Made by a program: the position numbers and the translations under genes
The notes under the pieces: generated by a model
What the model saw: the letters and a program-made list of their open reading frames with translations, nothing else
Told to the model about the DNA's origin: nothing
Database searches by the model: none
Shown here: piece after piece, positions 1 through 64,000 of the stretch
How the letters are laid out: every line of letters starts with the position of its first letter
How positions within the stretch are numbered: position 1 is the stretch's first letter
NCBI GenBank assembly: GCA_963809485.1
Contig: CAWEJX010000004.1
Location: forward strand, 32,001-96,000
Direction: 5' to 3'
Origin: an uncultured Acidobacteriota bacterium
Lineage (GTDB): Bacteria > Acidobacteriota > UBA6911
DNA: 64,000 nucleotides

Positions 1-190
1 TGGCAGTCGGATCCATGGAGCATAGGCCTAGTGCAGCCAGCCGTGCCTGAACCGTCGCACTCCCGCTGAGCTTTAGGGACTGGCGCTCCTGCAACGACAG
101 GATGGAGAGGAACAGGACTGTGCCCCTAAACTATTATTGGAGCGGAAAAACGGATTTTCCCAAGTCCTGATTACGCAAAGGAGCAGATCA

Positions 191-1552
191 ATGGTAGATT
201 ACGTCAACATTTTTATGGCCCGTGTGCAGGCCAAGAATCCCGGAGAGACCGAGTTCCACCAGGCTGTCCAGGAAGTCGTAGAATCGCTCTCTCTCGTTCT
301 CGACAGGCACACCGAATACCGGTCCGCAAAAATTTTAGAGCGCATGGTAGAGCCCGAGCGCATTGTAACTTTCCGGGTGCCCTGGATGGATGACCAGGGA
401 GAGATTCAGATCAATCGCGGATTCCGCATCGAAATGAACAGCGCCATCGGCCCGTATAAAGGCGGCCTGCGCTTCCACCCCTCGGTTAATCTGGGAATTC
501 TGAAGTTCCTGGCATTCGAGCAGGTCTTCAAGAACAGCCTGACCACCCTGCCCATGGGCGGCGGCAAGGGGGGATCGGACTTCGATCCCAAGGGCAAAAG
601 TAACAACGAAGTCATGCGGTTTTGCCAAAGCTTTATGACCGAGCTTTTCCGTCACATCGGCCCGGACACCGACGTTCCGGCGGGAGACATAGGAGTCGGC
701 GGCAGAGAAATCGGATATCTCTTCGGCCAGTTCAAGAGGCTGCGAAACGAATTTACGGGCGTTTTGACCGGCAAGGGCCTCAATTGGGGCGGATCCCTGA
801 TCCGGCCGGAAGCCACCGGATACGGCTGTGTTTATTTTGCTTCCGAAATGGTGGCGACGCGAAATCAGACCCTGGAAGGCAAGACCTGCCTCGTCTCGGG
901 AAGCGGAAACGTGTCTCAGTACACCATCGAGAAGGTATTGCAGCTGGGCGGCAAGGTCGTAACCGTTTCCGATTCCGACGGGTATATTTATGATGAAGAG
1001 GGGATCGACAGCATGAAACTCGAATTCATCATGGACCTGAAGAATGTGAAGCGCGGCAGGATCAAGACCTACGCGGAAAAGTACAAACACGCGGTCTACA
1101 CCCGGGTGGACCGTGCCAATGACTACAACCCTCTTTGGGACCACAAGGCGGATTGCGCCTTCCCGAGCGCGACCCAGAACGAAATCAGCGCCAAAGACGC
1201 CCAAAATCTTCTGAAAAACGGTGTTTATGTCGTCGCAGAAGGCGCCAACATGCCGACCCACTACGAGGGCGTAAGGCTTTTCCTGGATGCGAAAATTCTT
1301 TTTGCTCCGGGGAAAGCGGCCAACGCGGGCGGGGTTGCGGTATCCGGGCTTGAAATGGCTCAGAACAGCATGCGGCTGCCCTGGACAAAACAGGAGGTCG
1401 ACAACCGGCTGAGCCTGATCATGAAGAGCATTCACTCAACCTGCGTGGAATGCGCCGAACGCTTCGGCACACCGGGCAACTATGTGAACGGAGCCAACAT
1501 CGGGGGCTTCCTGAAAGTTGCCGATGCCATGATGGACCAGGGGCTCGTATAG
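191..1552 (+). CDS. gdhA: NADP-specific glutamate dehydrogenase
   Basis: Motifs GPYKGGLRFH, LPMGGGKGGSDFDP, DVPAGDIGVG, SGSGNV, KAANAGGVAVS. ATG at 191 follows a GGAG RBS. Confidence 0.95.
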   Translation: MVDYVNIFMARVQAKNPGETEFHQAVQEVVESLSLVLDRHTEYRSAKILERMVEPERIVTFRVPWMDDQGEIQINRGFRIEMNSAIGPYKGGLRFHPSVNLGILKFLAFEQVFKNSLTTLPMGGGKGGSDFDPKGKSNNEVMRFCQSFMTELFRHIGPDTDVPAGDIGVGGREIGYLFGQFKRLRNEFTGVLTGKGLNWGGSLIRPEATGYGCVYFASEMVATRNQTLEGKTCLVSGSGNVSQYTIEKVLQLGGKVVTVSDSDGYIYDEEGIDSMKLEFIMDLKNVKRGRIKTYAEKYKHAVYTRVDRANDYNPLWDHKADCAFPSATQNEISAKDAQNLLKNGVYVVAEGANMPTHYEGVRLFLDAKILFAPGKAANAGGVAVSGLEMAQNSMRLPWTKQEVDNRLSLIMKSIHSTCVECAERFGTPGNYVNGANIGGFLKVADAMMDQGLV

Positions 1553-1649
1553 CTTGTTCCGGCAGATCTGCAGGCCACGAATTGCCCGGATTTCCTGCTT
1601 ATTCGTGCAATTCGTGGCTTTTGTTTTATACTGATATCCGAGAACAATA

Positions 1650-4631
1650 ATGGTTGAAAAGAAACTGGATCCACTCTGGATCGAGCATGGGTACGGGACG
1701 CGCTTTCAGGGGTTTCAAAACCTGATGCGCCACAGGATCAGAGACGTGCTTCTTGTCTCCAGCCTCTATGATCTGTACCTGTTCGAGGAAGACGGGCGCT
1801 TTGACGAGCTGATCAGCAACGAGTACCAGCGCTTGAACCTGAGCCATTCGCCCGACCTTACCCGGGTTTCGAGCGGCAAAGAGGCCATTTTTCTGGCGAA
1901 GGAAGAGCGGCGCTTTGATCTCATCCTGACGACGCTTCATGTCGAGGACATGACAGCCGTGCGGCTTGCCCAGATGGCACGCGAGGCCGGCGTGCAGATT
2001 CCCATTGTGCTCCTGGCGTACGACACCAAAGAGCTGAAGGACCTCATCGCTCACAATTACGCTTCCGCATTCGACAGGGTTTTCGTTTGGCAGGGCGACT
2101 TCCAGTTGATCGTCAGCATCATCAAGCATCTCGAAGACCGCATGAATGTCGACCACGACACACGGCTGGTCGGCGTGCAGTCGATCCTGTTCATCGAGGA
2201 TAACATCCGCCACTACTCGACGCTTCTGCCGATACTGTACACCGAGCTTCTCAACCAGTCTCAACGGCTTATCTCTGAAGGCATCAATCTTTCGCACAAG
2301 TCGCTCCGGACCGTCGCCCGGCCCAAAATCCTGTTTTGCCAAACCTACGAGGAAGCCTGGCACTTTTATGAGACCTACAGGGAACACATACTGGGCATCA
2401 TATCCGACATAGACTTTCCGCGCGGCGGGAAGCCCGATCACGGTGCGGGGATACGTTTCGCAAAGGCTGTCCGGAAGGATCATTCCGACATGCCTGTTCT
2501 GCTGCAATCCCTTACGTCGGATTACGAAGCGGAAGCCAAAGCGATGAACCTTTCGTTCATGCCGAAGGATTCGCCCAACGTGGCCCTTTATCTGCGGCAG
2601 TTCATGACCGAATACTTCAGTTTCGGCGATTTTATTTTCCGGACCCCCGAGGGCCACGAAGTCGGAAGGGCTTCGGACCTGAAAAGCCTTCGGGAACAGC
2701 TGCTCTATGTGCCCGAGGAAAGCATACGGTTCCATGCCGAACGGAACCATTTTTCAAACTGGCTCAAGGCGCGGACGGAGTTCGGCCTTGCCCAGCGGCT
2801 TCAGCCCCGGAAAGTTTCCGATTTCCCGACCGTCCGGGAACTGCGCGACGACCTGATCGCTTCCCTCGGCGCATACACGAGATTTCAGCAGCGAGGATTG
2901 ATCACGGAATTCAGCAAGGATTCTTTTGATCCTGAAACCAGCTTCATGCGGATCGGCGGAGGCTCTCTCGGCGGCAAAGCGCGCGGTTTGGGTTTCGTCA
3001 ACACCCTCGTCAACAACTACAACGTCCGCCGGCAGTTCGAAGGGGTGCAAATCGCCGTTCCGCCCGCTGTGGTTTTGGGGACGGAGCTTTTCGACCGGTT
3101 CCTGGATGAGAACAACCTGCGCAAATTTGCGCTGGAATCCGGCGACGACGTCGAAATAACCAGGAAATTCCTCGAAAGCGGGATTTTTCCCGAGGATCTC
3201 CTTGGCGACCTGGCTGCGTTCCTCCACGTGGTTCGGACGCCGCTTGCCGTGCGGTCTTCGAGCCTTCTGGAAGACTCTCAATATCATCCGTTCGCCGGCG
3301 TTTATGAAACGTACATGATTCCGAACAGCCATCCGGATCCTTTTGTCCGGCTTGGCCAGCTCGTAACCACCATCAAGCGGGTGTATGCATCGACCTTTTA
3401 TCAGTGTGCAAAAGATTACTTCAAAGTAACCGATTACCATCTTGAAGAAGAAAAGATGTCGGTGATTGTGCAGAAAATGGTCGGCGCGCAGCACGGCACA
3501 CGGTTTTACCCCGATTTCTCAGGCGTCGCAAAATCTTACAACTACTATCCGGTAGCTCCCCAGAAACCTCTGGACGGAATTGTCTCCGTGGCGCTCGGTC
3601 TGGGCAAAACGATCGTCGACGGGGGCGTTACCGTCCGCTTCTGCCCGAAATATCCCGACCACCTGTTGCAGTTTTTTTCCGCGGCCGAAGCCCTGTCCAA
3701 TAATCAAAACCAGCTTTTCGCCCTCGACCTGGACGCGAGTCCCACACAGGCGGCCGAAACCCACGACATGCTGGTCAAAAGCTTCGGTCTGAGCGACGCC
3801 GAGAAAGACGGCACTCTGCACTACGTGGCATCCACATACTCGCCGGAAAACGATGCGATTTACGACGGCACATCGAGGGCGGGGCTGCGTGTAGTAACCT
3901 TTGCCCCGATCCTTCGAAACAAGATATTTCCGCTTCCGCAAATTACCGCGCTTCTAATGGATATGGGCAGCTGGGGCATGGGCGCCCCCATCGAAATGGA
4001 ATTCGCCGTAACCATGTCCGTGCCGCCGCGAGAACTCAGGGAATTTGCGCTGCTGCAGTTGCGCCCCCTCGGCCTCACCAAGGAAATGGACCCGCTCGAA
4101 ATCGAGGAGGTCTCGCCCGACAGCCTGATCTGCGCAAGCAACCAGGTCCTGGGCCATGGGGTTTCGAACGATATCCGGGACATCGTTTTTGTGGACGTGG
4201 ACCGTTTTCAACGCGCAAAGAGCGGCGATGCCGCTCACGAAGTCATGCTGTTCAACGAGAAACTGCTGTCCGAGCAGCGTCCCTATCTTCTGATCGGCGT
4301 CGGCAGATGGGGCTCGCTGGATCCTTGGCTGGGAATCCCCGTGAAATGGGATCAGATCTCCGGCGCCAAAGTGATTGTCGAGGCCGGATTCAAGGACATG
4401 GAAGTCGACCCGTCCCAGGGCTCCCATTTTTTCCACAATATTACTTCGTTCAGAGTCGGCTATTTCACGGTGAACTCCACGACCCAGAATGGCTTTGTCG
4501 ACTGGGAATGGCTTCGATCCAATCCGGTCGCCGAGAAGAAACAATTCGTGCGTCATATCCGTCTGCCGAAACCGATCACGACCAAAATCAACGGACATCA
4601 GAATAAGGGCATCATTTTAAAACCGGAGTAG
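1650..4631 (+). CDS. PEP-synthase/PPDK N-terminal (nucleotide-binding) domain protein with N-terminal receiver-like domains
   Basis: GSLGGKARGL, PLAVRSSSLLEDS, FAGVYET, GLGKTIVDGG, PSQGSHFFHN motifs. N-terminus has receiver-like segments (FDLILTTL, LGIISDIDFP). This family is often found next to gdh. Confidence 0.85.
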   Translation: MVEKKLDPLWIEHGYGTRFQGFQNLMRHRIRDVLLVSSLYDLYLFEEDGRFDELISNEYQRLNLSHSPDLTRVSSGKEAIFLAKEERRFDLILTTLHVEDMTAVRLAQMAREAGVQIPIVLLAYDTKELKDLIAHNYASAFDRVFVWQGDFQLIVSIIKHLEDRMNVDHDTRLVGVQSILFIEDNIRHYSTLLPILYTELLNQSQRLISEGINLSHKSLRTVARPKILFCQTYEEAWHFYETYREHILGIISDIDFPRGGKPDHGAGIRFAKAVRKDHSDMPVLLQSLTSDYEAEAKAMNLSFMPKDSPNVALYLRQFMTEYFSFGDFIFRTPEGHEVGRASDLKSLREQLLYVPEESIRFHAERNHFSNWLKARTEFGLAQRLQPRKVSDFPTVRELRDDLIASLGAYTRFQQRGLITEFSKDSFDPETSFMRIGGGSLGGKARGLGFVNTLVNNYNVRRQFEGVQIAVPPAVVLGTELFDRFLDENNLRKFALESGDDVEITRKFLESGIFPEDLLGDLAAFLHVVRTPLAVRSSSLLEDSQYHPFAGVYETYMIPNSHPDPFVRLGQLVTTIKRVYASTFYQCAKDYFKVTDYHLEEEKMSVIVQKMVGAQHGTRFYPDFSGVAKSYNYYPVAPQKPLDGIVSVALGLGKTIVDGGVTVRFCPKYPDHLLQFFSAAEALSNNQNQLFALDLDASPTQAAETHDMLVKSFGLSDAEKDGTLHYVASTYSPENDAIYDGTSRAGLRVVTFAPILRNKIFPLPQITALLMDMGSWGMGAPIEMEFAVTMSVPPRELREFALLQLRPLGLTKEMDPLEIEEVSPDSLICASNQVLGHGVSNDIRDIVFVDVDRFQRAKSGDAAHEVMLFNEKLLSEQRPYLLIGVGRWGSLDPWLGIPVKWDQISGAKVIVEAGFKDMEVDPSQGSHFFHNITSFRVGYFTVNSTTQNGFVDWEWLRSNPVAEKKQFVRHIRLPKPITTKINGHQNKGIILKPE

Positions 4632-4639
4632 GCCATTGA

Positions 4640-4846
4640 CCGAACAAAGCGAAAACAGACAAGCAGGATGAAAAACCGCGCAAGGTTTATGATGCGTGCC
4701 CGCACTGCGGCCACGAGCTGAGTCCCTGGCAACAGGTCCTGCTCACCATCGACCGCGCCCTGGTCTGCAAAAACTGCTGGTATCGCATCATCCTCGACAT
4801 CTCCGAAAACGAGGAGATCGCCCTCCCTCCGGAAGACAAGGAATAG
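4640..4846 (+). CDS. Small zinc-ribbon protein (CPHC...CKNC); start codon uncertain
   Basis: Manual translation from 4667: DEKPRKVYDACPHCGHELSPWQQVLLTIDRALVCKNCWYRIILDISENEEIALPPEDKE*, TAG at 4844-4846. No in-frame start; TTG at 4636 is one frame off (possible indel). Not in the ORF track. Confidence 0.6.
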   Translation, partial: PNKAKTDKQDEKPRKVYDACPHCGHELSPWQQVLLTIDRALVCKNCWYRIILDISENEEIALPPEDKE

Positions 4847-4851
4847 ACACG

Positions 4852-6099
4852 ATGCAATCCTACAATTCGTTTGAAGTTGAACAATCCCAGGTCATGGCGG
4901 CCGCCGAATATCTGAATCTCGACCGGGCTACGCTGGACCTGCTGCTCTGGCCTCAAAGAGAGTTCAAATTCACCATGCCCGTCAAAATGGACAGCGGGGA
5001 GACGAGCGTTTTTCACGGCTACCGGATCCAGCACAACTTCGCACGCGGACCGGCAAAGGGAGGCATCCGGTTTCATCCCGACGAAACCTTCGACACGATG
5101 CGGGCTCTCGCGGGGTGGATGACATGGAAAACCGCAGTCATGGACCTCCCCCTGGGCGGAGGCAAGGGCGGGGTGGTCTGCGACCCGCGGAAAATGTCCC
5201 AAAGAGAACTGGAGAACACCGCCCGGGCGTACGTGCGGGTGCTGTCGCGCATCATAGGCATCGACCAGGATGTCGCCGCGCCCGATGTCTACACAAACCC
5301 GCAGACCATGGCATGGATGATGGATGAGTACGAGACGATCACGCATCAGCATCAGCCGGGAGTCATGTCCAACAAGCCGCTGCCTCTCGGGGGGAGCGAA
5401 GGACGGCGCGACGCCACGGCCCGCGGCGGGGTCATTGTGGTGCGCGAAGCCTGCAAAACGTACAAGGTCGATCCCACAGGTGCCTATGCAATTCAGGGAT
5501 TCGGCAGCGCCGGGCAGCGGGCGGCCATGTTTCACCAGGAACTGCTGGGAGGCGGACGGCTGGTCGCGGTCAGCGATTCAACCGGCGCCATCCATAATTC
5601 TCGCGGAATCAATCCGCGGGAACTGGTCGGCCACAAGCTGCGGACGGGATCCGTAGCGGGATTCCCGGAATCGGAACCTGTCGATCCCAAAGAAGTCCTT
5701 GAGGCGGATGTTTCGGTCCTCTATCCGGCCGCTCTCGAAAATGCAATAAATGTAAGCAACGCCAAACGCATCCGGGCCCGGATTGTGTGTGAACTGGCCA
5801 ACGGCCCGACGACGCCTCAGGCGGACAAAATCCTGTTCGAGAAAGGATCGCACGTGATTCCGGACATCATCGCAAATGCCGGGGGCGTGACAGTCTCCCA
5901 TTTTGAGATGGTGCAGAACAAATACTCCTTTTACTGGAGAGAGGCCTTCGTCAACCGAAGGCTCGATTCCACGATCACGCGGGCGTACCGCCTTGTCGAC
6001 CAGACCGTACAGCAGAGGAAGGTCCATCCGCGCCTGGGCGCTATGCTGGTCGCCGTTGCCCGCGTGGCTGAAGCCTGCAAACTGCGCGGATGGGTCTGA
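4852..6099 (+). CDS. Glu/Leu/Phe/Val dehydrogenase (second GDH paralog)
   Basis: GPAKGGIRFHP, MTWK, LPLGGGKGG, ELANGPTT, IPDIIANAGGVTVS. True start is probably ATG 4852 (MQSYNSF). Confidence 0.9.
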   Translation: MQSYNSFEVEQSQVMAAAEYLNLDRATLDLLLWPQREFKFTMPVKMDSGETSVFHGYRIQHNFARGPAKGGIRFHPDETFDTMRALAGWMTWKTAVMDLPLGGGKGGVVCDPRKMSQRELENTARAYVRVLSRIIGIDQDVAAPDVYTNPQTMAWMMDEYETITHQHQPGVMSNKPLPLGGSEGRRDATARGGVIVVREACKTYKVDPTGAYAIQGFGSAGQRAAMFHQELLGGGRLVAVSDSTGAIHNSRGINPRELVGHKLRTGSVAGFPESEPVDPKEVLEADVSVLYPAALENAINVSNAKRIRARIVCELANGPTTPQADKILFEKGSHVIPDIIANAGGVTVSHFEMVQNKYSFYWREAFVNRRLDSTITRAYRLVDQTVQQRKVHPRLGAMLVAVARVAEACKLRGWV

Positions 6100-6174
6100 G
6101 GAGGCAGGCTTTCGAACCCTTGAGTCGGCGAGCCAATCCCAACGCCTCAAAGGCTCCAAGGATGAATTCTTTCT

Positions 6175-7422
6175 ATGCCATTCCCCCTGGTGCTCTATTA
6201 CCACTGGCTCAACCGCTTCAGTTTCAACGCGCTGGCGGGGGCCATCGACAGCGACCCTGCTTTCGAAGACCATCCGGTCACGCTGTCATTGACCGAAGCG
6301 CAACTGTATAAAGCCACATCCGTCCTCCTGAACCGCTTCAACCGCATTGTCGTGGCATTGTCCGTGTTGACGTCTCAGATGGAGGAGATGCGGCGCATCG
6401 CTCGCCAGCTTCGCTCGGATTTCGGATCGCGGGCTACCATCGTCGCAGGCGGGGCGCATGTGACAGCCCGTCCGAAGGAAATTCTTGAAGCCGGCGCAGA
6501 CATTGCCTTCCTCGGTGAGGCTGAAGATAGCTTTCCGGCCGTCCTGAAGAAAATTCCAGATCAAGGAGGGCTGGACGGTATCGATGGCATCGCATTCGTC
6601 AGGGAGGGAACTGTAATCTCGCAGCCGCGAACCCGTCCGGCAGACCTCGACGCCTTCAGCTCCTTTTCACCAAAGCGGGGAATGTACGGCCCAATCGAAA
6701 TCACGCGCGGCTGCCCCTTCGCCTGCAGCTATTGTCAAACGTCCCAAATTTTCGGGACCGTACTGCGCCACCGCAGTATCCCGAACATCGTTCGCCAGTC
6801 TGAATCGCTCCGTTCGGGCAACCGCAAGGTGGTTCGCCTGCTCTCGCCCAATGCGTTTTCTTACGGATCGACCGATGGACGAAAGCTCAACCTGAATGCG
6901 TTGCGGGAGTTGCTTTCGGCGCTGCGTGAGAGCGTGTCATCCGGCGGCCGGATTATTTTTGCGCATTTCCCCTCCGAGGCGCGGCCCGAACACATCACAC
7001 CGGACACCCTCGGCCTTTTGAAGGAATTTGCCGACAACGACGAGATCGTTATCGGCGCGCAATCCGGCAGCCAGACCATGCTGAACGCCTGCCGCAGATC
7101 GCATACCGTGGAGGACGTTCTCAGCTCGGTTACCCTGGCCCGGAAATTCGGCTACAAGGTCATTGTTGATTTTATTTTCGGGCTTCCGGGCGAAAGCCCG
7201 GCGGATGAGCAGTCCAGCCTTTCCGTCATGGAAAGGCTGGTGCAAATAGGAGCCCGCATACACCCGCACGCCTTCGCTCCGTTGCCGCAGACGGCGTTCT
7301 CATCGGAGCCACCCGCAAGGCTCTCGCCTGCCGTTCTGCGCGCCATCGAAAGCCTCAGAGCGCAAAAAGGCATTTACGTAAACCGGCGCGAAATCCTGCG
7401 GGGTTTCGAGTCTTCCACCTGA
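6175..7422 (+). CDS. B12-binding domain radical SAM protein (TIGR04013/MJ1487-like)
   Basis: AGGAHVT and GEAE B12-domain motifs, EITRGCPFACSYCQT (CX3CX2C), FPSEARPE, IGAQSGS. Confidence 0.85.
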   Translation: MPFPLVLYYHWLNRFSFNALAGAIDSDPAFEDHPVTLSLTEAQLYKATSVLLNRFNRIVVALSVLTSQMEEMRRIARQLRSDFGSRATIVAGGAHVTARPKEILEAGADIAFLGEAEDSFPAVLKKIPDQGGLDGIDGIAFVREGTVISQPRTRPADLDAFSSFSPKRGMYGPIEITRGCPFACSYCQTSQIFGTVLRHRSIPNIVRQSESLRSGNRKVVRLLSPNAFSYGSTDGRKLNLNALRELLSALRESVSSGGRIIFAHFPSEARPEHITPDTLGLLKEFADNDEIVIGAQSGSQTMLNACRRSHTVEDVLSSVTLARKFGYKVIVDFIFGLPGESPADEQSSLSVMERLVQIGARIHPHAFAPLPQTAFSSEPPARLSPAVLRAIESLRAQKGIYVNRREILRGFESST

Positions 7423-7476
7423 GGCTGTCCGCAAACCAGAGTGGAGACCATAAGCATCGGCGCCGGTATGGCCGCA

Positions 7477-7730
7477 GTCAGGCACATCCGGCAAAGCCGG
7501 AGGCTTGAAAGATTGGAACCGCTAAAAGCGGTTGGAGGAGTTACGCTGGTCTTGAACGCTGACCTACGCGGGCTAAAGCCGATGAGGCGCTTCCGGTCCC
7601 CGCCGAACGAATCAGCGTGCGTCAGCATTTATCAGCGTGCGTCAGCGTTAAAATTTATGGATAGGCCTCCAGAGCCGGTCTCAAAACGACTGTCGCGAGA
7701 TGCTCGCCGGCAATTTGAGACAGTCTCCGG
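7477..7730. repeat. Mosaic repeat: IS200/IS605-like end + AACGCTGA module + GAGACTGTCTCAAA-type inverted-repeat module
   Basis: 7477-7595 closely matches 21374-21490 and 45452-45570. 7612-7727 is close to the reverse complement of 37782-37898. Confidence 0.8.
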
Positions 7731-7763
7731 AGAGACGTCCTCACGAAAACCGGGTGCGCTGGT

Positions 7764-8339
7764 TTAGCTTTTAACGATGGCGCGGGCGACTTCCTCGGCT
7801 TTTTTCAGAATTGGATCGGGGACTCCAACGGTTCCGCCTCCCCCGACCCCGACGCCACGGATCAGATGGGTTTCGCCGAACGCCATCGAGCGTTTGAGAA
7901 AATCCTGATACTTTTTAGGGATATCGGCAAACAGCTCATCCACGGGCGCCCCCTGGGTGATGATAAAAACAAGCTTCTTCCCTGCCGGAACGCGCGAAGG
8001 GCTGCCGGCGAGGTAGCCGGCCGGCATATAAGAATAGGTGCGGTCGATGAAGCACTTCACCTGGCCGGGGACATCCGAGCAGTACACGGGCATAGCCATC
8101 ACGACAATGTCAGCCCCTTTCAGGGATTCCAGCACTTTGGCCAGGTCATCCTCAAGCACGCATTTTTCGGAAGTCGTTTTGCAGGCCATGCAGCCCTGGC
8201 AGCCGCGATAGGTGAGATCGTTCAATACGAACGACTCAATTTTTGCGCCCAGGCTCGCCGCAGTTTCGTTAAACCGGTTGGCGATGGCCGCGCTGTTGCT
8301 GTTCCGGCGCGGGCTTCCAATCAGGCAGCAGATCTTCAT
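7764..8339 (-). CDS. Flavodoxin-family / iron-sulfur flavoprotein (NADPH-dependent FMN reductase)
   Basis: GSPRRNSNS FMN loop, GCQGCMACKTTSEKC cluster motif, MPVY, KCFIDR. Confidence 0.9.
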   Translation of the reverse strand: MKICCLIGSPRRNSNSAAIANRFNETAASLGAKIESFVLNDLTYRGCQGCMACKTTSEKCVLEDDLAKVLESLKGADIVVMAMPVYCSDVPGQVKCFIDRTYSYMPAGYLAGSPSRVPAGKKLVFIITQGAPVDELFADIPKKYQDFLKRSMAFGETHLIRGVGVGGGGTVGVPDPILKKAEEVARAIVKS

Positions 8340-8372
8340 AAGGTTGCTCCTCGTGATTCGTTAAGACAGCAT

Positions 8373-8428
8373 AAAAAAACGCCACGGACCCTGATGATTA
8401 TGGCATAACCGCAGGATCCGTGGCGTTC
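8373..8428 (-). terminator. Intrinsic terminator after TonB receptor 1
   Basis: ACGCCACGGA...TCCGTGGCGT stem with an A7 run (U tail on the minus strand). Homologous to 12713-12765 and 16903-16951. Confidence 0.75.
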
Positions 8429-8456
8429 TTAAAATCCGGCTATTCGGATTTTAGTT

Positions 8457-11400
8457 TTAGAAGTTGAATCGCAAAACCATCTGGCCCGTACGCTGCCCGC
8501 CGGTATTCATCCAGTTCGTGGCATAGCCGAAGCCGGAGGTCGCGTTGCCGTTCGCATCCGTTACCTGCGGAAGCAACATCGAATTGCTGGGCATAGGAAT
8601 ACGGGTTCGGTTGAACACGTTGCTCATTTCAACACGAATATTCAAGCTCATCTGTTCTCTGAACCGGAATACCCGTTCCAGGCTCAGGCTTTCCGTGGGA
8701 GCACGACGATACCGGTAATCCCCGTAAGCAGCGGAACCGTTGCCGAATGTGGCAGGAGGCGGCGTTTGCCACGCGTTCGGGTTCAGAATAAACGTCTTGT
8801 TGGGATCATAGTTGGAATTGATGTCCTGCGTATATAGCGGCTCGCCGGGCACCCGGGAGGAGTACGTAGCAGGCGCGCTGTAATAAGGAGAAGTGTTGCA
8901 TCCACCCAGAACGCTGAACGGAGCGCACAGCGACATCGTCTGAGCAACGTTAGGGTAATTGAGCGCAACCGGAGCCATAATCGGCAATCCGGATTGGTAA
9001 ACCAGGTAAGCCCCGATTCGCCAATCCTTCAATGTATAGCTCAGCGCTTTATTCACGCTAGCCCATGTGGGAGTCAGGTAGGTTGCGGTAAGGACAAAGC
9101 GATGCGGCACCGACGAAAAAGAGAGGCTCTTGTTCATCCTCAAATCATCCAGGTTATAGACCGCCGGATTGACCTGGAATGCCGAGTCCTGGGACTCTGT
9201 GCCCACGGTTGTTTCTTTCGACCAGACGTAATGAGCCTGCATGTCAAGCCCGTGAGAAAACCGTTTGGTCAACTTCAACTGCATGGAGTCGTACCAGGTG
9301 TTGCCCAGCGGCGCCCAGAGAACAAAAATGGTGCCGAAATGCGGGTACGGCCGAAGGGACTGCGACACAGTTCCTTTAAAGCCCGCATAGGGCTCTACCA
9401 GGTTGTGGGCCGCTTTCACCTCGGAGCTGACCGTATCAAACTGACTGATTAGCAGCATGCCATCATCTACGTTTCCGACACTCAGGTTGTGCTTTGCCAG
9501 AATCGCCGATGTAACACGGTTGGGGTCCGTAAGCGTTCCGCTGGCATTCCACCATGCCCCGCGGTTGCCAACGTAGGAAGCCTCCACGCTCAAATCCTTG
9601 GTAAGCTCACGCTGAATCCCGACGCTCCACATCAGCTGTCTCGGCGGGTATCCTGCATGCCGATCAATGGAGGTCATGAAGACAGCGCCCGGCGATTGCG
9701 GTGCCGATCCCGGGTCTTTGTCCGGCCATACCGGTGTAATCGGCACGCCGTCCTGAAGCAGAGAGATGGGATTGCCGTACTGGGTGGCAGGGCCATAGCG
9801 GTCGTCGGATCCGAGGCGCAGCGTCCACATTTCCAGCTGGGCCGTCTGCCCGTAGGAGACTCCAATGCCCCCGCGCAATACGGTCTTGGGCGTAATCTGG
9901 TATGCAAGCCCCAGACGAGGCCCGAAAGAATACGGGTAATTGCTGGCAAAATTGTTTCCCGGGCTTTCAAAGATCTTTGCGCCCGGAATATTGCCATAAG
10001 ACGGATTGGGAGTCTGATATCCGAAACTCGCGATGCGGCCGTATCCCTCTTTCAGATAGGTCTGGTAGTCATAGCGCAGGCCGTAGTCGATGGTAAGTTT
10101 GGGTGTCACCTTCCAGCTGTCCTGGGCGAAGAAGGCAAACGAGTGTTTCCCGATGTGGAAACTTGACTCAATGCCGATTTCGCCGTTGTTTACCTGGCCC
10201 ATCATGAAGCTGGCATAGGGAAATCCTATATTGCCGCCGCCGTAGTTAGTGGCATTCAGGTACGGAAGACCTGTCTGGGCAGGGCTGAAGAAGAACCAGC
10301 CGTTGCTGGGCGTTGTAGCTAGGGACGGATAGGATTCCACGCGCAATTCGGCGCCAAACTTGTAGGTGTGGTTGCCCTTTACCCAGTTGAGGGTTGCATT
10401 ACCCGTCGGCTTTTGCTGCCACTGCTTCTGCTGTGCAACCGGGCCTATGCCGTTCCCCTGGCCTGCGTCGGCCTTTCCGCCTCCCTGAGCCTGGTAGATG
10501 TTGTACATAGTCGGGTAAACACCCTTGGAAGTTCCGGTTAAGCCGAGCTCTGCTTCACTATCCCAACTCCCGAACCCCGGCGTGGGATCCCAGAACACGA
10601 AGTGCAGGAAGCCCCCGCCCAGGTGCAGCAGCACCGTTGGCGAAATCGTGTAGTCGAGGTTCACGCGCGCGGTATGCGCCGTTTCCCACAGATCCCGCTC
10701 TGTTGTGATCGGAGGTGCAAAACCGTCCGGGAAAGGCACGTATTGATCATTCAGCGACCAGTACCCGGAAATTTTCATTCTTGCAGCTGAGGTTGTGATC
10801 CATCTTGATCGAATAGATGGAGTTTTTCGTGTTATTGGAATATTGGTTCAAATAGTTGTTGACCGAGGAACTGTTCGTCGGCTGCGGAATGAAAGACTGG
10901 AGCTTCATCGCAACCGAGTCGAACTGATAGCCTGCCGGAGCTATATTGCCGGGGAATGGATCCCGGATAACATAGCTCTTGCCGTCGACAACTTCCGTTC
11001 GGGTCGTTTTAGGATCGTAAATCGCGCCATCCATGATCGGCCGCCCGAGCACGTCCGTGCCGAGCACTTTCCCCGTGTATAGCGCAGGCGAACTGAAATC
11101 GCCGTTGCGGTAGGCCATGGTGGGAACCGTGGTCTGGGTGCTGGTGCTCGTATTCAGCTTGTTTTGCTCAAAGCTGAAAAAGAAAAAGGTCTTGTCACGA
11201 CCGTCGTACATCTTGGGAAGGTATACCGGCCCTCCCACCGAAAAGCCCCAATCGTGCCGGCGGTCGCGCGGCCTGTAGTGGTTGTAAGGCTGCGCCGCAT
11301 TGAACATGGTTTCGTTTCTGAGGTATTCGAATGCGGTGCCGTGAAGCTCGTTGGTGCCCGACTTCATGGTCATGTTGAACATGCCGCCGCCCACCTGCCC

Positions 11401-12091
11401 GAACTCAGCCGCGAAGTTGCTGGTCTGGATGGCCGTTTCCTCGATCGAGTCCACGCTGGGCTGCGACATTCCGTAAGCTGCCGACCACGTCGTCTGGGTG
11501 GCATCCTGGCCTTCAATGCGGAGCGCCAGCGTTCCGGCCGGCATTCCGTTGACTCGCAGAGCGCCGAATATTCCTCCCGGCACCTGCATCTGCTGGCCGC
11601 CGGGAATCAGATTAACCGCCGAATAGGAATCGCGCATGCCGCCTGCGATGGACATGATCGGCAGGTCATTCAATCGTGACGACGAAACGTTGTGGCTCAG
11701 CTCGCCGCTTTCGGTCTTCAGCAAGCGGAGCGTCCGCGCTGACCGTGACCGTTTCGGTGATGTTCCCGACTTCCAGCGGAATGTCGATGCGCAGTGTCTG
11801 CGCGACCATGACGGTGATGCCGGTCCGGACATACTGCTTGAACCCGGTCACCGAGGCCGTGAGCTGATACGTGCCAACCGGTAATTGGGCAATCGTAAAG
11901 TTGCCCGTTGCCGAACTGGCCGCTTGATATACGGCACCGGTATCGAGGTTCTTCGCTTCAATCGGCACATTGGGGATCATGGCTCCTGCCGGATCCGTCA
12001 CCGTGCCGGTGATGGTACCCCTGTCGCTCTGGGCATATGCCGCCCCAAGGCACAGGAGTACGCACACTGATACAATTACAGTCAAACGCAT
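8457..12091 (-). CDS. TonB-dependent receptor, Oar-like with carboxypeptidase-regulatory-like N-domain (copy 1; frameshifts near 11730 and 10780)
   Basis: Three ORF pieces (11666-12160, 10747-11832, 8457-10778) together are collinear with the intact paralog at 12791-16435. Signal peptide, QSDRGTITGTV, C-terminal aromatic beta-signal RFNF. Confidence 0.9.
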
Positions 12092-12474
12092 GAGATATAT
12101 CCTCCTGAGGTCAAAGTGAACAAAGCAACCTTGAACGTGTGAATTCCGACCACCTTCCAAAGAAATCAGAGAGCGCGATCAGAACTCAAAGCTGAACCAA
12201 AACGAAAAACCGCTCGTGCCAGGGAATCGAGCGGATATATCCCGCTATAGCATTCTCGATTTGCACAAAAGATAAACAGGGCGGGTATTCCTAAATCGCT
12301 TGGCTGCTTTAAAAGCGGTAAACAATGCGGATGTTGCCCGGTATCGCTTCATCGCTTTAACAGGAACGAAAGCAACTGGAAAATTGCGGGAACCCTCCTT
12401 CCCGCGATCCGCCACATGTACATAAAACCAACTTGAGTGCCCTCATAATGCTTTGGTGCGGCTCATGATGTCAA
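12092..12474 (-). promoter_or_regulatory. Sigma70-like promoter and long conserved 5' leader of receptor 1
   Basis: TTGACA (12474-12469), 18 nt, CATTAT. Conserved blocks and hairpins are shared with 16436-16837. Confidence 0.6.
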
Positions 12475-12712
12475 GCGGAAACCGCCAATTATGGTAAGAA
12501 AGCTGACTAAGTGGCTATCGCGCCTTGATAGCCCCCTCGTGCGCAGCACTGGATGGAATTCGTAACCCTCACGCCGCGCTCGGGGATTCAGAGGTCCGGA
12601 GCCAGGAGAATTGAAGCCGTCACTTCCGTAATAACTGGGAACTCTGAACTGGAAACTGTATTTCCTAAACGATTCCTATATTCGATTTTCTGCGTTGGCG
12701 CCCAATCCGGAC

Positions 12713-12765
12713 AAAAAAAGGCCACGGATTCCGGGGATATCGCCTATCCCTGGAATCCGTGGCCT
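12713..12765 (-). terminator. Intrinsic terminator after TonB receptor 2
   Basis: GGCCACGGATTCC...GGAATCCGTGGCC stem with an A7 run. Confidence 0.8.
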
Positions 12766-12790
12766 GATTTACATATCCAGGCTGTGAAGC

Positions 12791-15700
12791 CTAGAAGTTG
12801 AACCGCATGACCAGCTGGCCCGTCCGCTGCCCGCCGGCATTCTGCCAGTTCGATGCATATCCGAATCCGGATATCGCATCGCCGTTCGCATTCCTTACCT
12901 GCGGAAGCAACATCGAGTTGCTGGGCATGGGAATACGGGTACGGTTGAACACATTGCTCAATTCAGCACGAATATTCAGGCTCATCTGTTCCCTGAATCG
13001 GAATAACCGTTCCAGGCTCAGGCTTTCTGTCGGAGCCCGACGATATCGGTAGTCACCGTAGGCAGCGGAACCGGTGCCGAATGTGGCAGGCGGAGGAGTT
13101 TGCCACGCGTTCGGGTTGAGAATAAACGTCTTGTTGGGATCATAGTTGGAATTGATGTCCTGCGAGTACAGCGGCTCGCCGGGCACACGGGAGGAGAATG
13201 TAGCAGGCGCACTGTAAAAAGGAGAAGTGTTGCATCCGCCCAAAACGCTGAATGGCGCGCACAGCGAGAGCGTCTGAGCCACGTTGTACTGATTCAGCGC
13301 GACTGGAGCCATGACCGGGAGTCCGGACTGGTATATCAGGTAAGCGCCGATCCGCCAATCCTTCAACGCAAAGCTCAACGCCTTATTCACACTGGCCCAC
13401 GCAGGAGTCAGGTAGGTCGCCGTGAGGACAAAACGATGCGGCACGGACGAAAACGAGAGGCTTTTATTCATCCTCAAGTCGTTCAAGTCGTAAATAGCCG
13501 GGTTGACCTGGAAGGCCGAATCCTGAGACTCTGTGCCTACGGTCGTTTCCTTCGACCAGACGTAGCTGGCCATCATGTCAAGTCCGCGAGAAAACCGCTT
13601 GGTGAACTTTATCTGCATGGAGTCGTACCAGGTGTTGCCCAGCGGCGCCCATAGCACAAAGATGCTGCCGAAATGCGGGTACGGCCGAATCGACTGCGAC
13701 ACCGTACCCCTGAAGCCCGCATAGGGTGCCACCAGGTTTTTGGCCGCTTTCACTTCAGCGCTGACTGTTTCAAACTGACTGACCAGCAATGCGCCATCGG
13801 CCGCGTTTCCCACACTCATGTTGTGCTTCGCGAGAATCGCGGGCGTCACGCGGTTGGGATCGGTGAGAGTCCCGCTGGCATTCCACCATGCCCCGCGGTT
13901 GCCGACGTAGGAAGCTTCTATGCTCATGTCCTTGGTGAGTTCACGCTGAATGCCGACGCTCCACATCAACTGTCTCGGCGGGTATCCTGCGTGCCGGTCG
14001 ATAGAGGTCATGAAGACAGCGCCTGGCGACTGCGGTTGAGCTCCCGCATCATAGTTCGGCCATTCCGGAATACCTCCCGGCGGACCGTCTTTCAGAAGGC
14101 TGAATGCGGTGCCGTAGGTTGTGGCGGGACCATAGCGGACATCCGATCCGAAGCGCAGAGTCCACATTTCCAGTTGGGCCGTCTGGCCATAGGAAATGCC
14201 TATTCCCCCACGCAATACGGTCTTCGGCGTGATCTGGTATGCCAATCCCAGCCGTGGACCGAAAGAATAGGGGTAATTGTCGGCGAAGTTCTCGACATCC
14301 CTACCTTCAAATATCTGAGCGCCGGGCAAGTTGCCGAATGACGGGTTGGGTACGTCATAGCCGAAGCTCGGGATGCGGCCGTCACCCTTCAAATACGTCT
14401 GGTAGTCATAGCGCAGACCGTAGTCGATGGTGAGTTTGCGCGTCACTTTCCAGCTGTCCTGTGCGAAAAGGGCAAAGGAGTGTTTCCCGATGTGGAAATA
14501 GGATTCCTGACCGTTTTCGCCATGGTCTACCTGGCCCAGCAGGAAGCTGGCGTACTGAAATCCTATATTGCCTGCGCCGCCGCCGATGCTGGTTTGATTA
14601 AGGTACGGGAGGGCTGTCTGCGCGGGACTGAAGAAAAACCAGCCGTTGCTGGGCGTCGTAGCCAGGGACGGATAGGATTCCACGCGCAATTCAGCGCCGA
14701 ACTTGAACGTGTGATTGCCCTTGACCCAGTTGAGGGATGCAGTCCCCGTCGGCTTTTGCTGCCATTGCTTTTGCTGCGCCACCGGGCCCATGCTATTCCC
14801 CTGGGCAGACGGGTCATCCAGTCCGCCTCCCTGATTGGCCATCAGGTTGTACATGGTCGGGAAAACGCCCTTGACAGTCCCGGGCATGCCAAGCTTCTCG
14901 AGACTGTCCCATTCCCCATATCCCGGCACGGGATCCCAGAAGGTGAAGTGCAGGAAGCCGCCCCCCAGGTGGAGCAGCACCGTCGGCGAGATCGTGTAGT
15001 CGAGGTTCACGCGCGCGGTGTGCGCCGTTTCCCAAAGATCTCGCTCTGTCGTAATCGGGGGGCCGAAGCCATCCGGGAAGGGCACGTACTGATCGTTCAA
15101 CGACCAGTACCCGGAGAGCTTCATTTTGGAGCTCAGGTTGTGGTCCATCTTGAGCGAATAGATGGAGTTTTTCGTTTTATTCGAATACTGTCTCGAATAG
15201 TTGTTGGTCGCCGCGTTGTTTGTTGCCGCCGGAAGATAGTTCTGCAGCTTTAATGCCACAGGATCGAACGGGTAGTCCGAACGAATTATGTTGTTGGGAA
15301 ATGGATCCCTGACAACATAGCTCTTACCATCTACTACTTCCGTGCGAGTAGTGAGAGGATCATAAATCGCTCCGTCCATGATCGGCCGTCCCAGAATGTC
15401 CGTGCCGAGCAACTTTCCGGTATATAGAGCAGGATTGCTGAAATCGCCTGTGCGGTAGGCCATAGTGGGAATGGTCCACATATCGCTGACACTTGTATTC
15501 AGCTTGTTCTGCTCAAAGCTCCAATAGAAGAAGGTCTTATCGCGGCCGTCGTAGATCTTGGGAAGATAGACCGGCCCTCCTACCGAGAACCCCCAATCGT
15601 GCCGGCGGTCGCGCGGCCTGTAGTGGCTGTAAGGCTGGTGCGCATTAAACATCGTTTCGTTTCGGAGGTACTCGAAGACCGTCCCATGAAGCTCGTTGGT

Positions 15701-16435
15701 ACCCGACTTCATGGTCATGTTGAACATGCCGCCGCCCACCTGGCCGAACTCTGCCGCGAAGTTGCTGGTCTGGACTGCCGTCTCCTCGATCGAGTCCACG
15801 CTGGGCTGCGACATTCCATAGGCCGCCGACCATGTAGTTTGGGTAGCGTCCTGGCCTTCAATGCGGAGCGCCAGCGTGCCCGCAGGCATGCCGTTTACGC
15901 GCAGACCGCCGAAAATGCCTCCCGGAACCGATATCTGCATGCCGCCGGGAATCAAATTGACCACGGAATAGGAATCGCGCATGCCGCCTGCGATGGACAT
16001 GACCGGAAGGTCGTTCAATCGTGACGACGTAATATTGTGGGCCAGTTCGCCGCTTTCCGTTTTTAGCAGCGGAGCGTCCGCGCTGACGGTGACTGTTTCG
16101 GTGATGTTCCCGACTTCAAGCGGGATGTCGATGCGCAGGGTTTGCGCAACCATGACCGTGATGCCGGTCCGTATATACTGCTTGAATCCCGTCACCGAAG
16201 CCGAGAGCTGGTAGTTGCCGACCGGCAGCTGGGTAATCGTGAAGTTGCCCGTCGCTGAACTGGCCGCCTGATATACGGCGCCGGTATCGAGGTTCTTCGC
16301 TTCGATCGGCACGTTGGGGATCATGGCGCCCGCCGGATCCGTAACCGTGCCGGTGATGGTACCCCTGTCGCTCTGGGCAAATGCCATCCCAAAACACAGG
16401 AGTACGCAGACTGATGCGATTACAATCAAACGCAT
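12791..16435 (-). CDS. TonB-dependent receptor, Oar-like (copy 2, intact)
   Basis: Long ORF with signal peptide, QTSNFAAEFG, KSGTNELHG, FAQDSWKVT, YGLRYD, C-terminal RFNF. AGGAGG RBS before ATG 16435. Confidence 0.95.
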   Translation of the reverse strand: MRLIVIASVCVLLCFGMAFAQSDRGTITGTVTDPAGAMIPNVPIEAKNLDTGAVYQAASSATGNFTITQLPVGNYQLSASVTGFKQYIRTGITVMVAQTLRIDIPLEVGNITETVTVSADAPLLKTESGELAHNITSSRLNDLPVMSIAGGMRDSYSVVNLIPGGMQISVPGGIFGGLRVNGMPAGTLALRIEGQDATQTTWSAAYGMSQPSVDSIEETAVQTSNFAAEFGQVGGGMFNMTMKSGTNELHGTVFEYLRNETMFNAHQPYSHYRPRDRRHDWGFSVGGPVYLPKIYDGRDKTFFYWSFEQNKLNTSVSDMWTIPTMAYRTGDFSNPALYTGKLLGTDILGRPIMDGAIYDPLTTRTEVVDGKSYVVRDPFPNNIIRSDYPFDPVALKLQNYLPAATNNAATNNYSRQYSNKTKNSIYSLKMDHNLSSKMKLSGYWSLNDQYVPFPDGFGPPITTERDLWETAHTARVNLDYTISPTVLLHLGGGFLHFTFWDPVPGYGEWDSLEKLGMPGTVKGVFPTMYNLMANQGGGLDDPSAQGNSMGPVAQQKQWQQKPTGTASLNWVKGNHTFKFGAELRVESYPSLATTPSNGWFFFSPAQTALPYLNQTSIGGGAGNIGFQYASFLLGQVDHGENGQESYFHIGKHSFALFAQDSWKVTRKLTIDYGLRYDYQTYLKGDGRIPSFGYDVPNPSFGNLPGAQIFEGRDVENFADNYPYSFGPRLGLAYQITPKTVLRGGIGISYGQTAQLEMWTLRFGSDVRYGPATTYGTAFSLLKDGPPGGIPEWPNYDAGAQPQSPGAVFMTSIDRHAGYPPRQLMWSVGIQRELTKDMSIEASYVGNRGAWWNASGTLTDPNRVTPAILAKHNMSVGNAADGALLVSQFETVSAEVKAAKNLVAPYAGFRGTVSQSIRPYPHFGSIFVLWAPLGNTWYDSMQIKFTKRFSRGLDMMASYVWSKETTVGTESQDSAFQVNPAIYDLNDLRMNKSLSFSSVPHRFVLTATYLTPAWASVNKALSFALKDWRIGAYLIYQSGLPVMAPVALNQYNVAQTLSLCAPFSVLGGCNTSPFYSAPATFSSRVPGEPLYSQDINSNYDPNKTFILNPNAWQTPPPATFGTGSAAYGDYRYRRAPTESLSLERLFRFREQMSLNIRAELSNVFNRTRIPMPSNSMLLPQVRNANGDAISGFGYASNWQNAGGQRTGQLVMRFNF

Positions 16436-16837
16436 GAGATATATCCTCCTGAAATCAGTTTGAACAAAGCAACCTTTAAGCTTTGAATCCTTAAAGCAGC
16501 CTTGGAATGTGCGGGGCCGCAATCAGGACTCATAGACAACCAAAATGGAACCACCGCTCGTGCCAGGGATTCGAGCGGATATATCCCGGTATTGCTTTAT
16601 CCCTTCACAGCACAGACTAACAGGGCAGTTATTCCAGGGTCGCCTGGTTGCTATAAAAGCGGTAAACAATGCGGATACAATCCGATATTGTCTCATCGCT
16701 TCAGATCAATATCAGCAACCGTAAGAGCGCGATTTGCAACTGGAAGAATGCGGGAATTTTCTTCCCGCGAGCCGCCGCTGGAACTTGGAACCAACTTGAG
16801 TGGCTATATATTGCTTCCAGTCGGATTCTGATGTCAA
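16436..16837 (-). promoter_or_regulatory. Sigma70-like promoter and long conserved 5' leader of receptor 2
   Basis: TTGACA (16837-16832), 18 nt, CAATAT. Collinear with 12092-12474. Confidence 0.6.
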
Positions 16838-16902
16838 GAAAAATCCGGATGCATTGAAAGGGAATGGGCTGGCAGATCTCCTTGAAAATACATGGAATAG
16901 GG

Positions 16903-16951
16903 GAGCCACGGATCCCATGGAGCGGTGATGCTCCCCGGGATCCGCGGTTTT
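16903..16951 (-). terminator. Terminator-like hairpin after receptor copy 3
   Basis: GCCACGGATCCC...GGGATCCGCGGT stem, homologous to the other two receptor terminators. Confidence 0.6.
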
Positions 16952-16975
16952 TGTCTAGCATTCACACCGAGCGGC

Positions 16976-17797
16976 TTAGAAATTGAATCTCGCAACCAGC
17001 TGGCCGGTCCGCTGGCCGGCGGCGGGAAGCGGGTTGATGTATCCGAAACCGGACTGAGTGTTGCCGGTCGTGGCATTCCTGACCTGAGGAGCTGTCGCGT
17101 TGGTCGCGCTGGGATTCGGGATCCTCACGCGGTTAAAAGCGTTCATCAGCTCCATGCGAATTGACAGCGACATCCTTTCTCTGACGCGGAAGATCCGGGC
17201 CAGACTCAGGTTTTCGCTTGGAGCACGTCTGTACCTGTATTCATTCAGGTAGGCGGAGGTCACACCGAAAACTCCTGGGGCCGGATTGGTCCAGGCAGCA
17301 GGATTCAGCACAAACTCCTTGTAGGGATCGAAGCTGGAGCTGAGGTCCGTAGTGAACAGCGGTTCCCCCGGCACGCGGTTTGCATGCGACGAGACACCGT
17401 AGGGGGAAACTGCGGAACTGTTGCAGCCGCCAAACACGCTCTGCGGCGCGCAAAGGGACAGCAGGTTGGTCAGATTGGGCGAGGTTTGCGCGAAGGGAAC
17501 ATGGATTGGGGCTCCCGATTGATAGTTCAGAACTGCCCCCAATTGCCAATTGCTGATTACGGCCGACAGGATTTTGTTCATGTTGGCAAATCTGGGAATG
17601 GTGTAGTTGGCGGTTGCCGAACTGACCGTCTGATACACGGCGCCGGTTTCCGTATTCTTCGCTTCAATGGGCACGTTCGGAATCATGGCGCCTGCCGGAT
17701 CCGTAACTGTGCCCGTGATGGTGCCCCTGTCGCTCTGGGCATAGCCTATCCCAAAACACAGAAGCGCACAGACTGATGCGATTAAGATCGAGCGCAT
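16976..17797 (-). pseudogene. Internally deleted TonB-dependent receptor (N-terminal ~68 aa fused in frame to C-terminal ~200 aa)
   Basis: Start matches the paralog N-termini and end matches their C-termini (YRYRRAP...RFNF). Junction at ATANYTIPRF (~17597-17615). Confidence 0.8.
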
Positions 17798-17969
17798 GAG
17801 ATGTATCCTCCTGATGTCGGTTTGAACAAAGCAACCTTTAGGCCATGAATCCGCGCAAGAGGAGCTTGTGGTATGCTGCCTGCATGAGTATTTATGGCTA
17901 TTATTTTGTATTAATGGAATTCAAGAAACACGTTCAGTAAAAGGGGGAAAAAGGAGGCAGCCAAAATCC

Positions 17970-19331
17970 ATGAAAACCGATCCCCGCATCCAGAGACTCA
18001 ACGACAGACAGGTTGCCGAAGGCGATTACGTGCTTTACTGGATGCAGCAGAGCCAGCGCGCCGAAGAGAATCACGCACTGGAGTATGCCGTCCGGATGGC
18101 AAACGCCGCGAATCTGCCCGTGGTTGTCGCGTTTGGCCTTACGGCCGGCTATCCTGAGGCCAACCTGCGCCACTACTCCTTTATGCTGGACGGTCTGCGC
18201 GAAGTGCGCCGCGGGCTTGCCGGGCGAAGAATTCTTTTCGTCGTGCAACACGGCGAGCCGCCCGAAGTTGCCCTCCGCCTTGGCCGCCGGGCTTCCTGCA
18301 TCGTCTGCGACCGCGGATATTTGCGCCATCAGGTCCTGTGGCGCGAACAGGTCGCTCGCGAAGCCCGCTGCCTTGTCGAGCAGGTGGAATGCGACGCGAT
18401 CGTGCCTGTGGACGCCGTCAGCGAAAAAAGGGAATCTTCCGCCCGCGCCTTCCGGCCCAAAGTGATGCGCCTGCATCGCCTGTTCCTTGACGGGATACGC
18501 CCCGTCCCTCCGGCCGTCGCCTCCGATTCCATGGCGATGGAAAGCCTCAACCTGGACGATGACGAGGCAGTTTTCGGTCCTCTTTCCATCAACACAAGCG
18601 TCAGGCCCGTATCTATGTTCGCGGGAGGCACAACAGCCGCCAAGGCCATGCTTGCCCGCTTCGTGCGCTCCCGTCTGGCAGGTTATGTCGAAAACCGCAA
18701 TCAGCCCCATTTGGACTATGTATCCCAAATGAGCCCCTACCTGCACTTCGGACAGATTTCGCCCATGTATATCGCTCGCAAGATCTACGGCAGCCCAGGC
18801 GGCGAAAAAGCCGACCGGGACAGCTACCTGGACGAATTCATCGTGCGGCGGGAGCTGTCATTCAACTTCGTCCGTCATGTCCCCGATTATGACCGGTTCA
18901 GCGGCCTGCCCGAATGGGCCCGGGCCAGTCTCCTGAAACATGCAGGGGACAGAAGATCCCATGTCTACAGCCTGGCCGGACTGGACGCCGCTCAAACACA
19001 TGATCCCTACTGGAATGCGGCCATGAATGAGATGAAGCACACGGGCTACATGCACAACCACATGCGCATGTACTGGGGAAAGCAGATCCTGGCCTGGAGC
19101 AGGTCTCCCGAAACAGCGTTCAGGAACGCGCTCGCACTGAACAACAAGTACCTTCTGGACGGCCGCGATCCGAATTCATACAGCAACATCGGCTGGATTT
19201 TTGGGTTATTCGACCGTCCGTGGCCGGAGCGTGAGGTTTTTGGGGTGATCCGGAGCATGACGCGGGGCGGCCTGGAGCGGAAAACCGACGCGGATGCCTA
19301 TGTCGCAAAAGTAAGCCGGCTGACCGGATGA
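17970..19331 (+). CDS. Deoxyribodipyrimidine photolyase, class II
   Basis: YVLYWMQQSQRAEENHAL, SPYLHFGQIS, THDPYWNAA, GYMHNHMRMYWGK, LDGRDPNSY. Confidence 0.92.
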   Translation: MKTDPRIQRLNDRQVAEGDYVLYWMQQSQRAEENHALEYAVRMANAANLPVVVAFGLTAGYPEANLRHYSFMLDGLREVRRGLAGRRILFVVQHGEPPEVALRLGRRASCIVCDRGYLRHQVLWREQVAREARCLVEQVECDAIVPVDAVSEKRESSARAFRPKVMRLHRLFLDGIRPVPPAVASDSMAMESLNLDDDEAVFGPLSINTSVRPVSMFAGGTTAAKAMLARFVRSRLAGYVENRNQPHLDYVSQMSPYLHFGQISPMYIARKIYGSPGGEKADRDSYLDEFIVRRELSFNFVRHVPDYDRFSGLPEWARASLLKHAGDRRSHVYSLAGLDAAQTHDPYWNAAMNEMKHTGYMHNHMRMYWGKQILAWSRSPETAFRNALALNNKYLLDGRDPNSYSNIGWIFGLFDRPWPEREVFGVIRSMTRGGLERKTDADAYVAKVSRLTG

Positions 19332-19447
19332 GAAAGGGTGTTTCGGCAGGGATGGGAAACCCGGATGGAAAATGATGCACGGGGCGCGGAAACCGGAACT
19401 CTTTCCCTCCGGTCTCCGCGTCTCCGCGTGAAATGGGTTTTTGGGGC

Positions 19448-21057
19448 TTAAAGCGCCGCGGCAAGGTCGCTGGGAATGCGGCTTTCTCTCTTCCCTTCCT
19501 TGAGCAGCTCTTTCAGCTGCCCCCATTTTGGCAGGAACAAAGCGCTATCCATAGTTTTCAGGTTTGGGGAGATACGCGGCTTGAAATCCATCATTCCCAG
19601 AATATTTTTTTCCAGATCGACGCCGGGGGCAATTTCGGTCAGGACCAGTTCGCCGTTTTCCAGTCTGAAAACGCCGCGCTCGGTAACAAAAAGCACCGGA
19701 TAGTTCCTGGAGCTGGCAAAGGCGCCGCTGAACGTAATCTGCGCGACCTTTTCCACGAACTTTTTCCCCGTACCTTCTTTGGCAATGCGCAGTCTGCCGT
19801 TCTCCACCACTTCTGAGGATCCGGTCGTAAACATCCCGCAGAAAACAACCTTCTTGGAATTTTGAGTGATGTTGATGAAGCCGCCCGGGCCGGCCACCTT
19901 GTTGCCAAACCGGCTGACGTTTACATCGCCATGTTGATCCACTTGAGCCAGTCCTACAAAAGTGGCGTCCAGGCCGCCGCCGTCATAATAGTCGAACATG
20001 GAGGCATGCTCGATCATAGCCTCCGCGTTCAGAGCGCCGCCGAAATCAAGCCCATACGACGGGACGCCGCCGAATACGCCCAACTCGGTGGTAATGGTGA
20101 TCCTGTGGCTCATCCCTTCCTCTGCTACCGTACTGGCGATAACCGCAGGAATGCCTACTCCCAGGTTGATCACATTGCCGGGCGTAAGTTCCAATGCCGC
20201 ACGGCGGCCGATGATCTTGCGGGCATCCAGCGGGAGATCGGGGGAATTTTGTTCAGGGGCACTTTGATGTGGCCAGCCAGCGCCGGATTGAAGTAAGTCT
20301 GCTGGGTCTGATGATGGTTTTCCGGCTTGGCAATCACGACATAGTCAATCAAAGTCCCGGGAACTTTGACATTTTTAGGATGAAGTGTATTGGCCATGGC
20401 CAGATTATGGGCTTGAGCGATGACGATGCCGCCGCTGTTTTTGGCGGCCATCGCCAGCGGCAGTGCTTCCATGATGACCGATTCGTTGTCCATCTTCAGG
20501 TTGCCGTTCTCATCGGCGAGTAGTTCCGCGAATCAGAGCGACATTGATGGGAAACGGCTTATAAAGCAAGCATTCCTGACCTTCGACTTCGATGACTTTC
20601 ACCAGATCTTCATTTGGTAATGGAGGTGATCTTGCCGCCGTCGATTCGGGGATCGACAAAGGTGCCCATTCCCACATTAGTGATAACGCCGGATTTTTTT
20701 CCCGCAATGGCTCGCCATAGCTGGCAGATCACACCCTGGGGCAGCAGATAGCACTCGATTTTGTCCTTTTCGATCAGGTTGATCATGTTGGACGGAGGTC
20801 AGATGTGTGTCCGCAGATCAGCCTTTTGGTCAGGCCTTCGTGGCCCAGGTGGGTGGTGCCCTCTTTTCTTATAGTCGCCGCAGGTACAGCTGTGGACCAG
20901 GGTGATATCTTTCGGGTGGCCCGATTCCATGAATCTGTCCTCGATGGCAATGGCAATTTCCTCGGCCCAACCGGCCAATCCCTGCGTGCTGGCGCCTATC
21001 GGTCACGCCGTCCTTAATCAACATGGCCGCCTGTTGAGCAGTAATTATTTTTGACAT
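19448..21057 (-). CDS. Acyl-CoA:acetate/propionate CoA-transferase (YdiF/Pct family), multiply frameshifted
   Basis: Fragments [72 protein letters not shown]. Confidence 0.85.
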
Positions 21058-21373
21058 ATCGTCACGTCTCCCATCCGCTTGAGGTCCTGCCTGGGCCTCG
21101 CGGAATAATAAACCATTCGGCCGCTATCATGTCAGTTGTGATTCAATTCCGTCGGGCAAGCAGGGCGGAATAAACCAGAAAAGCAGCTTATTGAAGCATA
21201 GAAAAATGTATTAAGGCAGCTCCATCTTCAGGATAATTTAACCCTTAAGCTAAACATATTTCTGCATTTAATGTCAAGTTTGCCGGACAGATTTCAGGAA
21301 GCCATCGAGGGCAGACAGATACCCGGGGAACAATCTCGGCAGTTGCATGATTCGGGGAGCAAGACAGGTATGA

Positions 21374-21612
21374 GTCAGGCACCTCCGGCAACGCCGGAGG
21401 CTTGAAAGATTGGAACCGCTCAAAGCGGTTGGAAGAGTTATGCTGGTCTTGAACGCTGACTTACGCGGGCAAAAGCCGATGAAGCGCTTCATCGGCTTTT
21501 GCTCGCCGACCCTCGCCGAACAAATCGGTTTGTCAGCGTACCTCAGCGTTTCAAAATACGGAGCTGTCAAACTCTATGAGTCCCCCGGCAGAGCTGTGGG
21601 TTTACCAATAGA
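21374..21612 (-). mobile_element. Non-autonomous IS200/IS605-like element (both hairpin ends, palindromic cargo)
   Basis: Subterminal hairpins CCTCCGGC-AAC-GCCGGAGG and CCCCCGGCAGAGCTGTGG. On the minus strand it starts after TAAT and ends in TGAC. No transposase inside. Confidence 0.7.
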
Positions 21613-21725
21613 ATTATTAACAGTTGCTGCCAGTACAGGCGTATACACACCACCTGCTACCCTGACCCTGGCGGGCGGTCCGTTTCTCGCGTAGCTGTAA
21701 ATAAAGCAGGATGCCTGGACCTTTT

Positions 21726-22357
21726 TTAAACCACGTCCTCTTCTTCACTCGAATCCTTAGAATTCGACATATAATCGAGCTCCAGATCATCCTGTTGAGT
21801 CATCGTCGTCAATACCGCCGAATACCCGTCCCCCGACGCGCTCACGGATGGGACCTTTCTTGCAACCCATTTCACCGCCCTTGGCTCCGATAATTGGTTT
21901 TCCGCTTCCGGGCAGGCTTCGCATCCGGGCCGAAATTGCGGTTGCGCCTTTCCGCGCGTGCCGTCCGGCCATTTTCCATCGGGTTTGGTGCAAAATCAGG
22001 GCTGCCGAAAGAAGGTCTGGGCTGTAAATAGGGACGCGACGAACTCCCGATGCCGGCGGGTCGCATGGAAAATCCGGGTCTCGATCCAGATCCGGAATCG
22101 GGCCGGCTTTCCCGTGCGCGGGCTTCGTTGATTGTTATGTTGCGTCCTTTGAACGGCTGGTTGTTTAATCGGCGGCTCGCTTCCTCGGCTTGAGCCGGGT
22201 CGCTGAACTCGACAAAAGCAAATCCTCTTCGCTTCCCCGTTTCACGATCCACGGGAATAATCACATTCGAGAGTGGTCCAACGGATGAGAAAAATTCCCT
22301 CAAATCCGTTTCAGTCGTCTCGTAGGGCAGGTTCCCCACAAACAAACGTACAGACAT
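21726..22357 (-). CDS. RRM RNA-binding protein with low-complexity tail (frameshifted near the 3' end)
   Basis: RNP2 LFVGNL, RNP1 RGFAFVEF, INEARARE. Tail continues in other frames to an acidic C-terminus. Confidence 0.85.
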
Positions 22358-22675
22358 TGCTCTCCCTTTTAAAACCCCGAGAATACGCACACAGCGCACG
22401 TACTCTCACCAATAGTTGGTTAAATTTTCATGCGTATTGTTTTGGGGTCATGTTGTTAATTGGCGCTGTAATCCTTTACTCAACCTAGCAGCTTATCGGA
22501 AGTTCCTTTGAGATACTTAACAGCTGCATATGTAATATTTTACACCAAAATGACATTTAAAAAGCAGTCTAAATTCTTTAAATTCGGGGCATCATTTTAA
22601 GCCATTCAGTCTCGTGCCGGGAAAGCCGCTGCAAAGCCACTATGGCTCGGGACGGCAATATCTGCAGCCCTCGTG

Positions 22676-24055
22676 CTATTCCTCCGCAGAGTCGAAATAA
22701 TGGTTGTAATAGATCCTCTGTGCCGGGATTCCGAATCTCTCCCGAGTGCAGTTTGTCAAAAATGGTCCGGGCCGCTCTTCGATCGTCTGCTGCGGGACAA
22801 ATCCAAGCGTCTGGTTCAGCTTGTCAAAAGAGACGCGGTAGTCACGGGCATCAAGATTGGAATTATCCCTGGTAATGGGTATGCCGCCCAGCGAGGTCCC
22901 GATGATTTCGGCGACCTCGTCGATCTGATAATTCTGGCCATCCGAGCCGACATTGAAGACCTGGTTTCCCACATCCTGCAGGTTCGCTTCAAGGCATCGG
23001 ACGTAGACTTCAGCGGCATCCTCCACTCCGAGGAGCGGGCGCCACTGCCGGCCGCCAAAGACCTGGATTTTTCCGTCCACAAACGACTTCATGCTCATCG
23101 TGTTGACGACCAGGTCAAACCGCATGCGATGGCGAGTATCCATACAGAGTTCCCATCCGCAGAATGGTCGGGCTGAAATACTCGTCCCCCATGCCGAGGA
23201 TGATCTTTTCGGACTCGATCTTGGTGCGCGCATAAAGAGAAACCGGATTCAGCGGCGCATTTTCATCGAGCAGGTCTGCGCCTATCCCATACACGCTGCA
23301 GGTGGATGCATATAAAAACCGGTTGATATGGTGCAGTTTGCTGGCGGAAGCCAGCGCCTGGGCAGCCAGCACATTGGTTTCGATCGTTTCCGTCGGTCGG
23401 ACTTTCGATGCAGGATCGCCGACTATGGCGGCCAGCAGGACGACGGCGTCCGTCTCGGAAAGCGAACTCACGCAGGTATGAATGTTGCGCAAATCCCCTT
23501 CGATGATTTCGAGGTTTTCGTCTCCGCGAAAGCGCTCCAGCGACCGGCGGCCGTAGATAAAACTGTCCAGGATTCGCACCCGGAATCCGCGGCGGAGCAG
23601 CTTTTCGCGTCAGCACACTGCCCAGATAGCCCGCTCCCCCCACAACCAGGACGCGCTTGTCCGGCCGGTCGGCGCTGGAATCAAGTTCCGAAAAGCCGTG
23701 TAGCCGGTTAAAATCATCGACTGCCAGAACTTCCACGAATGCGCCCATCTGCCGAAACGACCGGAAGGAACCGCACGCCGTTCAATTCCATGTCGACAAT
23801 CATGCTGTCGGCTTTTTTCCGGTTGCTGAGAGATTCTTCGGTGAGCTTGTAGACATGCTTCATCGGACAGCGCCGACTTCCTCTTCGCCTGCGCTCCGCT
23901 GATCAGCAGGCGGCGAAGATCCGCAATGAAATGCCTGCCCAGGTACACGCCCTTTTCGTCCAACACAAACGCGCGGTCGAACGGGCTTTGCTCGATAAGC
24001 TGTATCGCCTTTGGATCGATGTGCCTCTTTTCAGACAGACAACAGGATATTTCAT
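22676..24055 (-). CDS. NAD-dependent epimerase/dehydratase with N-terminal CBS-like region (frameshifted)
   Basis: VLVVGGAGYLGS, AAIVGDPA, ASTCSVYG, YARTK, RFDLVVN. N-terminal pieces AFVLDEKGVYLG and FLPVVSADGRIREV resemble CBS motifs. Confidence 0.8.
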
Positions 24056-24201
24056 TCCATCCACTCGATTTTAAAACCTTTTACGCGGAGACGCGGAGAG
24101 CGCGAAGTAATAAATCCCGAACTTTGCAGGCTCCTCGCCTCCGCGTGAGATTCCTTGCGCAACCCAATGGAACCTTGCAGCCCGCAACTGTTTTGTCCAT
24201 T

Positions 24202-25115
24202 TCAGGATTGATGCTTAACGAACCACTCAACATACATGCGCATGGCGTCTTCATAATCCAGCGCGGCTTCCCATCCCAGCAGGCGATAAGCCTTTTCCGA
24301 AGAGATGAACCGTCCTTTGAAATTCCCCTTCCGATCCTCGACAAAGGTCAGCTAGGCTTTCTTCCCGAGGATTTCCTCGATTGTTTTCACATATCTGGAT
24401 TACGCTGATTCTTTTCTTGCCGTTGAGATTAAATATCTGGTTTTCCGCAGCCGGATTCAGACAGGCGGCATTGCCGCGCGCAAGATCCTTGACATAGATG
24501 AATTGCCGCGACTGGCTGCCGTCTCCATGGATGGTGATCGGTTCCCCGCGGAGGATCCGTCGGATGAAAATCGGAGTGACGGTTTCCGGGCGCGCACGTT
24601 CGCCGAAAGGAATGCCGTACCGCATGATGGTGTAGTTCACGCCGTAGAGACTCCGGTAATTTTTGCAGAACAGCTCGGCGGCAATCTTGGACGAAGTGTA
24701 GATGTGGTCCGGATTTTCGGTATAGGGCGTGTCCTCGGTAATGTTTTCTTCTCCCGCTTCGGGAAGCGATCCATAGACCCACTCGGTGGACGCCAGGATG
24801 ACACGCGCGACCGCCGTGCGGCGGGCAGCCTCCAGGACCGACAGTGCGGTACCTGCCGTTATGTCGTTGGAAAATAGGGGGCTTTCAAAAAAACGGTTCA
24901 CATTCGCTTCGGCGGCGATCAGATAGACGATGTCGCCCTTTGAAAACCTGGATCATCCGGTCGATGTCCCGCGTATCCCCCCGGACAAATCCGCATTTCT
25001 GGCCGTAATGCGGCGCCTCGAGATCGTAGATCAGTACTTCATGCCCTTGATCGAGCAATACATCCACAACATGAGATCCGATGAATCCGGATCCTCCGGC
25101 AACCACAATTTTCAT
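24202..25115 (-). CDS. NAD-dependent epimerase/dehydratase (GalE-like; frameshifted)
   Basis: MKIVVAGGSGFIGSH, ASTEWVYG, YTSSK, GDGSQSRQFIYVKDLA. Confidence 0.85.
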
Positions 25116-25446
25116 ACGGAAATACCGAAAGCTCCTCTCATACACGAACAGCCAGGGGTGTCCTGCGCTTCGGCAAAATGCAATTCCATTTCCCGGCTGC
25201 AGCATTAGCTTCGTCATTACCGGGAGGCAGGTCAAGCTATTTCGGCGATCAGCCTCTCAGCAGGGATTTGGCCGGCAGGCAGCATTTTCATGCATTCAAT
25301 GAAAATCCGGCAAAAAAAAGAGCTTGACCACGAACCACACGAATTACACTAATATCTCCTTGCGGTAAAGCTCGGGCATGGACACAAGCCCGGCACATTG
25401 CTGTCGTGCAATTCGTTACAGTCCTTGAAATCAGGAGAAACAGCCG

Positions 25447-25737
25447 ATGATTCGAGTATCCGTTATGTACCCTCAAGGCGGGAAGTTTGATTTTGACTAT
25501 TATGTGAACAAACACATGCAACTGGTGCACAAGCTGCTCGATCCTTTCGGCCTGATTGGAACTGAGGTCGACAAAGGCGCCGGCGACGCCCCGTTCATGG
25601 CCATGGGGCATCTGGTATTCAAAACAATGGAGGATATGCAGAAGGCCCTTCAGGCGCACGATCCGGAACTGGCAGCGGACGTGGTCAATTTTACCGATGT
25701 AAAGCCGCAGTTCCAGGTCAGCGAAATCATCGCCTGA
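25447..25737 (+). CDS. EthD family protein
   Basis: MIRVSVMYP, FDFDYYVNKHM, DVVNFTDVKP. AGGAG RBS. Confidence 0.88.
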   Translation: MIRVSVMYPQGGKFDFDYYVNKHMQLVHKLLDPFGLIGTEVDKGAGDAPFMAMGHLVFKTMEDMQKALQAHDPELAADVVNFTDVKPQFQVSEIIA

Positions 25738-25803
25738 TCCTCGAGCCTTCGAGGCCTGGCGATTGACCCTATTTGGATTCAGAGTCCCGGAAGCTGGTTT
25801 TTT

Positions 25804-27777
25804 TCAGCGCGGAGGGATGCTTATGCGTTTCGAGCTGTGGTCCCTCCCCAGGAAATAATTAACCCAGGCCGAAGTTTGCCAGAGTTCCCAGTCACACGGG
25901 GGGATAATGTAACTGCCGATCTCGTCCTGCTTGTTTTGGGACTTCAGACGCAGGTAGGCGCGCACCCAGATACACAGTTTTTCCTTGGGATATACTTCGC
26001 ACCAGCCCTCGAAGCTTCCCCCGCAGGGAGCGTTTCGCTGGTCCTTGGGGCATTGGGACACCGGGCAGAGGTATGCCGCATCGAACAGAGCGCAATCCCC
26101 GCAGTCTCTGCAACGATAAAGGGCAACTTTGATCATGTGCTCAACAAAGTGAAATACCCTGTATAGCGGCTGCGACGACTGAATGAGTTGCATCAATCCG
26201 CGCAAGGGCCTGAAAAGCGGGCTTTCAGGGTTGAAAACAACCTTGTGAAACGCGTGGGAAAGAAGAAAATTCGCAGGGCGGCAAGACTTTTGAGGTTTGA
26301 CCGCCGGCCCAGGCTTATTCAGCCCCATCGAATCGGGCTGGAAAAAATAAAATCCTTTTTCCTGCGGGAAGTCGAATTCCGGGAGCAGGCTGGACCAATC
26401 GCCCGCAAGTTCGTTGCCTTTGCTGATGATGTACTCCACGCTCTCAAACGGCAGCCCCTGGCCGCTGATATAGGTCCCTTTGTACCCCATGCCCTTGACT
26501 ACCGCAAACATTTTGGCCGCCCGGTCCAGGCGCGCCTGCTTGCCTTTGTCCGCGCTTTCAAATTCGGTGGCTATGCGTTCGAGAAGCTTGCGGGTCACCA
26601 CGCAGCCGGGAATATTGTTGGCGTGCATCGCCTGGGCAACCGGGTATGAAAGCACATAAATGCTGGCCATGGCCGGAATCCCGTAGCCATGGTTTCTCAG
26701 CCACAGTTGAAACTCGTGCAATTTGCGGGCGTCATAGCCGACCTGAGTGATGACGAAATCCGCCCCGGCGGCGATTTTCTTTTTCATTTTGTAATATTGC
26801 CCCATCACCTCGGCCTCCATCTGCTTGAAAGGTGAAAAGGCAACGCCAGCAAAAAAGTCGGTGGGCGCCAGCCGGGTGCGTTTCCGCAGTATTTCCCGCT
26901 CCATTCCATTGTTCATTTCCGCAACCAGCCTGAGACCATTAACAGAGTCCAGGTCAAAAACCGGCTTGGACTTCCCGGTGAAGCCGAGGCTGGAGGGATA
27001 ATCTCCGGTCAGTATGAGCACGTTGTTGATATCGAGCGCCGCAAGCTGGAAGAGCAGGCTTTCGGCCTGATTTCGGCTCCTGTCCCTGAAGGCAATGTGC
27101 ACCAGGGGCTCGATGCCTGTCTTCCTGATTTCGGCGCACAGGATGTCGGTGGCAATGGCCGGATTGCCCCCCGGATTGTCCGTGATGCTTATGGCGCAGA
27201 CCTTTTCACTCCTGGCAGCTTTCCGCGCATTTTCCAGAACGGTTTCCTGGCGTGTTTCAAAGGCGCCGGGCCCCGGGATCTGTTCCCAGACCAGGCAGAA
27301 CCTATCCGGGTTCAGCATAGCCCGTTTCAGCCGATTCTCCCTTTCACGCAGTTTTCGGGCGATGGTCTTCGATAATTCGGGAAGCAGGTTTTCGGCGGCG
27401 AGGAACGTTCCTGCGGTTCCTGCCAAAAAGGTGAAATCCCCGACGCCCATCGTCAGGTTTTCATCGCCCAATATCCGGAAAGCACTTCCTGAAGGATCCG
27501 ATTCAACTATGAGCAGGGAAGCATGGTGGGAAATCCAGCCTTCGCGCAGGTCCCCGTATAGCTTCTGAACGGACTGCGGCGTGTCCAGGTCGCCAATAAT
27601 GATTATGTCAGGCCGGCCTCCCCTGATTTTGTCGAGTCCCTCGGCCTCGCTGGATGCATAGTCGACGTTTACGGCCTCTCCGGCAGCTTTTCGGGCTATT
27701 TCGGCTAAATTCGGATTCCGGCTAATTACGAGCAGTTTTTTTTGTGGACTGGCCGTTTTCATAATAGACGGAGACAT
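25804..27777 (-). CDS. Methylenetetrahydrofolate reductase (MetF) with N-terminal receiver-like and C-terminal MetV-like Cys-rich domains
   Basis: ITDNPGG, HIAFRDRSRN, LTGDYP, FDLDSV, GADFVITQVGYD. C-terminal CRDCGDC, CPVSQCPKDQRNAPCGGS, CEV, CIW. Confidence 0.88.
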   Translation of the reverse strand: MSPSIMKTASPQKKLLVISRNPNLAEIARKAAGEAVNVDYASSEAEGLDKIRGGRPDIIIIGDLDTPQSVQKLYGDLREGWISHHASLLIVESDPSGSAFRILGDENLTMGVGDFTFLAGTAGTFLAAENLLPELSKTIARKLRERENRLKRAMLNPDRFCLVWEQIPGPGAFETRQETVLENARKAARSEKVCAISITDNPGGNPAIATDILCAEIRKTGIEPLVHIAFRDRSRNQAESLLFQLAALDINNVLILTGDYPSSLGFTGKSKPVFDLDSVNGLRLVAEMNNGMEREILRKRTRLAPTDFFAGVAFSPFKQMEAEVMGQYYKMKKKIAAGADFVITQVGYDARKLHEFQLWLRNHGYGIPAMASIYVLSYPVAQAMHANNIPGCVVTRKLLERIATEFESADKGKQARLDRAAKMFAVVKGMGYKGTYISGQGLPFESVEYIISKGNELAGDWSSLLPEFDFPQEKGFYFFQPDSMGLNKPGPAVKPQKSCRPANFLLSHAFHKVVFNPESPLFRPLRGLMQLIQSSQPLYRVFHFVEHMIKVALYRCRDCGDCALFDAAYLCPVSQCPKDQRNAPCGGSFEGWCEVYPKEKLCIWVRAYLRLKSQNKQDEIGSYIIPPCDWELWQTSAWVNYFLGRDHSSKRISIPPR

Positions 27778-27795
27778 TCACAAGTGTTCCGGTGA

Positions 27796-28443
27796 TTATC
27801 GGGGGACACTGGTGGCTGTCCCCTTTTGCGGTTCACCCTTTTGCGGTTCATAGACGAAGAGAAATTCGATCAAACCGTTTCGAAGCCTGAAGGAATTGGC
27901 AACCTGGAATTGGTGCATGACCGCCGAGAGCGCTCGAGGCTGATGCCTCGGACAGGGTCGCATCGCAGGACCGCCGTACTCATACCCAAGATGCGTTGCG
28001 TCAATAATCCGATAGACGGTTATTTCTTCGGGCATTTTCGGAAGATCAAATATGAGCGAATAAAGCAAGGTTCCGGGCTTGCAGAAGCGGCCCACATAAC
28101 CTATCAGGCTGGCAACGGCCGGAAGCTCCAAATAGTTCAGCAGGTCCCAGGCGAGAATGACATCGAAGCGGCGGCCTTCAGGCAAATGGAGCAGCCGTTC
28201 CCATTCGGGATCCGGAAACGTCTCACCCTCCGCCGGTTCTGCCGGCGGCGGCAAAGGCAAGCTTGAGTGCAGGTCCGCCACATAAATGGAACCGCTGAAT
28301 TGGGACCAGAACTCGATGTTGCCTCCACGCGCCGGTCCAAGTTCGAGGATATCGCAGACCTCGGCGCCTTCGAGCCTCAGGCACAGAGCGTTCAAACCGA
28401 GAGTACTCTGAACAACCGGCTCGGATGGAGGTCTGCTTTTCAT
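27796..28443 (-). CDS. Class I SAM-dependent methyltransferase-like protein
   Basis: ILELGPARG, FDVILAWDLLNYL, KPGT. Confidence 0.75.
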   Translation of the reverse strand: MKSRPPSEPVVQSTLGLNALCLRLEGAEVCDILELGPARGGNIEFWSQFSGSIYVADLHSSLPLPPPAEPAEGETFPDPEWERLLHLPEGRRFDVILAWDLLNYLELPAVASLIGYVGRFCKPGTLLYSLIFDLPKMPEEITVYRIIDATHLGYEYGGPAMRPCPRHQPRALSAVMHQFQVANSFRLRNGLIEFLFVYEPQKGEPQKGTATSVPR

Positions 28444-28458
28444 TCTGCTCCAGCTTCG

Positions 28459-28932
28459 CTACAAAATTTTTGTTCCCATCAAGGGTTTTTCCGGAACCAC
28501 CGTTGAGGGTTTCTCCTTGGGGCTCATGTCGATGCTGCCTCTGAAATTGGAGCCGTCCTCCAAGGCAACTCTGGGAGCAACAATGTTTCCCTGGACGTTG
28601 CCGGTCTGGCGAACAGTCAATTGCTCCTCTCCAAAGAGATTCCCCTCGACCGTACCTTCTATGGTGATGACTTTCCCATAGATGTCGGCCTTGATGCGCC
28701 CGTTCTTGCCGATCGTGACGCTGTGGTGCCGCAACTCGATCTTGCCGTCCACCTGCCCTTCGATCAGGATATCCTCTTCCCCTGTCAGATTCCCCTTAAT
28801 GAAAATCGTGGGGCCAATCACGGCTCGCTCTCTCGTCTGGGGAACCGGATTGCGGGGCGCCGGGGCAGTTTGAGCCTGAGATGCAGGCGCCGGTTGAGGT
28901 CTGGCAGCCTCTGGTTCCGATTTCTTCCACAT
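28459..28932 (-). CDS. Bactofilin (polymer-forming cytoskeletal protein)
   Basis: IKGNLTGEEDILIEGQVDGKI, VTIGKNG, GNIVAPRVALEDGSNFRGSIDM. Confidence 0.92.
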   Translation of the reverse strand: MWKKSEPEAARPQPAPASQAQTAPAPRNPVPQTRERAVIGPTIFIKGNLTGEEDILIEGQVDGKIELRHHSVTIGKNGRIKADIYGKVITIEGTVEGNLFGEEQLTVRQTGNVQGNIVAPRVALEDGSNFRGSIDMSPKEKPSTVVPEKPLMGTKIL

Positions 28933-29026
28933 TCCACATCGCTCCTTTCCTTGAAGCCATGAGGACCGGCTCCCGCCTCGCGGCGAACCTTAAAAGAGGC
29001 AGGAGGCCGGTTGTCCCTGGTTTTCC

Positions 29027-30388
29027 CTATTTTCTGTAAACTCCGTATTCTTTCACTGCCGCCACCATTGCCCGAAGGTTCTCCAGCTTCGGATTGTCGG
29101 CTACACATCCGGCGGCAAGAATATATCCACCCCCTTTGCCGCAGGTTTCAATCAGTTTACGGCAGCGCTCTCTGACATCCACGGCGGATCCGGTCACCAT
29201 CAGTGAGGAAGGCACATTCCCCTGAATACAGAACTTGTCGCCCAGTACCTTTTTTGCCTTGGCCATGTCGGTTTGATCAAACCACCAGACCACGGTTCCT
29301 TTGGGAAAATCCTTGACCGTTTCCAGACGGGTTTCGTACCCGCCCTCGGCAAACATCAGGCATATGATTCCCTCGTTGATGAGAGCATCCATCACCTTTT
29401 TCAGAGACGGCCAGTAAAAGGTGTTAAATTGCTTTTCAGACATCCAGCCGTCGGCGCCCTTGTGCAGCGGGAAAATCACCGTGACGGCTCTGTTGATGAC
29501 GGGATGGTGCAGGATGGAGTAAATGATCAATTCCGTCATCACATCGAGGGCCTTCAGCAGCTTGTCGGGACGGCGGAACATATCCATCATGATGCCCTTG
29601 GTCCCCCGCAATGTATCGCCGATGGCATCAAACGGGGCGACATTGAGCAGACCCATGGTCGACGGGAAACCGTGCGCCGGGCCAAAGCCCATCAGCTTTT
29701 TGCTGATTTCGTTCCTTTTTTGGAGGTCTTTCCCGGCATCGATCATCCGTTGCAGCGATTCCTGCACCTGAGGCAGAGCGAGCGCCATAATTTGGCCCGT
29801 GGGGATCTCAATAATATCAGTCAGCGGAGAAATCATTCGGAAACTCTCGAAAGACCCGAAAATTCTGGGCAAATACGTCCGCAGCCAATAGTCGGAAGGA
29901 TCGCGAACGAGATCGTCGTATTCCTCCACTTTCATGTATTCGCCTTCGACAAACTGGTATTCGGGAGCATCGATACTCAGGCCGTGGCCGGGCCAGGCAT
30001 ACAGTTTGTAGTCGAGCAACTCCAGAGCCTTTCCCGGCGCAACCATAGGCACGGCGAAATACTCCAGTTCTTCCGAATACTTTTTGTTGAACGCGTTGCA
30101 GGCTTCGATCCCCTTCTCGATATTGTACATGGCTTCATGCGTGCTCACGCCGTGAAGTATGAGGGGCAGGTGCCCGACCGGCAGGCTGATGGGAACCCGG
30201 TCGGGTTCCTTCACATTGAAAACATCCACAGTCCTTTGAGCCCTTATCTTGTAAGCGTTGGCTGCATCTGCGCTGACAAATTTGATGTCGGTCGGATTAA
30301 GGAAACGATTAAGCCGATATTCCCTTTTTTGCGCGGGCGTAAGTTGGGTCCAGTTCTCAGGCAAACCGGACTGCATTTTATCCGTCAT
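29027..30388 (-). CDS. Uroporphyrinogen decarboxylase / MtaA-CmuA family protein
   Basis: EPDRVP, APFDAIGDTLRG, MDMFRRPD, LHKGADGWMS, CIQGNVP, GGGYIL. Confidence 0.88.
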   Translation of the reverse strand: MTDKMQSGLPENWTQLTPAQKREYRLNRFLNPTDIKFVSADAANAYKIRAQRTVDVFNVKEPDRVPISLPVGHLPLILHGVSTHEAMYNIEKGIEACNAFNKKYSEELEYFAVPMVAPGKALELLDYKLYAWPGHGLSIDAPEYQFVEGEYMKVEEYDDLVRDPSDYWLRTYLPRIFGSFESFRMISPLTDIIEIPTGQIMALALPQVQESLQRMIDAGKDLQKRNEISKKLMGFGPAHGFPSTMGLLNVAPFDAIGDTLRGTKGIMMDMFRRPDKLLKALDVMTELIIYSILHHPVINRAVTVIFPLHKGADGWMSEKQFNTFYWPSLKKVMDALINEGIICLMFAEGGYETRLETVKDFPKGTVVWWFDQTDMAKAKKVLGDKFCIQGNVPSSLMVTGSAVDVRERCRKLIETCGKGGGYILAAGCVADNPKLENLRAMVAAVKEYGVYRK

Positions 30389-31557
30389 GGTCACTCTCTC
30401 CTTCAGGTCTTAAAACCTGCAATTTATATGAATCCAGCGGAATCCCGGATCTGAAGCCTGCCAGAAAAAATTTTCAGGCACAGATCTGCCGCGATTTGTG
30501 TCCCGGGAAGCACGTACCGTCATCCCGGATCTCAAGTTTATAGCAAAAGCCTCTCTACTGCTCACTCCATTGTTAGCTCAGATAAATATCACCGCACCGG
30601 CTTGAAATGCTTCTGCAGCCAGCCTGACACTAGAACGTGCCTCGAATGCGCCTCCCGGCTTCACCTGAGCCCCTTGTCCCTCTACGCCGCATTCCTCTTA
30701 TTTTGCTTAGTTTATAGCAGGTTACTCATTCTTTTTACAATCACATTAAACAAACTGCTGCAATCGGGCGCAACGGGAAGGGAGTCCTGGAACGTATGTT
30801 TGAGTCGATTTGCGGCAACTGATGCTCTCAGGTCAAAAGACAGGCATACCATGGACGGCTGCAATTTTCACGGATCAAGGCAACAAATGCGCGCAAGGCC
30901 TCCAACTGTAAGTGCCAATCCGATAGTGATGAGGGCCGACGGTTTTCGCCTGCAAACCAGGCCGGCTTGCACTCCCGGCAGCTTTTCCTGTTGAAGCGGC
31001 CCGGGCGGACATGCCCAGATCCGGGTCTTCCCAGAAAATCCCGTGAATAATTCGGAAAAGGTTTTTGGGGAAGTCAAAGTGTCGAATGTTCTTACACCTA
31101 AGTTTACAACTGCAATGTATAGAAATAGTAACTGCTTAATCAGATGGTGAAATCGAATTCAAACAATTCCCTGCATAAAATGGAAAAATCTTTTACATTT
31201 TTGAAATCGCATTGCGTCTGTTCGCCTGCCAACTTCAGCGATACAATAAAAAAAAGGGGGATTAATTCACATATAGAAGGAGATACGGCCAGTGACTTCG
31301 GGGGCCTGTCGCGGCTGGTATTATATTTGCTTATCTTTGGGGAAATTTTTACGGATGCAGCGGATTTTTCTCCCAAGTGGGGCAGCCGGGAAGTTGATCG
31401 AGGCTGAGGGGATGTACCCTCACCCGTCCCCGGCCCGTCAATCCCGACTCCCCCACATACTTTATATCGGCTGCACGCCTATTCGCAGTAGCATCCTGGT
31501 TTCTGCAAATATGCTGCCGGAAGGTTCTCCGATTTCCCAAATTGCCGGGCCCATCCT

Positions 31558-32277
31558 TTACACCAGGTTCTTTTCGGCGAAATCCCAGTTCAGCAGTTTC
31601 TCGATGAAGGCTTTGACATAATCGGCGCGCCGGTTCATATAATCGAGATAATAGGCATGCTCCCAGACGTCGATGGTTATCAGGGGCTTCGCCGAGGTGG
31701 TGATGGGTGTTTCTGCATTGGATGTTTTGACTACCTGCAGCCTGCCTCCATCCTGGACCAGCCAGGCCCAGCCGCTTCCGAATTGAGAGGCCGCTGCTCC
31801 GGAAAACGCTTCGACAAATTTTTGATAGCTGCCGAAGCTCTCGCTGATTTTTCCCGCAATTTTGCCATTCGGCTCTCCCCCTCCGCCCGGCTTCATGCTG
31901 TGCCAGTAAAAGGTATGGTTGAATACCTGGGCGGCATTATTAAATAGGGATACCTGGTCGGCTCTTCCTGCGGTCTTTTTGACTATTTCCTCTAGAGTGG
32001 CCTTTTCCAGTTCAGTCCCTGTCACCATTTTGACGGTGTTGTTTACATAGGCCTGGTGATGCTTCCCATAGTGAAATGACATTGTGTTCCCGGAGATGGC
32101 CGGCGCAAGGGCGTCTTGAGCATAGGGAAGCGGAGGCAAATCGATTGTTGAAGCGGACTGGCTTTGTGCGGGCACCGGATCGGCCATGCCCAGGGTCAGC
32201 GCAAGCGCAGCACCTGCAGATCCCGCTTTGGCCAGAAACTCTCTGCGATCGAGCGTTCCAAAACCGTTATACGCCAT
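31558..32277 (-). CDS. Fe superoxide dismutase with Tat signal peptide
   Basis: LPPLPY, HYGKHHQAYV, FNNAAQVFNH (Fe-type), FGSGWAWL, DVWEHAYY. N-terminal DRREFL plus hydrophobic stretch. Confidence 0.93.
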   Translation of the reverse strand: MAYNGFGTLDRREFLAKAGSAGAALALTLGMADPVPAQSQSASTIDLPPLPYAQDALAPAISGNTMSFHYGKHHQAYVNNTVKMVTGTELEKATLEEIVKKTAGRADQVSLFNNAAQVFNHTFYWHSMKPGGGGEPNGKIAGKISESFGSYQKFVEAFSGAAASQFGSGWAWLVQDGGRLQVVKTSNAETPITTSAKPLITIDVWEHAYYLDYMNRRADYVKAFIEKLLNWDFAEKNLV

Positions 32278-32731
32278 AGGAATTCTCCTCTCTGCCTGGA
32301 AGCGTATCATCAAACAAACCCGTAATGCTTAAGAATACCTTATCAGGGTTTTGGATGGGAATCATGCGCAATTATCCTGCATCCAAATGGATTATGGGCA
32401 CTGGCGCGGAATCCGGGCACGCCCTGCCGGCCTGAAATCATAGGGAATCATGGAACAAATACGTTTCCCGGAGCCACTAAAAGGCTGGCAAATTGAAGGT
32501 TTTTTTGATATTTAATTAGGCAGGCCAGAATAGCTCGTCAGGACTGTCTTACCCAGCCGGGCCTGGATCGGCTTACTCTATAATCAGGTCTTGATTTTCC
32601 GTTCGAACGGAGGGACGGAAGAAGCTTTTGTTCATTTCCGCATAGGGAATATTGCGGCGGTTCGGACCCACGCATCAACGTGTCTTAAAACACAAAAGGA
32701 CCGGATGCAGGCTCCTGCTTAAACAAGGAGA

Positions 32732-33076
32732 GTGGATATGAAGATTATGACGCGTACCATCGGGGACGTTCGGATTCTTGACTGCAGCGGCAAGATCACG
32801 CTGGGAGAGGGGACCATGGTTGTTCGCAACAAGGTTCGCGATCTCGTCCAAAGCGGCGTGAAAAAAATTGTGCTGAATCTTGCCGACGTAAGCTACATCG
32901 ACAGCTCGGGAATCGGTGAACTCGTAAGCACCTACACCACGGTTACAACCGGCGGAGGCCAGCTGAAGCTTCTGAATCTTACAAAGAAATTCAACGAACT
33001 TCTCGCCGTCACCAAACTACTGACGGTTTTCCAGGTATTTGATAACGAGCAGGCGGTGCTGGCAAGCTTCAGCTAG
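32732..33076 (+). CDS. STAS anti-sigma factor antagonist
   Basis: GKITLGEG, VSYIDSSGIGELV, LLTVF. Confidence 0.92.
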   Translation: MDMKIMTRTIGDVRILDCSGKITLGEGTMVVRNKVRDLVQSGVKKIVLNLADVSYIDSSGIGELVSTYTTVTTGGGQLKLLNLTKKFNELLAVTKLLTVFQVFDNEQAVLASFS

Positions 33077-33153
33077 TTCCGGCCCGTGCGATAGTCACCG
33101 GCCGCTCAAGAAAATCGAATTTGTGATAACTTCGAGGAAGAAAGTGACCGGGC

Positions 33154-33621
33154 ATGACACAAGCTTTTATGCAGGAAGCCATCCGCCTGTCGATCGAGAA
33201 GATGCGCGAAGGCTGCGGCGGACCGTTCGGCGCCGTGGTTGTGAAGGAAGGCCGGATCATCGGCCGCGGCTGGAACCAGGTTACTTCGACCAACGATCCA
33301 ACCGCTCATGCGGAAATCGTCGCAATCCGTGATGCCTGCAAAGGGACCGGTATTTTTTGTCTGCGGGATTGCGAAATATACTCGAGTTGCGAACCCTGCC
33401 CCATGTGCCTGGGTGCAATCTATTGGGCTCGCCTGGATCGCCTCTACTTCGCCGCGACGCGTGAAGATGCGGCGGCCGCCGGATTCGACGACGAGGCGAT
33501 ATACCGCGAAATACCGCTGCCCCCGAACGCGCGCAAGCTGCCTTCCATCCAGATGCTGCGCGACCGTGCCCTGCCCGCATTTGAAGAGTGGCGCGCCATG
33601 CCGGGCAAAATGCGCTATTGA
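33154..33621 (+). CDS. Nucleoside/guanine deaminase (GuaD-like)
   Basis: GGPFGAVVV, DPTAHAE, SCEPCPMCLGAIYWA, AGFDD. Confidence 0.9.
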   Translation: MTQAFMQEAIRLSIEKMREGCGGPFGAVVVKEGRIIGRGWNQVTSTNDPTAHAEIVAIRDACKGTGIFCLRDCEIYSSCEPCPMCLGAIYWARLDRLYFAATREDAAAAGFDDEAIYREIPLPPNARKLPSIQMLRDRALPAFEEWRAMPGKMRY

Positions 33622-33666
33622 TACCCAAACCGTGTTTCGAAAAACTACCCCACCAAGAGATGCAGA

Positions 33667-34566
33667 CTAAGGATGGAAACCCGGAAAATCTGCGGTTGCG
33701 TCGACAATGGACAATCCGTCACACAGTTCATCCATTGCCCGGACGCCCCAGTGAAGGTGCGGCCCCGTAACTCTGCCGGTTTCACCCGAAAGGCCGACGA
33801 CTTCTCCCTTTTCGATGATATTCGATTTTGCCGCGTAGATTTCGGAAAGATGGGCATAGATCGTGTAGATCCCTATCCCATGATCGACAATCACGACGTT
33901 TCCGGCGTAGAAAAGGTTGCCGGTGAAAACGACCTTCCCCCTGTTGGAGCTTTGGACCGGAGTTCCCGTACCGGCGGCAAAATCTATTCCAAGGTGCTGC
34001 CCTTTTTGCTTTTTGTTGAACACCCTCCGTATCCCATATACGCTGGTCACCTTTGTCGACAAGGGACGGACGAACGGCTCGTTGAAATACGGAGTGCCCG
34101 AGCTTCCCTCTTTGTAGACGGCCGCAATAACCTTTCGTTCTCTCTCCACCCTTAAGGCGTCTTTGCCGGAAAGGGTCACCTTGGCAGGATCCACCCTCAA
34201 CTGTTCTCTGGGAAAAGCCTTTTTACCCACGGTGACTTCGGCGACAACAAGCTCGCCTTTTGATGTTTGAAGCGTACAAGTGTAGGGAGCGAATTTGGAT
34301 GAATAGGGTTCCGATATGAACGCATTCAAAAATCCGTCCGAACCGACATGGAAGCCGGTTCTTTTGTCTCTGCAGCGAAGCCCGGAAGCGGTGATGCCGG
34401 CTGGAAGCTTGTACCGGATAGCCGCAATCTGCCCGGGTGTCAGCGCAATTCTGGCAGGGTCATCCCTGGCTGCAGCCTGTCCGTCAAAGCCTGGGCCGGC
34501 GCAGGCTATCGTTGTGAACAGGATCAACATTCTACAGGAAGCTGGTATTCCCGATTTTCCCGGCAT
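33667..34566 (-). CDS. M23 family metallopeptidase
   Basis: HLGIDF, YAHLS, TGRVTGPHLHW. Start codon uncertain. Confidence 0.88.
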   Translation of the reverse strand: MPGKSGIPASCRMLILFTTIACAGPGFDGQAAARDDPARIALTPGQIAAIRYKLPAGITASGLRCRDKRTGFHVGSDGFLNAFISEPYSSKFAPYTCTLQTSKGELVVAEVTVGKKAFPREQLRVDPAKVTLSGKDALRVERERKVIAAVYKEGSSGTPYFNEPFVRPLSTKVTSVYGIRRVFNKKQKGQHLGIDFAAGTGTPVQSSNRGKVVFTGNLFYAGNVVIVDHGIGIYTIYAHLSEIYAAKSNIIEKGEVVGLSGETGRVTGPHLHWGVRAMDELCDGLSIVDATADFPGFHP

Positions 34567-34663
34567 CAGGTAATTCCTCAAGACTTCGAGGTTAACCTTT
34601 GAGCCTCCAAAACTCAAGGCCGCGTATCGCCTGGCAAGAGCATCGCCCGCGCAGCAATATCCT

Positions 34664-34849
34664 TTCCTGATCGCCGGCAAGAGTCTCGACCAGGCCGTGA
34701 GTCAGGTACCTCCGGCAAAGCCGGAGGCTTGCCAATGTAATTATGGCGCAGCTTACGGGGCCCTTGCCATGACCACTCCGGGCAACACAACCATGGCAAC
34801 AAAGGCCGAAGTCGAAAAAGCCATGCGCGGTGGAGGGGCACGGGTGTAA
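34664..34849 (+). pseudogene. 3' remnant of a PfkB-family sugar kinase (KdgK-like) interrupted by a 39-nt element
   Basis: Translates FLIAGKSLDQAV-[insert]-NYGAAYGALAMTTPGNTTMATKAEVEKAMRGGGARV*, resembling the KDG-kinase C-terminus. No 5' part present. Confidence 0.7.
34701..34739 (-). mobile_element. Minimal 39-nt IS200/IS605-like element
   Basis: GTCAGGTACCTCCGGCAAAGCCGGAGGCTTGCCAATGTA. Both termini resemble those of 21374-21612. Removing it restores GTG AAT TAT. Confidence 0.7.
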
Positions 34850-35093
34850 TGGTAAAGCGCGGCATAAGGCGGCAGCTTCGGGAATGAAGGAGGCTGAAAT
34901 ACAAAATCCGTGTAATCCTCGGGATTTTTCTTTATGCTTAAGCCCCATAAACGATTGATTAATCGCCATGAAAATTGATGGCTCGTATACGTGCAATCCC
35001 GGAGTCCATGAATCCGGCACCTATGTACGGACACGGACTGAGCACTCCCGAGCTGCACGGCTTTGGCAATTCAACAGCAAGGAGGATAGATCG

Positions 35094-36821
35094 ATGAAAT
35101 GGCATCTGTGTGCCGCTTTAATCGCGGCTCTATGTCTGAGCCTTTTTTGCAGCCTGCCGGCTCAAAACAATCAGGCTCAGGCACAAGGCAAGATGGTTGG
35201 GCAGAAAATTACCGTGCTCAGCCCAATGGGCAAACCGCCTGCGATTGAGCTGAAACCGATGGCGCCGCGGCTCAGGCTCGCTGGAAGGCAAAACGGTGTA
35301 TCTCGTCAACGACGGCTACCTGGGAACGGACCTTCTCCTTGGGGAGATGGAAGCCTGGTTCAAGGCCAATATGCCGAAAGTCAACATCGTTTACCGATCT
35401 GAAGGGCGGCGGAGGTTTTACTGCCGAAGATCCCAAATTGTGGGCAGAAATCAAGGAAAAGGCCGACGCGGTCGTCATGGGGATGGGGCATTGAAGTCTC
35501 TGTGTGTCGGCGGTCGTCGCACACTGCATCAATATTGAATCAAAACTTGGCGTACCCACGGTTCCCCTGATCACTTCGCGAATTTTACACCCAGGTTAAA
35601 ACCCATCACACCATCCAAAAAGGCATGCCCAATCTCCGGGTCACCTATCTCATATCGCCGGTTTGGGGCAAAACCGCCGAGCGCCTGCGCAAGGAAATCG
35701 TGATGAAGAGCCCGGTAAGCGGAAAGATGATCATGCAGGAGATCGTCGAGGGACTTACGCAGGCCCTTGAGCGCCGAAGAGAAGAAAACGGGCACCATCG
35801 AGCAGTCCGCGGGCCCGCGAGGCTTTCACCGATACCCCGGATAAACTTCAGCAGATGTTTATGGAAAAGAGGATGACCGACTACATGCCGATCATCCTGC
35901 CGACGGAAGAGAAAGGTCGCCGAAATGCTGAAAGGGACCAGCCACCGTCCCGACGAAGTGGTCGGCAAGATGGCGGCGCACACGGCAATGGGCGGCGCCG
36001 ACAATGTCGAGGTTTTTGAGCACTGGTCCTACACGGTGAAGACGGTGGCCATCAACGCGGTCATGGCCGGGTGCAAGACCCGAATACATGCCCGCTGCTG
36101 CTTGCCGTGGCATCCACAGGCAAAGAGGCCATTTCGGTGTCGGACAACTCCTTTACCGAAGGTCTGATCATCAACGGGCCCATCCGCGATGAAATAAAAC
36201 TCAATTACGGCTTGGGCGCTATGGGGCCGTTCAGCCAGGCGAATTCCACGATCGGCAGAGCATGGAACCTGCTGTCCATCAATGCCGGGAATTGCGGGAG
36301 AGTCGGCACAACCTACATGGGAACTGTCGGAAATCCCATGAACTGGAACAACGTCATTATTGCGGAGAACGAGAAAGATTCTCCCTGGCAACCCTACCAC
36401 GTTCGAAAAGGCTTTAAACCGTCCGACAGCGTCGTGACCTTGTGCGAAGGATGGGGAGTCCTGTCGGCCAAAAATTCAAAATACAGCGTATGGCAGAAGG
36501 AGATGGACTTCCCGGGCATCGTCAAGAAGATCGTCAACGACCAGGACGGACTTTTCGGAGCTCTGGTGGTCCTCAATCCTACGGTTGCGAATTACATCAA
36601 GGAAGCGGGCTACGATACGGTGGAGAAGTTTACGCAATATCTGTTGGCACCCGCAGAAGGGCAGGCAACCCCAGAAGCCGGCTCGCCAAACCGGCGCAAA
36701 GGGCCGGGCTTCGGGGCGTCTGCAGGTAAACATCGTTGTGACGGGAGGATCGAACAACAATTACTGGAGCTATGGCGGAATGGCGTGCCGTCAGAGCGTC
36801 CCGATCGATAAGTGGCGTTGA
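35094..36821 (+). CDS. UGSC-family selenoprotein (Sec TGA 35492-35494, motif H-U-S-L-C), signal peptide, several apparent frameshifts
   Basis: ADAVVMGMGH-TGA-SLCVSAVVAHCINIESKLGVPTV is collinear with the paralog at 50144-51769. Downstream MLKGTS, AINAVMAG, IINGPI, ANSTIGRA, AENE, PWQPYHV. Confidence 0.75.
35502..35524 (+). promoter_or_regulatory. Bacterial SECIS-like hairpin
   Basis: GTGTG-T-CGGC[GGTC]GTCG-CACAC. G-initiated apical loop begins 18 nt after the TGA. Confidence 0.65.
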
Positions 36822-36833
36822 TCCTCATCCGGA

Positions 36834-37075
36834 GTCAAATACCTCCGGCAGAGGCGGAGGCTTGATTGTTTATCGCTTAAAGCGGCTGGATAAGCTGCAC
36901 TGCCTCTAACCGCCGACATACGCGGATAAAACGCCGGCCCTTGCTTTATAGATCGGCGTTCGTCGGCGTTTTATCCGCGTATGTCGGCGTTCAAGGATCC
37001 TGGAACTGTCGAACTCTTCGGCAAGGCAGCCACGAACCCGCGAGGCGTTCCTGTTCGCGCGATTCGTGGCTGCTT
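36834..37075. repeat. Stacked repeats: IS200-like end, AACCGCCGA/TCGGCGTT palindrome, GCAGCCACGAA/TTCGTGGCTGC palindrome
   Basis: Inverted repeats at about 36842-36862, 36909-36992 and 37026-37073, between convergent genes. Confidence 0.7.
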
Positions 37076-37096
37076 TTCTTTTTGCGGGATTTTGTC

Positions 37097-37501
37097 CTAC
37101 AGCAAGGGCAGGCTCTTCGGCGGTCCGGCAAATGAGTACACTTTCGCATCCGCCTCGGTGAAGTAAAACGTCACAAAGGTTTCATCGTCGGCGCCCTTGG
37201 GATAGATCTGGAGAAGCATGGCCGCCTCTGAAAAAGCCTGAACCTTGGCCTCGCGGCTGTCGTCCACAGCAACCTTGCCCCGGATGCGGAGCCAGGATTG
37301 ATCCGCGCCCATTGCTGAAATTTCGATATCCGGATTTTTCACCAGTTGCTGGAAAACATCCTTCGTTTTGTTCGTGCACATGTAAAGCGCGTTGTTCCTT
37401 TTCATGACAAATCCGAAAGGACGGACTCTGGCTTTGTTGCCATCGACGGTGGCAAGGTGAAAGACTTGATTGGCTTTTAGATATTCCAACGCAGTATTCA
37501 T
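37097..37501 (-). CDS. Pyridoxamine 5'-phosphate oxidase-like (NimC-like) FMN-binding protein
   Basis: FHLATVDGNKARVRPFG, TNKTKDVFQQL, WLRIRGK. Confidence 0.88.
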   Translation of the reverse strand: MNTALEYLKANQVFHLATVDGNKARVRPFGFVMKRNNALYMCTNKTKDVFQQLVKNPDIEISAMGADQSWLRIRGKVAVDDSREAKVQAFSEAAMLLQIYPKGADDETFVTFYFTEADAKVYSFAGPPKSLPLL

Positions 37502-37781
37502 GGAAACCTCCTGGTATGCAATGTATCAAAATGCCCTGAACGGCGGCCCGGCAACAGTATACGGAAATAATCCAAACCGCCTGCAGACAGAATCGCCCGG
37601 CGTCAATGGTTCGCTGAAGTCCAGGTCTGCCGGCAGAACCGGCGGTCATCCGGCTTTATTCTGCTGTTTCAGAAGCATACTTTTGCAGCGTCCCGAAGAT
37701 CAATCCAAATATGCATATTGCCCGATCTGCTGCGTTTCGGTGTCAAGACCAGCCACGGATCCCCAGTAAGTACCGCTCTCC

Positions 37782-38140
37782 AGAGACTGCCTCAAAACTG
37801 CCGGCGAGGATCTCATGACAGTCGTTTTGAGACCGACTTTGGACTCCCATCCATAAATTTTAACGCTGATGAACGCCGATAAACGCTGACTCACGCTGAA
37901 AAATCATAAATAAATATTGTTTTCTCAGCAGTTAATGGTAATTGTGCGAGGACGGTCTCTCGAGAGCAGCCCGCACTGGGGATTCGTAGCATTTTTGTGC
38001 CGCCGCAGGAATCTCCATCGGAAGCGCCTCATCGGCTTTTGCTTGCCGACCCTCGCCGAACAAGTCGGCGTTTGTCAGCGCTTTTGTCAGCGTATCTCAG
38101 CGTTTTAAAACACGGAATAATCGATGGAGCTGTCGGCGGA
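37782..38140. repeat. Mosaic repeat (inverted-repeat module + AACGCTGA...TCAGCGTT module)
   Basis: 37782-37898 resembles the reverse complement of 7612-7727. 38020-38108 matches the cargo of 21490-21556 and 45613-45676. Confidence 0.75.
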
Positions 38141-38166
38141 TAGTAATGCAGCAGAGAAACGAGGGT

Positions 38167-38871
38167 TCAAGGAAGCAGGCTTTGCATCTGAATCACGGCA
38201 CGGCCCGTGCGCTTGAAGCGGTGGACCTGTCCGCCGGCCGCGCCCGGATCTCCGTCAGAATACGCGACCAGCGCTGCTCCTGAAGGGATTCCATAAGCTT
38301 CAGAGCCTGCGGGCAGCAACCGGGCCAAGGTTCGAAGCTCCTCCCAGTTGTCCTCTTCATCGTGGGTGTCGCAATAGACCTGCGCAATCCCGAGGCAGGG
38401 AAAGAGTTCCGGACCTGAACCCTCGACGGAATCACTCCACCGCACCCATTTTTGCGCCAGTATGATACTGCCTGCCGACACGCCGAAAAAAAGCTTGCCC
38501 TCCCGGTACTGATCCCGCAAAAAGCCGTCCATGCCGGTGCTCTCCAGGATCCTCATGCCCTGTTCCACATCGCCGCCGCTTATAAAAACGATCCGGCTGT
38601 CCTCGATGATGCGCGCGGCCTTTGCCGGATCAGCCCGTGCCCCGCAAAGAGGAGCAAGCCGGACAGCGCCCGCGCCGGCTTTTGCCAGCTGGCGGGAGAT
38701 CATGATGCGAAAGAGCGCATTATCCCCGGAGGCCGTACCCACATAGGCAACCGTGGGGGACCTGATTCCGGCCAACAGCAAAGCTTCACGGATCAGGGGA
38801 TCCGGACCGCGCCGCTGCCTGGACCGGCGGCCGCCGGCAATCAGATAGACCGGTTTACACTCAAGAGGCAT
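38167..38871 (-). CDS. Peptidase S51 (dipeptidase E / cyanophycinase-like, class I GATase fold)
   Basis: YVGTASGD, FISGGD, GVSAGS nucleophile motif, CDTHDE. Confidence 0.82.
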   Translation of the reverse strand: MPLECKPVYLIAGGRRSRQRRGPDPLIREALLLAGIRSPTVAYVGTASGDNALFRIMISRQLAKAGAGAVRLAPLCGARADPAKAARIIEDSRIVFISGGDVEQGMRILESTGMDGFLRDQYREGKLFFGVSAGSIILAQKWVRWSDSVEGSGPELFPCLGIAQVYCDTHDEEDNWEELRTLARLLPAGSEAYGIPSGAALVAYSDGDPGAAGGQVHRFKRTGRAVIQMQSLLP

Positions 38872-40180
38872 TCGGACCTCTGTTCACTTCCGCGGAAGGA
38901 GTGGGATCAAGGGAGAAATGCCGCCTGGCCAGAAGAAATTTGCCTGAAGCTTCCGGGAACAGCTCGCCCACCGCTTCCGCCCTGATATCGATAGCGTCCC
39001 CGAGAAGCAGGTGCAGCGCCTCGCGGGCATCCGCGAGCACGGAAGGCCCGGGCCGCTTGCCCGAAAGGACCAGGCGCATTCGGGCACAGCCGGGTGTTTC
39101 CTGATCCAGGCGATAATCGTCGATTCCCTCCACCGGCGCCAGCGCCTGATCCAATTGCCCGTGGGTCACCCGCCTGCCGCCGGAAGCGAGGAAGATGCTG
39201 ATGAGCCTTCCTTCTATCCCCGATAGAGTCAAACCGAATGTTCGGCCGCACGGGCAAGGATCCGGGGCGATACGGGCTACGTCGCCGATTTCGAAGCGGA
39301 GCAGGGGGAACCATCGGTTGCCGAAGGTCGTTACAAGAATGCGGCCAACAGACGGATCCTCGATGCCCTCCAGCGGGGCAATATCCACCCGGCAGCAATC
39401 GCTGTTCTGATGCAAGCGCCCATGTTCGCATTCCATGAATACATAACCCGCCTCGGTGGAACCGTAGGAACTTGCGATTGGAGACGAGAAGGCTTCACGG
39501 ATGGCGCGGAGATGGAAGGCGGAAGGGAACTCATACGTTAGCGTGATCAGCGCGGGCTGGAATACCGGCCCCCCATTTCGCGAAGCCCAGCGTGCGAATC
39601 GCGCGAGCAACGACGGATTTGCTTCGATCGCGACAGGCGCATATTCCTCCAGCTCGGCGGACATCCTGAGCTCGTGCCCTTCCGGCCACTGTGCAGTACT
39701 GCCGTACTCGTTGAGGAAAAGCAGTCTGCCCAGCACCCTTGCCTTGCGCGGGATCTGCGCCCCTTCGCTTCGGGGCCCCACGGACAGAGCGCTCGCGAGG
39801 ATGGCTTCCCGATGAGAACGGGAAAGCACGCGCGCAGCCTGGGCATTCAGAGACCACGATGCCTGTTCGGAATCGTCCCACCAGTTCTGGTTCCAGATGT
39901 TGTTCAACGCCTCGTCGGCGGTACCGCTGGTATGCACAAAAGTCACATCGCCCCGCGCGAGCGCCGCGTCCAGATCCATGCCCTGCGGGACGATACCATA
40001 GGGAAAGTTTCTGCGAATATCGGCTTTGGTAAGTGCGGGAAGCGCCGAGAAGCGCCCGTCCAGCGGAGCCCCTTCTCCGGGATCCAGCGTCCGCCAGGAT
40101 TCGTACATCCGCGTGCGCTCCAGCGCGATATGGAGAGCTTCAAGACAGCGGTTATTGTAAATTGCCAGAGTATCCTGCAT
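38861..40180 (-). CDS. Phenylacetate-CoA ligase / F390 synthetase-like AMP-forming protein
   Basis: HTSGT, YGSTEAG, FPLLRFEIGD, CPCGR, IEGR, SGKF. Confidence 0.82.
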   Translation of the reverse strand: MQDTLAIYNNRCLEALHIALERTRMYESWRTLDPGEGAPLDGRFSALPALTKADIRRNFPYGIVPQGMDLDAALARGDVTFVHTSGTADEALNNIWNQNWWDDSEQASWSLNAQAARVLSRSHREAILASALSVGPRSEGAQIPRKARVLGRLLFLNEYGSTAQWPEGHELRMSAELEEYAPVAIEANPSLLARFARWASRNGGPVFQPALITLTYEFPSAFHLRAIREAFSSPIASSYGSTEAGYVFMECEHGRLHQNSDCCRVDIAPLEGIEDPSVGRILVTTFGNRWFPLLRFEIGDVARIAPDPCPCGRTFGLTLSGIEGRLISIFLASGGRRVTHGQLDQALAPVEGIDDYRLDQETPGCARMRLVLSGKRPGPSVLADAREALHLLLGDAIDIRAEAVGELFPEASGKFLLARRHFSLDPTPSAEVNRGPNAS

Positions 40181-40296
40181 TGCGCTCCCGATACACCTCA
40201 GTCCGTTCACATGTAATTGTTTGTATTAGGACGACTCTCCGGGGCAGTCCGCCTAAACTGGGCGGCTCTTGAGGGCCATTCCCGCGTGAAAGGATA

Positions 40297-41292
40297 TCAC
40301 GGCTTGAAGGCTTCGACGATGCCGTCCATATGTTCGCCCTGGCGGAGAAAACGCACGCGAACGAATCCGGCCTTCACCAGGCCGGATTTGATCTCCCCGT
40401 AAGTGTAGGTGCCGCCGCCCTGAGTCCCCACGAGCATATTGATCGCGAAAATGGCGCCATCCTTGGGATGCGCCCGGTCGGGCGCCATAACATGGTCCCG
40501 GACAAGAATCCGGCCCCCGTGGTCGAGGGCGCGGAAGGCTTTTCTGTAAAGACCGAGATTTTGTTCGGGGCTGTTTGAATGGATGATGGCGGAAATCAAT
40601 ACCAAATCATGTCCGGGCGGGAATTCCTGCCGGTGAAAATCTCCGGCGACCAGACTGGTCCGGTCCAGCAACCCTTCCCTGATGAGCCGCTCGCGGGCCA
40701 TTTCCACAACGGGCGGCAGGTCAAAGAGGGTCGCCTTCATTTGGGGAACCGCCCGCAGAAACGCGATCGTGTAGGATCCCGATCCTCCGCCCACATCGAG
40801 CAGCGCTCTGGCCAAACCGGGTTCAACGGCCGCAACGATGGCTTTCGCCAGGGGTTCGGCAACGACATGCATCGCTCCTATGAAAGCGCGCAGTTCGTCG
40901 ATATTGCGCTCAAACTGAAATTCGTTTGCGGACGCATCCGTTCCGCGCACCACATCGGTGAGGCAGGACCATCGCTGCCACAGGGAGTTGACATGCAGGA
41001 CCATGGGTAGAATCGAGTCGGGAGAGTCTTCTGCCAGCAGGCGGGAAACGGGGCTCTCGCAGTGATACGTCTGTTCCGTTTTGGCGAGAAAGCCCATGGC
41101 CACCAGGGCATCCAGCAAAAACGCCAGGGCGCGTGCATCGGTCCCGATTCTGCGGGCAGCCTCGCTCGCAGCAAGCGGGATTCGGCTTAGCAATGTAAAC
41201 AGATTCAGCTCCGCCGCAGAAAGGAGAATCCTTGTTTCCATAAAACCCTGGGCCAAACGCAAAACTCTCTCCACACCGATTTCAGTCGTCAT
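40297..41292 (-). CDS. O-methyltransferase (dimerisation + Methyltransf_2)
   Basis: LLDVGGGSG, FDLP, AGDF, IIHS, INMLVGT. Confidence 0.9.
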   Translation of the reverse strand: MTTEIGVERVLRLAQGFMETRILLSAAELNLFTLLSRIPLAASEAARRIGTDARALAFLLDALVAMGFLAKTEQTYHCESPVSRLLAEDSPDSILPMVLHVNSLWQRWSCLTDVVRGTDASANEFQFERNIDELRAFIGAMHVVAEPLAKAIVAAVEPGLARALLDVGGGSGSYTIAFLRAVPQMKATLFDLPPVVEMARERLIREGLLDRTSLVAGDFHRQEFPPGHDLVLISAIIHSNSPEQNLGLYRKAFRALDHGGRILVRDHVMAPDRAHPKDGAIFAINMLVGTQGGGTYTYGEIKSGLVKAGFVRVRFLRQGEHMDGIVEAFKP

Positions 41293-41312
41293 TCTCCACC
41301 TGATCCTGTGAA

Positions 41313-41605
41313 TAAGTATCCCCCCGGCAGAGCCGGAGATTTTTCGGTTGCCGGCCTCTCAAAGGGGCCTGATCGCAACCGATAATAGATTAGACCGGTT
41401 TCACCCGAAATAAACATCCTTAAAGCTCTTTGAACCGCAGAATGTCAAACACAGAATAATGGATTCCGAGGTCGCGCCCCAGCTTCTGCGGTTCGACATT
41501 CGAAATTCGATATTCGATATTCAGAACGCCGGGGAAAAGGCATACTCCTGAATTTGTCAAACCGATACTGCCTCACCGGCAGGGCCGCTGGATGTCCCAT
41601 TGGAT
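41313..41605 (-). mobile_element. Second-type IS200/IS605-like non-autonomous element with different palindromic cargo
   Basis: Hairpin CCCCGGCAGAGCCGGAG near 41321. Far end TGTCAAACCGATACTGCCTCACCGGCAGGGCCGCTGG resembles the end at 21565-21600. Internal GAACCGCAGAA...TTCTGCGGTTC inverted repeat. Confidence 0.5.
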
Positions 41606-41642
41606 CAGGTTCCAAGTGATATTCCAGGGCCAGGTCCCACCG

Positions 41643-42662
41643 CTAATCTCCACTGAGACCGCCGGGCCAGGGCGAGTTCAGATGATAGGAAACGGATGGG
41701 CCGATCATTTCCACACGGCGGATTTTGCCGTTTTCGATGAGAAACGCTTCCGTTACCAGGATGCTGGATGGGCGGTTAAAGCCTTTGAACTCGTAGGGAC
41801 GGCCGTCGGAAAGAACGCCCCTGCTCACTGTGCCCTGGTCAAACACCGCATGAGCCCATACGATCCCTCGCTCCTGGTCTACAACAGGAAAGCGGCGGCC
41901 GTGGATGCTCTGGACCACAAAATATATCCCCAGCTTAAATTGCGACATGCAATCCATGGAAAAGAGATTGACGGCATCCGCGGGCTGATTGGATGGCCGC
42001 GGAACGTTGGTGGTTGCCGCTCCATTCTCAATCCGATGGCAGTCGTCGGTGAAAGGATAGGTGCCTGTACCGTTGATACCCTTGCCATCGTTCCTTTGAA
42101 GGCCCGTAAAATAGCCGTCGGCAATGGCGATGAGCTCCTGACGGGATAAACGCTGCGCAGGAGGAATCGATTTAAACCACATTGCCTCCGGCTTAAAGGG
42201 TTTGTCCATATCCGCGATGCTGTTCGGGCCGCCTCCGCCGGGCCTGAAGAAAACGCTTTCAATCTCGCTGATGCGGCCCAGCTCGATGCGCAGCCGCAGG
42301 CTCATCAGCAAAGGGGCGCCCGCTTCCCGCATCGTGCCCATGAAAGCCACCTGGCCGAACTCCGGGTCGGCAAAAATGTGCGTGTAGTTGCCCCGGCCTT
42401 CCGCGGTTTTCCAAAAACCGTCGCCGACTTCGACGATCTGATCGTTTTCCGTGTACACAACATCCCTGGAAAGCGGAAGCCGTCCGGGGTTATGGGCTAC
42501 AACTGCGGCAAGATACTGATCCACCAGGTCTTCCATGCATGCACGGTTGCAGTTCAAAGCAATCGGACCGGTGGATGCATCAGCTTCCGGAGAAGGATCA
42601 CCGATCAGGATTCCAGCGGCGATAAGAGCGATGAAACCAAAGATAACACCAATTGAACGCAT
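41643..42662 (-). CDS. Exported hypothetical protein with two related (SnoaL/NTF2-like) halves
   Basis: Signal peptide; VDQYLAA..YTEND versus ADGYFTGL..RIENG internal similarity. AGGAGG RBS. Confidence 0.65.
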   Translation of the reverse strand: MRSIGVIFGFIALIAAGILIGDPSPEADASTGPIALNCNRACMEDLVDQYLAAVVAHNPGRLPLSRDVVYTENDQIVEVGDGFWKTAEGRGNYTHIFADPEFGQVAFMGTMREAGAPLLMSLRLRIELGRISEIESVFFRPGGGGPNSIADMDKPFKPEAMWFKSIPPAQRLSRQELIAIADGYFTGLQRNDGKGINGTGTYPFTDDCHRIENGAATTNVPRPSNQPADAVNLFSMDCMSQFKLGIYFVVQSIHGRRFPVVDQERGIVWAHAVFDQGTVSRGVLSDGRPYEFKGFNRPSSILVTEAFLIENGKIRRVEMIGPSVSYHLNSPWPGGLSGD

Positions 42663-42830
42663 GGCTTACCTCCTCCCGTCCATCGGATTGTACTTCATAG
42701 GACGTAATTCAGACAGTCACCAAAGCTCCCAGAATGCATAAAATGTCCCGAACGAGCGCAAATTTGGCTGAAATTTTCAAAACCCGCAACCCGGCGGAGC
42801 GGTGCAGTCTTTATTACTTCATCCTGTCCG

Positions 42831-43586
42831 CTAATACATTTTGAGGGCTTTTCTTTCCTCCGCCGAAAGGCTTTTCTTGAAGCTTTTCAGCTTGGTCTCA
42901 CCTTTCCCTGTAACCGTTGCTTTCCCTCTCTTGATTTCGAGATACCCCATCAGTTCCAGTTCTTCCGACAGAACCCGGACCAGGATCGGGCTGAGAGCAG
43001 GATAGATTTCCTCGATCTGCTCCCGGGTGAACTCCTTCAGGATTTGAGTCACCCGGATTCCGGATTTGGGCAGCACCTTGTGCAAAATAGACATTTGTCT
43101 GCGGAAATAGGTTATGGAATCGCCCTTGTCCGCGAGGTCGAAAGCTTCCACCTTCATTCTCATCAAGGTCCTGGTATCGCCGCAGGTCACTATGGAGTTG
43201 TCCAGGCCGACTATTCTATCGTTGACGGGAGGCCATTGAAACGCATGTTCAGGCTGCAGGCTGGCAATGGAGTTTTTAGGTTCGACTTCAGTTCGCAGTA
43301 CATTTTGAAATCCGATGCCGTCATATTTTTTTTTGCCGGGATCCCTCCGGCTGACAGGTGCATACCAGAAGGCATAATAGAAAATCGGCGCAGGTATCTG
43401 CCTCGGACCCGCAGCAAAGACCGCCATCATTTTCGGCACCACGACGGCCGACATGCCCGGGCAGATCCTGCCGATATACTTCTCCCCGTCATAAATAAAT
43501 TCATCGCCCACTTTGTGCCGAAAGTGGCAGGGGTACTTCTGCTCATCGCCCGCGAAGCCAATTACGGTCGCTTTGACCTTGAACAT
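42831..43586 (-). CDS. TIGR04076-like Cys-containing protein with C-terminal winged-helix-like extension
   Basis: PCHFRHKVGDEF, RICP, TCGD. AGGAGG RBS. Confidence 0.6.
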   Translation of the reverse strand: MFKVKATVIGFAGDEQKYPCHFRHKVGDEFIYDGEKYIGRICPGMSAVVVPKMMAVFAAGPRQIPAPIFYYAFWYAPVSRRDPGKKKYDGIGFQNVLRTEVEPKNSIASLQPEHAFQWPPVNDRIVGLDNSIVTCGDTRTLMRMKVEAFDLADKGDSITYFRRQMSILHKVLPKSGIRVTQILKEFTREQIEEIYPALSPILVRVLSEELELMGYLEIKRGKATVTGKGETKLKSFKKSLSAEERKALKMY

Positions 43587-43812
43587 ACAGACCTCCTTTC
43601 AAGGCGCATGGGATTTTCATGGTTCTGAAAGCTTCAGCCGGTGTCGTCCGCACATCCTGCCGAAATCCGGATTCATCCAGCAAAATTTTTATCGGATAAG
43701 GGTAATGCCTAAAATCGCGTTCTGCTATAGAATAATGGTACCCCCATTTTGGAGGATCCCGGGATAAACCGGCTCCCGTTTAAGGCTCAGTTTGGATGAA
43801 CTTGATGGCACG

Positions 43813-45441
43813 ATGAACAACAACCCACAACACCCGGCCCCTTCGGAGCAAGCTCATCAGCCGAACAATACCATTGAGCGTCGCGTCGCGGAGCGCACGG
43901 CCGATCTGGACCGGGCGGTTCAAATGCTGAGCGCGGAACGGTTGCGCTTCAACGAAGTGCTCGATGCGCTTCCGGTTTATGTCATCCTATTGACGCCCGA
44001 CTACCATGTTCCCTTCGCCAACCGTTTCTTTGAGGAACGGTTCGGAAAATCCGGCGGCGCCCGCTGCTTCGAGTATCTTTTCCACCGTTCCGAGCCTTGC
44101 AGCAATTGTGAAACTTACAAGGTGCTGAAGACCAATGACATTCACCGCTGGAAGTGGACGGGCCCCGACGGCCGAAATTACGACATCCACGATTTCCCCT
44201 TCAAGGATGTGGACGGCAAACCCCTCATCATGGAAGTAGGCTTTGACGTCACCGAACAGATCCGGAATGAATTTGCGCTCCGGGAAAAAACGAATGAGGT
44301 TCAACGGCTGGCCGACCAGCTTCGCGCACTTGCCGTGGATCTTTCGCAGGCGGAACTGAAGGAGCGCAAGCGGCTGTCCAGAATTCTGCACGATCACATA
44401 CAGCAGCTTCTCGTGGCGGCGCGGATGCAGGTAGGATGGTTAAAATCCGCCGGGAGCCTGGACAATGTTTATGCTGCGGTCCAGGAAGTGGACAGCATTC
44501 TCCGGGAGGCTCTGGAATCATCGCGTTCCCTGACGATCGAGCTCAGTCCCCCTATCCTCCATGAAACGGGACTGATCGGCGGTTTGAACTGGCTGGCATC
44601 CCAGATGTTCGAGAAGAATCATTTCAGGGTCAACCTGCGTTCCGACAACCATGCGGAGCCGGTCACCGAAGAAATGCGGTTCCTTCTGTTTGAATGCGCG
44701 CGGGAACTGCTTTTCAACGCTATGAAGCACGCCAATGTTTCGGAAGCGCACGTCACCCTCCTGAGAACAAAAGACGACCATATACGGCTGATCGTAAGAG
44801 ATGAAGGGAAGGGTTTTGATCCCGATCTACTTAAGAAGCGCAGAGCCGGAGAGGTCAGCTTTGGTCTTTTCAGCATCCAGCAGCGTCTGGCTCATCTTTG
44901 CGGCGACATGAAAATTGCTACGGCGCCCGGAAAAGGAACGAGCATAATCCTGACTTTACCCGTCGCCGGCCAGCAGGAGGACCGGGGCGCAGTGAGCTGG
45001 GCTACAACGGAACAGGGCCACGCCAATGGAACACCAGTGGGCGAGAAAACGGCCATTCACCGGGTTCTTATTGTTGACGATCACAAGATCGTTCGCGAAG
45101 GGCTGGCCGGCCTGATGCATTTCGAGTCGGATATCGAGGTCGTGGGTCAGGCTGCGGACGGATTGCAGGCCGTCGAGTTGTCCGAGAAGCTTCGACCCGA
45201 CGTGGTTATTATGGATGTCAACCTCGGCGAAATGAATGGCGTGGAAGTTACCAGGGAAATCCTGGCAAGGAATCCAGGCATAAAAGTGATCGGGCTCTCC
45301 ATGCACATCGACCCTGATATCGCCCGCGGCATGCGCGATGCCGGCGCGGCCGCCTACCTGAACAAAGGCTCTCCCTCCGAGGATTTGCTTGCCGCAATCC
45401 GGGCCTGTGCCCGGACCTCCCATTCAAAAACCCCCGGTTAA
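43813..45441 (+). CDS. Hybrid PAS / HisKA_3 histidine kinase with C-terminal receiver
   Basis: ERKRLSRILHDHIQQ (H box), LLFNAMKHA, DEGKGFD, GKGT. Receiver LIVDDH, VVIMD, YLNK. Confidence 0.92.
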   Translation: MNNNPQHPAPSEQAHQPNNTIERRVAERTADLDRAVQMLSAERLRFNEVLDALPVYVILLTPDYHVPFANRFFEERFGKSGGARCFEYLFHRSEPCSNCETYKVLKTNDIHRWKWTGPDGRNYDIHDFPFKDVDGKPLIMEVGFDVTEQIRNEFALREKTNEVQRLADQLRALAVDLSQAELKERKRLSRILHDHIQQLLVAARMQVGWLKSAGSLDNVYAAVQEVDSILREALESSRSLTIELSPPILHETGLIGGLNWLASQMFEKNHFRVNLRSDNHAEPVTEEMRFLLFECARELLFNAMKHANVSEAHVTLLRTKDDHIRLIVRDEGKGFDPDLLKKRRAGEVSFGLFSIQQRLAHLCGDMKIATAPGKGTSIILTLPVAGQQEDRGAVSWATTEQGHANGTPVGEKTAIHRVLIVDDHKIVREGLAGLMHFESDIEVVGQAADGLQAVELSEKLRPDVVIMDVNLGEMNGVEVTREILARNPGIKVIGLSMHIDPDIARGMRDAGAAAYLNKGSPSEDLLAAIRACARTSHSKTPG

Positions 45442-45451
45442 GCCCCTCTCA

Positions 45452-45734
45452 GTCAGGCGCCTCCGGCTTTGCCGGAGGCTTGAAAGATTGGAACCGCTCA
45501 AAGCGGTTGGAGGAGTTACGCCGGTCTTGAACGCTGACTTACGCGGGCAAAAGCCGATGAGGCGCTTCCGATCCCCGCAGGGGCCAACGCTCCTCGCTGG
45601 ACAGTTTTCTGCGGCTTTTGCTCGCCGACCCTCGACGAACAAATCGGCGTTTGTCAGCGTATCTCAGCGTTTCAAAAAGCGGAGCTGTCAAACTCTATGA
45701 GTCCCCCGGCAGAGGCGGTGGATCTACCATTCAC
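45452..45734 (-). mobile_element. Non-autonomous IS200/IS605-like element
   Basis: Same ends as 21374-21612 with longer internal cargo. Confidence 0.7.
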
Positions 45735-45837
45735 TTGGCACGGTCCCAAATCCTTTGTATGTTCGCGCCTTCGAGCCTTTGAGTTAGAATACAGGTCCAC
45801 AGTTCCAGCGGCTCAACAGACGAGAGGAGAAATCGGG

Positions 45838-47439
45838 ATGTCCCGGGGAAATTCGGAATACGGATTGTCCAGGAAGCAGATCCTTTGGGGATTGATAGCC
45901 GTTTTCGCCACGTACGGAACAATGAACTATTTCGTACAAACGCTTAATATCGCCAGGCCGCGAATGGCGGCAGACCTGGACGGCATGTCGTTGTACTCCT
46001 ATTCCATTTCCATCCCGGGTCTGGCTGCGGCCTTCGTGACGCTGATCTTCGGCAAATTTTCGGACATGTATGGGCGTAGGATTATGCTGCTCATCGCCCT
46101 GGGATTCTTCCTGGCGGGCACGATCCTGAGCGCCGTAAGTCCAACCTTTATCTTCCTGATCTTCGCGAACGCCGTGGCTCGCGTGGGTTCCAGCTCCGTC
46201 ATGATGCTCGGCTATTCGGTGCTGGGGGACATGTACCCGCCGGCAGAGCGCAGCAAGTGGGTCGGGATGCTCAACATTCCTGCCGGCATTTTCGCCCTTT
46301 TCGGGCCTACCATGGGCGGATGGTTTGTGGACAATCTAAGCTGGCGTTACCTCTACTGGACGTCCGTGCCGCTCCTGCTCATCTGCCTGGCAATGGTATC
46401 GATCGGCGTGCCTCGGCCGGCCGGCAGAATTGCCCGCAAAATCGACGTTCCCGGCTGCATTCTTGTGGCGGTTGCCTCTTCGACGATGATCCTGGGATTT
46501 TCATTTGCCGGGAGCACCTATCCCTGGCTGTCGGCCCCGGTCATCGTTTTGCTGGGAGTTTCCCTGCTCTTCTGGATACTTTTCTTCCGTGCCGAAGCGC
46601 GGGCGCAAGAGCCGGTCCTTGATCCGCAGGTACTCAAAAACCGTATCTTCCTGACCGTGGCAGTCGCGACCATGCTTTCGTTTTTCGGACAACTCGGGCT
46701 CACGATGTATTTCCCGATGTTCCTGCAGGGCGTTCAGGGCATCAGCGCAACCCAGAGCGGCCAGATCATCACTCCATTCAGTGTGCTGATGGCTTTTGTG
46801 GGCGTTCCTGCCGGTTTCCTGCTTGCCCGGACGAAGCGCTACAAATGGATTTATATATTCAGCTTCGGGATCCTCACGGCGGACATGTTCGCGCTGATCT
46901 TCTTCAGCGCCGATACTCCTGCGGTTTGGAGCGTGGCCGCGGCCACGCTGGCCGGCCTGGGAATGGGCGCCATTCCGACCGTAAATACGATGGTCGTTCA
47001 GAATTCCGTGCCCAAAAGACTCCTGGGAGTTGTCATGGGAGCCATTTTTTTCAGCATTTCGATGGGGGGCGCGCTGGCTCCCTCCATTCTCGGATCGGCC
47101 ATGAATGCCTCTTACGAGAAAAAACTCGCCGCCTCCCTGCCCGATGCGCTGAAGCAGTCGGCCAGCAGGGAAACAATGGATTCCCTGGGCAACTCGCGCG
47201 TACTCCTGTCGAAACCGGCAATGGCGGCGCTTGAGGGCACTTTCAACAGGATGGAGGGCGGAGGCCAGGATCTTTTCCGCCAAACGGTTCAGGCGATCCG
47301 CATATCCATGGAGTCCGGCCTGAGAAGCGTTTTCTGGATCAACGCGATTGCCATGCTGCTGGCTTTCCTGCTCATTATCACCGTCCCGGAAGTCCCTCTG
47401 GACGTTGAGCCGCCGGACAAAAAAACAGCCACGAATTGA
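45838..47439 (+). CDS. MFS transporter, DHA2 (EmrB/QacA-like)
   Basis: GKFSDMYGRR motif A, GPTMGGWFVDNLSWR, many hydrophobic helices. Confidence 0.9.
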   Translation: MSRGNSEYGLSRKQILWGLIAVFATYGTMNYFVQTLNIARPRMAADLDGMSLYSYSISIPGLAAAFVTLIFGKFSDMYGRRIMLLIALGFFLAGTILSAVSPTFIFLIFANAVARVGSSSVMMLGYSVLGDMYPPAERSKWVGMLNIPAGIFALFGPTMGGWFVDNLSWRYLYWTSVPLLLICLAMVSIGVPRPAGRIARKIDVPGCILVAVASSTMILGFSFAGSTYPWLSAPVIVLLGVSLLFWILFFRAEARAQEPVLDPQVLKNRIFLTVAVATMLSFFGQLGLTMYFPMFLQGVQGISATQSGQIITPFSVLMAFVGVPAGFLLARTKRYKWIYIFSFGILTADMFALIFFSADTPAVWSVAAATLAGLGMGAIPTVNTMVVQNSVPKRLLGVVMGAIFFSISMGGALAPSILGSAMNASYEKKLAASLPDALKQSASRETMDSLGNSRVLLSKPAMAALEGTFNRMEGGGQDLFRQTVQAIRISMESGLRSVFWINAIAMLLAFLLIITVPEVPLDVEPPDKKTATN

Positions 47440-47498
47440 CCTAAGTTTGCGAGGCAATCAACATCCGGCAATGGAAAGGGCTGGATTCGACCTATTCC

Positions 47499-47735
47499 GT
47501 GGCTGAGTTGAAGAAAAAGTTACATGGCCGGACGCGCAAGCGCCGCACTGTGGTTGTACGGGAACTACTCAGAGATAAGCTTTCTCTGGGGCGGCGCCTA
47601 CTGAGCGTTCCTGGCTATACGTTTCGTTTATTCGCCCCCTCGCTACCGATGACACCGGAAGAGATCTGGCGTGATTACAATCTCCGATCGGACGTGGAGA
47701 AGCGCATAGCCGAATTGAAATATGATTTGGCAGCC
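47499..47735 (+). mobile_element. IS1380-like transposase fragment
   Basis: PEEIWRDYNLRSDVEKRIAELKYDL resembles the Y-x2-R-x3-E-x2-I-x-ELK catalytic segment. Truncated on both sides. Confidence 0.65.
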
Positions 47736-47754
47736 GAATCCGCAAGCCTGGCCC

Positions 47755-49401
47755 TTAAATGCCCGGCAGGCACAGGCAGGGGGATTTGATCCGGATATCC
47801 GCATTTTTCCATACCGCATCAAATTGCTTCTCCAATTTTTTTGCCTCGACGGATTTGTTCTGAGCCTGAAGAGAGCGCATGAATCCGTAAAGCCCCCAGC
47901 CGTTTTCCGGAAGCCGCTTCAGATCCTCGCGAAAGACCTTTTCCGCCTCAACGAATTTGCCGGCTTTCAGGAGGGCTGCGCCAAACGCATGTCGCGTCGG
48001 AATTATCCAATCAGGCGGCTCGTCGTAGCGCAGCTTATCTTCGAGGGCAACTGCTGTACGCAGGTAAGAAAGGCCCTCGTCAATCTTGCCGGCGCGGTAA
48101 AGAATCTCGCCCCGCATGAAGGTTTCGGCTATATTGAGGATGTCTGCTGCCGAATTGTTGCCGAAATATGCATCCTCCGGCACTCGGCTGCGTGCTTCAA
48201 AGAACGCAGCCTGTTCCATCATCGCGGAAGACACATCCTCCTTTGCTGCGTATGCGACAGCCCGTGCATAGTGTTGGAGCGCGCGCGAAATAGGCACAAA
48301 ATCAGGGAATTGCGGTTCGGCCAGAATATCGTCCCAGCGCCCGAACCGCATCATCACCTCAAGAGGCATTGCCACGAAACCATCCATGAAGGCGTTGGCG
48401 CGGAGGAAATCCGTCGGAATATCCGCCACCATCTTGCGGATAATTTTCAACGCCAGGGCGGTTTGACCCGTCATCATAGCGCCGTACGCAAGCATGTGAT
48501 GGTTATGGGCCATGTAAAGACGATAAAAGCCCTGCCGGCCCGTTTGTTCGGTGTATCGCCGGTCTGCGTCGATCGCCTTCAGGTTGGCAACAATCGATTG
48601 CTGCCAACGGCCGCGCCGGACATCGATGTGGGACGGCATATGCACAAGGTGCCCCAATCCCGGCTGGAGGTCGCGGAGCGCATCGGCAGCGCGGTCGGCC
48701 ATCTCCGGGCGAGGGGAAGCCTCGACTGCATGAATGAAAAGATGGTTGGCGAGAGGGTGCTTTGGATCAACGTCGAGGACGCGTTCAAGTGTCCTGATCA
48801 ACTCTTCAGTGCCCGGTCGCGGTTCCCCCGAAGCCGTCCAGAGATCCCATGGCCGGAGATCGGCAAGCGATTCTGCAAAGAGCGCACCGACGTCTGCGTC
48901 CTCCGGAAATGCAGCCCAAACCCGACGCATGGCATCGGCATAGGCCAGATCTAAAGACTTTCTGTCAGCGGGTGGCGGATCGGCATAACGGGATCCAAGA
49001 GCCTCTATGAGGGCGCGCTCGACGGGGCTCGCCTTCGAGGCAAGCTCTTTGGCCCGATTCAACGCTGCCCATGCTGCCTTGGCCCGCTCCTCCGGGAGAA
49101 CCGGATTGTTGATGTGCGGGCCATTTGCAATGGCAACACCCCAAAACGCCATCGCGCATTTTGTATCAATCTCCCCTGCCCGCCGAAAAGAACGAATCGC
49201 TTCATCGTGGTTGAACGCATACATGAACGCAAGACCCTGATCAAAGTAACGCTGTGCTTCAGGCGATTCAGTTGTGACCTTCCTGCTGAAGCTGCCCAAA
49301 CCTTCAAAGAAGGGCACATGCGGCATCGGCGTTATGGACACAGCGCCGCTGGCAGCGAAAATGAGAATGGAAAAAACCGCCATTTTGCATAGCTTCGCCA
49401 T
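47755..49401 (-). CDS. Exported TPR-repeat protein
   Basis: AQRYFDQGL, FNHDEA, NGPHIN, HLFIHAVE, GHLVHMPSHI, YDEPPDW, PENGWGLYG. Confidence 0.85.
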   Translation of the reverse strand: MAKLCKMAVFSILIFAASGAVSITPMPHVPFFEGLGSFSRKVTTESPEAQRYFDQGLAFMYAFNHDEAIRSFRRAGEIDTKCAMAFWGVAIANGPHINNPVLPEERAKAAWAALNRAKELASKASPVERALIEALGSRYADPPPADRKSLDLAYADAMRRVWAAFPEDADVGALFAESLADLRPWDLWTASGEPRPGTEELIRTLERVLDVDPKHPLANHLFIHAVEASPRPEMADRAADALRDLQPGLGHLVHMPSHIDVRRGRWQQSIVANLKAIDADRRYTEQTGRQGFYRLYMAHNHHMLAYGAMMTGQTALALKIIRKMVADIPTDFLRANAFMDGFVAMPLEVMMRFGRWDDILAEPQFPDFVPISRALQHYARAVAYAAKEDVSSAMMEQAAFFEARSRVPEDAYFGNNSAADILNIAETFMRGEILYRAGKIDEGLSYLRTAVALEDKLRYDEPPDWIIPTRHAFGAALLKAGKFVEAEKVFREDLKRLPENGWGLYGFMRSLQAQNKSVEAKKLEKQFDAVWKNADIRIKSPCLCLPGI

Positions 49402-49462
49402 ATGGCACCCCCTGCTCAAAATTCCTATTGCAGACTCGCCGATCACCCGGGATCGCGGGGGG

Positions 49463-49850
49463 TTACTCTCCTGAGAGGACGAACCTCGCTGGTAATTTAT
49501 ATAACGCTTCGGTAGGGCTTATGCCAGGCTTGAGCATGACTTTTTCGAATCCTTTCGGCTGTTTCGAGGGTTCTTCTGCCGCCGCCGGGCTGCCCAGGTA
49601 AAGCTGGACCACTTCCGCCCCTTCGCGCTTCCCTGCGTTCGTGATCCGCGCCTTCACCGTCACGCTCTGGCCCGCGGCGTGGTCCACCTGAAGATCGCTG
49701 TAGCGAAACGTGGTGTACGAGAGGCCAAAGCCGAACGGGAAGAGAGGCTCCTGGTTTTTAGCGTCGTACCGGCGGTAACCGACCAGAACCCCTTCCGAAT
49801 AATTGACCGTCATGCCGTCACCGGGATAATCCAGGAAATGGACGCCCGGC
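49463..49850 (-). pseudogene. C-terminal fragment (Fn3-like) of a GH3 beta-glucosidase
   Basis: YSEGVLVGYR, PLFPFGFGLSYTTFRY, GAEVVQLY, KGFEKV. No catalytic domain. Confidence 0.8.
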
Positions 49851-50143
49851 CCCTGCTGCTCATTGGCAGGGAACGCCGCGCCGAGGAACGCAATCAAGCA
49901 TTTGAATGCGTATCCGCCATGCATAATACCTCCCCGCCCCGCAGGGCTTTTGGGCAAGCCACAGATTTCTACAATTCCAGGCCGGGTATCAAAAAAATTC
50001 GTGAAATCCCGGTCTGCTTTTTTATATGATTTCCATTCATATTCCCGTAAAACAGTCTTGGAATTCTTCGAGGCTACATGTCTTCATAGTCCAGGACCAA
50101 ACTCCGAGGATTGGAGGCTCGAAGATGCTTAAAGGAGAACACC

Positions 50144-51769
50144 ATGAATGTACTGATACGCTGTCTGCCTGTTTTTGCTTTGATGGTGAACCTGTTCCCC
50201 GCTGCAGCCGCCCAGACAACACTGGAGGTGCTGAATCCGATGGGGTCGATTGAGCCGCCCAAAACCTACGGGCTCTCCCCTCGGGTTGCGGATCTGGCCG
50301 GCAAAAGGATCGCCCTCATGCACAATAACAAACCCGGCGCTTCCAATCTTCTCGATGCCCTGGAAACGCTGTTGAAGGCGAAGTACCCCGGCGCAAGCTT
50401 TTCGCGCGGATTTCAGACGCAGCCGGTAAAGCCGCCAAAGGATCCGGACATGTACAAAAAGGCGGCGGCGGCAAGCGACGTCTTCATTTTTGCCATGGGA
50501 GACTGAGGAACCTGCACGTGGTGGGGTTCCCACCACACGGTGCAGATGGAAAAGCTGGGCGTTCCCGGAGTGCTGCTCGCCAGCTCGCAGTTCCTTACGG
50601 ATGCAAGATCAGCCGCTGCAGACTGGGCGATGCCCGGCATACGCATCGTCGCTATCCCATCGGACAAATGGTACCGGTTTCGCGGAACGGTGAATGAAGT
50701 GCGGCCGCTCGCGGAGGCAGCCCTGGACCCGATCATCAAAGCTCTCACCACTCCCTTGACCGCGCAGGAGGCAAAGCCGCCCCAGCAAACGAAGGTAGAG
50801 CTTCCTCCGATCAAAATAACCGGAGCAGGCTATGCCGACTCCGTTGAGAAAATGAATGCGCTTTTCCTCAAAAACCATATGAGCGACGGGCTGCCCATTG
50901 TGCCTCCGACCCGGGAGGCCGTTGACGCAATGCTCAAAGGCACCTCGCGTTCCCGCGACGAGGTCATCGGCAAGGTCCCCATGAAGTTCGGCATTGCCAC
51001 GGTTGAGAAGATCGCGATCAATGCCGTGATGGCAGGCGCCAAACCGGAATATTTTCCCGTAATCCTTACGGCGATGGAGGCATTCTGCTCCGGTGAGTTC
51101 TGGCACATGATGGGATCCTCCGGCAGTTTTACGCTCATCATCATGGTAAACGGACCTATCGCGAAAGAGATCGATATGAACTCAGGGATCGGTTTTCTGG
51201 GCGACTGCTGGCGCGCCAACAGCACGATCGGGCGCAGCGTGCGGCTTGCGACGCGCAACATCGGCCACACCTGGCCGGCGGAAAACGACATGGCCCTGGT
51301 CGGCCGTCCATCGGCTCACACCTTTTTCACATTTGCCGAAAACGAAGAAATGAATCCATGGGAGCCCTACCACGTGAGCATGGGCTTTAGGAAGGAAGAC
51401 AGCACGGTGACGATGACGAAGGTGGGATCGTATTTCGGGGCTTCAGGTCAAACGGTAGGAGGCGGCGCTGTCGCAACCTGGACCGCTCAGTCCATCCTGG
51501 ATGGGATGGCGGGACACGCAACATCCAAGGGCGGCGGCTATTACACCTGGTTCCACCCGGAAGGCGCGCAGGCGCTGGTGGATGCCGGCTTCACCAGCCG
51601 CAGCAAAATACAGGAGTGGTTTTCCAGCAAAACCGGAGTCTTGCCCAGGAATATATCGGTCGCCGTCACCGGCGGCGTGCCGGGGTACTCGATGATATGG
51701 GGTTACGAACTGGATTCCCATGTGACCAAGAAGATTCAGGGCGCCACTTTAACCAAAGCCGGCCGCTAA
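50144..51769 (+). CDS. UGSC-family selenoprotein (Sec121, TGA 50504-50506, motif D-U-G-T-C), signal peptide, 541 aa
   Basis: ORFs 50111-50506 and 50540-51769 are in the same frame and separated by one TGA: FAMGD-U-GTCTWWGSHHTVQMEKLGVP. C-terminal SDGLPIVPPT, KIAINAVMAGAKPEY, ANSTIGR, FAENEE. Confidence 0.9.
50512..50545 (+). promoter_or_regulatory. Bacterial SECIS-like hairpin
   Basis: CTGCAC-GTGGTGG[GGTTC]CCACCAC-ACG-GTGCAG. Apical loop begins 19 nt after the TGA. Confidence 0.8.
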
Positions 51770-51776
51770 TTTCCAG

Positions 51777-51849
51777 GGGGACAGTCACCGGTGTCCCCGA
51801 AAGCGTCTGCAAAAGAGCTTTCGTTTAAAGGGGACACTGGTGACTGTCC
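51777..51849. repeat. REP/REPIN-like inverted pair (GGGGACA family)
   Basis: GGGGACAGTCACCGGTGTCCCC ... GGGGACACTGGTGACTGTCC. Related units at 27802-27823 and 55559-55604. Confidence 0.75.
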
Positions 51850-51927
51850 TCCTTGCCTTCCCTATGATCTCCGATACTTGAGGTTGATGGATGCCTCGAT
51901 CGATAAATCTGCATCCGGGAGGACATC

Positions 51928-52980
51928 ATGCATATTCCGATCATCCGGACATCATTTCTTGCGGGCCTTGCGATGTTCATGGCGATTGCCGCCGCGAACT
52001 CCGGCGATGGGGAGGAGATCCCGCCTTCGCTGGAAAAGCGGCTCGAGGCGATTGAGAAGAAGGTCGACGCCGCTCAATACACCTTCGACCAGATCCTCAA
52101 GCGCATCGACGACGTGCTGTGGTTTGAGCGTGTCGGCGACCTGGCGTCGGTGGACAAGGTTTACATCACTTCGCAGCCCGATCCGAAGGGTGAAGAAACC
52201 TACGGCATCAAAAACGAAAGGCACCCCTTTAAAATCTGGACCTACCTCTTCGTGCCCAGGAATCTCGACCGCTCGAAAAAAGCGCCGCTGCTGGTCCTGC
52301 CGCACGGGGGCGTGCACGCGGACTTCACCACCTACCACACCCACATTGTCCGCGAGCTGATGGACCTGGGATACGTGGTGGCGGCGCCCGAATACCGCGG
52401 CTCTACCGGATACGGCAAGGAATATCAGCAGGCCATCGACTACGGCGGGCTCGAGATCGACGACAGCATCGCCGCCCGCGACTGGGCTGTCGAAACGCTG
52501 CCCTTCGTCGATCCCCGTCGCGTCGGCATTATCGGATGGAGTCATGGCGGGCTCATCGCGCTTATGGCAGTGTTCGACCACCCGGATAAATTCCAGGTAG
52601 CCTATGCAGGGGTCCCCGTATCGGATCTTGTGGCGCGGATGGGATACTCGGACACCGACTATCGGGATGAATTCTCAGCCAAGTATCACCTCGGCAAAAC
52701 GGCCAACGAGGACGTCGAACTGTACCGCCGGCGGTCGCCTGCATGGAACGCCGAAAAACTTCGCACCCCCCTTCTCATTCACACGACCACGAACGATCGC
52801 GATGTTAATGTGATCGAGGTGGAGCACCTGATTGCCCAGCTCAAAGCAGCAGGCAAGGAATTTCAATACAGGATATACAAGGATGCTCCCGGCGGGCACA
52901 GCTTCAACCGTACGGACACAGCGCTGGCCCGTGAGTCGCGCAACGAAATTTACGCCTTCCTGGCGAAATATTTGAAGTAG
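51928..52980 (+). CDS. S9 family (prolyl oligopeptidase-like) peptidase, exported
   Basis: PHGGVH, YRGSTGYG, GWSHGG nucleophile, NDRDV, GGHSF. Confidence 0.9.
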   Translation: MHIPIIRTSFLAGLAMFMAIAAANSGDGEEIPPSLEKRLEAIEKKVDAAQYTFDQILKRIDDVLWFERVGDLASVDKVYITSQPDPKGEETYGIKNERHPFKIWTYLFVPRNLDRSKKAPLLVLPHGGVHADFTTYHTHIVRELMDLGYVVAAPEYRGSTGYGKEYQQAIDYGGLEIDDSIAARDWAVETLPFVDPRRVGIIGWSHGGLIALMAVFDHPDKFQVAYAGVPVSDLVARMGYSDTDYRDEFSAKYHLGKTANEDVELYRRRSPAWNAEKLRTPLLIHTTTNDRDVNVIEVEHLIAQLKAAGKEFQYRIYKDAPGGHSFNRTDTALARESRNEIYAFLAKYLK

Positions 52981-53006
52981 GTGAATCCGGGCTTCTTCAG
53001 CAATCA

Positions 53007-53110
53007 TTAACGCTGACCTACGCTGACACTCGCTGACCAACGCGGAAAAACATATATATATTTCAGAATCAGCGTGTGTCAGTTTTTGTCGGCGTTCGTC
53101 GGCGTTATAA
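53007..53110. repeat. AACGCTGA-family palindromic repeat
   Basis: Tandem (A/C)CGCTGAC units facing TCAGCG/TCGGCGTT units, between convergent genes. Confidence 0.7.
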
Positions 53111-53155
53111 AAACCAGCCTGTCGCTGTTTCCAGTTTACACCGTGAAGAGCAGCA

Positions 53156-54559
53156 CTATCCGGTGCGGGACAGGGATGAAAGCTGCTGCCAGATCGTGAG
53201 GGCGCCGAGCGTCCCGAACATCAGCGTCGCCCATACGAGCACCCACAGGCGGTAGGAACGGACCCGTATGGCTGCGGGCAAATGGCGCCGGTTGATGACG
53301 ATGAGGAGGACGGAGTAAAGGCACATCATCGTCCCGCCCACCGACGCCGAGATGATGAGAAGCGCCATCGGCTGGGCGAGGCCGGAGATCAGAATCGCGC
53401 AGCCGATCGCCACGAGTCCCCACACAAGAATGAAGTAGATACGGCTTTCGGATATTTGCGCGGCCGGCAGATAGGTGGACTTCACGATATCCGCCGCCAG
53501 GCGGCTGGTGTAGTCGATGACACCCATCGCGGCTCCGAACAGGGAAAACGCGCCGATGGCCCAAAAGAGAACCCCGAACCAGGGCGCTACAATGCTCTTC
53601 AGGCGCTGACCCTCGCTCTGCAGGAAAGCAACGTTGTTGGGCAATCCCGGCTGGCCGAAAAGAACCGAGTGCGCCAGCATCGACGTGAAAACGATCGTAA
53701 CCACGGTCATCAAAAAGAATGTCAGCGTCTGTTCCACGTTGGCGAAGCGCCACCAGCGCCGCCAGCGGGCCATATTCGTCTCATCCGGCTCGAAAATGTA
53801 GCTTAACGGCACCGGGGCCGCTTCTTCAGTACCTGTGACGGGGCTGACGATGCGCGGCACATATTTTCCCATTCCAAATCCCTTGTCGCGTATCCAGTTG
53901 CTTTGGCAAAGATTCTGACCTCCGCCGGCTCCTGCGAAAGCCACGGCGCTGAGGAGCAGCGCGAATCCGAGTTCCGCCGGGAATTTCCCGAAACCTGCGA
54001 CACCCGCAGGCAATGCCGCCCAACTGTCCTTTGTAATGGCAAAGACGATTGCGAGTACAACCAGTACCCCAACGGCGGCGACCTTTACAAAAATGATCCG
54101 CTCGAGCGCAATATACACGACAGGCGCGAGCGTAAGCGCTGCGCCGATGACCAGGAGCCCGATGACGGCAATAAGCGCCGGACTGCCGCCCCCGAAAAGG
54201 TAGGTTACGAGCGTGGCCGAGCTCAGCGCCCACCCCGGCCATAGGTTTGCGAAATAGACCATGATGGCAAGCAGAAGCCCCCAGTGCTTCCATATCCGGT
54301 TGAAGCCCGTCATCGCGGTCTCGCCCGTGGCAAGCGTATATCGCTCAATCTCCATGTTGAGAAAAAGCTGGGTACCGGCCCCGACCACGGCTCCCCACAG
54401 GAATATCAGACCGACCTGCGAAGCGATGAAGGGCCACAGCACAAATTCGCCCGATGAAAGGCCGACGCCGGCTCCCACGATGCCGGGTCCGACAATACGC
54501 CAAAGGTTTGCAGGAGGAGCAGGCAGATCACGAACGGTGCGGGATTCATGTGTCGGCAT
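53156..54559 (-). CDS. Nramp-like (APC superfamily) transporter
   Basis: GPGIVGAGVGLSSGEFVLWP, EIERYTLATGET, AFAGAGG; multiple TM helices. Confidence 0.82.
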   Translation of the reverse strand: MPTHESRTVRDLPAPPANLWRIVGPGIVGAGVGLSSGEFVLWPFIASQVGLIFLWGAVVGAGTQLFLNMEIERYTLATGETAMTGFNRIWKHWGLLLAIMVYFANLWPGWALSSATLVTYLFGGGSPALIAVIGLLVIGAALTLAPVVYIALERIIFVKVAAVGVLVVLAIVFAITKDSWAALPAGVAGFGKFPAELGFALLLSAVAFAGAGGGQNLCQSNWIRDKGFGMGKYVPRIVSPVTGTEEAAPVPLSYIFEPDETNMARWRRWWRFANVEQTLTFFLMTVVTIVFTSMLAHSVLFGQPGLPNNVAFLQSEGQRLKSIVAPWFGVLFWAIGAFSLFGAAMGVIDYTSRLAADIVKSTYLPAAQISESRIYFILVWGLVAIGCAILISGLAQPMALLIISASVGGTMMCLYSVLLIVINRRHLPAAIRVRSYRLWVLVWATLMFGTLGALTIWQQLSSLSRTG

Positions 54560-54657
54560 AGTTCGCCCATATTACTCCAAATCATGTACGCACGACCGCA
54601 ATTCGGGGAGAGCGTCTTATGGTTGCAGGGTTTGCGGGATTGATTCCAGATCCGTAG

Positions 54658-55551
54658 CTATGAATTACGGTGGGGATTGATTTCAGGCGAACCGCCGGAA
54701 TCGTCGCGAAACAATTTCTCGAAAAGCTCGACCGATCCCGGTGCGTACCCGGCATAGTGGTTGTTGAAGTAAACATAGACGGGCTTCGCGGCGGCCAGCA
54801 GGCTTTTTATGGGCGGGATCCAGGCCTTCATCTGTTCCGCGCGGTCCACGATAAGGCTTTCCCAGGAGCGTTTCCGCCGGCCCTTTTCCCGGGCTTCCTG
54901 GACAGCCGCGTCCATCTGTTTGCGGTTGCCGAGGAAGCGCATGTATGCAAAAGGCGCCGTAAAAACCTCTTTGCGGTGGGCCAGCTTGGGAAGCGGATCC
55001 ATGGTGTAGTAGTCGATGAAAACCAGGGAGATGTCGCGGCTGCGCAGGATATCCAGGAGGGCAGGCTGAACCCACCGGGAATTTCGAATCTCTATCGCCC
55101 ATTTGAATTCCCGCGGAAGCAGGCCGGCGAAACCTCTGAGGCGGCGGATGAAATCGGCCCCGGTCGCATACTCTTCCGGCGACTTTCCTTTGGCGACATA
55201 CGGGAACTGCAAAACAAGCGGTCCAAGTTTTTCCCCTAATGCCGACATGACGGATACGAATTCCTTGAGCTCGGCCTCGCATCCTTCCAGATATTTTTCG
55301 TGGCTGATCACCTGGGGAACTTTGGCCGAGAAGACGAATCCTTCGGGCGTCCTCGATCTCCAGTTCTCGACCATCTTCCGGCTTGGCATCCGGTACCAGG
55401 TGCTGTCAATTTCCACCGTTCTGAGCTTGCTTGAATACACCCGGATCATGTCTTCGGGTTCTATGGACTCCGGGTAAAAAGCTCCGCACCAGTCGGTCGT
55501 ACTCCAGCTTGAAGTACCCACAAAGAGGTTGGGTGGCAGTTTCGTGCTCAT
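54658..55551 (-). CDS. DUF72 (YecE) family protein
   Basis: GTSSWS, VEIDSTWY, KVPQVISH, LQFP, IEIRN, YFNNHYAG. Confidence 0.92.
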   Translation of the reverse strand: MSTKLPPNLFVGTSSWSTTDWCGAFYPESIEPEDMIRVYSSKLRTVEIDSTWYRMPSRKMVENWRSRTPEGFVFSAKVPQVISHEKYLEGCEAELKEFVSVMSALGEKLGPLVLQFPYVAKGKSPEEYATGADFIRRLRGFAGLLPREFKWAIEIRNSRWVQPALLDILRSRDISLVFIDYYTMDPLPKLAHRKEVFTAPFAYMRFLGNRKQMDAAVQEAREKGRRKRSWESLIVDRAEQMKAWIPPIKSLLAAAKPVYVYFNNHYAGYAPGSVELFEKLFRDDSGGSPEINPHRNS

Positions 55552-55558
55552 ATTTTGG

Positions 55559-55604
55559 GGGGACAGCCACCAGTGTCCCCCGGGGGACACTGGTGGCTGT
55601 CCCC
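55559..55604. repeat. Perfect 46-bp palindrome (two head-to-head GGGGACA-family REP units)
   Basis: GGGGACAGCCACCAGTGTCCCCC|GGGGGACACTGGTGGCTGTCCCC. Confidence 0.85.
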
Positions 55605-56167
55605 TAGATAATACCCTTTTGGATCAGGATCTCGAGCGCCCATCGCGCAGATTTTCCTACCACGCTCATGCATTTCGACGGATCGGAATGTCCGCCGGCC
55701 TCTTCAAACGTTTTCCAGTCGTCGGGATCCAGAAGGTTGAAGGACCGGCCGAAAAGCCTGGACTGGACCTGCGGGCACAGGATTGAGCCATATTCCTTTA
55801 AGAACCGGTCACCCAACAACCTGGCCGTCGCCATGGCTTCAGAGAGGCATTCCATACCCTCCGGAATCGGATGCGTTGCCGAGACCATGCCGGCGGGGCG
55901 GCCAAGATAATAGTCCAGCACCATGGTCCCGCCGATCACACCGCCGCAGGCGCCCGTCGTAAGACCTGCCTGGCCTCCGCACGAAGACGTGGCAACCTTG
56001 ACAACAATATCCTCAAATCCAAGGATTTCATGCAGCGCCGCCGCCGTGCACTGGGAACAGCTGCCCGAATATTTTTCGAAATTGACACCAAGCTCGAAGG
56101 CTTTCTCCAGCAGCTGTTTCTGCGACAGCCCGCGATATTTTTCCGATACCCGCTGTTTTTCTGGCAA
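55604..56167 (-). CDS. C-GCAxxG-C-C family redox-active protein
   Basis: SCSQC, GACGGVIGG, YGSILC, KC. Probable TTG start at 56167. Confidence 0.85.
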   Translation of the reverse strand: MPEKQRVSEKYRGLSQKQLLEKAFELGVNFEKYSGSCSQCTAAALHEILGFEDIVVKVATSSCGGQAGLTTGACGGVIGGTMVLDYYLGRPAGMVSATHPIPEGMECLSEAMATARLLGDRFLKEYGSILCPQVQSRLFGRSFNLLDPDDWKTFEEAGGHSDPSKCMSVVGKSARWALEILIQKGII

Positions 56168-56248
56168 GAGAACCCAACCTTTCCTAAAAAAACAGCCACG
56201 AATTATCACCAATCCTGCAATTCGTGGCTGTTTCGATCCCGAAACGAA

Positions 56249-57862
56249 CTACATCAGGCCGCTGTAGAAATCATTTCCCTTGTCATCCACCAGGATGAAG
56301 GCAGGGAAGTCTTCAACCTCGATTCTCCAGACCGCTTCCATCCCCAGTTCGGGATAATCGATGCATTCGACCTTCTTGATATTTTCCTCCGCCAGCAAAG
56401 CGGCCGGCCCGCCGATAGATCCGAGATAAAAGCCGCCATGTTTTTTGCAGGCGTCGGTCACCTGTTTGGATCGATTCCCCTTGGCGATCATTATCATGGA
56501 ACCCCCGTTGGATTGCAGCAGGTCGACATAGGAATCCATGCGTCCGGCCGTGGTGGGCCCGAAGGAACCGGATGGTTTTCCCGGCGGGGTTTTGGCAGGG
56601 CCCGCGTAATAGATCGGGTGATTCTTCAGGTAATCGGGCAATAGTTTGCCCGCATCGAGAAGCTCCTTGAATTTGGCGTGGGCGATGTCCCGGCCGACAA
56701 TGATGGTGCCGTTCAGGGAAAGCTGAGTCGCGACAGGATACTTGCTCAATTCGGTCAGTATCTGTTTCATCGGCTGATTGAGGTTGATCTTGACGACACC
56801 GTGCTCGTGCTTCCCGCGGTATCGGTCGGGGATCAGGCGGCCCGGATTCGTGTCCATCTGTTCGAGCCAGATGCCGTCCTTGTTGATCTTGGCTTTAATA
56901 TTGCGGTCCGCCGAACAGGATACGCCCATACCGACGGGGCAGGAAGCGCCGTGACGCGGCAGGCGTATGACGCGCACGTCGTGAGCAAAGTACTTGCCTC
57001 CGAACTGTGCGCCGATGCCGCACTCCTGGGCCGCTTTGAGCAGCCTGGCTTCCATCGCAAGGTCGCGGAAAGCCTGGCCGCCTGCGTTGCCCGAGGTCGG
57101 CAGGTGATCCAGGTAGCCGGCTGAAGCGAGCTTGACGGCTTTAAGCGTGCTTTCGGCGCTGGTGCCCCCTATCACAAACGCCAGGTGATAGGGCGGACAG
57201 GCTGCGGTGCCCAGGGTTTTCATCTTGGCCACCAGGAATTTTCCCAGGCTCTCGGGATTCAGCAGGGCCTTGGTTTCCTGGAACAGGAAGGTTTTGTTGG
57301 CGCTGCCGCCGCCTTTGGCGATAAACAGGAAACGATATTCATTCCCGTCGGTAGCGTAAATATCGATCTGGGCGGGCAGATTGCATCCGGAGTTGATCTC
57401 CTTATACATATCCAGCCCCACAGTCTGCGAGTAGCGGAGGTTCTCTTCGGTATATGTCTTAAAAACTCCTTTGGACAGGAATTCCTCATCCTTGCCGCCG
57501 GTCCACACTCTCTGGCCTTTTTTGCCCATAATGGTGGCCGTGCCCGTGTCCTGGCAGAAAGGCAATTCAAATTTGGCCGAGACTTCCGCATTGCGCAGCA
57601 TGGCGATGGCGACGCCTCGGTCATTATTGGAGGCTTCCGGGTCTTTGAGAATCTCGGCGACCTGCTCGTTGTGCCCGGGGCGCAGCAGGAAAGAGACATC
57701 CCTCATGGCCTGGTTGGCCAGAAAGACCAGCGCTTCAGGCTCGATCTTGAGGATCTCTTCGCCATCGAGCAGGGTTGTGCTGACGAAATCTTTGGTCAGG
57801 AGGCGATAGGGCGTGTCATCCTTGGACAGAGGGAATGGATCCTGGTATTTGAATTCCACCAT
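56249..57862 (-). CDS. Class I (Fe-S) fumarate hydratase
   Basis: [54 protein letters not shown]. Confidence 0.96.
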
Positions 57863-58075
57863 GTTACTCTCTCCTTATTTTCACTTAACCATCTATGAAG
57901 AAGGGGCAAGCTGCCCGACTATTCCCGCTATTATAGGCAAACGTAATATCTCTGTCGACAACCTCGATCAAATGACCGGAAAAGGCCTTAATCTCCGGCG
58001 AACATACCGGGCCTGCCGATAGGATTCCATGGTCTGATACTGGGGATCGGTCGATGCGGTTCTGCGCGGATTCCA

Positions 58076-59083
58076 TCAGGAATTGCGGGCAGAATCCTCC
58101 GGCACAATGAACAGGGTCCGCTTCTCGAGTCCGCGCAGGATAGTAAGCTTAGAGGCAGCGCCAAGCGTGGCCTCTGTCAAAAGTATGTGCAGGTCATCGA
58201 TACCTGCAGTAGGGTTCTCGTTGTAAGCCAGCAGGATATCTCCTTCCATAAGACCGGCACGCTGCGCCGGGCTGCCGGATTCCACGGATACGACCAGTAT
58301 GCCCGTTTCCAGTGGCAGGTGGTGGAAGCGGATGACGCGCCTGGGCAGGGAGATATTCTGCCCTGCGACGCCGATGAAACCGCGGCGCATCCTCCCGTCG
58401 CGAATCAGGCGGCTGGCCACTAATTTTGCAGTATTGATCGCAATGGCGAAGCAGATCCCCTGGGCCGGAAGAATTATCGCTGTGTTTACCCCTATGACCT
58501 CGCCCCGCGAAGTGACCAGCGGGCCGCCGCTGTTTCCGGGATTCAGGGCGGCGTCGGTCTGGATGATGCTGTCGATCAGACGGCCCGAGGTTGACCTCAG
58601 CGAACGCCCCAGGGCGCTTATAACGCCCGTCGTCACGGTACACTGAAAACCGAAGGGATTGCCGATGGCAATCACCAGTTGCCCCACTTTTGCCCGTTGC
58701 GAATCCCCAAGCGAGACGGGCGCCAGGGAAGGAGCCGAAATGCGGACCACGGCCAGATCCGTATCCGGATCATCGCCGATAAGCTCAGCCTCATAGCGAG
58801 CGCCATCCGTCAACACAACCTCGATCCGCGAGGCGCCGTGGACGACATGGCTATTGGTGAGCACAAAGCCGTCCGGCGTGAAGATGAAGCCGGAGCCGCT
58901 GCCGCGGACGTCCGGTGGACGTTCTTCCTGGCTTCGCCCCGGCTTCGAAGACTGGCGGACATCGATATTGACAACGGAGGGGCTGACTTTCGCAGCGGCG
59001 GTTGTCACAGCCTGCGAATACGCGTCCAGCAGGGCATCATCGTTTGCGGCCGGCGAATGGGAATCCGGGAGCGGATTGCGCAT
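58076..59083 (-). CDS. HtrA/DegP-like trypsin serine protease with PDZ domain
   Basis: [43 protein letters not shown]. Confidence 0.93.
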
Positions 59084-59234
59084 GCTCTCCGCCCCGGACA
59101 CTCTTCTCAACAAGGATTTCCGGGCCTCATTACTCCTGCTCATAATCAAAGCATAAGATCGGGAAGACAAATTTGCCGCCGGGACGGCATATTCCAAACA
59201 GCAAGACGGCGAAGCCATGGGAATGCAATGCATT

Positions 59235-59284
59235 TACTTTATAATATAAAGTACTTGACACAATAGTTTCACCTGTGCCAGAAT
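59235..59284 (+). promoter_or_regulatory. Palindromic operator next to a sigma70-like promoter
   Basis: TACTTTATA-A-TATAAAGTA (59235-59253), then TTGACA (59255-59260) and TG-C-CAGAAT. Confidence 0.75.
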
Positions 59285-59310
59285 CTGCCGTCATCGGAGG
59301 GCCTTGCGCA

Positions 59311-59916
59311 ATGGTGGAGCATCCTGACGTGCAGACGGCGCATGAAAATCTGCTCTATATCAGAAAAACCCTCGAGGCGGCCGGTCAATTCACGGCTGTT
59401 TCAGGCAAATCGCTGGTGGCGGCGGGTTTTGCCGCGCTGGCCGGGGCTGCCGTGAACCACTGGATTACGGGGGCGCCCTGGAATTCACAAACCGATCCTC
59501 GCCCCGCCCTGGCTGTTTGGGGAATTGTCCTCGGGGTGTCGCTGACTATCGTGCTGTTCGGCATATATCGAAAAAGCCTGCAGATGAGGACCTCGATCCG
59601 GCCGCCGCTGCTGCGCAAGCTGCTCTGGAGCCTGTGCCCGGCTCTTTTCGTGGGCGCTTTGCTTAGCGTCCTCGTTGTCCGGTCGGGCAGCCTGGATTGG
59701 CTGCCGGTCGTATGGCTGGGTTGCTACGGAGCGGCTGTCGCCAACGGCGGTCTGGTGTCCGTGGCGCCGATCCGCTACATGGGGTTGTGTTTTCTGGCGG
59801 CTGCAGCAGGCGCAGCACTGTCGCCGAGAGAGGCAGGATTGGGTTGGCTTGCCCTGGGGTTTGGCTGGCTGCATATCGTCTATGGCGCGTATATCGCCAG
59901 GAGGCACAATGGCTAA
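59311..59916 (+). CDS. Membrane protein (about 6 TM) coupled to the HTH regulator
   Basis: AHENLLYIRKTLE, WLGCYG, GFGWLHIVYG. Stop overlaps the next start. Confidence 0.75.
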   Translation: MVEHPDVQTAHENLLYIRKTLEAAGQFTAVSGKSLVAAGFAALAGAAVNHWITGAPWNSQTDPRPALAVWGIVLGVSLTIVLFGIYRKSLQMRTSIRPPLLRKLLWSLCPALFVGALLSVLVVRSGSLDWLPVVWLGCYGAAVANGGLVSVAPIRYMGLCFLAAAAGAALSPREAGLGWLALGFGWLHIVYGAYIARRHNG

Positions 59917-60292
59917 GAAGGGCAAAGCAAAGCATCCTTCCCCCAACGAGCTGGATCCTTTGATCCACGAACGCCTGCGCCTGGGAATCCTCTCCACGCT
60001 GGCAGTGCAGGAATCCATCTCCTTCACGGAGTTGCGCGACCTCCTCCAGACGACCGACGGCAATTTAAGCGTCCAGGCACGCCGGCTGGAATCTGCCGGC
60101 TACGTGACTTGCGACAAGAAGTTTGAACGCCGAAAACCCAAAAGCACGTATCGCCTTACCCCTGCGGGGAGGGCAGCCCTTGAGCAATATCTCAAGACGC
60201 TCGCCGACCTGCTACCGGATCTCGCCCGGGTGCGAAGCCCGGGCGAGCGCGCGCTGCGCGCCAAAATAGACCCTCTCCTGTCCGGTATTTGA
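59909..60292 (+). CDS. Winged-helix transcriptional regulator (HTH_34, ArsR/MarR-like)
   Basis: LDPLIHERLRLGI, TDGNLS, LESAGYV, TYRLTPAGR. Confidence 0.9.
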   Translation: MAKKGKAKHPSPNELDPLIHERLRLGILSTLAVQESISFTELRDLLQTTDGNLSVQARRLESAGYVTCDKKFERRKPKSTYRLTPAGRAALEQYLKTLADLLPDLARVRSPGERALRAKIDPLLSGI

Positions 60293-60332
60293 AATTGCCG
60301 GGGCATCCGGTCGGAGGAGAGGTGCATACGGT

Positions 60333-60351
60333 TACTTTATATTATAAAGTA
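60333..60351. promoter_or_regulatory. Second copy of the palindromic operator
   Basis: TACTTTATA-T-TATAAAGTA directly upstream of the uppS RBS. Confidence 0.8.
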
Positions 60352-60372
60352 CTTTTTCAATGGAGATTTCCT

Positions 60373-61089
60373 ATGAATCCTGTAAATCATCTGGCGGTGA
60401 TAATGGATGGAAACGGCCGTTGGGCCGAACAGAGGGGCCTGCCGCGATGGAAAGGTCACGAAATGGGAGTGGTTGCCATCAGGCGGCTTTCGGAGGCGGC
60501 ACGCAAGCGGGGAATCCCCGTAGTGACTGTTTTTGCCTTCTCAAGCGAGAACTGGAAGCGGCCCGAGGAAGAAGTGCGCATTCTCTTCGAGCTTTTTCGG
60601 CGCTACCTCCGGGAGGAGATGGAAAACCTGCTGCGAAACGGTATCCGCATCTCCGCCGTCGGGAGGCGCGACCGCCTTCCCGAGGCTGTACGCGAAGCTC
60701 TTTCTGCCGCGGAGGAGGCGACAAAAAACTGCAAGCGGCTTCATCTGCGCATCGCCCTGGACTACGGATCGCGGCACGAAATAACCGAGGCTGCGCGCTC
60801 GATTGCCCGCGATGTGGCGCAAAGAAAACTGCGGCCGGAAGAAATAACGGAAGATTTTTTTTCCAGAAGCCTCACTTCCGAAAGCCTTGCGGATCCCGAT
60901 CTCATTATACGGACGGCCGGCGAGCAACGCCTCTCAAATTTCCTTCTGTGGCAGGCGGCGTACTCCGAGCTCTACTTTTGCGCCAAGATGTGGCCTGATT
61001 TCGGGGAATCCGACCTGGATGAAGTGCTCGCGGACTTCAGCTCGCGAACACGCAAGTTTGGCGCCCTTGCAGGAGGGAGTGCCCGATGA
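60373..61089 (+). CDS. uppS: cis-prenyltransferase (undecaprenyl-diphosphate synthase family)
   Basis: HLAVIMDGNGRWA, FAFSSENWKRP, DYGSR, IIRTAGEQRLSNFLLWQ, WPDF, RKFG. Confidence 0.92.
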   Translation: MNPVNHLAVIMDGNGRWAEQRGLPRWKGHEMGVVAIRRLSEAARKRGIPVVTVFAFSSENWKRPEEEVRILFELFRRYLREEMENLLRNGIRISAVGRRDRLPEAVREALSAAEEATKNCKRLHLRIALDYGSRHEITEAARSIARDVAQRKLRPEEITEDFFSRSLTSESLADPDLIIRTAGEQRLSNFLLWQAAYSELYFCAKMWPDFGESDLDEVLADFSSRTRKFGALAGGSAR

Positions 61090-62510
61090 AGGTTAAAATG
61101 ATTCTACCTGCTCTGACCGAAGCCAAAGGCCCATTTTGGCGCCCGATCAAATACAGCCTTTTTCCTCCGCTGGGACTCGCCACACTGGCCGGCTACCTAA
61201 ACCCCGAGGACGAGGTCTCGATTCACGACGAACATGTGGAGAGCATTTGCACGGAGGACCATCCGGATCTGGTCGTCATTCAGGTTTACATCACCTCGGC
61301 CTATCGTTCCTACCAAATTGCCGACAGCTATCGCCGCAGAGGAATCTATGTCTGCCTGGGCGGGCTGCACGTGACCTCGCTTCCAGGGGAGGCTGCAGCA
61401 CATGCCGACAGCATCTTCCTCGGCCCCGGTGAGGATACCTGGCCTGCCTTCCTGGCCGACTACAAGGCGGGCGCGCCGCAGAAGGTTTACCGCTCCACCC
61501 GGCGCAGTCTGATCAACGCGCCGAGTCCGCGCCGCGACCTGATCCAGCGCTCTCTTTACCTTGTGCCCAACTCGATTGTGGTCTCGCGCGGATGCCCTCA
61601 TCAGTGCGATTTCTGCTACAAGACCTCTTTCTTCGGGTCCGGCCGCTCCTTCTATACCCAAACGGTCGACCGTGCCCTGGCTGAGATTGAGAGTCTGCCC
61701 GGCCGGCACCTGTATTTTCTGGACGACAATCTGTTCGGGAGCCGGCAATTCGCCCGCCAGCTGTTCGACGGCATGCGCGGCATGGGCCGCATTTGGCAGG
61801 CCGGCGGAACGGTCGACGCGGTCCTGGCCCCCGGGCTGATCGAGCGGGCTGAGCGCTGCGGGCTGCGCAGCCTGTTCGTCGGCTTCGAGACCCTGAATCC
61901 GGACAACCTCAAAGAGCAGGGCAAATTTCACAACCTCAGGGACTACGGGGAAGCCGTGCGCCGGCTGCACGGTCTGGGAGTAATGATTAACGCCAGCTTT
62001 GTTTTCGGGATGGACGGGGACGACCCGGGAGTCTTCGAGCGCACGGTGGAATGGGCCGTCGATCAGGGAATAGAGACCGCCACTTTTCACATCCTGACAC
62101 CGTATCCCGACACGCCGCTCTTTGAGCGCATGCAGTCAGGCGGGCGGATAACCAGCTTTGACTGGAACCGCTACGACACGCGGCATGCGGTGTTCACGCC
62201 GCGGCGGATGTCGGCCGGAGAACTGGAAGCCGGCTACCGCCGGGCCTACCGGGAGTTCTATTCCTGGTCCAACATCCTGCGCTCCACAGCCCGCCAGGAA
62301 GGCCTTATGGGCGAACTGCGTCATTTCGCTTACAAGACTGCCTGGAAGAAGTTCGAGCCTTTCTGGGATGCGGTAATCCGCCTGAAGCGCCTCTCCAACT
62401 TCACGCCCATGCTGGAATCGCTGCTCTCCAGCCGGCCCGCGCCGGCGGCGGAAAATATGGGGGAAAATATGGGGTCGGATCACGTTTATTTGCGGGATAA
62501 TTACACTTAG
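61086..62510 (+). CDS. B12-binding domain radical SAM protein
   Basis: PPLGLATLA, GGLHVT, SRGCPHQCDFC, DDN, VGFE, FVFGMDGD, TPYPDT. ATGA overlap with uppS. Confidence 0.92.
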   Translation: MKVKMILPALTEAKGPFWRPIKYSLFPPLGLATLAGYLNPEDEVSIHDEHVESICTEDHPDLVVIQVYITSAYRSYQIADSYRRRGIYVCLGGLHVTSLPGEAAAHADSIFLGPGEDTWPAFLADYKAGAPQKVYRSTRRSLINAPSPRRDLIQRSLYLVPNSIVVSRGCPHQCDFCYKTSFFGSGRSFYTQTVDRALAEIESLPGRHLYFLDDNLFGSRQFARQLFDGMRGMGRIWQAGGTVDAVLAPGLIERAERCGLRSLFVGFETLNPDNLKEQGKFHNLRDYGEAVRRLHGLGVMINASFVFGMDGDDPGVFERTVEWAVDQGIETATFHILTPYPDTPLFERMQSGGRITSFDWNRYDTRHAVFTPRRMSAGELEAGYRRAYREFYSWSNILRSTARQEGLMGELRHFAYKTAWKKFEPFWDAVIRLKRLSNFTPMLESLLSSRPAPAAENMGENMGSDHVYLRDNYT

Positions 62511-62851
62511 GTCGTCCCAGACATCACATTCAGGATGCTGCAGCCCTTGTGTGAGACAATTCCTGCATGCAGCACTTCGCCAAATAGCCTTATCAACCGC
62601 TTGCCCTAAATGCAGCGGGGCCGGCTGATGCACGGACGCCGATGACACGATTTCATGAGCTGGATGCGAGCATCGATTTTGAGATAGGTTTATTCTTCGC
62701 CACTTTCCTCTTGTCCCCCGTAGCGGAAATGCATATAAATGAAAGGCTGGCTATTATTTCGGAACCGTGCAAGGGGAGGGACCAGAGGCCCTTTGCAGCA
62801 TTTCAGAGGCAGGGTGTAAAGCCCGATAAAATCCAATCGGAGAATAATTCC

Positions 62852-63703
62852 ATGGAAATCAGATTAAGTGCAAGCGGTCAAAACTCACTATCCACAAAAG
62901 TCTGTTTCAGCGATGAGAACGGATTTGAGGTCGCATCCACGATCGTCATGGGGAAAAAGGACGCAATTCTCATAGACGCGCAGTGGACGTTGTCCAACGC
63001 CTACCGCGTCATCACCGAAATCCTGGAAACAGGCAAGAACCTCACGGCTATTTATCTTTCGCACGCGCACCCGGATCATTATTTTGGAGCCGGCGTCATC
63101 GCGCAGGCTTTCCCCAAAGCCCGCGTCGTGGCGATACCCTCCGAAGCCGACATCATGAACAAGCAGTTCTTCGGCAAGATCGAGCATTGGGAAGGCATTA
63201 TCGGATCCCACAACGTTTGCCGGGTCTCCGCAAAAATCGAGCCCCTGAAAGAAAACCGCCTCGAACTGGAAGGACAACCGCTCGAGATCATGACCAAGGT
63301 CATGGGGGATATGCGGTACAACACTATGGTGTGGATCCCGTCGATCAAGACCCTGGTTGCCAGCGACGTGCTCTTCAATCAGGCGCACCCGTTCACCTGC
63401 GAGCTCACGAAGGAAGAACGCGCGCAGTGGATCGCCGATGTCGACAAGATCGAAAAGATGGGCGCCGAGGTGATTATTCCCGGCCATCAAAAGCCCGGGA
63501 TGCAGTTCGACAAGAGCTCTCTCGACTTCACACGGGAATACATCGTCGCCACCGAAGAGGAGCTGGTAAAACAGGACACGGTTGCCGGCTTCTACTTTGC
63601 CATGGCGGACCGCTTCCCGCAGGCGAATCTCGTCCGTCTCAGCAACGGAATGAACGCCGCGGTATTCAAGGGCGGGCTGGATTGGAACTGGCGCGAAATT
63701 TAA
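62852..63703 (+). CDS. MBL-fold metallo-hydrolase
   Basis: ILIDAQ, SHAHPDHYFG, ASDV, IPGH. Confidence 0.88.
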   Translation: MEIRLSASGQNSLSTKVCFSDENGFEVASTIVMGKKDAILIDAQWTLSNAYRVITEILETGKNLTAIYLSHAHPDHYFGAGVIAQAFPKARVVAIPSEADIMNKQFFGKIEHWEGIIGSHNVCRVSAKIEPLKENRLELEGQPLEIMTKVMGDMRYNTMVWIPSIKTLVASDVLFNQAHPFTCELTKEERAQWIADVDKIEKMGAEVIIPGHQKPGMQFDKSSLDFTREYIVATEEELVKQDTVAGFYFAMADRFPQANLVRLSNGMNAAVFKGGLDWNWREI

Positions 63704-64000
63704 TAAGCGGCTATTGACCGCTACGGACCGTTGAGTCCCGCATTCCCCAATGCGGGGCTCAACTTCCGAGCATACGACACTCCCTGCAGCAAACAGCCAT
63801 GCGGAACCTCCAGAAACTATGGCGGCAAGAGATCCGCACCGGACAGGTCTCTTTCTCCACCCCAGTTTTTAGCGGACGCAAAGCGTAGCCTCGATATCAG
63901 CGCAGCACCCTGCGCGACCATCAACCACAAAATTATCGGGAAGATTTTTCCATGAAAACCAGGTTCAGCTCACTGTCGCGCCGTATTCGGGCTGCAACGG

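Follow-up and report, generated by a model that had tools for sequence, protein, structure and literature searches.

A frame-broken gene for a predicted exported UGSC selenoprotein and its expanded family in an uncultured Acidobacteriota genus

Introduction

How should a gene be read that is interrupted both by an in-frame TGA and by repeated shifts of frame? This question is raised by a forward-strand gene in a 64,000-nucleotide stretch of DNA from an uncultured Acidobacteriota bacterium, analysed here as a whole and hereafter called the window. A sequence-only reading of this DNA had presented the gene as an exported selenoprotein with its own recoding hairpin, related to a second, intact selenoprotein gene of the same window, and had noted several frameshifts. 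Whether the gene is functional, to which family its product belongs and how far this family extends are addressed below.

Among the published selenoproteins, the UGSC proteins form a family whose function is unknown and which abounds in aquatic metagenomes; a fusion with a partner domain, termed 'Unknown_1', is described for it in the available text of PMC2398784. In the accessible parts of two reports, they are counted among the most abundant environmental selenoproteins (PMC2398784, PMC13188914), and the homologs in the GOS data comprise 255 selenocysteine (Sec) forms versus 21 Cys forms (Table 2 of PMC2398784). The largest bacterial selenoproteomes given in the available text of PMC13188914 hold 57 genes, in the Olavius delta-1 symbiont, and a predicted 63 genes, in a Methylomirabilota MAG.

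Locus and gene layout

The target gene is colinear with intact orthologs in five genomes of the same genus (G006, G001, G005, G022 and G023), and its features are collected in Table 1. It stands alone, with an M23 peptidase gene upstream and a PNPOx-like gene downstream, both on the other strand, and the same order of the three genes is found in G006. Neither a thioredoxin-reductase-like partner nor a TonB receptor was seen adjacent to the target gene, and the proposed neighbourhood link with TonB receptors thus finds no counterpart in these flanking genes.

Table 1. Positions of the target gene, its sequence elements, its inserted bases and the reference paralog in the window (G006, genome of the same genus; X1, X5, X7 and X10, contigs of other metagenomes)
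Feature	Position	Strand	Remarks
Shine-Dalgarno-like AAGGAGG	35079..35085	+	8 nt 5' of ATG 35094; same in G006 ortholog; read from sequence
Long-form UGSC (UGSC/Unknown_1 fusion) selenoprotein gene (target)	35094..36821	+	about 570 codons once the 12 inserted bases are taken out; family HMM matches in three frames
Predicted Sec-type signal peptide	35094..35186	+	31 codons, end AQA|QG; hydropathy heuristic
UGSC domain, flavodoxin/CheY-like alpha/beta fold	35214..35696	+	from PF24696 on ortholog residues 41-200; VIA-align Z 8-11
Inserted base 1 (T)	35272	+	outside homopolymer; absent in G006 and X5 contig
Inserted base 2 (A)	35397	+	versus G006; absent in X1, X5, X7
In-frame TGA, read as selenocysteine	35492..35494	+	first residue of U-S-L-C (35492-35503)
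SECIS-like hairpin	35502..35524	+	5-bp stem, bulged U, 4-bp stem, GGUC loop: GUGUG-U-CGGC[GGUC]GUCG-CACAC
Inserted base 3 (C)	35579	+	versus G006; absent in X5, X7
Inserted base 4 (A)	35761	+	versus G006; absent in X1, X5, X7
C-terminal 'Unknown_1' domain	35815..36818	+	about 330 residues; AINAVMAGCxPEYMP, INGPIRDEI, ANSTIGR and AENExxSPW blocks
Inserted base 5 (C)	35818	+	versus G006; absent in X5, X7
Inserted base 6 (one A of AAA)	35912..35914	+	versus G006; absent in X5, X7, X10
Inserted base 7 (one A of AA)	36075..36076	+	versus G006; absent in X1, X5, X7
Inserted base 8 (C)	36095	+	versus G006; absent in X1, X5, X7
Four single-base insertions (~36677, 36684/5, 36696/7, 36712/3) and one 3-nt indel	36677..36713	+	variable Pro/Lys-rich linker; each of the four absent in X1, X5, X10
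Stop codon TGA of target gene	36819-36821	+	
Terminator-like hairpin, then T-rich tail	36842..36860	+	21 nt past stop; consensus scan, pattern match only
Intact paralog, reference copy	50144..51769	+	541 aa; U121 at 50504-50506; hairpin 50512-50545

Family identity

The broken target gene itself was matched only piecewise, by a family HMM derived from the genome's own paralogs, and its ORF fragments 36071-36811 and 35296-35538 gave no match in Pfam or NCBIfam. Domain scores were obtained from two intact relatives: the G006 ortholog, whose protein is 94% identical to that of the target with the insertions dropped, and the 50144-51769 paralog. Both belong to the Pfam UGSC family (PF24696), with 87.7 bits over residues 41-200 for the ortholog and 105.5 bits for the paralog against a cut-off of 25, and both fall short of the NCBIfam equivalog NF041046 (54.7 and 90 bits, respectively, against a cut-off of 125). 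Judged by these scores, the long, predicted exported forms lie inside the Pfam UGSC family and outside the short-form equivalog.

The second domain is likewise recognizable. The family HMM matches the target over positions 215-571, which correspond to the C-terminal domain, across three frames, and the claim that this domain is common to the target and the 50144 paralog was thereby borne out. In the target, it contains the stretch AINAVMAGC(R)PEYMP(V)LLAV...INGPIRDEI, homologous to 'Unknown_1' as printed in Fig. S1A of PMC2398784 (AINAVMAGCKPEYMPVLIAA...VNGPIRDRIG). Similarly, a GOS read in the sequence table of the same paper has VGDUGSC fused to LPIVPPTEE...AINAVMAG...INGPIRDQI (PMC2398784). 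From the PF24696 match and the 'Unknown_1' motif blocks it follows that the target is a member of a known family, and the idea of an undescribed one has to be abandoned: its N-terminal domain is UGSC, and its partner carries the AINAVMAGxxPEYxP...NGP block of the published fusion, as far as PMC2398784 presents it.

The selenocysteine codon and its hairpin

The codons around the in-frame TGA (GGG ATG GGG CAT TGA AGT CTC TGT) spell G-M-G-H-U-S-L-C and place Sec first in a U-x-x-C motif (TGA-AGT-CTC-TGT). In an alignment of 52 paralogs, this TGA shares its column with the TGA of the 50144 protein (A-M-G-D-U-G-T-C) and with the U of 39 other paralogs in all. The G-M-G-H-U-S-L-C motif is kept, with the frame open on both sides of the TGA, by all five intact orthologs from the genus. 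The host possesses the machinery required for Sec insertion, namely a tRNA-SeC(tca) gene (C19:20948-21046), selA (564.7 bits) and selB (391.3 bits), the two proteins scoring above their cut-offs.

Were the TGA a true stop, the gene would encode a 132-residue exported peptide followed by a separate downstream protein. Public gene calls do begin past the TGA, and the best database matches are 430-450 aa long with 76% query coverage, as this reading would have it. Against it, protein conservation runs unbroken across the TGA in all orthologs and in 40 paralogs, so that homologs ending at this codon, a prospect raised by the sequence-only reading, are not what the family presents. In addition, the UGSC Pfam domain of the ortholog spans the codon, with U at residue 133, a hairpin and the Sec machinery are both present, and the family has already been published as selenoproteins in the text available for PMC2398784. 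Termination at this codon is accordingly very improbable.

The hairpin downstream of the codon, which has the GGUC loop first read from the sequence, presents its first loop G at 35512, 18 nt past the A of the TGA. It is the minimum-free-energy fold of its segment, at -14.1 kcal/mol, a value which taken singly is within chance (z = -1.31, with 24 of 200 shuffles equal); the hairpin of the 50144-51769 paralog folds at -23.3 kcal/mol (z = -2.97). Across the family, the 52 nt 3' of the codon have a mean minimum free energy of -15.9 kcal/mol in the 40 TGA paralogs versus -10.7 kcal/mol in the 12 non-Sec paralogs. Over six orthologs, 85% of the cells of the target hairpin are paired, compared with 22-59% when the 3' partners are slid, and neither the loop nor the pairs that close it vary. 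Covariation is uninformative: the six sequences yield one compensatory pair, with the same covariation score reached in 301 of 500 shuffles, and RNAalifold prefers another, weak consensus structure for them, with no compensatory pairs. A search of Rfam over 34600-37200 returned no family at E <= 1. The target hairpin sits at the same place as those of the paralogs, an observation from which selection on recoding had been argued. Taking codon, hairpin and host machinery together, we infer that the UGA of the target is decoded as selenocysteine via SelB bound to the hairpin.

Inserted bases and their origin

At the resolution of the family HMM, the target shows nine frame transitions, all in the +1 direction (f0>f1>f2>f0). 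Compared base by base with the intact G006 ortholog, to which it is 89% identical in DNA, it contains 12 single-base insertions and no deletion, which confirms the several frameshifts first noted and gives their number; 3 of the 12 adjoin a homopolymer or the same base and 9 do not. The four further orthologs are also open. In contigs from four other metagenomes, taken from Logan, each of the 12 bases is absent wherever a listed contig covers its position. These contigs, aligned at >= 85% likeness, belong to relatives and not to this strain. Of their pieces, the longest (1515 nt) spans 35000-36234 with 77 differing letters, and the best is about 94% identical.

With the insertions removed, the 571 codons compared between target and G006 have no internal stop and give dS = 0.384, dN = 0.032 and dN/dS = 0.083, the differences being distributed over the three codon positions as 24/17/117. 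The encoded protein is thus under strong purifying selection, and its conservation holds upstream as well as downstream of the UGA.

The same type of damage is found in other genes of the window. Over 19.5 kb syntenic with G006:C84, there are 86 frameshifting indels, 60 of which are insertions, and they are clustered, with few events in 25.8-34.7 kb and 37.0-40.2 kb. A CoA-transferase-like gene 14 kb upstream, unrelated to the target, has 7 insertions and no deletion in a codon alignment, with a dN/dS of 0.07 (11 insertions and no deletion by BLAST for the region), and an RRM protein gene and two epimerase genes nearby are frame-broken as well. A scan for ORF-poor patches, a crude measure, found 46 patches amounting to 2.1% of the genome, among them window 20501-24250; the target is not among them. 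The source is a metagenome assembly of 21 contigs, with a contiguity like that obtained from long reads. Because the changes in the target are insertions only, are mostly not of the slippage type, recur in constrained, unrelated genes and are patchily distributed in a 21-contig metagenome assembly, the 12 inserted bases are most likely assembly errors resembling uncorrected consensus errors of long reads.

Should the frameshifts be real, the target would be a recently inactivated pseudogene, and the large paralog family around it one with a fast turnover. A family of this size could do without one of its members; 7 of the 59 paralog ORFs of the genome are fragmentary and several matches lie in pieces, so that some genuine decay within the family is conceivable, and the strain's own reads provide no check, since the best of the sequencing runs searched for reads of the source sample holds just 0.10 of the sampled words. 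However, 12 neutral indels would predict many unconstrained substitutions, in conflict with the low dN/dS and with the lack of nonsense codons once the insertions are removed. Decay also fits poorly with insertions to the exclusion of deletions, three quarters of them away from homopolymers and hence mostly not slippage-type, with a SECIS region 100% identical to that of G006, with intact orthologs, and with four unrelated, ordinarily essential-looking genes nearby broken by the same pattern. The decayed pseudogene considered in the sequence-only reading is consequently unlikely.

The uniform direction of the shifts (9 of 9 transitions) and a conceptual product that is perfectly conserved could also suggest that the extra bases are decoded, by programmed +1 frameshifting or by quadruplet reading, so as to restore the full protein. 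Yet the sites share no motif (GGC[T]CAG, CCG[A]TCT, TCG[C]GAA, CGC[A]GGC, CCG[C]GAG, GAA[A]GG, GCA[A]GA and CCG[C]TGC), each of the three codon positions is represented among the insertions, and the extra bases are missing from five orthologs and four metagenomes. The same insertions moreover occur in unrelated genes and beside deletions. With neither a common motif nor a codon phase at its sites, and with relatives that do without the insertions, programmed +1 decoding can in practice be excluded. Errors in the assembled sequence thus remain the preferred origin of the 12 bases.

Predicted export

The N-terminus of the target (MKWHLCAALIAALCLSLFCSLPAQNNQAQAQG) combines a charged beginning with a hydrophobic core and an A-x-A site and passes a hydropathy heuristic, the one means used here for calling signal peptides, in agreement with the signal peptide first read at this place. 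In the AlphaFold2 (AF2) model of the G006 ortholog, this region forms a helix (residues 2-19), after which pLDDT drops under 50 at residues 20-33. Similar N-termini are found by the same heuristic in the closest paralogs of the target, and across the family 41 of the 52 intact paralogs have signal-peptide-like N-termini and 2 of the 52 have an RRxF twin-arginine motif. As had been supposed, the family would hence be mostly exported, and the target protein is predicted to leave the cytoplasm through a Sec-type signal peptide.

Paralog expansion in the genome and genus

The intact 50144 paralog and the target had been taken as signs of an expanded family, and the family goes well past two copies. 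A six-frame search of the genome that contains the target returned 71 matches. When TGA is read through, the 50144 paralog is matched by 59 ORFs, 52 of which are full-length and frame-intact. The motif column of these 52 holds TGA in 40 and S, A, G, T, L or M in 12, with Cys in none. The closest pair among the matches listed is 72% identical; these genes are therefore paralogs and not co-assembled variants from different strains. U-S-L-C proved to be a genuine variant motif: roughly fifteen copies in the genome, the target among them, form a G-H-U-S-x-C subgroup whose hairpins are mostly GGUC-looped.

The expansion extends to the genus. PF24696 has 55 matches in this genome and 8-45 per genome in 24 of 24 same-genus genomes. 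Among 16 further genomes of the class, 2 have a single match and 14 have none, and 14 control genomes likewise have none. No description of this expansion was found in the literature searched on UGSC selenoproteins, Methylomirabilota selenoproteins and acidobacterial selenoproteomes.

Predicted structure

The AF2 model computed for the G006 ortholog from a 25-row alignment (pLDDT 78.9, pTM 0.78) places Sec directly past a strand (125-131), at the start of a helix (135-151). With the full model as query, VIA-align matched only the N-terminal domain (model residues 62-228), at Z 8-11, to generic three-layer alpha/beta folds of the flavodoxin/CheY-like kind.

Modelled alone from a 54-row alignment, the C-terminal domain reached a pLDDT of 89.0 and a pTM of 0.90. 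Foldseek found no match in the PDB at E <= 0.001 for either the full model or this domain; class I fumarate hydratase and barbiturase came up as weak rows with TM-scores of about 0.2 and were rejected as relatives. When the domain was compared by itself with 48,161 chains in VIA-align, none reached Z >= 5 and the highest Z was 3.4, which is unusually low for a confident model. IMP dehydrogenase, which appeared at E = 0.03 over the motif region in a sequence-profile search of the PDB, was treated as a chance match, and Pfam returned nothing for the C-terminal domain at E <= 10.

A search of the ESM Atlas yielded UGSC clusters only. With phmmer, the C-terminal domain recovered 3156 cluster representatives at E <= 0.001 among 1.84 billion, in some of which the domain stands alone (about 350 aa) while others are larger (about 710 aa). 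For 16 representatives that bear the domain, the 709-741-aa forms included, Pfam reported UGSC or nothing. The invariant columns of the 25-row full-length alignment include D261, P264, P268, T269, N319, E328, Y329, N381, R386 and E422, with W429 nearly invariant (>= 90%). Seven columns remain fully invariant in the 54-row alignment of the C-terminal domain, including the equivalents of P268 and E422, and the domain has no conserved Cys.

Discussion

We consider it probable that the target gene is functional and encodes an exported long-form UGSC selenoprotein of two domains (UGSC plus 'Unknown_1'), one of about 40 Sec paralogs, and that its 12 insertions are assembly errors. In the mechanism that we propose, the ribosome would read the UGA as selenocysteine via SelB on the hairpin, and the Sec-type signal peptide would export the protein, which would act outside the cytoplasm. 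There, the U-S-L-C pair may cycle between the selenol/thiol and selenenylsulfide states, and this redox pair of the UGSC domain could bring about the reduction or cleavage of a substrate that the C-terminal domain binds. The substrate would differ from paralog to paralog.

Taken singly, the target gene is ordinary; the genus-wide expansion and a partner domain without a solved relative are the point of interest. We advance more tentatively, as a proposition somewhat short of probable, that this genus may harbour the largest single-family selenoprotein expansion yet: at least 41 diverged, mostly exported Sec long-form UGSC genes in one 6-Mb genome, at most 72% identical among the matches listed and none with a Cys counterpart, which would encode substrate-diversified periplasmic selenoenzymes with a catalytic-domain fold absent among solved structures. 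If so, adding the ordinary selenoproteins to the long-form UGSC genes would take the total past the published bacterial record of 57-63 genes. The substrate and the chemistry of UGSC proteins could well be sought in this genus, given its dozens of predicted exported copies, its lack of Cys forms and a partner domain that is modelled with confidence but has no solved relative.

The locus also illustrates how such genes may escape annotation. Gene callers halt at UGA, and all close public homologs carry annotations as fragments of 430-450 aa; the remainder of the selenoprotein gene would then be shredded by insertion errors, which occur in patches even though the metagenome assembly is highly contiguous.

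Comparison with known systems

In SECIS elements of the E. coli fdhF type, a hairpin at a fixed short distance past the UGA has a bulged U and a GGUC-type apical loop presenting G and U. The target hairpin resembles the fdhF element in its GGUC loop and bulged U, but differs in that its stem is short, its sequence is unrelated and it has no Rfam match at E <= 1. Regarding chemistry, GrdB and PrdB, the selenoprotein B components of glycine, betaine and proline reductases, also contain a U-x-x-C motif, in which Sec is thought to attack the substrate and the nearby Cys to resolve the adduct. The resemblance to the target is a functional analogy only, with no relation in sequence or fold detected (UGSC alone in Pfam at E <= 10, nothing below E = 0.03 in the PDB profile search), and GrdB and PrdB differ from it in being cytoplasmic.

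The closest comparison is with the UGSC family itself (PF24696; NF041046; PMC2398784), whose published description, as far as available, shares with the target an N-terminal alpha/beta domain and Sec in a U-x-x-C motif. With the UGSC/Unknown_1 fusion, the target further shares a partner domain with the A-I-N-A-V-M-A-G-x-x-P-E-Y...N-G-P signature, as given in the accessible part of the same source (PMC2398784). The strong preference of the family for Sec over Cys is also seen here, with 40 Sec and 0 Cys among 52 paralogs. Unlike the short form, the long forms stay below the equivalog cut-off, as judged by the G006 ortholog and the 50144 paralog. The target is set apart from the known family in several ways: it has U-S-L-C after G-H in place of U-G-S-C after G-D, its protein bears a predicted export signal, and its genus holds dozens of diverged copies.

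Diversity of the UGSC paralogs

Close public homologs of the target selenoprotein gene retrieved by database search are all annotated as hypothetical proteins of 380-450 aa starting 3' of the TGA, and the selenoprotein nature of its subgroup has therefore been systematically missed in databases. Within the genome to which the window belongs (G000), 12 intact UGSC paralogs lack selenocysteine: the residue in its place is S, A, G, T, L or M, and in none of them is it Cys. These copies appear to be redox-dead, not Cys homologs. A tandem array of three paralogs located outside the window (G000:C4:340995-347539) has the motif G-Q-S-W-U-G-A-A-T, in which selenocysteine occurs without the +3 cysteine, and the U-x-x-C pair is thus not universal in the family.

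Two paralogs start with a twin-arginine motif (e.g., ...VPRRAFLRDAG...) in place of a Sec-type signal peptide, which suggests that some UGSC copies may be exported after folding. The 'Unknown_1' domain, C-terminal in the target, also has larger architectures: six protein representatives of ~710-740 aa (P0149, P0157, P0170, P0185, P0224 and P0272) contain it at residues 20-200 or 380-570, and no Pfam family was found in their remainder.

Indels and a repeat element in the window

Upstream of the target, four unrelated genes are broken by 1-2 nt indels when compared with their intact orthologs in a same-genus genome (G006), insertions being the sole indel type in the CoA-transferase-like gene. 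The broken genes have dN/dS of 0.07-0.21 against these orthologs and appear to lie in a stretch where errors of the assembly were left uncorrected.

Features of the window and of the G000 paralogs
Feature	Location	Detail
CoA-transferase-like gene	within window 19400-25400	552 aa; indels
RRM RNA-binding protein gene	within window 19400-25400	207 aa; indels
Two NAD-dependent epimerase-like genes	within window 19400-25400	516 and 344 aa; indels
Inverted repeat	window 36911-36936 / 36964-36989	perfect, 26-nt arms
UGSC without selenocysteine (examples)	C4:120898, C12:105721, C9:8423	intact
Twin-arginine UGSC	C4:293827 region (L005); C12:202393	

Downstream of the target, ~160 nt (window 36838-36997) enclosing the inverted repeat have no counterpart at the G006 ortholog locus. 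Further G000 copies of this element, with 78-84% identity, are located at C12:294538-294730, C1:547947-548140 and C1:286565-286759, and it resembles hairpin-ended, PATE-like mobile repeats.

Follow-up and report, generated by a model that had tools for sequence, protein, structure and literature searches.

The sequence at positions 50144-51769 of the window (the whole 64-kb stretch of DNA analysed, from an uncultured Acidobacteriota bacterium) is best read as a single gene for a putatively exported selenoprotein in which UGA codon 121 is decoded as selenocysteine (Sec), and in which a UGSC domain is fused to a second, C-terminal domain; we hold this combined reading, drawn from sequence comparison, with high confidence. 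That it is a real selenoprotein gene is very likely, since the UGSC domain continues across the TGA, the codon is conserved among relatives, a hairpin follows it specifically in the Sec forms, and TGA otherwise serves as a normal stop. The selenocysteine proposed in the original prediction is thus strongly supported. The features of the gene and its immediate surroundings are collected in Table 1.

Table 1. Features of the putative selenoprotein gene and its flanks, in positions of the window
Feature	Position	Strand	Description and basis
Sigma-70-like promoter match	50001..50030	+	GTGAAA / 18-nt spacer / TATGAT; consensus scan, 9/12 matches
Shine-Dalgarno-like AAAGGAG	50131..50137	+	6 nt ahead of ATG 50144; read directly
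Whole coding sequence	50144..51769	+	541 residues and TAA stop, TGA codon 121 read as selenocysteine; homology on both sides
Signal-peptide-like N-terminus, residues 1-23	50144..50212	+	Basic R6, hydrophobic core, AAA before Q24; inspection and relatives
UGSC domain, residues 28-202	50225..50749	+	Pfam PF24696, E = 4.3e-30, 105.5 bits
In-frame TGA, putative Sec121	50504..50506	+	Read directly; aligned codon in relatives
SECIS-like hairpin	50512..50545	+	6-bp lower stem, 3-nt 3'-side bulge, 8-bp upper stem, GUU loop; folding and relatives
TGC, Cys124, UxxC partner	50513..50515	+	Translation and comparison with relatives
C-terminal conserved domain, residues about 225-541	50816..51766	+	Profile matches; nothing in Pfam, NCBIfam or, by sequence, the PDB
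Two 24-nt palindromic units, 31 nt apart	51775..51853	.	Just past the stop codon; related units at 55559-55604

The reading frame and its TGA codon

Two same-frame open reading frames (ORFs), 50111/50144-50506 and 50540-51769, are separated by a single TGA at 50504-50506. With this codon translated as U, the 541-residue product reads ...FAMGD-U121-G-T-C124-TWWG..., and the ORF coordinates and translation agree with the frame and D-U-G-T-C motif originally predicted. One gene rather than two is indicated by the Pfam UGSC match, which crosses the TGA, and by the only start proposed for a second gene, GTG 50540, which on inspection has no purine-rich ribosome-binding site ahead of it; this GTG also falls within the lower stem of the hairpin. 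A consensus scan of 49900-52000 found two promoter-like sites against 0.9 expected, which is weak evidence for the promoter in Table 1.

A search for further TGA-split genes listed 53 same-frame ORF pairs in the window, and among the contexts listed U-x-x-C occurs only at the focal gene. The one other pair that was translated is epimerase-like and looks frameshifted. Apparently frameshifted or broken genes of the window comprise this epimerase-like gene, a paralogue at 35094-36811 and a split TonB-type receptor; with several such genes nearby, local sequence quality is not beyond doubt.

Among relatives, tBLASTn matches run through this codon position in 79 of 79 loci. Taking the best match per locus, the codon is TGA in 63 of the 79, from at least five named phyla; the names attached to TGA loci are Acidobacteriota, Chloroflexota, Planctomycetota, Thermodesulfobacteriota, Bacillota and "Deltaproteobacteria", and their shared motif is D-U-G-[ST]-C-T. 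Over 94 aligned family sites the codon is TGA at 73, TGC at one and something else at 20. Homologues with Cys at the TGA position, which an alignment had been proposed to reveal, do exist: locus L006 (TGC) and two of the 15 full-length database homologues (P0039 and P0041). A tree of 89 rows (69 Sec, 1 Cys and 19 other) needs no more than four state changes; both the Cys form and a non-Sec clade of 15 rows branch from within the Sec forms. In the 15 non-Sec relatives Asn, Ser or Ala replaces Sec and the partner Cys124 is also lost; at position 124, 98% of the 65 main-family Sec forms have Cys, and 87% of these 15 have Gly.

These data bear on whether the TGA might be a genuine stop, either dividing two genes, one for a UGSC fragment of 120 aa and the other for a protein of 409 aa from GTG 50540, or arising by nonsense mutation or sequencing error. 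Gene callers give exactly these two pieces in many metagenomes and the window holds the other broken genes named above, but 63 of 79 loci, over several phyla, have TGA at this very codon, which cannot be a repeated accident, and a stop here would cut the UGSC domain midway. The relatives with Cys at this position, the missing Shine-Dalgarno sequence ahead of GTG 50540, and a conserved hairpin that follows the codon in TGA forms only also speak against termination, which we regard as very improbable.

Decoding of the TGA as a residue other than Sec, through near-cognate insertion of Trp, Cys or Gly or under a reassigned code, is hardly credible. Nothing specific favours it, other than that the Sec machinery is not seen in the 64-kb window, where none of selA, selB, selC and selD was found (0 tRNAs; none among 36 large ORFs). 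Against it, TGA terminates 10 of the 27 Pfam-supported ORFs of the window, indicating that the genetic code is not reassigned; the non-TGA redox forms align a Cys at the site, within a UxxC/CxxC motif; the family is a recognised selenoprotein family; and in three loci (L037, L047 and L062) a tRNA-SeC gene lies a few kb from the homologue. L062 also encodes a rhodanese whose active site carries a TGA. Of 15 ORFs close to the tRNA-SeC genes in L037 and L062, none had a SelA or SelB domain.

The hairpin downstream of the TGA

Bacterial SECIS elements are stem-loops located just 3' of the UGA, with a G in a small apical loop. In the lower stem of the hairpin considered here, CTGCAC (50512-50517) pairs with GTGCAG (50540-50545), and in the upper stem GTGGTGGG (50518-50525) pairs with CCCACCAC (50529-50536); the apical loop is GTT (50526-50528), widening to GGTTC should the last pair open, and the 3-nt bulge is ACG (50537-50539). 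The structure is confirmed as first drawn, with a G-initiated loop from 50525, 19 nt past the A of the TGA.

The minimum free energy (MFE) of the hairpin is -23.7 kcal/mol (z = -1.68), a value equalled by 13 of 200 dinucleotide shuffles and, taken alone, modestly unusual. When the 15 codons were recoded synonymously, 2 of 200 recodings folded as well (native -23.3 versus a mean of -15.5). The same test separates the forms of the family: the fold is stabler than its own synonymous recodings at 34 of 73 Sec sites versus 1 of 21 non-Sec sites, and MFE differs between the two groups with a Mann-Whitney p = 3e-7, although such p-values overstate independence because the compared sequences are related. 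The hairpin is found at the same place in Sec forms and is absent from non-Sec forms.

Comparison among relatives supports the hairpin in different ways in different subfamilies. For the class to which the window's hairpin belongs, RNAalifold over 45 aligned relatives recovers the same upper stem, and none of the 45 departs from the shared 5' arm, not even at the synonymous third positions of ACG and GGT. These 45 relatives show no compensatory change, and one pair is a G-G mismatch in 22 of 29 distinct rows; the support in this class is the lack of variation at synonymous sites, a pattern that common descent can yield as well. A second subfamily (21 loci) has a hairpin of different sequence in nearly the same place, with 95% of cells paired; in 3 of its 6 pairs both partners have changed, and none of 500 shuffles reaches its covariation score.

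In Rfam searches the window had no match at the gathering score, and no SECIS family was detected around the site at E <= 10. The hairpin resembles the Escherichia coli fdhF-type SECIS in being a coding-region stem-loop just 3' of the UGA with a small G-initiated loop about 19 nt on, and a paralogue class of the present family shares with that type a GGUC loop; it differs from the fdhF type in matching no Rfam model and in a sequence that varies between subfamilies of the same protein. Starting 6 nt 3' of the UGA, the hairpin would act as a bacterial SECIS, bringing SelB and Sec-tRNA(Sec) to the site, and the UGA at codon 121 would thereby be translated as selenocysteine.

A fused and putatively exported UGSC protein

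The Pfam match to the UGSC domain is well above the gathering cut-off of 25 bits for PF24696 and covers model positions 1-171 of 172. The corresponding NCBIfam model, NF041046, gives 90 bits over model positions 2-121 of 147, which is below its equivalog cut-off of 125; other fused forms score 43-93, and the standalone protein P0370 (from L069) passes with 125.7. Identity between the window protein and this standalone UGSC protein is 23% over 166 residues. As in the UGSC-containing family (PF24696, NF041046), the domain carries Sec in a UxxC motif after a ...GD strand; it differs in reading U-G-T-C rather than U-G-S-C, with Thr for Ser (D-U-G-T-C) as in the other members of its 8-row clade, and in belonging to a protein of 541 residues versus about 150-210.

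The UGSC-containing selenoprotein was described in 2007-2008 as a protein without known function that gene callers miss (PMC1976440, PMC2398784; table in PMC13188914). It was also reported fused with a conserved domain, "Unknown_1", which occurs alone as well (PMC2398784), and a read in Dataset S1 of that paper has GD-U-GSCT followed by ...GWTDGLPIVPPTEEAV... and ...KIAINAVMAGALP... This "UGSC/Unknown_1 fusion" read carries both motifs by which the C-terminal domain was first recognised here, a likeness judged by eye on the motifs, and the marine reads differ from the present gene in being fragments. The domain is probably "Unknown_1" of PMC2398784, and this very fusion has very probably been in print since 2007-2008, a point on which the original prediction overreached. 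The gene adds a fused, putatively exported protein to the known "UGSC-containing" family of selenoproteins and is not new as a kind. The passages of PMC2398784 on the fusion do not include export signals, the soil and sediment Acidobacteriota clade or gene neighbourhoods.

The fusion of the UGSC domain to a domain marked by DGLPIVPPT and AINAVMAG was correctly predicted. A profile of the C-terminal domain matches 6031 representative clusters at E <= 0.001. Searches with this domain gave no Pfam family at E <= 5 and none common to more than 2 of 39 members, and NCBIfam gave no match. Sequence and profile searches of the PDB with the whole protein, the N-domain and the C-domain returned chance-level matches alone, and neither the C-terminal part (table 11) nor the homologue P0041 was among the entries of the ESM Atlas. 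The domain also occurs in standalone forms of ~350 aa and in tandem copies; in P0197 it precedes a UGSC domain that ends exactly at ...GSGD, and in P0159 it is fused to a ferredoxin-thioredoxin-reductase-like domain. It contains no invariant Cys. It is equally conserved in the 15 relatives that have lost the Sec/Cys124 pair, which argues that its activity does not strictly depend on the redox pair.

The N-terminus, MNVLIRCLPVFALMVNLFPAAAAQ, was predicted to direct export. By inspection it resembles a signal peptide, with recognisable n-, h- and c-regions (R6; LPVFALMVNLF; Ala at -3 and -1, in A-A-A before Q24) and no twin-arginine (RR) in residues 1-23; export itself is plausible rather than proven. 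A hydrophobic N-terminal segment is found at 47 of 69 Sec sites versus 0 of 21 non-Sec sites, and at 34 of 42 Sec sites of Acidobacteriota away from contig edges. In relatives this segment typically ends in AxA-Q just ahead of the conserved VTLEV(M/L)NP core; L007 and L062 instead have twin-arginine motifs, and one distant relative has an LPXTG anchor. The N-terminal 23 residues are read as a putative Sec-type signal peptide, which would place the mature protein outside the cytoplasm.

A real selenoprotein could instead keep its N-terminal segment uncleaved and be cytoplasmic or membrane-tethered. The hydrophobic N-terminus is missing in 22 of 69 Sec-form and all 21 non-Sec relatives, showing that the family clearly works in the cytoplasm too, and at L069 the standalone UGSC protein and a rhodanese look membrane-anchored, not cleaved. 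Such retention is nevertheless improbable for the window protein, given the standard n-, h- and c-region layout of its N-terminus and the Ala residues at -3 and -1, the behaviour of the segment in relatives, where its sequence varies but it always ends ahead of the conserved core, as cleaved signals do, and the periplasmic types of neighbour in the Acidiferrales clade, cytochrome c and PQQ dehydrogenases. An exported product would combine a signal peptide with a redox-active pair, as do exported thiol/selenol oxidoreductases and the exported selenoproteins already reported (bioRxiv 10.1101/2022.07.06.499078, 10.1101/2025.11.18.688581). The window protein matched none of the thioredoxin-family profiles of Pfam and NCBIfam.

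Proposed chemistry, genomic context and significance

Redox-active selenoproteins usually carry their UxxC motif where a strand meets a helix (see the table in PMC2398784). The UGSC domain is predicted to place Sec121 and Cys124 where a beta-strand gives way to a helix; the pair might cycle between selenol/thiol and selenenylsulfide, with Sec as attacking nucleophile and Cys as resolving residue. The C-terminal conserved domain of ~320 residues might then hold the small substrate on which the pair acts. We infer the role of redox enzyme from these features.

A rival account denies the pair a role as catalytic centre: the C-terminal domain would be a non-redox enzyme or binding protein, and the UxxC motif would be regulatory or would bind a metal or selenium. 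The undiminished conservation of the C-terminal domain in forms without the Sec/Cys pair would fit this, as would the location inside the UGSC domain of 9 of the 11 positions with Sec-linked substitutions and the whole tandem paralogue sets without the redox pair in L058 and L075. On the other side, the C-terminal domain is repeatedly joined, in three arrangements, to dithiol or selenol-thiol modules; Sec is costly, yet it is retained at 69 of 89 tree rows; and the strand-helix position of the UxxC is the one usual in redox-active selenoproteins. We consider a non-catalytic pair unlikely, if still a serious competitor to the redox reading.

For the redox reading, a possible model is offered by the selenoprotein B reductases GrdB, GrdF, GrdH and PrdB, which resemble the window protein in having a UxxC with Sec as nucleophile; PrdB is listed with a UxxC in PMC2398784. 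Of 44 UGSC domains, 16 have weak matches to TIGR01917 (best E = 5e-4) and 13 to GrdF, all far below cut-offs. The best selenoprotein B match of the window protein is GrdF at 10.5 bits versus a cut-off of 800 (E = 0.17), with the Sec region aligned to model positions 347-394 of 435, and Pfam GRDB gives no match at E <= 1. Glycine, sarcosine, betaine and D-proline reductases are cytoplasmic enzymes, and no GrdE/PrdA-type pyruvoyl partner was found among the window's 36 large ORFs or the neighbour families scanned. The resemblance to GrdB/PrdB at sequence level is a lead on mechanism and not a sign of membership.

A conserved operon around the window's gene was considered and ruled out, as the 92%-identical L001, from assembly CAYYTC01, differs in both flanks; similarity to L001 stops at 51798, within the palindromic units, and resumes at 55559, where related units begin. 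The window contains no homologue of the neighbours seen in relatives (rhodanese, cytochrome c, PQQ dehydrogenase, MauE/DoxX and a small downstream protein). Of such neighbours only two were matched, a URO-D-like gene and, in part, the gene lying upstream in relatives; both matches are far from the selenoprotein gene.

A broader and speculative scenario, in which we place little confidence, would make "Unknown_1" an undescribed cofactor-free catalytic domain that draws reducing or oxidising equivalents from interchangeable dithiol or selenol-thiol modules (a UGSC domain before or after it, or a ferredoxin-thioredoxin-reductase-like domain). The Sec form would have moved outside the cytoplasm in Acidobacteriota and in some Desulfobacterota and Chloroflexota, where its partners would be a DoxX/MauE membrane protein and a rhodanese, likewise exported, with Cys or Sec at the active site. 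Together they would make up a selenium-dependent extracytoplasmic system that handles sulfane sulfur or selenium, and the Sec chemistry would derive distantly from GrdB/PrdB.

The gene is a clean case of a selenoprotein split by gene callers. The division into two annotated proteins that had been anticipated is seen directly in the protein collection, where 120-aa and roughly 409-aa pieces are stored as separate hypothetical proteins. Because scores in the fused subfamily fall short of the NCBIfam cut-off by which an annotation pipeline could rescue it, hundreds of soil and sediment genomes carry two false "hypothetical proteins" in its place. The family is large, as judged from the number of clusters that match the C-terminal domain, and Sec is kept in most members examined. 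Work on its function has testable starting points in the alternative fusions with redox modules, the association of Sec use with export, the rhodanese and DoxX/MauE genes next to relatives and the faint resemblance to GrdB/PrdB.

A well-supported selenoprotein gene divided by annotation

The gene at 50144–51769, picked out as encoding a selenoprotein from the raw sequence, was correctly recognized: a UGSC match across the TGA, conservation of the codon and a conserved hairpin indicate a real, well-supported selenoprotein gene. As originally predicted, two same-frame ORFs are parted by a single TGA within D-U-G-T-C, and translation from ATG 50144 with the TGA read through yields 541 residues (...FAMGD-U121-G-T-C124-TWWGSHH...). 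The start codon follows an AAAGGAG, and inspection of the sequence before GTG 50540 revealed no purine-rich stretch. The Pfam UGSC domain covers residues 28–202 and spans residue 121 unbroken (E = 4.3e-30, 105.5 bits, cut-off 25); against the NCBIfam UGSC equivalog the protein scores 90 bits, short of the 125 required.

A word-indexed search of a large protein collection returned 2805 relatives of the read-through protein; all names seen were "hypothetical protein". The closest relatives are 407–414 residues long and span just the last 75–76% of the query, i.e., the post-TGA piece. The first 120 residues are also stored as separate proteins of ~120–130 residues (77 matches, one of them the window's own), several of them on contigs as long as that of some 409-residue piece. 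Since both halves are stored as separate proteins, the anticipated splitting of this gene by ordinary annotation is shown. Full-length relatives (526–630 residues) carry the UGSC domain and, with the Pfam match across the TGA, uphold the proposed fusion of UGSC to a C-terminal domain bearing DGLPIVPPT and AINAVMAG motifs.

Features of the window and of related loci from other genomes (L numbers)
Feature	Source	Position	Strand	Remarks
AAAGGAG	window	6 nt 5' of ATG 50144	+	
Upstream ORF	window	ends 50506	+	in frame with downstream ORF
In-frame TGA	window	50504–50506	+	
Downstream ORF	window	50540–51769	+	parted from upstream ORF by lone TGA
Candidate SECIS hairpin	window	50512–50545	+	6-bp lower stem, 8-bp upper stem, GUU loop, 3-nt bulge
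Distant two-domain paralogue	window	35094–36811	+	24% identical to focal protein
Broken-looking genes	window	8457–11832, 16976–17797, 23115–24080	-	
URO-D-like gene and 339-residue ORF	window	29027–30394 and 41643–42662	-	8–20 kb from focal gene
Palindromic 23–24-nt units (GGGGGACA...TGTCCCC)	window	51775–51853, 55559–55604		just past gene and 3.7 kb downstream
Intergenic repeat, ~130–200 nt	window	7475–7603, 21373–21620, 45488–45729		
Intergenic repeat	L001, L007	3479–3607; 14664–14875		
tRNA-SeC gene	L037, L047, L062	5599–5697; 7021–7119; 7371–7467		ARAGORN
Small rhodanese, putatively exported	L062, L041, L069	6167–6790; 11765–12400; 5107–5586		
Candidate standalone UGSC selenoprotein	L069	5587–6228		AD-U-GIC on read-through; hydrophobic N-terminal segment, putatively exported

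Codon 121 and the downstream hairpin

When genomes were scanned, one for each species, 587 relatives were confirmed and 79 loci kept; the read-through protein was then searched by tBLASTn against the window and those loci, which aligned codon 121 at 94 sites. It is TGA at 73 sites, two of them in the window, while 20 sites encode Asn (12), Ser (3), Ala (2), Leu (2) or Met (1). The best match has TGA in 63 of the 79 loci, in the motif D-U-G-[ST]-C-T; the titles of the TGA loci name Acidobacteriota, Dehalococcoidia and other Chloroflexota, Phycisphaerae, Thermodesulfobacteriota, "Deltaproteobacteria" and Bacillota. Homologues with Cys at this position, to which the original prediction looked, do occur: the remaining site, in L006, has TGC, and 2 of 15 full-length database homologues have Cys within CxxC, and Thr, Ser, Asn or Leu stands there in the others. 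A quick maximum-likelihood tree was built from 89 rows, leaving out L039 and L055 (extra stops), the window's frameshifted paralogue and matches under 400 residues; on it, four state changes at position 121 are enough. The sole Cys form and a 15-row clade with neither Sec nor Cys are both nested among Sec forms, and this clade has Gly in place of Cys124. TGA terminates 10 of the 27 Pfam-supported ORFs in the window, and the window's code is therefore standard. Three related loci have a tRNA-SeC gene a few kb from the homologue; neither selA nor selB adjoins those of L037 and L062.

The hairpin directly after the TGA was found as predicted, every element in place. Its stability (MFE -23.7 kcal/mol) stands out modestly from that of dinucleotide shuffles (z = -1.68), 13 of 200 being equally stable. 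The 45 nt past the codon were also folded at each site against 200 synonymous recodings with the gene's own codon usage; in the focal gene two recodings matched the native stability (-23.3, against a mean of -15.5). The best 5% of recodings was reached at 34 of 73 TGA sites versus 1 of 21 non-TGA sites (Mann-Whitney, p = 3e-7 for MFE and p = 4e-4 for z-scores, values that overstate independence because the sites are related sequences).

Three hairpin classes were distinguished. In the class to which the window gene belongs (45 sequences, of which 29 are distinct), pairing in the upper stem reaches 90.5%, compensatory changes are absent, and one pair is a G-G mismatch in 22 of the distinct rows; the 5' arm does not vary at all, even at the third positions of its Thr (ACG) and Gly (GGT) codons. 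Members of the second class (21 sequences, found in Desulfobacterota-like bacteria, Dehalococcoidia, Bacillota and some Acidobacteriota) encode another peptide past UxxC and have GCCGGC arms lying ~2 nt further downstream. Here 95% of cells are paired, three of six pairs are altered on both sides, and the covariation score was reached by none of 500 column shuffles; every slid register was lower in both percentage paired and covariation score, and RNAalifold predicted this hairpin independently. Distant paralogues, among them the one in the window, make up the third class, whose hairpin combines a CGGC/GUCG stem with a GGUC loop. No Rfam model matched the hairpin. Comparative evidence for the predicted SECIS is good; that for the exact lower stem is weaker, since this stem is retained solely in the window's four-member clade.

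The window paralogue has a signal-like N terminus, and its in-frame TGA, at 35492 (GMGH-U-SLC), precedes a GGUC-loop hairpin. Aligned with the intact paralogues of L038, L054 and L078, its homology switches reading frame at least four times, so it must be a pseudogene or else a region carrying indel errors. Other window genes look broken as well: a TonB-type outer-membrane barrel cut into two overlapping ORFs, one more such barrel fragment, and an epimerase-like gene with its nucleotide-binding motif out of frame. Their state suggests that the window has undergone gene decay or contains assembly indels.

Export, the C-terminal domain and possible chemistry

By inspection, the focal N terminus combines a single Arg with a hydrophobic core of 12 residues, and A-A-A precedes Gln24. 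The signal-like sequence thus lies where it was predicted, and export itself is likely, judging by sequence heuristics and relatives. At each site, peak hydrophobicity over 11 residues was scored ahead of the conserved LNP core; a value of at least 1.8 (Kyte-Doolittle) was found at 47 of the 69 TGA sites not close to a contig edge (Acidobacteriota, 34 of 42) and at none of 21 non-TGA sites. In Acidiferrales relatives the segment ends in AxA-Q, with VTLEVMNP following at once; L007 and both L062 copies have twin-arginine motifs instead, and an LPXTG anchor is found in one relative of 1254 residues. Dehalococcoidia forms lack a hydrophobic segment of this kind, and the family would therefore act on both sides of the membrane.

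The C-terminal domain (residues ~225–541) has no match in Pfam even at E ≤ 5, in NCBIfam, or in the PDB by sequence or profile, and its 39-member profile detects 6031 representative clusters at E ≤ 0.001, 1734 of them at E ≤ 1e-30. It occurs alone in ~350-residue proteins, doubled in tandem (~715 residues), followed by a UGSC domain that halts exactly at ...GSGD (database homologue P0197; 39% identical, E = 3e-54), and ahead of a ferredoxin-thioredoxin-reductase catalytic domain (P0159; 43% identical, E = 4e-55). Its joining to dithiol-type modules in three ways would argue that it uses such a module; however, no Cys is invariant in the domain, and its conservation is just as high in forms that lost both Sec and Cys. 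Nine of the 11 positions consistently unlike between Sec and non-Sec forms fall in the UGSC domain.

When 44 UGSC domains were scanned against NCBIfam (E ≤ 1), weak matches were obtained to glycine reductase selenoprotein B (16 domains, best E = 5e-4), GrdF (13), GrdH (6), the general selenoprotein B family (6) and PrdB (2). The window's own selenoprotein B match has E = 0.17 and places the Sec region on model positions 347–394 of 435. The UGSC domains did not match Pfam GRDB, nor was a selenoprotein B match found in the PDB, and kinship with these reductases is a lead, not a result. In Grd/Prd enzymes Sec attacks as nucleophile and Cys resolves; if the likeness is real, Sec121 would be the attacking nucleophile and Cys124 the resolving residue. 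The best-supported proposal is a putative Sec121/Cys124 redox pair that would serve the C-terminal domain outside the cytoplasm.

Neighbourhoods and standing of the family

In the Acidiferrales clade, a cytochrome c lies 3' of the gene in 18 loci, with PQQ dehydrogenases nearby in 22 and a rhodanese-domain protein nearby in 23. The small rhodanese is directly 3' of the fusion in L022, L041 and L062 and adjoins fusions in L069; its active site is C-D-U (in-frame TGA) in L062, C-D-C in the L041 homologue and C-G-C in L069. A MauE/DoxX membrane protein is also present in L041, L062 and L069, and a short UGSC ORF ends at an in-frame TGA in L041 and L069. The L069 cluster comprises the standalone UGSC protein, barely over the NCBIfam cut-off (125.7 vs 125), the rhodanese, the MauE/DoxX protein and two UGSC fusions. 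Tandem paralogues are common (40 extra copies within 5 kb). Cytoplasmic forms neighbour URO-D-like methyltransferases, ABC-transporter binding proteins, aldehyde:ferredoxin oxidoreductases, molybdenum hydroxylases and glycyl-radical enzymes.

None of these partner genes lies close to the focal gene in the 64-kb window, and L001, a 92% identical relative, has other genes on both flanks; an operon for the window copy was therefore rejected. The window's URO-D-like gene is 45% identical to a gene flanking cytoplasmic Dehalococcoidia homologues, and its 339-residue ORF, unmatched in Pfam, shares 40% identity with a portion of a ~640-residue protein 5' of the Acidiferrales-clade gene. Similarity to L001 ends at 51798 and restarts at 55559; the 3.7-kb interval (S9 peptidase, membrane protein, DUF72) has no L001 match and is flanked at both ends by the palindromic units. 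One copy of the intergenic repeat sits at the other synteny break, and the L001 copy is just 5' of that locus's gene. On the 89-row tree, L001 is the closest companion of the window protein; the two are joined next, at a node with starred support, by Phycisphaerae and Dehalococcoidia copies, not by most Acidobacteriota copies, and one Acidobacteriota MAG (CAYYTC01) holds three paralogues (L001, L002 and L007), which suggests interphylum transfer and repeated duplication.

The "UGSC-containing protein" was listed in 2007 among selenoproteins without known function (PMC1976440, in its relevant part). The sections drawn on from a 2008 ocean survey (PMC2398784) place UGSC among its most abundant selenoprotein families (255 sequences, UxxC, 21 Cys homologues) and describe its fusion to "Unknown_1", a conserved domain also found alone. 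In one read of its Dataset S1, GD-U-GSCT comes before the motifs DGLPIVPPT and AINAVMAG, by which "Unknown_1" is probably the C-terminal domain described here; another resembles the paralogue class. Passages on UGSC in reviews of 2022 and 2026 still give the family no assigned function, and a literature search had no functional study of it among the matches listed. Exported selenoproteins are already reported in the portions consulted of two preprints (bioRxiv 10.1101/2022.07.06.499078, 10.1101/2025.11.18.688581). As read from sequence, the focal protein is a new, likely exported, soil-type member of a family known, as is its fused form. The kind of gene is not novel and the interest is modest overall; its worth lies in the annotation gap and in the functional leads it offers for the family.
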